This document shows positions 1-29,437 of a DNA stretch of 29,437 nucleotides, one piece after another. Numbering within the stretch: position 1 is the stretch's first letter; each line of letters begins with the position of its first letter. The notes beneath the pieces were generated by a model. That model saw only the letters and a program-made list of their open reading frames with translations, did not search any database and was not told the DNA's origin. Source of the stretch: Octopus sinensis. Lineage: Eukaryota. Both the position numbers and the translations under genes were made by a program. Location: the NCBI RefSeq assembly GCF_006345805.1, contig NW_021834102.1, positions 1 to 29,437 of the forward strand, written 5' to 3'.

Positions 1-27
1 TGTTCTTATAATATACATGCATATTAG

Positions 28-378
28 TTAATTTTCCTGTTGAATCCCTCTGTACGAGGCATCAGGAAAGAGACTTATTGTAGAGATAATAAAAACAATC
101 AAAAACAAAATAAACAGGATACGATCGATGACCATCGCCAACTGCTGCCATTCGGAAAGGATTTCTTGGCGAGCATCCAGGATGCTATCTCGCTGTGCCA
201 AGGATTGCATGTGTTTGTTGATTTCGTCCATATTTCCGCCGGATGTCTGTGGAGGCTTTTCCTCATTTACTCCAACGACGACGTCTTTTCCGCGCATGCT
301 CATTGCCTCTTGCTCGTCAGTCGGTTGGTAAGTATCGTCTCCAAGACAAACCAACTTACGTAATCCTTTCAGGAATAT
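28..378 (-). CDS. nAChR-like gene 1, exon 8 (MX end, short intracellular loop, MA helix, M4, stop)
   Basis: Acceptor ctctcgctctAG in phase 0, reading IFLKGLRKLVCL... EWxxLAMVIDR motif followed by hydrophobic M4 and TAA at 28-30. 351 nt. Confidence 0.95.
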   Translation of the reverse strand: MFLKGLRKLVCLGDDTYQPTDEQEAMSMRGKDVVVGVNEEKPPQTSGGNMDEINKHMQSLAQRDSILDARQEILSEWQQLAMVIDRILFILFLIVFIISTISLFPDASYRGIQQEN

Positions 379-729
379 CTAGAGCGAGAGATTGAGAGGA
401 TGTGAGCTTAAGAGAAAGGGAGGTAGAGAGAGGAAGATAAGGAAAGAGAAAATAGAAATAGAGGAAGAAATTGTAATATAGTATTAAATATAGATATAAA
501 TAGAGAGAGAGGAACAATAAGTTACTGAAACATTTCCACAATGATTTTGCACAAAACATAATGGAAACTAGAAAACAGGCATCCACTGTGCTTACATATA
601 CGTTGTCATACACACACACATACACACTAATATATATATACACACACATACATATGTGTATTTTTTTGTATGTGTGCGTGTGTTTGTGTGTGTAAGTATG
701 TATCTTGTAAAGAAACCGGTTTGTCTTAC

Positions 730-848
730 CGTTCGCAATATCTGCGGCATCTTCTTTCTTCTTGGTCCTCTGTTGTAAATGTTCAGGATGAATATTGACA
801 GAATCACAGACAAAGCAACCAAGAACAACGTGAGCACGTGGTACGTCA
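730..848 (-). CDS. nAChR-like gene 1, exon 7 (M3 and start of MX: TYHVLTLFLVALSVILSIFILNIYNRGPRRKKMPQILRT)
   Basis: Acceptor tatttttttcAG and donor ACG|GTAAGA. 119 nt, phase 1 to 0. LNIxxRxP...MP motif. Confidence 0.94.
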
Positions 849-976
849 CTGAAAAAAATACAGGAAGTCTGTATTACACAAACACACACAAATCTGTTTT
901 ATATAGCACATGTAATCCCTACTAAATGCGTTGAGTTCCAGTCCCTTTTGCTTGTTCATTCGCTCATATATATATT

Positions 977-1010
<34 letters not shown>

Positions 1011-1392
1011 ATATATATATGATATATAGTTCTTCGCGTCGTATTTTCATTTATTTTTCCCTCTTCCTTTCTTGACCCAGTTTCTCTCCCCTACTGTTTC
1101 CTATCGGCGCATGCGAGCTCAGATTATTCTGCGTTTCCCATCAGCTGCAGCCAATTTCTCATATGTAGCAGATGTGAAACAGCTGTTTTTCTTGAAATTT
1201 CCTTCCAGTTATCTTTAGCGTGAAGAAACAAATCTGTCCGAAACGTTCGGTAATCCCCTCCCAACAGTGTTTACATTGTATTGATTCTGTCACTTTTACA
1301 TATATACACAGCGCACGCTTACGCGCGTGTGTGTGTGTGTGCATACATATTCTTATACATATATACATTCACACACACACACACACACACAC

Positions 1393-1445
<53 letters not shown>

Positions 1446-1461
1446 TATATGTAAGTATGTT

Positions 1462-1890
1462 CTTTTATTCTTTTACTTCTTTCAGTCATTTGACTGCAGC
1501 CATACTGGAGCGCCACCTTTGGTCGAACAATTCGACCCCAGGTGTTATTTTTTGTAAGCCTAGTACATATTATATCGGCTTTTTTGCCGAACCTCTAAGT
1601 TATGGGGATGAAAATGCATCAACATCCGTTGTCAAGCGATGCTGGTTGTGTGGGGTGGTGGTGGTGGTGGTGGTGGTGGGACAAACATAAACACAAAGCA
1701 CACAGATATATACATACATATACATACGACGGGATTCTTTCTGTTTCTCTCCACCAAATCCACTCACACGACTTTGGTCGGTTCGAGGTTATAGTAGAAG
1801 ACACTTGCCTAAGGTGCCACGCAGTAGGACTGAACCCCGAATCATGTGGTTGGATAGCAAGACTCTTACCACATAGCCACGCGTGCGCCT
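1462..1890 (-). mobile_element. SINE family C (tRNA-like head, TTGGGCAAGTGTCTTC core, TAAAAGAA tail)
   Basis: Homologous copies in both orientations at about 9398-9782, 17331-17507, 18430-18665, 21160-21470, 21803-22208 and 27042-27310. GGTTCAGTCC B-box-like motif. Confidence 0.85.
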
Positions 1891-3174
1891 CCATAATTCA
1901 CAGACACAATATATATATATATATATATATAATATATATATTATATATATATATATATCTATATATATATATAATATATATATATATATAATATATATAT
2001 ATAAGAAAGTTGGTTTGTGAAAGCACGTGGTTGAATATATAGAAAATAGTAAAAAGTAAAAAAATTACAGAAGGCTTAAAGGTTAAAAATATATATATAT
2101 TTGCGTCAATATGTCTGAAGAATATTAAAAATTTTTTTTCTTACAATGACATAGTTTAGAAGAAAGAAAAAAAAATATATATATATGCATATATATATAT
2201 ATATATTATATATATATATATATATAGGTATATGTGCATATTTCGTATTTATATATACGTGTGTGTGCGTGTGTATGTGTGTATGTATATATATTTCGTC
2301 CGTTGGCTTGTATCGGACGAATGACAGACGAGTGCTTATCGCTGTACAAGATACGGTTTTTATTGAAACTGTACGCACGCACACACACGTACACATACCC
2401 ACACACGCTGACACACAGAGACACAACATACAAACATTCCCTTATAACAAGAAAGCCAAGCGAAATTCCATCCCGACCAAAATATGATCCTGTTACATTC
2501 ACAGTAAATGTACAGACCATAATACCACAAGCATAAATCGCTGTGAACTACTTCCTAAATTGCTGACTGTTCTTTATTTTATGGCCAATGTGTCAGTCCG
2601 CTTTTAGTCTCTTTAGTGGGTGGTCGCAATCCTTCCACAACAAAAACACAACGCAAAATAAGCCCGTGTATGTGCGCATGCCTATACAAATGCACATACA
2701 TGTATACCAGCCCTAAGTGCAAACAACAATACACCGCTCATATCTTATGGACCACACACAAATACATACGCACAAACACACACGCACAAATATTCCCACA
2801 AGACAAGAAAGCAAAGCCAAATTCCATCCCACTGATATGCTTCCCACGAAAAATATGGTCTTGTTGCATCCACAGTAAATATACACTCAAACATACCACA
2901 ACACATAAATAACAGATGATTATTCATTGTAATACAACACGCGAACAGCATTCCATCACAAAAGCATAATTCAGTGTAAGCATGTGTATCTGCAAGAAAT
3001 AAAACCGAAAAGCATACAGCTGAATAAAGACACAGGCGCGTTAAAACTGTGAATACACTATCAATACCGAGTTGTTATAGTTCTCGCCTGAAGATCTCAT
3101 TGGCATGAAACTCGAATTGTGAAAAAAATTCTCAATTTTAGTGTCAATAAAAAAAAAAACCAGCATCGCCACCA

Positions 3175-3352
3175 TCAACTACCACCATCATCATCGTCAT
3201 TGTAATCGTCCTCATCGACAGCACTAGCAGCGCAACCACCACCAACAAAGAATAACATCATCACCATCATCACCATCATCATCATCATCATCATCACCAC
3301 CACCACCATCATCACCACCACCATCATCATCATCATCACCACCACCACCATT

Positions 3353-3386
<34 letters not shown>

Positions 3387-3459
3387 CCACCACCACCATC
3401 ATCACCACCACCATCATCATCATCATCACCACCACCACCACCATTATCATCATCATCAT

Positions 3460-3524
<65 letters not shown>

Positions 3525-3592
3525 TCACCACCACCACCACCATCATCACCACCACAAACATCATCATCATCATCATCACCACCACCACCACC

Positions 3593-3638
<46 letters not shown>

Positions 3639-3650
3639 CCATTATTATCA
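3175..3650. repeat. Compound (CAT)n/(CAC)n trinucleotide microsatellite
   Basis: Directly visible. It is the source of the poly-M/V part of ORF 3175..3771. Confidence 0.97.
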
Positions 3651-3698
3651 CCCTATCACTATCACCAATATGTTCATCATTATCACGATTATACTTAC

Positions 3699-3785
3699 AA
3701 ATAACCGGGGTGGTCGAATAGCCTTTCGGTAGGCTGTTGTTGATTACGTTAATCTGCATGACACATACCACTATGAGTGCGATTC
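3699..3785 (-). CDS. nAChR-like gene 1, exon 6 (M2 and M2-M3 loop: IALIVVCVMQINVINNSLPKGYSTTPVI)
   Basis: Acceptor tttatttcctAG and donor T|GTAAGT. 87 nt, phase 1 to 1. The P-x6-P spacing of the M2-M3 loop is conserved, and this is the only candidate found that bridges exons 5 and 7 in frame. Confidence 0.9.
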
Positions 3786-3896
3786 CTAGGAAATAAACAG
3801 TGAGAGAGTAAGAGAAAAATAGTGGAATAATTGAAGAAGGACGTAGAAACGGAGAGAGAGTTTGTGTGTGTGTGTGTGTGTGATAGGGACAGAAAT

Positions 3897-4280
3897 GGAA
3901 GCACTCCGTCGGTTACGACGACGAGGGTTCCGGTGGATCCGAATCAACGGAACAGCCTGCTCGTGAAATTAACGTGTAAGTGGCTGAGCACTCCACAGAC
4001 ACGTGCATCCTTAACGTAGTTCTCAGGGATATTCAGCGTGACACAGAAAGTGACAAGGCCGGCCCTTTGAAATACAAGTACAACAGAAACAGGAAGTAAG
4101 AGTGAGAGAAAGTTGTGGCGAAAGAGTACAGCAGGGATCACCACCATCCCTGCCGGAGCCTCGTGGAGCTTTTAGGTGTTTTCGCTCAATAAACACTCAT
4201 AACGCCCGGTCTGGGAATCGAAACCGCGATCCTATGACCGCGAGTCCGCTGCCCTAACCACTGGGCCATTGCGCCTCCAC
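3897..4280 (-). mobile_element. SINE family A, full length, tRNA-derived head
   Basis: Minus strand starts GTGGAGGCGCAATGGCCCAGTGGTTAG (A box) ... GGTTTCGATTCCC (B box). Flanked by the direct repeat GGGACAGAAAT (3886-3896 and 4282-4292). Second copy at 24961-25341. Confidence 0.92.
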
Positions 4281-4559
4281 GGGGACAGAAATAGTGGATG
4301 GAAGAGAAACATAGAATGATTAAATCAGTGTATTTACAGAGGCAGATAGATAGGTGAATGCATGTCTTTACGAATAAGAAGTACTCTATACATAAGTTAG
4401 AGCTGGATTAAAGTACTGGGAGACGAATCCTCTTGGATGTTTAGTCTGAAGTTCACGTAATTGATTATTGAAATTATTCACTTCTGAGCAACGTGAAATT
4501 CAGAGAAAAGATTGAAGAGAATTTTCGATTTCAATTCTTCCTTGATTCCACCATTCGTT

Positions 4560-4900
4560 TCCTTGTTATCACAAACCGTTTTAATTAAATCTCCTTTCCA
4601 AAGTCATGGAAGCTTTCAGCTCACCCTTTTTCGATCGCTTGCATACAACTCTCTGCATCTACACGGGTTCACATGTATTCTGTGAACCTTGTCTGACCCA
4701 GAACGTGTTCTTTCAGTGTTCTGCGATCAATTCTTTCACTCCTCTCTGTTCTCCTATCATATCGTTTCGAATATGTTCTTTCCACGGCTCTTTGCGTCGT
4801 AACCAACAAATGTTTTTTCCTCTTCGTAGAAGTCCACGTCTCACTTGCGTATAAGAGCGCAGGCAGGACGGTGCTTCTGAAAGTCATAGTCACCAGTAAT
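4560..4900 (-). mobile_element. Degenerate RTE-type LINE reverse transcriptase 3' fragment
   Basis: Translation FRSTVLPALLYASETW...LxTTQRAVER matches the VLPxLLYxxETW motif of RTE-like RTs. Frameshifted. Confidence 0.75.
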
Positions 4901-4944
4901 GGAATCTTATTTAATTGTTTTTAATACGATATATATATATATAT

Positions 4945-6050
4945 AAATATATCGCCATCAGCTGTCCGTCGTAGGGTGATGTTGACTGTCCTGATCAGTT
5001 ATCGTTTCTGGCAGGCTCGCATGGGAACTACAAGGCCTGCTCTTCATTTTCTGCAGCAGTGACATCTGCTGAAGGTGAAGCTACTTGACGCAATGGACAA
5101 ATGACACCTTTTGTATTCTCTCTGTGGTCTATTTTCAATGACTGCAAATACGAGCTCAGGCGACCAGTGTCCTTCATTGCTTCACAGGGCCTTGTCCTTC
5201 CGGGTGCCTGGGGAGGTGCTGGAGTTTTTCATATGTCTCTTCAACGTTCTCTGTATTGCAAACTCCGTCCGTGACACATTTCGGAGTAGAAAACTGCCCT
5301 TGGGAGAATGCCGACTTCATTTCTCTTAATACGTCCCTCCCAATGCAGCTGCGATGAGGTCATTAGGGCCTCCGCACTAACTGTGCAAGCGCAGAACCGA
5401 ACCTCCTCATCTTGAATGCGATCCCTCTGTCTGGCATACATGATGGGGTACAAATGGTGAAAGTGGACACGAGTTAGAGTTTTGATATGCCTGCGGGAGA
5501 GAGCCATGCATTCCGTGGCGTAGGTGAGACGCCGGATCATTGCAGCACGCACACCCTTATCTTCGTGTTGCGGAAAATGTGATGTCAGCTGTGTAGACGC
5601 TTCTCAAGAGATCCAAATACCTTTGTGGCAGACTATTTGCTTCTCAAATTTCAAGTCAGATGAATTAGTACACGTCACAGCGCTGCCGAGACAGGTAAAG
5701 GCCTCGATGTACATTAGGGTTTCAGTGGATAGCGATCTCACTATTTATAAAGACATCTTGGTCAAGCACAATGTTTACGTTCCAAGTTGTAACAAACATT
5801 TTCATTTTCTTAGTAAAATCTTGCTGAGTGCGGTGATTCTTTACCCCCACCTTTCCTGGGGACGTTTCCTTCCAAGGCGGGTAGTTCTCCCTGAGAAGTG
5901 CTTCTCGGATGCTCATACCGCTGTTTCAGCCTGCTGGTGCGCAAGTTTCAACACTGACTACGCCCATCGAGACCTAGCTGCCTGTGTGCAAAGCTCTTGC
6001 TAGCAGCTTCCAGTTACTAACACGAACTACCGTTACATTCAACCCAAGGT
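4945..6050 (-). mobile_element. Internally deleted or degenerate RTE-type LINE
   Basis: The 5' part encodes the endonuclease start (FVTTWNV). It jumps directly to post-RT motifs (LTYATECMALSRRHIKTL...QLHWEGRIKR), followed by a degenerate C-terminal region. Many stops. Confidence 0.7.
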
Positions 6051-6361
6051 CATAGGGCTTCTCTTCTCTCTGCACGAAGAGTATGGTCCGTGAGTAAGGC
6101 AGTTGGCATCGTTATCCCACCACCAGACTGCCTCTCTGGGCCTCTTCTCAAGATACAAAGTCGTATAGATATATATAAATATACAGAACATTCTTGACAT
6201 AACAATATGTAACCTCTGAAGATAATGTGATAATACAGCGAAAGGGTTTGCGTGATAGTAGGCATATATTTAGATGTGTATGTATCTCAATGTATGTATA
6301 TAGGGTAGCAAAGAAAATATTTTAAATTAATATATATGTAAAAATGTTCATTGTTACATAC

Positions 6362-6542
6362 CTAGGGTTATACGTTCTTTAGATTCTGAAGGTAACAAGA
6401 ACATAAAAGGAATCAGTGCCGCGATTATTATAGCTGGGAAAATCAGTACTTGACAAGAGTACACGAAGTGCCGGCGCAAAGTGAATGTCATGATGTAAGT
6501 CATATAACTCTCCGGGCAGCAGGCGTACTGTCTATTCTCTAT
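6362..6542 (-). CDS. nAChR-like gene 1, exon 5 (loop C YACCPESY, pre-M1 LRR, M1, start of M2 ESKERITLG)
   Basis: Acceptor tttgacacAG and donor G|GTATGT. 181 nt, phase 0 to 1. Vicinal cysteines and the conserved M1 proline are present. Confidence 0.95.
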
Positions 6543-6604
6543 CTGTGTCAAAGAACATAAAGAAGCATTTAAGCGTTGACGACATAAGAGAACGACATTG
6601 AAAA

Positions 6605-7000
6605 TTTTTTCTACTCTAGGCACAAGGCTCGAAATTTTGGGTGAGGGGACCAGTCGATTAGATCGACCCCAGTACGTAACTGGTACTTAATTTATCGACT
6701 CCGAAAGGATGAAAGGCAAAGTCGACCTCAGCGGAATTTGAACTCAATACGTAACAGCAGACGAAATACTTATTTCTTTACTACCCACAAGGGGCTAAAC
6801 ACAGAGAGGACAAACAACGACAGACAAACGGATTAAGTTGATTACATCGACTCCAGTGCGTAACTGGTACTTAATTTATTGACCCCGAAAGGATGAAAGG
6901 CAAAGTCGACCTCGACGGACTTTGAGCTCAGAACGTAACGGCAAACGAAATACCGCTTAGCATTTCGCCTGGCATGCTAACGATTCTGCCAGCTCGCCAC
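6605..7000 (-). mobile_element. SINE family B with two core units
   Basis: Head GGCGAGCTGGCAGAATCGTTAGCA on the minus strand. The core GAGGTCGACTTTGCCTTTCATCCTTTCGG is present twice. Confidence 0.88.
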
Positions 7001-7545
7001 CTTGAGAACGACATTGAAAATATCATAGCAATGGAAATGAAAGTTATTGTCATGGCTCACATACAAAGGTGTAACGAGTCACAGTTATTGTACTCATTCC
7101 ACACTCGAAACCTTTCGATTTGGCTGCTACTCTTCAATTTCTTCAATTTTTTTTTCAATCGGTATCATATTTGCTTTGTTGATGTAGTGTTGTATGGTAA
7201 TCAGTGACAGGAAATTCATTTTCGCCATATATAAAGAGTCTACAGCTTTTGAAATTTCTAGAGCCACAGACATATATCTGCCTGATTCCATAGTAACAAG
7301 CGAAGCTCTTACGGACCTGCCTACCCACAGGAAAAAATTTCCGCTTATTAAATGCTTAAAATGCTTAAAAGGTATGAGGTAGTCGGGAGATGTGCTAAAA
7401 TTAATAGCGAAATAGCCCTAAATTATGCAGGAGTCTTTTTCGTTTGTTTTTGCATACTCGTATAGATTTCCGCGTGTAGAATACATATATGGAAAAATTT
7501 TTGGAAAAATTCCAACAAGCAGAATAATAATAATAATAATAATAA

Positions 7546-8075
7546 TCTCTCATGGCTTCTGATCTTAACTGATCGAAAGTGTTATCATGAACATTGTTTT
7601 GTCTTGGTTTAAAGATGGGCTACAGCAAATATTTTGCTCAATACCACAGATTTGCTTGTCAGTTGTTTGACCTTAACCAGTTGAGCATGTCCCTTAGCGG
7701 TTGACAATATGTGCATCTCTGATCACGAGCAGAAGTAGTGGGGGAGCACCATAGCCATGTGTTGTGAGGAATTCTTTGGGGTTTGGATAATTCACCTTTG
7801 GAAACATGGGTGTTTCGTTCAACATCCTTAAATAACCTTTATTCAGGGACCGTTTGAGCGGGATGGGCTACTCAACCTGAAGAAAATTCTAACTGGGCCC
7901 CACCTGCAAGGTCATGTGCTGTTTATCTTGATATGAGATCACTATGTTGCGCACATATGGTTGTGATGCATGTGCCTGGTGTACCCTTATCAGACGGGTA
8001 GTCATGATGGGTATACTGGGCTTCGTATATTTTACCCCAGTGTCACTTTGATGGCAAGCACTGCTCTCTCACTCA
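7546..8075 (+). mobile_element. ~530-bp non-autonomous element embedded in (TAA)n
   Basis: Closely similar copy at about 12301-12796. Both copies are flanked on both sides by (TAA)n. No credible ORF. Orientation is tentative. Confidence 0.8.
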
Positions 8076-8227
8076 ATAATAATATAATAATAATGATAAT
8101 AATAATAATAATAATAATGATAATAATAATATAATAATATATAATATAATAATAATAATAATAATGATAATAATAATAATAATATAATAATAATAAATAA
8201 TATAATAATATGATGATGATGATGATT

Positions 8228-8284
<57 letters not shown>

Positions 8285-8367
8285 TGATGATGATGTTGAT
8301 AATGATATGATAATAATAATAATAATAATAATAATTATAATAATGATGATGATGATGATGATGATGT

Positions 8368-8430
<63 letters not shown>

Positions 8431-8478
8431 TGATGATGTTGATAATGATAATAATAATAACAACAACAACAACAATAA
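8076..8478. repeat. (TAA)n/(TGA)n microsatellite abutting the exon 4 donor
   Basis: Directly visible. Confidence 0.97.
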
Positions 8479-8495
8479 TCGATGTCTTTCCTTAC

Positions 8496-8757
8496 TTCGG
8501 ACTCTGTGCTGACGATTTCCCACTTCTCGTTAGGTACGTAATCTTCCGAGATAACAGAACGAGGAGATGAGGATATATTGACTTCGAGACTGTTGTACGC
8601 CCAGGACCCAAATACCAGTTTACATGTCTGGGTGTCAAAAGGGAATTTGGACATAGCAAGCGCACACACAGCTGACTCGGTGATTCTTGGAACGTACAGC
8701 ACTTCCCCAGAGCTAAACACGACTGCGTCATGAGGCGGAGGGTTTGTCAATCCTTGA
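8496..8757 (-). CDS. nAChR-like gene 1, exon 4 (Cys-loop CALAMSKFPFDTQTC and loop B FGSWAY)
   Basis: Acceptor ttttttttcAG and donor GAA|GTAAGG. 262 nt, phase 2 to 0. C-x13-C signature with FPFD. Lies inside ORF 8073..8789. Confidence 0.96.
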
Positions 8758-8812
8758 CTGAAAAAAAAGGAAATAAAACGAATAAACAATAAACGTAGAT
8801 ATATATTTCAAA

Positions 8813-9201
8813 CTAGCAGTATCGCCCGGCGTTGCTCGGGTTTGTAAGGGAAATAACTATAAAGCATTTTTAGAGAGTTATAGCCCCAAAATAGCAAAAA
8901 AATGCATTAAAAATGGAAATGATGGTAAATTTTTTTTAAAATCGTTGACTCATCGTAGACATTTTTAGAGAGTTACTTCCCTTATATTTAAAAAAATATG
9001 CATTAAAATGGAAAAAAATGATGGTAAATTATTTTTAAATCGTAGACTCATCGTAGACGCGCGCTAATACCCAGAAGGGCTCGATATGAATCACGACTAT
9101 AAGATACCCGGTTTTGGTTAAACTGCACCGCAAAATGTGGGAGTAGTTAGGAATCTAAATCAGAGTAGACGGACACACAACCTTACTTTTATATATAAAG
9201 A
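8813..9201 (-). mobile_element. Non-autonomous Helitron (~389 bp)
   Basis: Minus strand begins TCTTTATATATAAAAG and ends with a CCCG-AGCAACGC-CGGG hairpin plus CGATACTG-CTAG. Inserted between host A and T with no TSD. Carries an internal ~100-bp duplication. Confidence 0.85.
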
Positions 9202-9203
9202 TG

Positions 9204-9332
9204 ACCCGATCAACGGAACATCCTACTCGTGAAAGTAACGTACAAGTGGCTGAGCATTCCACAGACACGTGTACCCTTAACGTAGTTCTCGGGGAGATTC
9301 AGCGTGACACAACGAGTGACAAGGCTGGCCCT
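9204..9332 (-). mobile_element. SINE family A 3' fragment
   Basis: Aligns by eye to 3935-4068. Confidence 0.8.
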
Positions 9333-9397
9333 TACCTAACTTTAATATATACTGCTCTATAACATAGAGTCTGCTTTTTTTTTATTTTTGGATTTAT

Positions 9398-9782
9398 GTG
9401 TGGTAAGTAGCTTGCTTACCAACCACAGGGTTCCGGGTTCAGTCTCCCTGCGTAGCACCGTGGGCAAGTGTCTTCTACTATAGCCTCGGGGCGACCAAAG
9501 ACTTGTGAGTGGATTTGGTAAATGGAAACGGAAAGAAGCCCGTCATATATATATGTGTGTGCATGTTTGTGTGTCTGTTTGTCCCTCCCCTACCAACATC
9601 GTTTGACAACCGATGCTGGTGTGTTTACGTCCCCGTAGCTTAGCGGTTCGGCAGAAGTAACCGTTAAAATAAGTACTAGGCTTACAAAGTCCTGGAGTCG
9701 ATTTGCTTGACTAAAGGCGGTGCTCCAGCGTAGCCACAGCCAAATGACTGAAACAAGTTAAAGAATAACAGAATAAAAGAAT
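9398..9782 (+). mobile_element. SINE family C
   Basis: Reverse complement of 1462-1890. Confidence 0.88.
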
Positions 9783-9796
9783 ACATATGTGTATAT

Positions 9797-9916
9797 ATCA
9801 CGTGATCACGTGACCGACCAGACCATCAGATGTTGTTACACACCGCTGGTCACAATGCGTTCGCATTGTTTTAGCCTTCGAGTGACGCCACCCCGCTGGC
9901 TAAGCGAGCAGGCCAA
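9797..9916 (-). mobile_element. 3' tail fragment of SINE family A' (alternative tail)
   Basis: Same sequence at about 18708-18830, where it is attached to a family A head, and at about 26090-26220. Confidence 0.7.
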
Positions 9917-9938
9917 TGTGTATGTATATGTATATATA

Positions 9939-9983
<45 letters not shown>

Positions 9984-10064
9984 ATATAATAGAAATATTA
10001 AAATAACTAAGTCTCTCTTAGTGTGTATGGATATGTAAGTGTATATATGTGAATTCTGACTTAC

Positions 10065-10219
10065 TGATTGAAAAGAACTATATCAGGTGACCAAAAGTTT
10101 CGGACAGGAAGACGGATTATCTGTATTTTGTCATAATCACTGGCGTTCCAACGTAACGTGACATCTTTCCACTTTTGTGAGAAATAAGCGTCGATTGTAA
10201 ACTTCCTTTCTTGTTCGTT
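10065..10219 (-). CDS. nAChR-like gene 1, exon 3 (loop D and loop A: NEQERKFTIDAYFSQKWKDVTLRWNASDY...FWSPDIVLFN)
   Basis: Acceptor ccttcaaatAG and donor CA|GTAAGT. 155 nt, phase 0 to 2. WxDxxLxW and WxPDIVLxN motifs. Not in the ORF track in this frame. Confidence 0.93.
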
Positions 10220-10363
10220 CTATTTGAAGGAAAAACGAAGAAGAAAACGAGAATGCGAAGAAGGAAATGATTTCGGAGAAAGTGGGGGGGGGATGGAAAA
10301 CAAAAAAAAATGAAGACATAAAGAAGGGAAAAAGAAGTACTGGTACAGGTGGAAACAGTAGTG

Positions 10364-10412
<49 letters not shown>

Positions 10413-10863
10413 GAGGAGGAGGAGGAGGAGGAGGAGGAGGGGGGGACAGGTGTAGATTTAGAGAAGATGAGGTACAGTCGTAGTGTGGGGAGGACGAGAA
10501 AGAAGAAATATTAAAAGAAAAGAAAGGAAAAATAGAAGAAAAAGAAAAGAAAAAAGGCGAAAGAAAGAAAGGCATAAATAAATAAATAAAGAAAGAAGAA
10601 GAAGAACAACAACAACAACAGCAACAACAACAAAAACAACAACAACAACAACAAATCACTGCCAATTAAATTATAAAACATATCAGACACTCGGTATTTG
10701 TATTGAGTCCTTTTTCAGTTAATGGTTGTTGTTTAAAGCAAATTATATCATTTCTCGTAACTAAATAGAAAAAGAGGCATACAGTAAAGTAAGAAGGAAA
10801 GGAAAGGAGAGAGAGAGAGAGGGAAAGAGAAAGTGGTTGAAATGTGTGTGCATTTGTGGTTAC

Positions 10864-11015
10864 CAGTTCAATATTGTGGATCATGAATTCTAGCTCGACA
10901 TGGACTGCTTCGTCCGTCGCAGGTATGAGAAGAGGGTTGGATGCTGCAAGAAGGTCCTTAATCAGACGTCCCCGTGATGCAAGCAACGCTTCATTCGGTT
11001 TTCCATTCGAGGAAA
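10864..11015 (-). CDS. nAChR-like gene 1, exon 2 (N-terminal helix and beta1: SSNGKPNEALLASRGRLIKDLL...VHVELEFMIHNIEL)
   Basis: Acceptor ttctattttaacAG and donor CTG|GTAACC. 152 nt, phase 1 to 0. RLxxDLL helix motif typical of Cys-loop receptors. Confidence 0.9.
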
Positions 11016-11082
11016 CTGTTAAAATAGAAAGAAATAAGAATTTTAAAATACCAGTTTAAGAAATACAGACAAAATGCGCAGG

Positions 11083-11157
<75 letters not shown>

Positions 11158-11284
11158 ACACATTCACACACACACACATGCACATACATATGTTCGATGA
11201 CGAATAGCCAACGAGAGAAAAAAAAAGCCTTACTCCGCATGGAATTGCATGGTCAGTTTCACCGTAGAAACTAATAACTTGAAA

Positions 11285-12055
11285 GACCAAGAAGCATCAT
11301 GGAGGTGGGTCAGCAAAGGTGACTTACAAAAGAAAACAGAAAGCCTAATAATAGCTGCCTAGGATCAGGCATTGAATACCAACTCAGTGAAACAGAATAT
11401 ATACCACACAAGTGCAACGAACCTCTGCAGAATGTGTGGGAAGAGGGTCAAAGCGTGACACATATTGTCAGTGCTTGTGAAAGTATTGCGCAGAAAGAGT
11501 ACAAACGCTGACATAACAAGATAAAAACTTCACTAGCTACTATGCCGGAAGTATGGATACGAAGTAACGGATGCTTGGTACTATCATAAGAGGAAAAAGT
11601 AATGGATGAAAAGGGGAAGGCAAAAATCCTCTGGGTCTTTGACTTCCAGACAGATAAGGTGTTAGAATAGAGAGGGCCGGACATAGTAATTTTTGGGAGG
11701 GGCAAACATGGAGGAGATCAGTATGTTGTCATGAAAGAGACAAGATTGATGAATATGCAGACCTGAGAATTGAGATCGCCAAAATGTGGCAGCTACGAGA
11801 GATGAACATAAAGGTTGTCCTTATTGTCATCGGAGCATTGGGTTCAAGGTGACCCAACCTGAAGAAACATCTGGAAACTTTAGAAGGACCTTATATTCTA
11901 GGTGTATTGCAAAAATCGGCGTAAGTTGGAACTGCACGAATATTACGTAAATTATTGTCTGTCTGAGATTCTTGTTGACATCCAGTACAAACCCCCGGTA
12001 CACACAATATCTTCAATCAACACCACGATAATGGATACTGTGCAATGTCTTATAT
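11285..12055 (+). mobile_element. 5'-truncated R4/Dong-type non-LTR retrotransposon (zinc knuckle plus restriction-like endonuclease) ending in (TAA)n
   Basis: Degenerate translation: TESLIIAA*DQALNTN, CRMCG...SVTHIVSAC, ILWVFDFQTDKVLE..PDIVI, YADLRIEIAKMW...VVLIVIGALG. Followed by (TAA)n at 12055-12300. Confidence 0.85.
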
Positions 12056-12068
12056 AATAATAAAAATG

Positions 12069-12110
<42 letters not shown>

Positions 12111-12212
12111 GTAATAGTAATAGTAATAATAATAGTAATAGTAATAATAATAATAATAATAATGATAATAATAATAATAATAATAATAATATCAATATTA
12201 ATAATAATAATA

Positions 12213-12281
<69 letters not shown>

Positions 12282-12300
12282 TAATAATAATAATAATAAA

Positions 12301-12796
12301 TGCCCTGTTGCCGTACCAGGCAGTGGCTCTCATGGCTTCTGATATTAACTGATTGGAAGTGTTATCATGTACATTGTTTTGTCTTGGTATAAAAGATGGG
12401 CTACAGCAAATATTCTGCTCAATACCACAGATTTGCTTGTCAGTTGTTTGATCACGAGAATTAGTGGGGGAGTATCATAGCCATTTGTTGAAAGGAATTC
12501 TTAGAGGTTTGGATAATTCACCTTTGGAAACATGGGTGTTTCGTTCAACAGCCTTAAACAACCCTTATTCAGGGACCTTTTGAACTGGATGGGCTACTCG
12601 ACCAGAAGAAAATTCTAACTGGGCTCCACCTGCAAGGTCATGTGCTGTTTGATATGAGATCACCATGTCGCGCACATATGGTTGTGATGCATGTGCCTGG
12701 TGTACCCTTATTAGACGGGTAGTCATGATGGGTATACTGGGCTTCATATATTTTACCCCAGCATCACTTTGATGGCATGCACTGCTCTCTCGCTCA
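12301..12796 (+). mobile_element. Second copy of the (TAA)n-embedded non-autonomous element (internal ~50-bp deletion)
   Basis: Aligns to 7546-8075 and extends about 25 nt further at the left end. TAA tracts on both sides. Confidence 0.8.
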
Positions 12797-12841
12797 ATAA
12801 TAATAATAATAATAATAATACTACTAATAATAATAATAATA

Positions 12842-12903
<62 letters not shown>

Positions 12904-12986
12904 TATTACTATTATTATTATTATTACTATTATCATTATTACTATTATTATTATTATTATTACTATTATCATTATTATTACTATTA

Positions 12987-13020
<34 letters not shown>

Positions 13021-13022
<2 letters not shown>

Positions 13023-13437
13023 TATGTTTGACTTTTGCTTTACATTTGTACAAGTTGGCTCCAAGTCTCACCCAGAGACCTCAAGAGACAACAGGGTTGG
13101 AAGTTCATGTTGTTGTTATGCCTAGTGTGCCATATATTTGGGGGGTGGGGATGTTGTACTAATGAATGTCTAAAAAAAAAAGGTTTTTTTTTTTTTTTTT
13201 TTTAAACCGAAAATTATGTTTGTTTTAAACCTTGAGATTACATAGAGAGTATTTTGCGTAGGATATGAGCAGTTCTCATGAGCACTATCTTTTGAACTTC
13301 TGCCATTTTTGGGTTTCCTGGTATCTGAGTTAGGTAGCTATCAGCCCCTTTTGCTATCATTCCCAGGGCACCTATGACAACAGGTATTGTTTTAGTCTTC
13401 AGCTTCCACATTTTGCTGATTTCTATTTCAAGATCTT
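13021..13437 (-). mobile_element. 5'-truncated R4/Dong-type element (endonuclease C-terminus plus 3'UTR) inside (TAA)n
   Basis: Minus strand reads DLEIEISKMWKLKTKTIPVVIGALGMIAKG...QKIVLMRTAHILRKILSM*. (TTA)n on both flanks. Confidence 0.85.
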
Positions 13438-13463
13438 TATTATTATTATTATTACTATTATTA

Positions 13464-13499
<36 letters not shown>

Positions 13500-13546
13500 T
13501 ATTATTATTATTATTACTATTATTATTATTATTATTATTACTATTA

Positions 13547-13623
<77 letters not shown>

Positions 13624-13625
<2 letters not shown>

Positions 13626-13880
13626 GCTGTTGCTTTGATGAGATATGAGGCAGGAACAGTATCTTGGAAGAAGCATGAATTACAAGAGCTAGACCGTAGA
13701 ACAGTAAATTAATGACAATGAACAAGGAACTACACCCCAAGAGTGATATGTCAAAATTGTATGTAAAGAGGAGGAATAAAGAAATAAAAGAGAGAAATAA
13801 AGAAATAGTATGTAAAGAGGAGGGAGGGAGGACGGGGATTAGTGTATTGTGAAGGTTGTGTTAGGGAAGAGGAGAATAGA
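13624..13880 (+). mobile_element. R4/Dong-type post-RT fragment
   Basis: AVALMRYEAGTVSWKKHELQELDRRT...LHPKSDMSKLYVKR...EGGRGL motif, with a frameshift. Confidence 0.75.
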
Positions 13881-13884
13881 TCTA

Positions 13885-14670
13885 ACCCAGTACGAAACTG
13901 GTACTTAATTTATCGAACCCCGGAAGGATGAAAGGCAAAGTCGACTTCGGCGGAATTTGAACTCAGAACGTAAAGACAGACGAAATACTGCAAGCATTTT
14001 TGCATTGTTTGATGAATTTTAAAGAGACGAGCTGGCAAAATCGTTAGCACGTTGTACAAAATGCTTAGAAGAGTATCTTTCAGTGCTCTACGTTTTGAGT
14101 TCGAATTCTGCCGAGGTTTTCCTTGATTCACGTCCCTTAGGTGCCGATAAAATAAGAACCACTCGAGCCCTGGAGTTGGTTTAAACGTCTAGAGCTAACA
14201 AAATTTCTGGCCTTGTGCCAAATTGAAACTAAAATCTTTTCTACTCTAGGTACAAGGCCCGAAATTTTTGGAGAGCGGGGGGGGAGCAGTCGATTAGATC
14301 GACCCCAGTACGCAACTGGTACTTAATTTGTCGAACAACGAAAGGATGAAAGGTAAAGTCGACCTCGGCGAAATTTGAACTCAGAACATAAAGACAGACG
14401 AAATACCTATTTCTTTACTACCCACAAGGGGCTAAACACAGAGAGGATAAACAAGGACAGACAAACGGATTAAGTCGATTATATCGACCCCAGTGCGTAA
14501 CTGGTACTTATTTAATCGACCCCGAAAGGATGAAAGGCAAAGTCGACCTCGATGAGATTCGAACTCAGAACGTAGTGGCAGACGAAATACTGCTAAGCCT
14601 TTCGCCCGGCGTGCTAACTCTCATACTTCATACTCATAGCGTGCAAAGGCGCGCCAGCACGCCGCCTTTA
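13885..14670. mobile_element. Cluster of SINE family B copies (minus ~13885-14000, plus ~14025-14215, minus ~14237-14670)
   Basis: Shared family B core and head sequences. Confidence 0.8.
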
Positions 14671-14930
14671 AAACTATAGTCTTAACGAAGTTATGGGTAT
14701 AAATAACATCTGTTTATCGTTCCATGAAAGAAAATCTGTTGCCCAATTCTTGAATATAAGCGAGGGAGACTTGCAAAAAGTTTAAAATTCTCTTAGCAAT
14801 TAATAAATTATGAAACTGAGAAACAATTTTTAAAAATTCAAAATATCTCGAAGCGATTTCTAGTGGTTTGTGCAGTTATGCAAATAGTTAGACAAATAGG
14901 TGATCAGACAAGAAAAACGACAGGCAAAAA

Positions 14931-15468
14931 CAGGGTTAACGAAAAGTAATTCCCTATTTTAAAATACTTATAAATTATTTATTTTTTGTAATTTTTTTCT
15001 TACATTTTTGCGTTTGTTTTTTGAAGTATGAGAGTTCAATCTGTAATCGTGTTGCTCTTGTCGTGCGTGAATGGGTGAATGACCACTCCCCCAGGAGATG
15101 GATGGGTCATCATGGTCCACATGAGTGGCCAACCAGGAGTCCCGACTTAACGCCTTATGACTTCTTTTTTTCGGGTTGGTTAAAGGAACGAGTCTACAGT
15201 ACCAAACAAAAGGCTTTGGAAGAATTTGAAGGAAGAATACAAAAAGTCAAATCATGTTTCCCACAAGAGTTTCTGACGAGGTCAGCTTACACAATTCCTG
15301 GGCAACTCAAGACGTTGGTGGCGACATCTGGAGTCCGCATCGAACCTTAAATAAAACCTCATACTAGAAACTTTCCTCTCATATCTAATTTTTTTTTGGT
15401 AAAAATTACAATCAATAATTCATTTATAAGTATTTTAAAATAGGGAAAGTAACTTTTCAATCACTCTG
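14931..15468 (+). mobile_element. Internally deleted Tc1/mariner DNA transposon
   Basis: Imperfect ~45-bp terminal inverted repeats (CAGGGTTAACGAAAAGTAATTCCCTATTTTAAAATACTTATAAAT and its reverse complement at 15422-15468). Transposase C-terminus WPTRSPDLTPYDFFFSGWLKERVY. TA at the right end. Confidence 0.88.
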
Positions 15469-15545
15469 TAGTTAGACAGAAAGACCTCTATAAAGAGATT
15501 AGGTGTATGGGTGGATTACAAACAGAATATTAGTATGTTACTTAC

Positions 15546-15621
15546 CCGCTTGTGGAAAAAATTGTAAGACGAACAGGAACACTGCACTGAATATAAATAT
15601 TCTTGGCCTGGAGATCGCCAT
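15546..15621 (-). CDS. nAChR-like subunit gene 1, coding exon 1 (signal peptide MAISRPRIFIFSAVFLFVLQFFPQA)
   Basis: ATG in aataATGG context. Basic N-region followed by a hydrophobic core. Donor G|GTAAGT at 15545; the 76-nt exon ends in phase 1, matching the next exon (G+TT = Val). Absent from the ORF track because it is short. Confidence 0.85.
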
Positions 15622-15720
15622 TATTGGACAGCTCTCTTTGATGTAATGTCCAGAAGAGCTCGCAAAACAATGTCTCAATACAACAAGCAAATCTCTATGA
15701 ACACCGCGTATAAAATGAAG

Positions 15721-15721
<1 letters not shown>

Positions 15722-15815
<94 letters not shown>

Positions 15816-15832
15816 GAATAGATAGATAGATA
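15722..15832. repeat. (GATA)n microsatellite about 100 nt upstream of the gene 1 ATG
   Basis: Directly visible. Confidence 0.97.
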
Positions 15833-16067
15833 CTTGAGTGAGTAAGAAGAGAAATTAGTATATTGCAGATTAGTATATTGCAATGTTTTCCGAATGATAT
15901 ATTGTCCTAATAATCCATTTGTACTTAATTGTTTTATATTTTCATATCATAATTATGTCGGTTTATAATGGTGATGACGTTCTTGGATGTTGTTTTGGTA
16001 ACACTGCGTGGTATGGTCTCTTGTATTCCTGTGGCAGTTGCGCTCTCATGTGTCGATCCCGAGTTCT

Positions 16068-16104
16068 GCAATGCTAAAATGCAGGAACCGCGGTATTTAT
16101 ATAT
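16068..16104 (-). promoter_or_regulatory. Candidate TATA box plus initiator-like element for gene 1
   Basis: Minus strand TATATAAATA (16103-16094) in non-repetitive sequence, with GCATT about 30 nt downstream (A at 16072), about 450 nt upstream of the ATG. Supported by motif and spacing only. Confidence 0.3.
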
Positions 16105-16163
16105 GGTGTGGTCGTCAACAATTTCTTGTGCATGTGTGTGTGTTTTAACAAACTACAACCTCA

Positions 16164-16199
<36 letters not shown>

Positions 16200-16748
16200 G
16201 ATGTTTTTACTAGCGTTAGTGTAGCAGAAACTCACTGTTATTACTGTTACTAATGATTATAAGATTAATGTTACCGAACTTGTCAGCTTGAAATTTGAGT
16301 GCGGCTTGCATGAATTAAAGCAAAATCTAATAATATTTGATAAAAATAACAACCGCCACTGCAGTAAAAACAGAAGGAAATGGAATGGAAGAAATGTAGG
16401 AGAGAGAGAGAGAGAGAAAAGCCTAAAGAGAGTGAAAGGTCTAGAGAGAGAGTGAAAGAGAAAGAGGATTCCTGTATGTCAGTGGACTGTTGGCAGTGAA
16501 TTCCGTGTCTTCCATAGAGAGGTGGGGGCAGCCGCAAGCCTGGAGGGGGATGGATTGAGTGGGGAAAAGGGGCGGGAAAATCGCTATGTTTGATAATATT
16601 TAACTGGTTTTAGACTTTTTTTTTTTACCCCCTACTCCGAAAACTGGTGAACACAGATAAAAAATAAAAGGAAATTTATTTCGCAAATATTTGGGGTAAG
16701 GGTAAATATTAAGGAATTTCTGGGTTGTTTCTATATGAAATATGTTCT

Positions 16749-16798
<50 letters not shown>

Positions 16799-16823
16799 CG
16801 TATATGTGTAAATTGTCTATGCA

Positions 16824-16880
<57 letters not shown>

Positions 16881-16885
16881 GTCTG

Positions 16886-16928
<43 letters not shown>

Positions 16929-16929
16929 G

Positions 16930-16980
<51 letters not shown>

Positions 16981-17154
16981 GTCTATCTATCTATCTATCT
17001 ATTTATCTATCTACCCTATATATAATATATATATATATATAATCTATATATATATATAATATATATATATTATACTATATATACATATATATACATATAT
17101 ATACATATATAATATATTATATATATATCCATACATATATATATACATATATAT

Positions 17155-17209
<55 letters not shown>

Positions 17210-17210
17210 T
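16749..17210. repeat. (CT)n, (TATC)n and (TA)n microsatellite block
   Basis: Directly visible. Confidence 0.96.
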
Positions 17211-17331
17211 GGGTCATCTCCTATATTTTTCAAAATTAAGATAAATAAATTCTTTTTTTAATCTAAAATATACTATCCTTCATTTTCTACAATGCTCTTC
17301 CATTTATTTGGTAGACATGCAAGGGCTCTCT
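17208..17331 (-). mobile_element. Mariner 3' end fragment
   Basis: Minus strand LACLPNKWKSIVENEG resembles the mariner transposase C-terminus (LxxRWxxxxxxxGxY). TATTGGGTC terminus. Confidence 0.5.
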
Positions 17332-17873
17332 TGACAAGCGATGTTGGTCTGTTTACGTCCCCGTAACTTAGCGCTTCGGCATAAGAGACGAATAGAATAA
17401 GTACTAGGCTTACAAAAAAAAAGTTCTGGGGTCGATTTGCTTGACCAAAAGGCGGTGCTCCAGCATAGCCGCAGTCAAATGACTGAAACAAGTAAAAGAG
17501 TAAAAGACACACATATATAAATATGTACGTATAAATCTGTATATCTATGTACGCATATGTATATATTTTCATTACTATATATATCTATGTATGTATGTGT
17601 GTATGGATGTATGTGTGCGTGCGTGTGTGTTTGAGTTTATGTGAGTGCGTTTATGGTCATTGGTGTGTTATTACTATTCTGTTTCGCACTTTTAATATGT
17701 GTATATATACTCATATAATATATTGAAACTGTATTTAGAAATCTAGATATAGCTAGCTTGGTGAGTTACTAGATGGATAGCTAAAAACATATACATAAAT
17801 GTACATACACACGTACACGCAAGCACTTTAAACACAACACAGACACACACACAAACCGACACCCACCCACACC

Positions 17874-17934
<61 letters not shown>

Positions 17935-17939
17935 ATATT

Positions 17940-18226
17940 AACAATTGCAGCGTGGATGGTGTTTGTAAGCGATTTAAGAAACACACAAAAGCCGTTCGAT
18001 TCACTTCAACATTTAATTTAATTGTCAAAATATTTTCGTCGCTTTGAGACCGCGACCTGTTCACTGACAAAAATCCGTGCTGCATCTCGGATTTTTGTCA
18101 GTGAACAGGTCGCGGTTTATAGCGACCAAAATATTTTGACAAATTAAACTTAAAGTTGTGAAGTGAATCGAACGGCTTTTGTGTGTTTCTTAAATGGCTT
18201 ACAAACACCTCCACGCTGCAATTGTT
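17940..18226. repeat. Long inverted repeat / foldback element (~138-bp arms, 10-nt loop at 18078-18087)
   Basis: AACAATTGCAGCGTGGA...GACAAAAATCCG tgctgcatct CGGATTTTTGTC...TCCACGCTGCAATTGTT. Sits between (TA)n tracts. Confidence 0.92.
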
Positions 18227-18309
18227 TTCGTTCCAGCCACGATCTCAGATCAAATCACTTGCTATGCAAGTACATCTCCGTAAATATATATAATATAATA
18301 TATATATAT

Positions 18310-18342
<33 letters not shown>

Positions 18343-18664
18343 ATATATATATATATAAAATATATTAATATTACATAAATATTTATTAACCATCCAGCCA
18401 TTACTCAGCTGTCTGTTTATCTATTTAACGGGTGTGGCTATGCGGTAAGAAGCACATGGTTCCGGGTTCAGTTCCCCTTCGTGACCATTGACACGCTCAC
18501 ACAAATACATACATAGATATATAGTTATGCAAATACATACATATGCGTACATGCATATACAGATTTATACGTTTCACCTAGGGCAAGTGTCTTCTACTAT
18601 AGCCTCGGGACGATCAAAGCTTTATGAGTGGATTTAGGAGACGGAAACTGAAAGAAAATCGTCA

Positions 18665-18707
<43 letters not shown>

Positions 18708-18711
<4 letters not shown>

Positions 18712-19003
18712 CGTGATCACCGTGACCGACCAGGCTATCAGATGCTGCTACACATCGCTGGACACAATGCTCTTCGCATTGTTTTAGCCTCCACATGATG
18801 CCACCCCGCTGGGTAAGCGCGCAGGCCAACAGAAAAAAGAGTAAGAGAAAGTTGTGGCGAAAGAGTACAGCAGGGATCGCCCCCCACCCCTGCCGGAGCC
18901 TAGTGGAAGTTTTAGGCGTTTTCGCTCAATAAACACTCACAACGCTCGGTCTGGGAATCGAAACCGCGAGTCCACTGCCCCAACCACTGGGCCATTGCGC
19001 CTC
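18708..19003 (-). mobile_element. SINE family A' (family A head, different tail)
   Basis: The head matches 4110-4280, with a small deletion. The tail matches 9797-9916. Confidence 0.8.
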
Positions 19004-19006
19004 ACA

Positions 19007-19050
<44 letters not shown>

Positions 19051-19084
19051 TATATATATACACACATATACATATACAAATAAA

Positions 19085-20510
19085 GCGGCGAGCTGGCAGA
19101 ATCGTTGGCACGCCGGGCGAAATGCTTAGCGGTATTTCGTCTACCGCTACGTTCTGAGTTCAAATTCCGCCGAGGTCGACTTTGCCTTTCATCCTTTCGG
19201 GGTCGATTAAATAAGTATCAGTACGCACAGGGGTCGATATAATCGACTTAATCCGTTTGGCTGTCCTGTTTGTCCTCTCGTGTTTTAGCCCTTGTGGGTA
19301 GTAAAGAAATAGGTATTTCGTCTACCGCTACGTTCTGAGTTCAAAATTCCGCCGAGGTCGACTTGCCTTTCATCCTTCGGGGTCGATTAAATAGTATCAG
19401 TTACGCACAGGGGTCGATATAATCGACTTAATCCGTTTGTCTGTCCTTGTTTGTACTCTCTGTTTAGCCCCTTGGGGTTAGTAAAGAAATAGGTATTTCG
19501 TTTACCGCTACGTTCTGAGTTCAAATTCCGCCGAGGTCGACTTTGCTTTCATCCTTTCGGGGTCGATTAAATAAGTATCAGTTACGCACAGTGGTCGATA
19601 TAATCGACTTAATCCGTGTCTGTCCTTGTTTGTCCTCTCTGGTTTAGCCCCTTGTGGGTAGTAAAGAATAGGTATTTCGTCTACCGCTACGTTCTGAGTT
19701 CAAATTCCGCCGAGGTCGACTTTGCCTTTCATCCTTTCGGGTCGATTAAATAAGTATCAGTTACGCACAGGGTCGATATAATCGACTTAATCCGTTTGTC
19801 TGTCCTTGTTTGTCCTCTCTGTGTTAGCCCATGGGTGTAGTAAAGAAATAGGTATTTCGTCTACCGCTACGTTCTGAGTTCAATTCCGCCGAGGTCGACT
19901 TTGCCTTTCATCCTTTCGGGGTCGATTAAATAAGTATCAGTTACGCACAGGGGTCGATATAATCGACTTAATCCGTTTGTCTGTCCTTGTTTGTCCTCTC
20001 TGTGTTTAGCCCCTTGTGGGTAGTAAAGAAATAGGTATTTCGTCTACCGCTACGTTCTGAGTTCAAATTCCGCCGAGGTCGACTTTGCCTTTCATCCTTT
20101 CGGGGTCGATTAAATAAGTATCAGTTACGCACAGGGGTCGATATAATCGACTTAATCCGTTTGTCTGTCCTTGTTTGTCCTCTCTGTGTTTAGCCCCTTG
20201 TGGGTAGTAAAGAAATAGGTATTTCGTCTACCGCTACGTTCTGAGTTCAAATTCCGCCGAGGTCGACTTTGCCTTTCATCCTTTCGGGGTCGATTAAATA
20301 AGTATCAGTTACGCACAGGGGTCGATATAATCGACTTAATCCGTTTGTCTGTCCTTGTTTGTCCTCTCTGTGTTTAGCCCCTTGTGGGTAGTAAAGAAAT
20401 AGGTATTTCGTCTGTCTTTACGTTCTGAGTTCAAGTTTCGCCGAGGTCGACTTTACTTTTCATCCTTTCGGTGTCGATAAATTAAATACCAGTTGCGTAA
20501 TGGGGTCAAC
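19085..20510 (+). repeat. SINE family B head followed by a tandem array of a ~184-bp internal unit (7 full units plus 1 partial)
   Basis: Unit starts (GGTATTTCGT) at 19131, 19312, 19492, 19671, 19851, 20034, 20218 and 20402. Confidence 0.95.
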
Positions 20511-21159
20511 ATATCTAGATAGATAGCCAGACAGACAAGACAGAGAGGCAGACAGACAGACGGGCGAACGGACGGATGAATGAATGCATGGATTGTGGGG
20601 GAGCACCCTATGTTTATTCGTTTGTGATTAGTTTACTTTTTTTTATGACCTCCTTTAAGCGGTTCCACAAAAGTAGGTCGAAACATTACGGAACAAACTA
20701 AAATATGTTCCTGAGGTCAGGTGGTTATGTTTTCGCAGATGGATGTGTGTACATAATATATACATATATATATATGTCATCCTGGGGAATGCTTTAACGC
20801 TCGTCTCTGAAATCAAACACGTTGCAATAAACACAGTGGTTGAGGGATGATAACATAGTGAATGGTGGAGACTACGTGCGTGATGGGAAAGTTGGGGTGA
20901 GGGAGATGAAGAGGTGGCTGATGAGAGAAAGAGGGTAGTTGAAGCTGAAATGATGAGGATAGCTTTCAAGGATCGGGATGATGCGGGGGTAGTGGAAGCT
21001 GAAGACGTCAAGAAGAGAGCGACAGAAAATAAAATGGAGTAGTTTGTACTTCAAGGAATTCTATATCTTTTTAATGCCGGTTTGTTTTCTGTTATCTAGG
21101 TAAATTTTGCGAATCCAGATTCGACCTTCAATGCCAATATGAAAATGATGGGAAAAAGG

Positions 21160-21470
21160 CATAGGCGCAGGCGTGGCTATGTGGTAAGATGCTTGCTTCC
21201 TAACCATATCGTTCCCAGTTCAATCCCACTTGTTGATACTTCGGGCAACTGTCTTCTAGTATAGCCTCGGGCCGACCACAACCTTGTGGGTGAAATACAT
21301 ATGCATATATGTGTGTGTGTGTATCTTTGTGTCTGTGTTTGTCTCCCACCACAGCTTGACAACCGGTGTCGGTGTGCTTACGTCCCCGTGACTTAGCGGT
21401 GTAGCAAAAGAGAGGCTAATAGAATAAGTACCAGGTTTAAGAAATTAAGTTGACGTCGATTTGTTTGACT
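21160..21470 (+). mobile_element. SINE family C-related copy
   Basis: Shares head and body with 9398-9782. Confidence 0.8.
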
Positions 21471-21543
21471 AAAACTATTCAATAAAAATTAAATCAATTC
21501 ATGAAAGGGTGTTGCTTTCACAACGATAATGCTCTTCTCAGTA

Positions 21544-21598
<55 letters not shown>

Positions 21599-21802
21599 AG
21601 GATAATGATTTAAAAGAGTGACTGAAATATAGGTCATTGAAGAAGTTCAAGCCAAATCCATATCTCCTTTTGAACATGAAACTTGAGTTGCTGTCAGAAA
21701 CCTCCTTAGTTGCTGTGTATAAAGAATAATCATCAATCTCAAAATTGCAGAATTATTTCAATCATTGCAACCAACAACAAAAGTGTATATATATATATAT
21801 TT

Positions 21803-22208
21803 ATTCTTTTATTCTTTTACTTGTTTCAGTCATTTGACTGCAGCCATGCTGGAGCACCGACATTAGTCGAACAAATCGACCCCAGTTCTTATTGTTATTA
21901 AAGTGTTTTACTCGAGCAAATAGAACTCGGGACTTCTTTGTAAGCACTAGTACTTATTCTATCGGTCAGTTATGCCGTACCGCTAAGTTACGGGGACGTA
22001 AACACGCCCACATAGGTTGTCAAGCGATGGTGGGGGACAAACACAAATGCACACACACACACACACACATACATAAATATACATACGACAGGCTTCTTTT
22101 CAGTTTCCATCAACCAAATCCACTTCCAAGTCTTTAGTCGGCCCAAGGCTATGGTACAAGACACTTGCCCAAGGTGCTACGCAGTGGGACTGAACCTGGA
22201 ACCATGTG
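21803..22208 (-). mobile_element. SINE family C
   Basis: Aligns to 1462-1850. Confidence 0.85.
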
Positions 22209-22409
22209 ATCACTTCTTTGGATCGCTCATACATCTGTTAGGAGTTCATCGATTTGCTACGGCGGAAGAAGTGTAGGAAGCGATGCATAAATAATGCGCG
22301 ATCAACCATAAACTTTTTTCAATGGAATAAGGGAGCTTGTGGACCGCTGGAAGAGTTGCATCGCAAAGCATGGAAACTATGTCGAAAATGTTCAACTCCT
22401 GCTTTTGTT

Positions 22410-22690
22410 TAAAAGGGTAAAGATCCCCTTCGGTTATAAATGACCATGAGATTGCACCTATAAAGTTACCCTTCTAAGTACAGTTCCGCGCAAGGTTGTT
22501 TGTGGAAGACCAGCAGCCACCCATGCATACCAGCAGTCACCCATGCATACCAGCCCGTCCTCACCACGTCACTGATGTTGTCCAAGAGAAAGGTAAAAGC
22601 TGATACGTCGCAACTCATTTCTACAGCTGGGAACCGAACTCACTACCTCATAATTGTGAGCCCAACGCCCTAACCACTGAGTCATGCGCA
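22410..22690 (-). mobile_element. Probable fourth tRNA-derived SINE family (degenerate, internally deleted)
   Basis: Minus strand GCGCATGACTCAGTGGTTAGGGCG (A box) ... GAGTTCGGTTCCC (B box). Single copy in the window. Confidence 0.55.
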
Positions 22691-22717
22691 TAGGTTTTGG
22701 CATACCCTTGTATATTC

Positions 22718-23605
22718 TTTTCTATTCTAGACACAAGGCCCGAAATTTTTTTTTGGTGGAGGGGTGCAATCAATTAGATCGACTCTAGTACGCAACTGGT
22801 ACTTAATTTATCGACCCCTAAAGGCTCTATGTACAAAGCCCGAAGTTTTTGGGGAGGGACCAGTCGATTAAATCGACTCCAGTACTCAACTGGTACTTAA
22901 TTTATCGACCCCGAAAGGATGAAAGGCAAAGTCGACCTCGGCGAAATTTGAACTCAGAACGTAAAGACAAACGAAATACCATTAAACATTTCGCCCGGCG
23001 TGCTAACGTTTCTTATTTCTTTATTACCCACAAAGGACTAAACATAGAGGGGACAAACAAGGACAGACAAACGGATTAAGTCGATTACATAACCCCAGTG
23101 CGAAAGTAGAACTTAATTTATCGACACCGAAAGGATGAAAGTCAAAGTCGACCTCGGCGGAATTTGAACTCAAAACGTAACGGCAGAGGAAATACCTATT
23201 TCTTTACTACCCACAAGGGGCTAAACACAGAGGGGACAAACAAGGACAGACAAACGGATTAAGTCGATTATATCGACCCCAGTGCGTAACTGATACTTAA
23301 TTTATCGACCCCGAAAGGATGAAAGGCAAAGTCGACCTCGGAGGAATTTGAACTCAGAACGTAACGGCAGACGAAATACCTATTTCTTTGCTACCCACAA
23401 GGGGCTAAACACAGAGGGGACAAACAAGGACAGACAAACGGATTAAGTCGATTATATCGAACCAGTGCGTAACTGATACTTAATTTATCGACCCCGAAAG
23501 GATGAAAGGCAAAGTCGACCTCGGAGGAATTTGAACTCAGAACGTAACGCCGACGAAATACCACGAAGCATTTCGCCCGGCGTGCTAACGATTCAGCCAG
23601 CTCGC
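22718..23605 (-). mobile_element. Composite SINE family B with about four core units
   Basis: Repeated GAAAGGATGAAAGGCAAAGTCGACCTCGG. Head sequences near 23000 and 23600. Confidence 0.88.
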
Positions 23606-23939
23606 TTGTGTCCCTTCGTATACTACAACATCGTTTAAATTTATTGAGAAAGAATACTTGATAACAGAATTTATTATCGTTATTGAAAAGAGCATTTTTT
23701 TCGTTATTCTGAATTTTGCTACTATGTTGCATATTCACAATACGAATATTAAGAGTGAATTTGACGTTTTCAACAATTTGTCCAGTTTAGAGAAGAAAGT
23801 TAAAGACATTTTCATTGGTAACCACTTTCGGTTTGTCAATCTGTTCAGATTCTGAAATAAATCTGAATTCGGATTTCATTGTCTCTCGTTCTCATTCACG
23901 TATTCATATTTTGCACCTATGTCCCACTTGTACGGGGAT

Positions 23940-24275
23940 TTAGGCAAAAATACTTAATGTGGATATAAAAAAAGTAAGTAAAAAGAAAATAAACAAGATC
24001 CGATCAATGACCAACGCAACCTGCTGCCACTCAGAAGAGATTTCTTGGCGTGCATCAGTGATGGTGGCTCGCTGGGCCAAATATTGGACGGATTTCTTGA
24101 TTTCGTCCATGTCTCTTTCCGATTTCGGCACGGCTGGACTGCCTTGCACGCCAGTTTTGGCGTCTCTCTCGTTAAATCTGTCCTGTCCGCGCATGCTCAG
24201 TGTCCCTTCTTCGTCAACTGCATAGTATGTATCGCCACCAAGACCAACCAGATGACGTATTCCACGCAGAAATAT
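23940..24275 (-). CDS. nAChR-like gene 2 (tandem paralog), terminal exon only; upstream exons not found in this window
   Basis: Acceptor tcattttttttccAG at the same position and phase as gene 1 (IFLRGIRHLVGLGGDTY vs IFLKGLRKLVCLGDDTY). Shares DARQEIxSEWQQxAxVIDRILFI with gene 1. Confidence 0.92.
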   Translation of the reverse strand: MFLRGIRHLVGLGGDTYYAVDEEGTLSMRGQDRFNERDAKTGVQGSPAVPKSERDMDEIKKSVQYLAQRATITDARQEISSEWQQVALVIDRILFIFFLLTFFISTLSIFA

Positions 24276-24648
24276 CTGGAAAAAAAATGACAGAGAGACA
24301 TAGAGATAGAGATGGAGAGAGTGAAAGTGTGTGTGAAATAGAGATCATGCAAGGGGGAGGGGTGACAAGGGGAGATAACTTTTAGGCCTTTGTCGCATTA
24401 TATTGTCTATGTCCTATAATTTTAGAATGATTTAGCTGCTATTTCTCGCAAATCAAGCAGTGGTGGTGGTGGTGATGGTGGTGGTGGTGGTAGAATTAAG
24501 AAATTAAACCCAATAGATTTCAACTGGACTATTTATTATTGGTTCCAGGAGATGTTGGGCCAATCGTCGTAGAGTTGATCGGTCGTAAGTCGGATATGTC
24601 CTAAATCGGATTTGCCGTAAGTTGGACAGATCGTAAGTCGACTACGAC

Positions 24649-24710
<62 letters not shown>

Positions 24711-24742
24711 ATTTGAGGATGGTTATATATGTGTGTGTGAGT

Positions 24743-24782
<40 letters not shown>

Positions 24783-24960
24783 TGTGCGTGCGTGTGTGTA
24801 TTTATGTATCGCAACCAATCCAAGTTGAAAATGTCGATGCGCAGCGGTAAAAGAAACAAACGCTATTTTATCTAAAATAATAATCTTTATTAGAGTAGAA
24901 AACCAGAGAGTCGCTTCTGTGCGTTCATTTCAAACTCCATGTTCTACCTATGAGAGAGAG

Positions 24961-25341
24961 GAGCACTCCGTCGGTTACGACGATGAGGGTCCTAGCTGAT
25001 ACGATCAACGGAACAGCTTGCTCGTGATATTAACGTGCAAGTGGCTGAGCATTCCACAGACATGTGGACCCTTAACGTAGTTCTCGAGGAGATTCAGCGT
25101 GACACAGAGTGTGACAAGGCTGGCCCTTTGAAATACAGGTACAACAGAAACAGGAAGAAAGAGTGAGAGAAAGTTTTGGTGGAAGAGTACAGCAGGGTTC
25201 ACCACCATCCCCTGCAGGAGCCTTGTGAAGCTTTAGGTGTTTTCGCTCAATAAACACTCACAATGCCCGGTCTGGGAATCGAAACCGCGATCCAACGACC
25301 GCGTGTCCGCTGCCCTAACCACTGGGCCATTGCGCCTCCAC
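24961..25341 (-). mobile_element. SINE family A, full length
   Basis: Homologous to 3897-4280. Flanked by the direct repeat GTTCTACCTAT. Confidence 0.92.
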
Positions 25342-25719
25342 GTTCTACCTATAGAACCTAGCCAACAGCACAGGGAGGAAACAACAGATTAAGCGAGGGG
25401 GTGGGGGAGGAGGAAGGAGAGTAATTTTCTTCTTTCAGAAGAAAGAAGAAAAAAAATCAAGTTGAAAAATGTGACTTTGAAATGTCGTAACTCCGAAAGT
25501 TGTGCAAATGTTTTGTGAAGAAAAAAGAAAGTAAAAAAAAACAAAACAACGGACGAGCGGGAGCTGTGACGATTCTTTGACGGGTCACCGCCGCATATTA
25601 TTATCAACTTGATCTTTTTTTTTTTTTTCTTGAAGGGGGGAAATGACTATTTTATTTGTAATCTTCAGCATCTTAATCAAAGGACAGGAAAATAGACGTT
25701 GAGTTTTAGCATAATGTAG

Positions 25720-26000
25720 ATACACACACACAAACACACACACGCACGACACACACACACATGTATGTATGTATGTGTGTGTGTGTGTATGTGTGTATGT
25801 ATGTGTGTGTATGTATGTATGTATGTATGTGTGTGTATGTATGCATGTATGTATGTTTGTATGTTTGTATGTATGTATGTTTGAATGTTTGTATGTGTGT
25901 GTGTATGTATGTAGGTATGTATGTGTGTGTGTGTGTATGTATGTTTGTATGTATGTGTGTATGTATGTATGTGAGTGTGTGTGTATGTATGTATGTTTGT
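25720..26000. repeat. (CA)n / (TATG)n / (TG)n microsatellite
   Basis: Directly visible. Confidence 0.95.
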
Positions 26001-26248
26001 CACTGAGCAATTTTATTTCAAGACTTCTTGCTAATAGAGAAAGAACCGGTTCTTCGTTCTGCCAGCTCGCCGCCATATTTCAAATATATCCACGTGACCA
26101 TACGATGGACCGAACTTATCAGATGCTGTTACACATCGCTGGTCACAATGCGCTTTTGGCATTGTTTTGACCTTCGAATTGGCTCGGAGAGAAGGTTAAC
26201 ATTCCCGGCCTCACGCCACCCCACCACCACCACCACCATCACCACCAC

Positions 26249-26665
26249 CTATTTCTTTATTACCCACAAGGGGCTAAACATAGAGGGGACAAACAAGGAC
26301 AGACATAGGTATTAAGTCGATTATATCGACCCCCAGCGCGTAAGTGGTACTTATTTAATCGACCCCGAAAGGATGAAAGGCAAAGTCGACCTCGGCGGAA
26401 TTTGAACTCACAATGTAACGGCAGACGAAATACCTATTTCTTTACTACCCACAAGGGGCTAAACACAGAGGGGACAAACAAGGACAGACAAACGGATTAA
26501 GTCGATTATATCGACCCCGGAGCGTAACTGGTACTTTATTTATCGACCCCGAATGGATGAAAGGCAAAGTCGACCTCGGCGGAATTTGAACTCAGAACGT
26601 GACGGCAGACGAAATACCGCTAAGCACTTCGCCCGGCGTGCTAACGACTCTGCCAGCTCGCCGCC
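26249..26665 (-). mobile_element. SINE family B with two units
   Basis: Two cores, with the head at about 26620-26665. Confidence 0.88.
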
Positions 26666-26790
26666 TTCACCACCACCACGTGATGGAAAAGGGGATTGGA
26701 GCAACGTAAAAGGAAATGAACCGAACCTACAACCTAGCGATCGTTAGTACAATAGCCTAACCACTGGGCTATGCACCTTCACATTTCAAA

Positions 26791-27490
26791 TATTGGGTTG
26801 GTGCATAATCATTGTGGTTTCATTTTTTTCAACAAATTTTTTTCAACAAAAACAATAACACCATGTAACAAAAACATCTTTAAATGATTATTCCGGAGCA
26901 TATTCACCATCTACTTCAATCTCTGCTTCCCATTTGCTTGGCAGACGGTCAGACCGTCATTTAACGATGTTTGCTTTATTTAAAATATTGTTATTATTTT
27001 TGTTGAATAAAATTTGTTGAAAAAAAGCTGCAATAATTATGAGTGTATGTGTGATAAGTAGCTTGCTATTATATATATATATAGGTGTGTGTGTATATGT
27101 TTGTGTGTCTGTGTTTGTCCCCCTAGCATTGCTTGACAACCGATGCTGGTATGCTTACGTCCCCGTCACTTAGCGGTTCGGCAAAATAGACAGATAGAAT
27201 AAGTACTGGGCTTACAAAGAATAAGTCCCGGGGTCGATTTGCTCGACTAAAGGCGGTGCTCCAGTATGGCCGCAGTCAAATGACTGAAACAAGTAAAAGA
27301 GAAAAAGAGTAAATGATTATTCCGGAGCATATTCACCATCTACTTCAATCTCTGCTTTCCCATTTGCTTGGCAGACGGTCAGACCGTCATTTAACGATGC
27401 TTTTGCTTTTTTTTTAAATATTGTTATTATTTTTGTTGAATAAAATTTGTTGAAAAAAAAGCTGCAATAATTATGCGCTAACCCAGTATA
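26791..27490. mobile_element. Mariner-derived MITE carrying a nested family C SINE (27042-27310) and a ~160-bp duplication
   Basis: TIRs TA-TTGGGTTGGTGCATAAT and ATTATGCGCTAACCCAG-TA resemble Hsmar1/MADE1-type TIRs (from memory). Minus strand remnant IEVDGEY resembles the mariner C-terminus. Confidence 0.75.
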
Positions 27491-27546
27491 TAAATGTATC
27501 AAATTCTCGCTGCAAACATGATTTGAAATGCTTCACAAAATCTCAA

Positions 27547-27593
<47 letters not shown>

Positions 27594-27854
27594 ACACACA
27601 TTTCAAAAATAGTTTTCAGTTACTTAAAGAGATCGTTGACATTTCAGTGGTGATTTCTCGCAAATATGTGCGCATAGCAAATAAGTTTAGGATAAAAGTT
27701 GTGATGGGGCCAGAAAATTTAAGAATAATGTCTGGTGGTAAGGTACAGGGTGGATTGGATGTTGTTATGTGAGGCAAAGGATGGCGCCGCGTATGGGAGG
27801 CAGGAAGCAAGGGTTTGTTTTTCGTTTCGATGTTGGGTGTCATTCTGAGAAAAA

Positions 27855-28345
27855 AGATGGTGGGGGGAGGGGGGGTTGATGACGATGGAGGTGATGGTAG
27901 GGGTGGAGGTAGTGGCGGGGGGGCTGTCATTGATGATAAAATTGATGATGATGATGATGATGATGGTGGTGGTGGGGTTTGTGGTGGTGGTGGGGTTTGT
28001 GGTAGTTATAGCGGTGGGGTGGTGGTGGGAGATGGTGATTGTGTTACAGTAGTGGTGGTGGTGATATTGGTGGGGAGGAGGGAGGCGGTGGGTAGTAGTG
28101 GCGACGGTGGCAGTTGTGGTAGTTATTGAAGGTTGTGTCGGTGGGTGGTGTCACTGGTGGTAGTGGTGGTGGTGGTGGCAGTTGTGGTAGTTACAGGGAT
28201 GGTGGTATTGAAGGTTGTGTCGGTGGTGGTAGTGGTGGTGGTGGTGGTGGTGGCGGTGGTGGTGGTGGTGGTGGTGGTGGTGGCATGGTAGCGGTAGTGG
28301 TGGTGGTGGTGGTGGTGGCATGGTGGTGGTGGTGGTGGTGGTGGT
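27855..28345. repeat. (GGT)n-rich low-complexity tract
   Basis: Directly visible. Confidence 0.92.
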
Positions 28346-28816
28346 GTCTGGTGTTAATTTATATTTTCTTTTGCGATAAAGATTGTGATATAGTGTTGGT
28401 GCTAGCGTTGCCATAATAGGAGACCAGAGTCGATGCAAGGCTGTTGCAAGCAGCGCGACTGCAGCGACAGCGACATCTGCAGAGTATGGCGAAGAGAGGC
28501 AGCACATTGCAGAATGTTCACGGGAGAAGCAAAGGATTCGAGAATGAAGATAAGCAGATATTAAGTAACTTGTTTCGTATCCCGGGTAGAAAAGAAATAT
28601 AAGCTGAAGCCACTATATGCATGCATGCACACATGTATGTATATATGTATGTATGCACTATATACGAAGGTACCTGCTTGCATGTATGTAGTAGGTAGGT
28701 AGGTAGGTAGGTAGGTAGGTATGTCATTATTCAGCTTTATTTCAAGATTTATCGAGAGTGAACCAGATTCTTAGATGCAGGACACCTTCATTGGAATTTC
28801 AGCAATACCAACAGGG

Positions 28817-29437
28817 TATGTATGTATGTATGTATGTATGTATGTATGTATGTATGTATGTAGTATGTATGTGTGTATGTATGCATGTATGTATGTATGC
28901 ATGCATGTATGTATGTATGTATGTATGTATGCATGCATATATGTATGTATGTATGCATGCATGTATGTATGTATGCATGCATGTATGCATGCATGTATGT
29001 ATGTATGTTATGTATGTATGTATGTATGTATGTGTGTGTGAGATTGTGTGTACGCATGCATATATACATGTATGTATGTATGTATATATGTATACATGCA
29101 TGCATGTATGTATGTATGTATGCATGCATACATGCATGTATGTATGTATGTATGGATATATGTGTGTATGTATGTATGCATGCATGCATGTATGCATGCA
29201 CGTATGTATGGATGTATGTATGTATGTATGTATGTATGTATGTATGTATGTGTGTGTGCGATTGTGTGTATGTATGTATGTATGTATGTATGTATGTATG
29301 TATGTATGTATGTATGTATGTACGTATGTATGTATGTATGTATGTACGTATGTATTTATGTATGTATGTATGTGGGTGTGTCGGATTGTGTGTATGTATG
29401 TATGTATGTATGTATGTATGTATGTATGTATGTATGT
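28817..29437. repeat. (TATG)n/(CATG)n microsatellite running off the window end
   Basis: Directly visible. Confidence 0.97.

What the first reader, a model, noticed from the sequence alone, without database searches (positions are those of the whole stretch)
3699..6400. Highly non-canonical M2 pore: the 9' leucine gate is missing and 16' is polar
Seen: spliced M2 reads S-K(-2')-E(-1')-R(0')-I-T(2')-L-G-I-A(6')-L-I-V(9')-V-C-V-M(13')-Q-I-N(16')-V-I-N-N(20'). Known: alpha7-type M2 has G-2', E-1', S2', T6', L9', V13', L16' and E20', with L9'/L16' forming the hydrophobic gate. E-1' is kept and there is no Pro-Ala-Arg motif, which points to a cation-type filter. Inference: altered gating (leak or slow desensitisation), reduced Ca2+ permeability, an obligate heteromeric modulatory subunit, or a non-conducting receptor.
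Basis: partly seen in the sequence, partly recalled or inferred. Interest (0 to 1): 0.75.

Follow-up and report, generated by a model that had tools for sequence, protein, structure and literature searches.

The report
Octopus orphan receptor with rewired pore
This intact, spliced octopus gene encodes a nicotinic-type receptor subunit whose pore lining really is unusual and is identical in three octopus species, but the changes are of a kind that likely leave a normal closed gate and mainly lower calcium flow, rather than making a leaky or dead channel.

Summary
The M2 reading is correct: K-2', E-1', R0', T2', A6', V9', M13', N16', N20', with no indel. The 87-nt exon is spliced as proposed in transcript-like contigs of 4 of 4 runs.

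The gene is Octopus sinensis XP_029656644, an intact alpha-type subunit of a mollusc-wide orphan clade whose nearest solved relative is Alpo4. It is not a chemotactile receptor (22 of 22 keep L9') and likely not DopC1.

"Gate missing" is not supported. L9'V costs only -0.47 kcal/mol in muscle receptors, against -3.6 to -6.1 for A/S/T/D. V13'M stabilises closure. All 7 octopus AChRB-type M2 segments carry V9', and Drosophila alpha7-type subunits carry N16'. Pseudogene decay is refuted: M2 is 23/23 identical in O. bimaculoides, against 73% for the extracellular domain. Lower Ca2+ permeability is likely.

What is new: the V9'+N16' combination marks an Octopus subgroup in a tandem cluster. Its paralogs have near-identical M3-M4 exons (likely gene conversion) but distinct, species-conserved M2 and loop C segments. 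Ligand, selectivity and partners are untested.

The parts
15546..15621 (-). exon 1, signal peptide
   Evidence: tblastn of P0002; spliced frame equals P0002
10864..11015 (-). exon 2, N-terminal helix and beta1
10065..10219 (-). exon 3, loop D (Tyr at alpha7 W55) and loop A (Phe at alpha7 Y93)
8496..8757 (-). exon 4, loop E, Cys-loop C159-C173 with FPFD, loop B Trp180 kept
6362..6542 (-). exon 5, loop C (Tyr-x-Cys-Cys, Tyr228), M1, M1-M2 linker K-2' E-1' R0' and M2 to 4'
   Evidence: splice joints
3699..3785 (-). exon 6 (87 nt), M2 from 4' to 20' with A6' V9' M13' N16' V17' N20', P23' and the M2-M3 loop
   Evidence: both junctions in run contigs
730..848 (-). exon 7, M3 and MX start; 113/117 nt identical to the paralog on C3706
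28..378 (-). exon 8, short intracellular loop, MA, M4 and stop; 305/312 nt identical to the paralog on C3706
23940..24275 (-). last exon of the upstream tandem paralog; its translation matches the C-terminus of O. vulgaris P0127 (CAI9738543)

Best explanation
The gene is an intact, spliced alpha-type Cys-loop subunit of an orphan mollusc-wide (Alpo4-like) clade, and it likely forms a ligand-gated channel that is closed at rest, predicted to pass mainly monovalent cations with low Ca2+ permeability. Shown: gene structure, splicing, fold, clade, and conservation of the pore. Inferred: the gate would be a shortened hydrophobic stack of V9' and M13', extended inward by A6', with a wetted N16'/N20' outer mouth. 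K-2' beside E-1' and the neutral 20' ring would cut conductance and divalent flux. The agonist site keeps loop B Trp, loop C Tyr/Cys-Cys/Tyr, but has Phe for Y93 and Tyr for W55 and lacks the K145/D197 pair, so acetylcholine is likely a weak agonist or not the agonist. Tandem paralogs would supply subunits with near-identical M3-M4 but different loop C and M2 segments.
For: Open frame equal to P0002 and canonical introns. Junctions in 4 of 4 runs. AlphaFold model with complete pLGIC fold and M2 helix 270-293, block pLDDT 89-91 over residues 271-290; Foldseek hits are nAChRs. Alpo4 is the best PDB hit: E 5.8e-65 against 1.1e-57 for alpha7; clade profile 374.6 bits against 329.9 for the next. 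Tree: mollusc clade 100/99, cephalopod subclade 100/100, Octopus V9' subgroup 100/100. Identity to the O. bimaculoides ortholog: M1 26/26, M2 23/23, extracellular domain 152/209 (Fisher p=0.0016). Gate energetics from Table S2 of PMC10757554. V9' in 7 of 7 AChRB-type segments of this genome. N16' in Drosophila P0201 and the Argonauta paralog P0131. The paralog on C3706 keeps 2', 6', 9', 16' and 17', with synonymous changes at 6', 9' and 17', while 13 of 28 residues of the exon differ.
Against: No current has been recorded from this gene in anything I could read, and Alpo4 stayed silent even as M16'L/L9'T and as alpha7 chimeras (PMC10338036 section 10). Mean hydropathy at 9'/13'/16' ranks 5th lowest of 228 aligned subunits, so the combination is extreme even though each residue has precedent. 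The energetics come from single changes in a vertebrate heteromer. No 16'Asn value and no five-fold combination was measured. Net ring charge at -2', -1' and 20' is 0 against -2 in alpha7-type rows, so cation selectivity is not assured. Transmembrane segments are usually more conserved than extracellular domains, so 23/23 shows constraint, not special selection. Alpo4 was not among the Foldseek rows shown and could not be put in the tree. I could not match the AChRB1 gene id to a locus.
Confidence: 0.58

Rival explanations
1. Obligate heteromeric subunit: it conducts only when co-assembled with cluster paralogs (for example the L9' member orthologous to Argonauta P0004), tuning gating and Ca2+ flux of the mixed pentamer.
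For: Tandem cluster of at least 4 genes (O. vulgaris CAI9738543-48). Near-identical M3-M4 between paralogs would favour co-assembly (inference). Several octopus subunits were silent as homomers: DopC2, AChRB2, AChRB3. Alpo4 gives no current.
Against: It keeps both principal-face and complementary-face aromatic residues. Alpo4 assembles as a homopentamer. No co-expression data are available.
Confidence: 0.24
2. Constitutively open or leaky cation channel, because V9', M13' and N16' in five copies together wet the pore.
For: 5th lowest gate hydropathy of 228. Gating energy tracks hydrophobicity at 9', 13' and 16' (PMC10757554 passages). K145/D197 coupling residues are absent.
Against: L9'V -0.47, V13'M +1.04, and 16' changes within 0.7 kcal/mol, against a barrier of +8.3. 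V9' is in all AChRB-type segments found. The agonist-site aromatics and vicinal cysteines are conserved, which suggests ligand control.
Confidence: 0.08
3. Ligand-gated but poorly selective or anion-permeable channel, because K-2' and R0' cancel E-1' and the 20' ring is neutral.
For: Net charge 0 at -2'/-1'/20'. K or R at -2' across most of the clade. No member has a measured selectivity in what I read.
Against: E-1' is kept in all near clade members examined, and the PAK motif of molluscan anion channels is absent. The Alpo4 structure places E-1' and T2' rings as in cation channels.
Confidence: 0.07
4. Non-conducting receptor or decaying pseudogene.
For: Fast evolution of the Octopus subgroup (branch 0.45). 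Loss of P23' in paralogs P0104/P0130 and P0100b. Ala for a conserved Asp/Asn in the Cys-loop of this copy.
Against: Open frame, all introns canonical, spliced contigs. M1+M2 49/49 identical in O. bimaculoides. Pore-facing positions kept between paralogs despite synonymous change.
Confidence: 0.03

Closest known systems
Alpo4 of Alvinella pompejana (PDB 8bx5; PMC10338036, passages and section 10 read)
   Same: Best PDB match over the whole length, including the short intracellular loop. Same K-2' E-1' R0' I1' T2' motif and non-polar 6'. Orphan ligand.
   Different: Alpo4 has L9', L13', M16', D20' (a tighter hydrophobic gate) and lacks the loop C cysteines. This gene has V9', M13', N16', N20' and keeps Tyr-x-Cys-Cys.
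Vertebrate alpha7 nAChR (PDB chains)
   Same: Fold, Cys-loop, loop B Trp, loop C Tyr/Cys-Cys/Tyr, E-1', P23'.
   Different: About 27% identity, separate clade. Y93F, W55Y, K145V, D197T; G-2'K, T6'A, L9'V, V13'M, L16'N, E20'N.
Octopus chemotactile receptors CRT1/CRB1 (PDB 8eis, 9e6b, 8eiz; primary papers not held)
   Same: Octopus tandem expansion of nAChR-like genes with altered binding site.
   Different: CRs are single-ORF genes on C16:13.3-13.85 Mb, a separate clade, with L9' in 22 of 22 ORFs. This gene has 8 exons and keeps Tyr-x-Cys-Cys.
Molluscan AChRB ACh-gated anion channels (bioRxiv 10.1101/2025.04.02.646353, sections 6 and 8, part 1 of section 38 and passages read)
   Same: V9' in the same animal (7 of 7 segments).
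   Different: PAK/PSK filter with N6' and L16'; separate clade; anion-selective.
DopC1 dopamine-gated cation channel (same preprint)
   Same: Example of an octopus nicotinic-like subunit with a non-ACh ligand.
   Different: DopC1 is described as closest to alpha9/alpha10. The query's clade excludes the alpha9-like row in my tree. DopC1 itself was not in the tree.

Membership tests
Cys-loop pentameric ligand-gated ion channels | Cys-x13-Cys loop, beta-sandwich ECD, four TM helices | tested here: met
   PF02931 156 bits and PF02932 102 bits, both over cut-off; model and Foldseek
alpha-type nAChR subunit (sequence definition) | vicinal cysteines in loop C (Tyr-x-Cys-Cys) | tested here: met
   Y221, C223, C224, Y228
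alpha-type nAChR subunit (sequence definition) | complete aromatic box Y93, W149, Y188, Y195, W55 | tested here: not met
   F at Y93 and Y at W55; the other three kept
alpha-type nAChR subunit (function) | gated by acetylcholine | not testable with these tools
   needs electrophysiology
alpha7 subfamily | groups with alpha7-like subunits; G-2' E-1' K0', T6', L9', L16', E20' | tested here: not met
Alpo4-like lophotrochozoan clade (family 43A of PMC10338036) | closest relative among solved structures and shared K-2' E-1' R0' motif and short ICD | tested here: met
Alpo4-like lophotrochozoan clade (family 43A of PMC10338036) | monophyly with Alpo4 in a tree | not tested
   Alpo4 was not held as a stored sequence; the paper's figure supplement could not be seen
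Cephalopod chemotactile receptors (CR) | member of the CR clade | tested here: not met
   8 CR ORFs form their own clade, SH-aLRT 100, quick tree; CRT1 ortholog identified as L062
Cephalopod chemotactile receptors (CR) | intronless coding region | tested here: not met
   8 exons; intronless CRs per PMC13174522 passages and open frames on C16
AChRB anion channels | PAK motif at -2' to 0' | tested here: not met
   KER; definition
DopC dopamine-gated cation channels | sister to alpha9/alpha10, dopamine-gated | tested here: inconclusive
   query clade excludes the alpha9-like row P0186; no DopC1 sequence was held; gating not testable

The most novel reading that the evidence does not exclude
Octopus has a second, intron-containing receptor expansion, independent of the chemotactile receptors. 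In it, gene conversion keeps M1 and M3-M4 interchangeable while loop C and the pore exon are kept distinct per paralog. The result is a kit of co-assembling subunits for non-ACh ligands with a rewired, low-calcium and possibly weakly selective or partly open pore. Deorphanising it would give the silent Alpo4 clade its first function.
Probability: 0.17. Interest if true: 0.75.

Novelty: new variant of a known kind. Interest (0 to 1): 0.42.

Why it matters
The Alpo4-like clade has a solved structure but no recorded ligand or current in the papers read. These octopus paralogs are natural pore variants of it (L9'/Y16', L9'/N16', V9'/N16'), so they are good candidates for first recordings. They also test directly how far a pentameric channel's hydrophobic gate can be thinned and stay shut. 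The mosaic of homogenised and divergent exons points at loop C and M2 as the parts that distinguish the paralogs.

Tried and rejected
Alternative or mutually exclusive M2 exon: none in either flanking intron (acceptor scan; tblastn).

CR identity: my first guess, rejected by tree, intron structure and M2.

DopC1 and AChRB identity: AChRB rejected by the filter motif; DopC1 unlikely from the tree, but no DopC1 sequence was held.

Positive selection on the M2 exon between paralogs: dN/dS about 0.6 (0.315/0.523, about 20 synonymous sites), so not shown. Ortholog dN/dS could not be computed because no ortholog DNA was held.

Expression by tissue: no RNA holder is on record and names are coded. In one search the junction was seen in 2 of 4 runs of related organisms with only 24 letters on the short side, and the M2 exon was uncovered in the other 2.

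Missing cluster members: the pore exons of two other members were not found in this fragmented assembly.

Other blanks: the ESM Atlas gave only generic nAChR clusters. Pfam found nothing in six intronic or intergenic open frames. No complex prediction was run, because a pass would reflect likeness to solved pentamers.

Literature: the two Nature 2023 CR papers were not held. Supplements of the bioRxiv DopC1 preprint (list of 41 tested genes) are closed and that of PMC13174522 was unreadable. Either may already classify this gene or report a test of it. An accession search of main texts found nothing, and an ApAChR search found nothing.

Full report
Observation. The window is the whole contig G000:C10573. 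Eight minus-strand exons with GT..AG at all seven introns give a 460-residue open frame identical to P0002, which NCBI names neuronal acetylcholine receptor alpha-5 of Octopus sinensis, XP_029656644. M2 reads K-2' E-1' R0' I T2' L G I A6' L I V9' V C V M13' Q I N16' V I N N20' S L P23' and aligns to alpha7 without a gap. The intron 6361-3786 is removed in contigs of 4 of 4 runs from 4 studies. Two runs also join 3699 to the 848 exon and one joins 6542 to the 8496 exon. The runs are only guessed to be RNA. In four runs of related organisms the junction appears in 2 (short side 24 letters); the other 2 do not cover the M2 exon. No letter difference is listed in the M2 exon in either call. No alternative M2 exon was found.

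Identity. The best PDB match is Alpo4, over the whole length (E 5.8e-65 against 1.1e-57 for alpha7; profile 374.6 against 329.9 bits). Foldseek of the model (mean pLDDT 76) listed vertebrate and Torpedo nAChRs and did not show Alpo4 among its rows. A 26-row tree gives a mollusc clade of 19 rows (100/99: Aplysia, Elysia, Patella, bivalves, cephalopods) and a cephalopod subclade of 10 rows (100/100). Inside it is an Octopus subgroup of 5 rows (100/100) (Alpo4 and DopC1 not included; one row only 41% filled). In a quick 47-row tree the 8 CR ORFs included (of 22 extracted) form a separate clade. L062 is the CRT1 ortholog, and 22 of 22 CR ORFs keep L9'. The gene has KER, not the PAK of AChRB. It lies in a tandem cluster. 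The last exon of a paralog is at 24275-23940, another paralog is on C3706, and O. vulgaris has CAI9738543-46 and -48 on a 47-Mb contig. Argonauta has two adjacent members, one L9'/Y16' and one L9'/N16'.

How unusual is the pore. I aligned 240 sequences and kept 228, dropping rows with more than two gaps in M2 and one truncated half-model; the set is redundant and includes 6 rows of the subgroup itself. L9' is in 187, V9' in 24, N16' in 14, and a polar or charged 16' in 70. Non-leucine 9' together with N16' occurs in 8, of which 6 are the Octopus subgroup. Mean hydropathy at 9'/13'/16' ranks 5th lowest. So each residue has precedent and the combination is rare. K or R at -2', R0' and a hydrophobic 6' are shared by most of the clade, including K-2' in Alpo4. 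V9'+N16' together with the loss of the 20' acid is the derived state of the Octopus subgroup.

Is the gate gone. Table S2 of PMC10757554 (read whole; Greek subunit letters were lost in the text, so subunits are inferred from numbering) gives L251V at 9' -0.47 kcal/mol, against -3.6 to -6.1 for A, S, T and D. It gives V265M at 13' +1.04, and 16' A, S and D +0.33, +0.44 and -0.71. The wild-type unliganded barrier is +8.3. Seven of 7 AChRB-type M2 segments found in this genome have V9'. AChRB1 is a working ACh-gated homomer (preprint section 8), though I could not match its gene id to a locus. A Drosophila alpha7-type subunit has N16'; that such insect subunits form ordinary gated channels is recalled, not read. 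Ascaris ACR-16 lacks the alpha7 residues at 13', 16' and 17' and is a functional homomer with slower desensitisation and PCa/PNa 0.4. Alpha7 L254R/T lowers Ca2+ permeability (PMC4959957 passages). A retained gate, low Ca2+ flux and perhaps slower desensitisation are therefore the likeliest reading. Against it: the five-fold combination and Asn at 16' were never measured, the ring charge at -2'/-1'/20' is zero, and Alpo4 gave no current under any condition.

Constraint and mosaic evolution. Against the O. bimaculoides ortholog P0106, M1 is 26/26 and M2 23/23 identical while the extracellular domain is 152/209; against O. vulgaris P0101, M2 is 23/23. Against the C3706 paralog the nucleotide identities are: loop C-M1 exon 149/180, with 27 of 31 differences in the loop C half; M2 exon 60/84 (dS 0.52, dN 0.32); M3 exon 113/117; last exon 305/312 (dS under 0.05). 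The homologous block 53-987, introns included, is 92.5% identical against 77% around the M2 exon. In an 80-residue stretch of the last exon the two O. bimaculoides models differ at 0 positions, and at 7-9 from the other species. The M2 exon groups the other way: orthologs differ at 0-1 of 29 positions, paralogs at 10-13. This is the pattern of gene conversion that spares loop C and M2 (inference). Caveats: the synonymous counts are small, and the O. bimaculoides models are fused or incomplete and could share one exon by annotation. Within M2 the paralogs keep 2', 6', 9', 16' and 17', three of them through synonymous changes. dN/dS of about 0.6 gives no sign of positive selection.

Ligand site. 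Kept: W180 (alpha7 W149), Y221, C223-C224, Y228. Changed: F126 for Y93, Y88 for W55, V176 for K145, T230 for D197 (alpha7 numbering and the role of the K145/D197 pair are recalled). By sequence it is an alpha-type subunit. Acetylcholine is likely weak or not the agonist; this is untested.

Novelty. Ten literature searches found no description of this gene, cluster or pore. Closed or unreadable supplements (the DopC1 preprint's list of 41 tested genes; MolluscaGenes clades) and the two CR papers not held may cover it. Papers seen: PMC10338036 (passages, section 10); the DopC1 preprint (outline, sections 6 and 8, part 1 of 38, passages); the Daphnia DopC1 preprint (part 1 of 6); PMC13174522, PMC6896357, PMC4959957 and PMC12259195 (passages); PMC10757554 (passages, supplement search, Table S2). 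An earlier scan note on an AChRB gene with two M2 exons agrees with two adjacent segments seen on C6 and concerns another gene.

Verdict. The feature is real, the gene is intact and constrained, and it is a new pore variant within a known orphan clade. The dramatic reading (gate missing, leak, non-conducting) is unlikely. The cluster's exon-wise mosaic and its value for deorphanising the Alpo4-like clade justify moderate interest, 0.42.

Noticed in passing
window 8657-8655 (-), residue 162 of P0002: Ala in the Cys-loop where the other 11 of 12 aligned clade members, including the O. vulgaris and O. bimaculoides orthologs, have Asp or Asn; allele or assembly error not checked.
   Followed up: no
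window 23940-24275 (-); G000:C9606; proteins P0127/P0010: The upstream paralog's O. vulgaris model lacks five M2 residues, probably a mis-called acceptor. Counting back from P23' gives N16', E17' and possibly Ala at 9'. Its M2 exon was not found in this assembly.
   Followed up: partly
G000:C9606:7403-7489; proteins P0099, P0127: Two different cluster members have almost the same signal-peptide exon: conversion, a shared first exon, or an annotation error.
   Followed up: no
G000:C3706:6213-6296 (L033); protein P0100 second half: Paralogs have lost the highly conserved M2-M3 loop proline P23' (Glu or Ala instead), which may alter coupling of binding to gating.
   Followed up: partly
G000:C16:13.3-13.85 Mb (L042, L049-L052, L055-L057, L060, L062, L073-L084): Chemotactile receptor cluster with CRT1 at L062. 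Two members lack E-1': L050 has Lys and L080 has Gln with Lys at -2'.
   Followed up: no
   Followed up: partly
proteins P0001/P0100, P0003/P0106: O. bimaculoides gene models for this cluster look faulty: one fuses two genes, another replaces the end of M3 with intron-like sequence.
   Followed up: partly
window 19081-20510, also about 6650-7000, 14230-14620, 22825-23605, 26247-26667: Arrays of a roughly 185-bp repeat that also occurs on C3706. A further abundant repeat at 3866-4355 dominates run depth.
   Followed up: no
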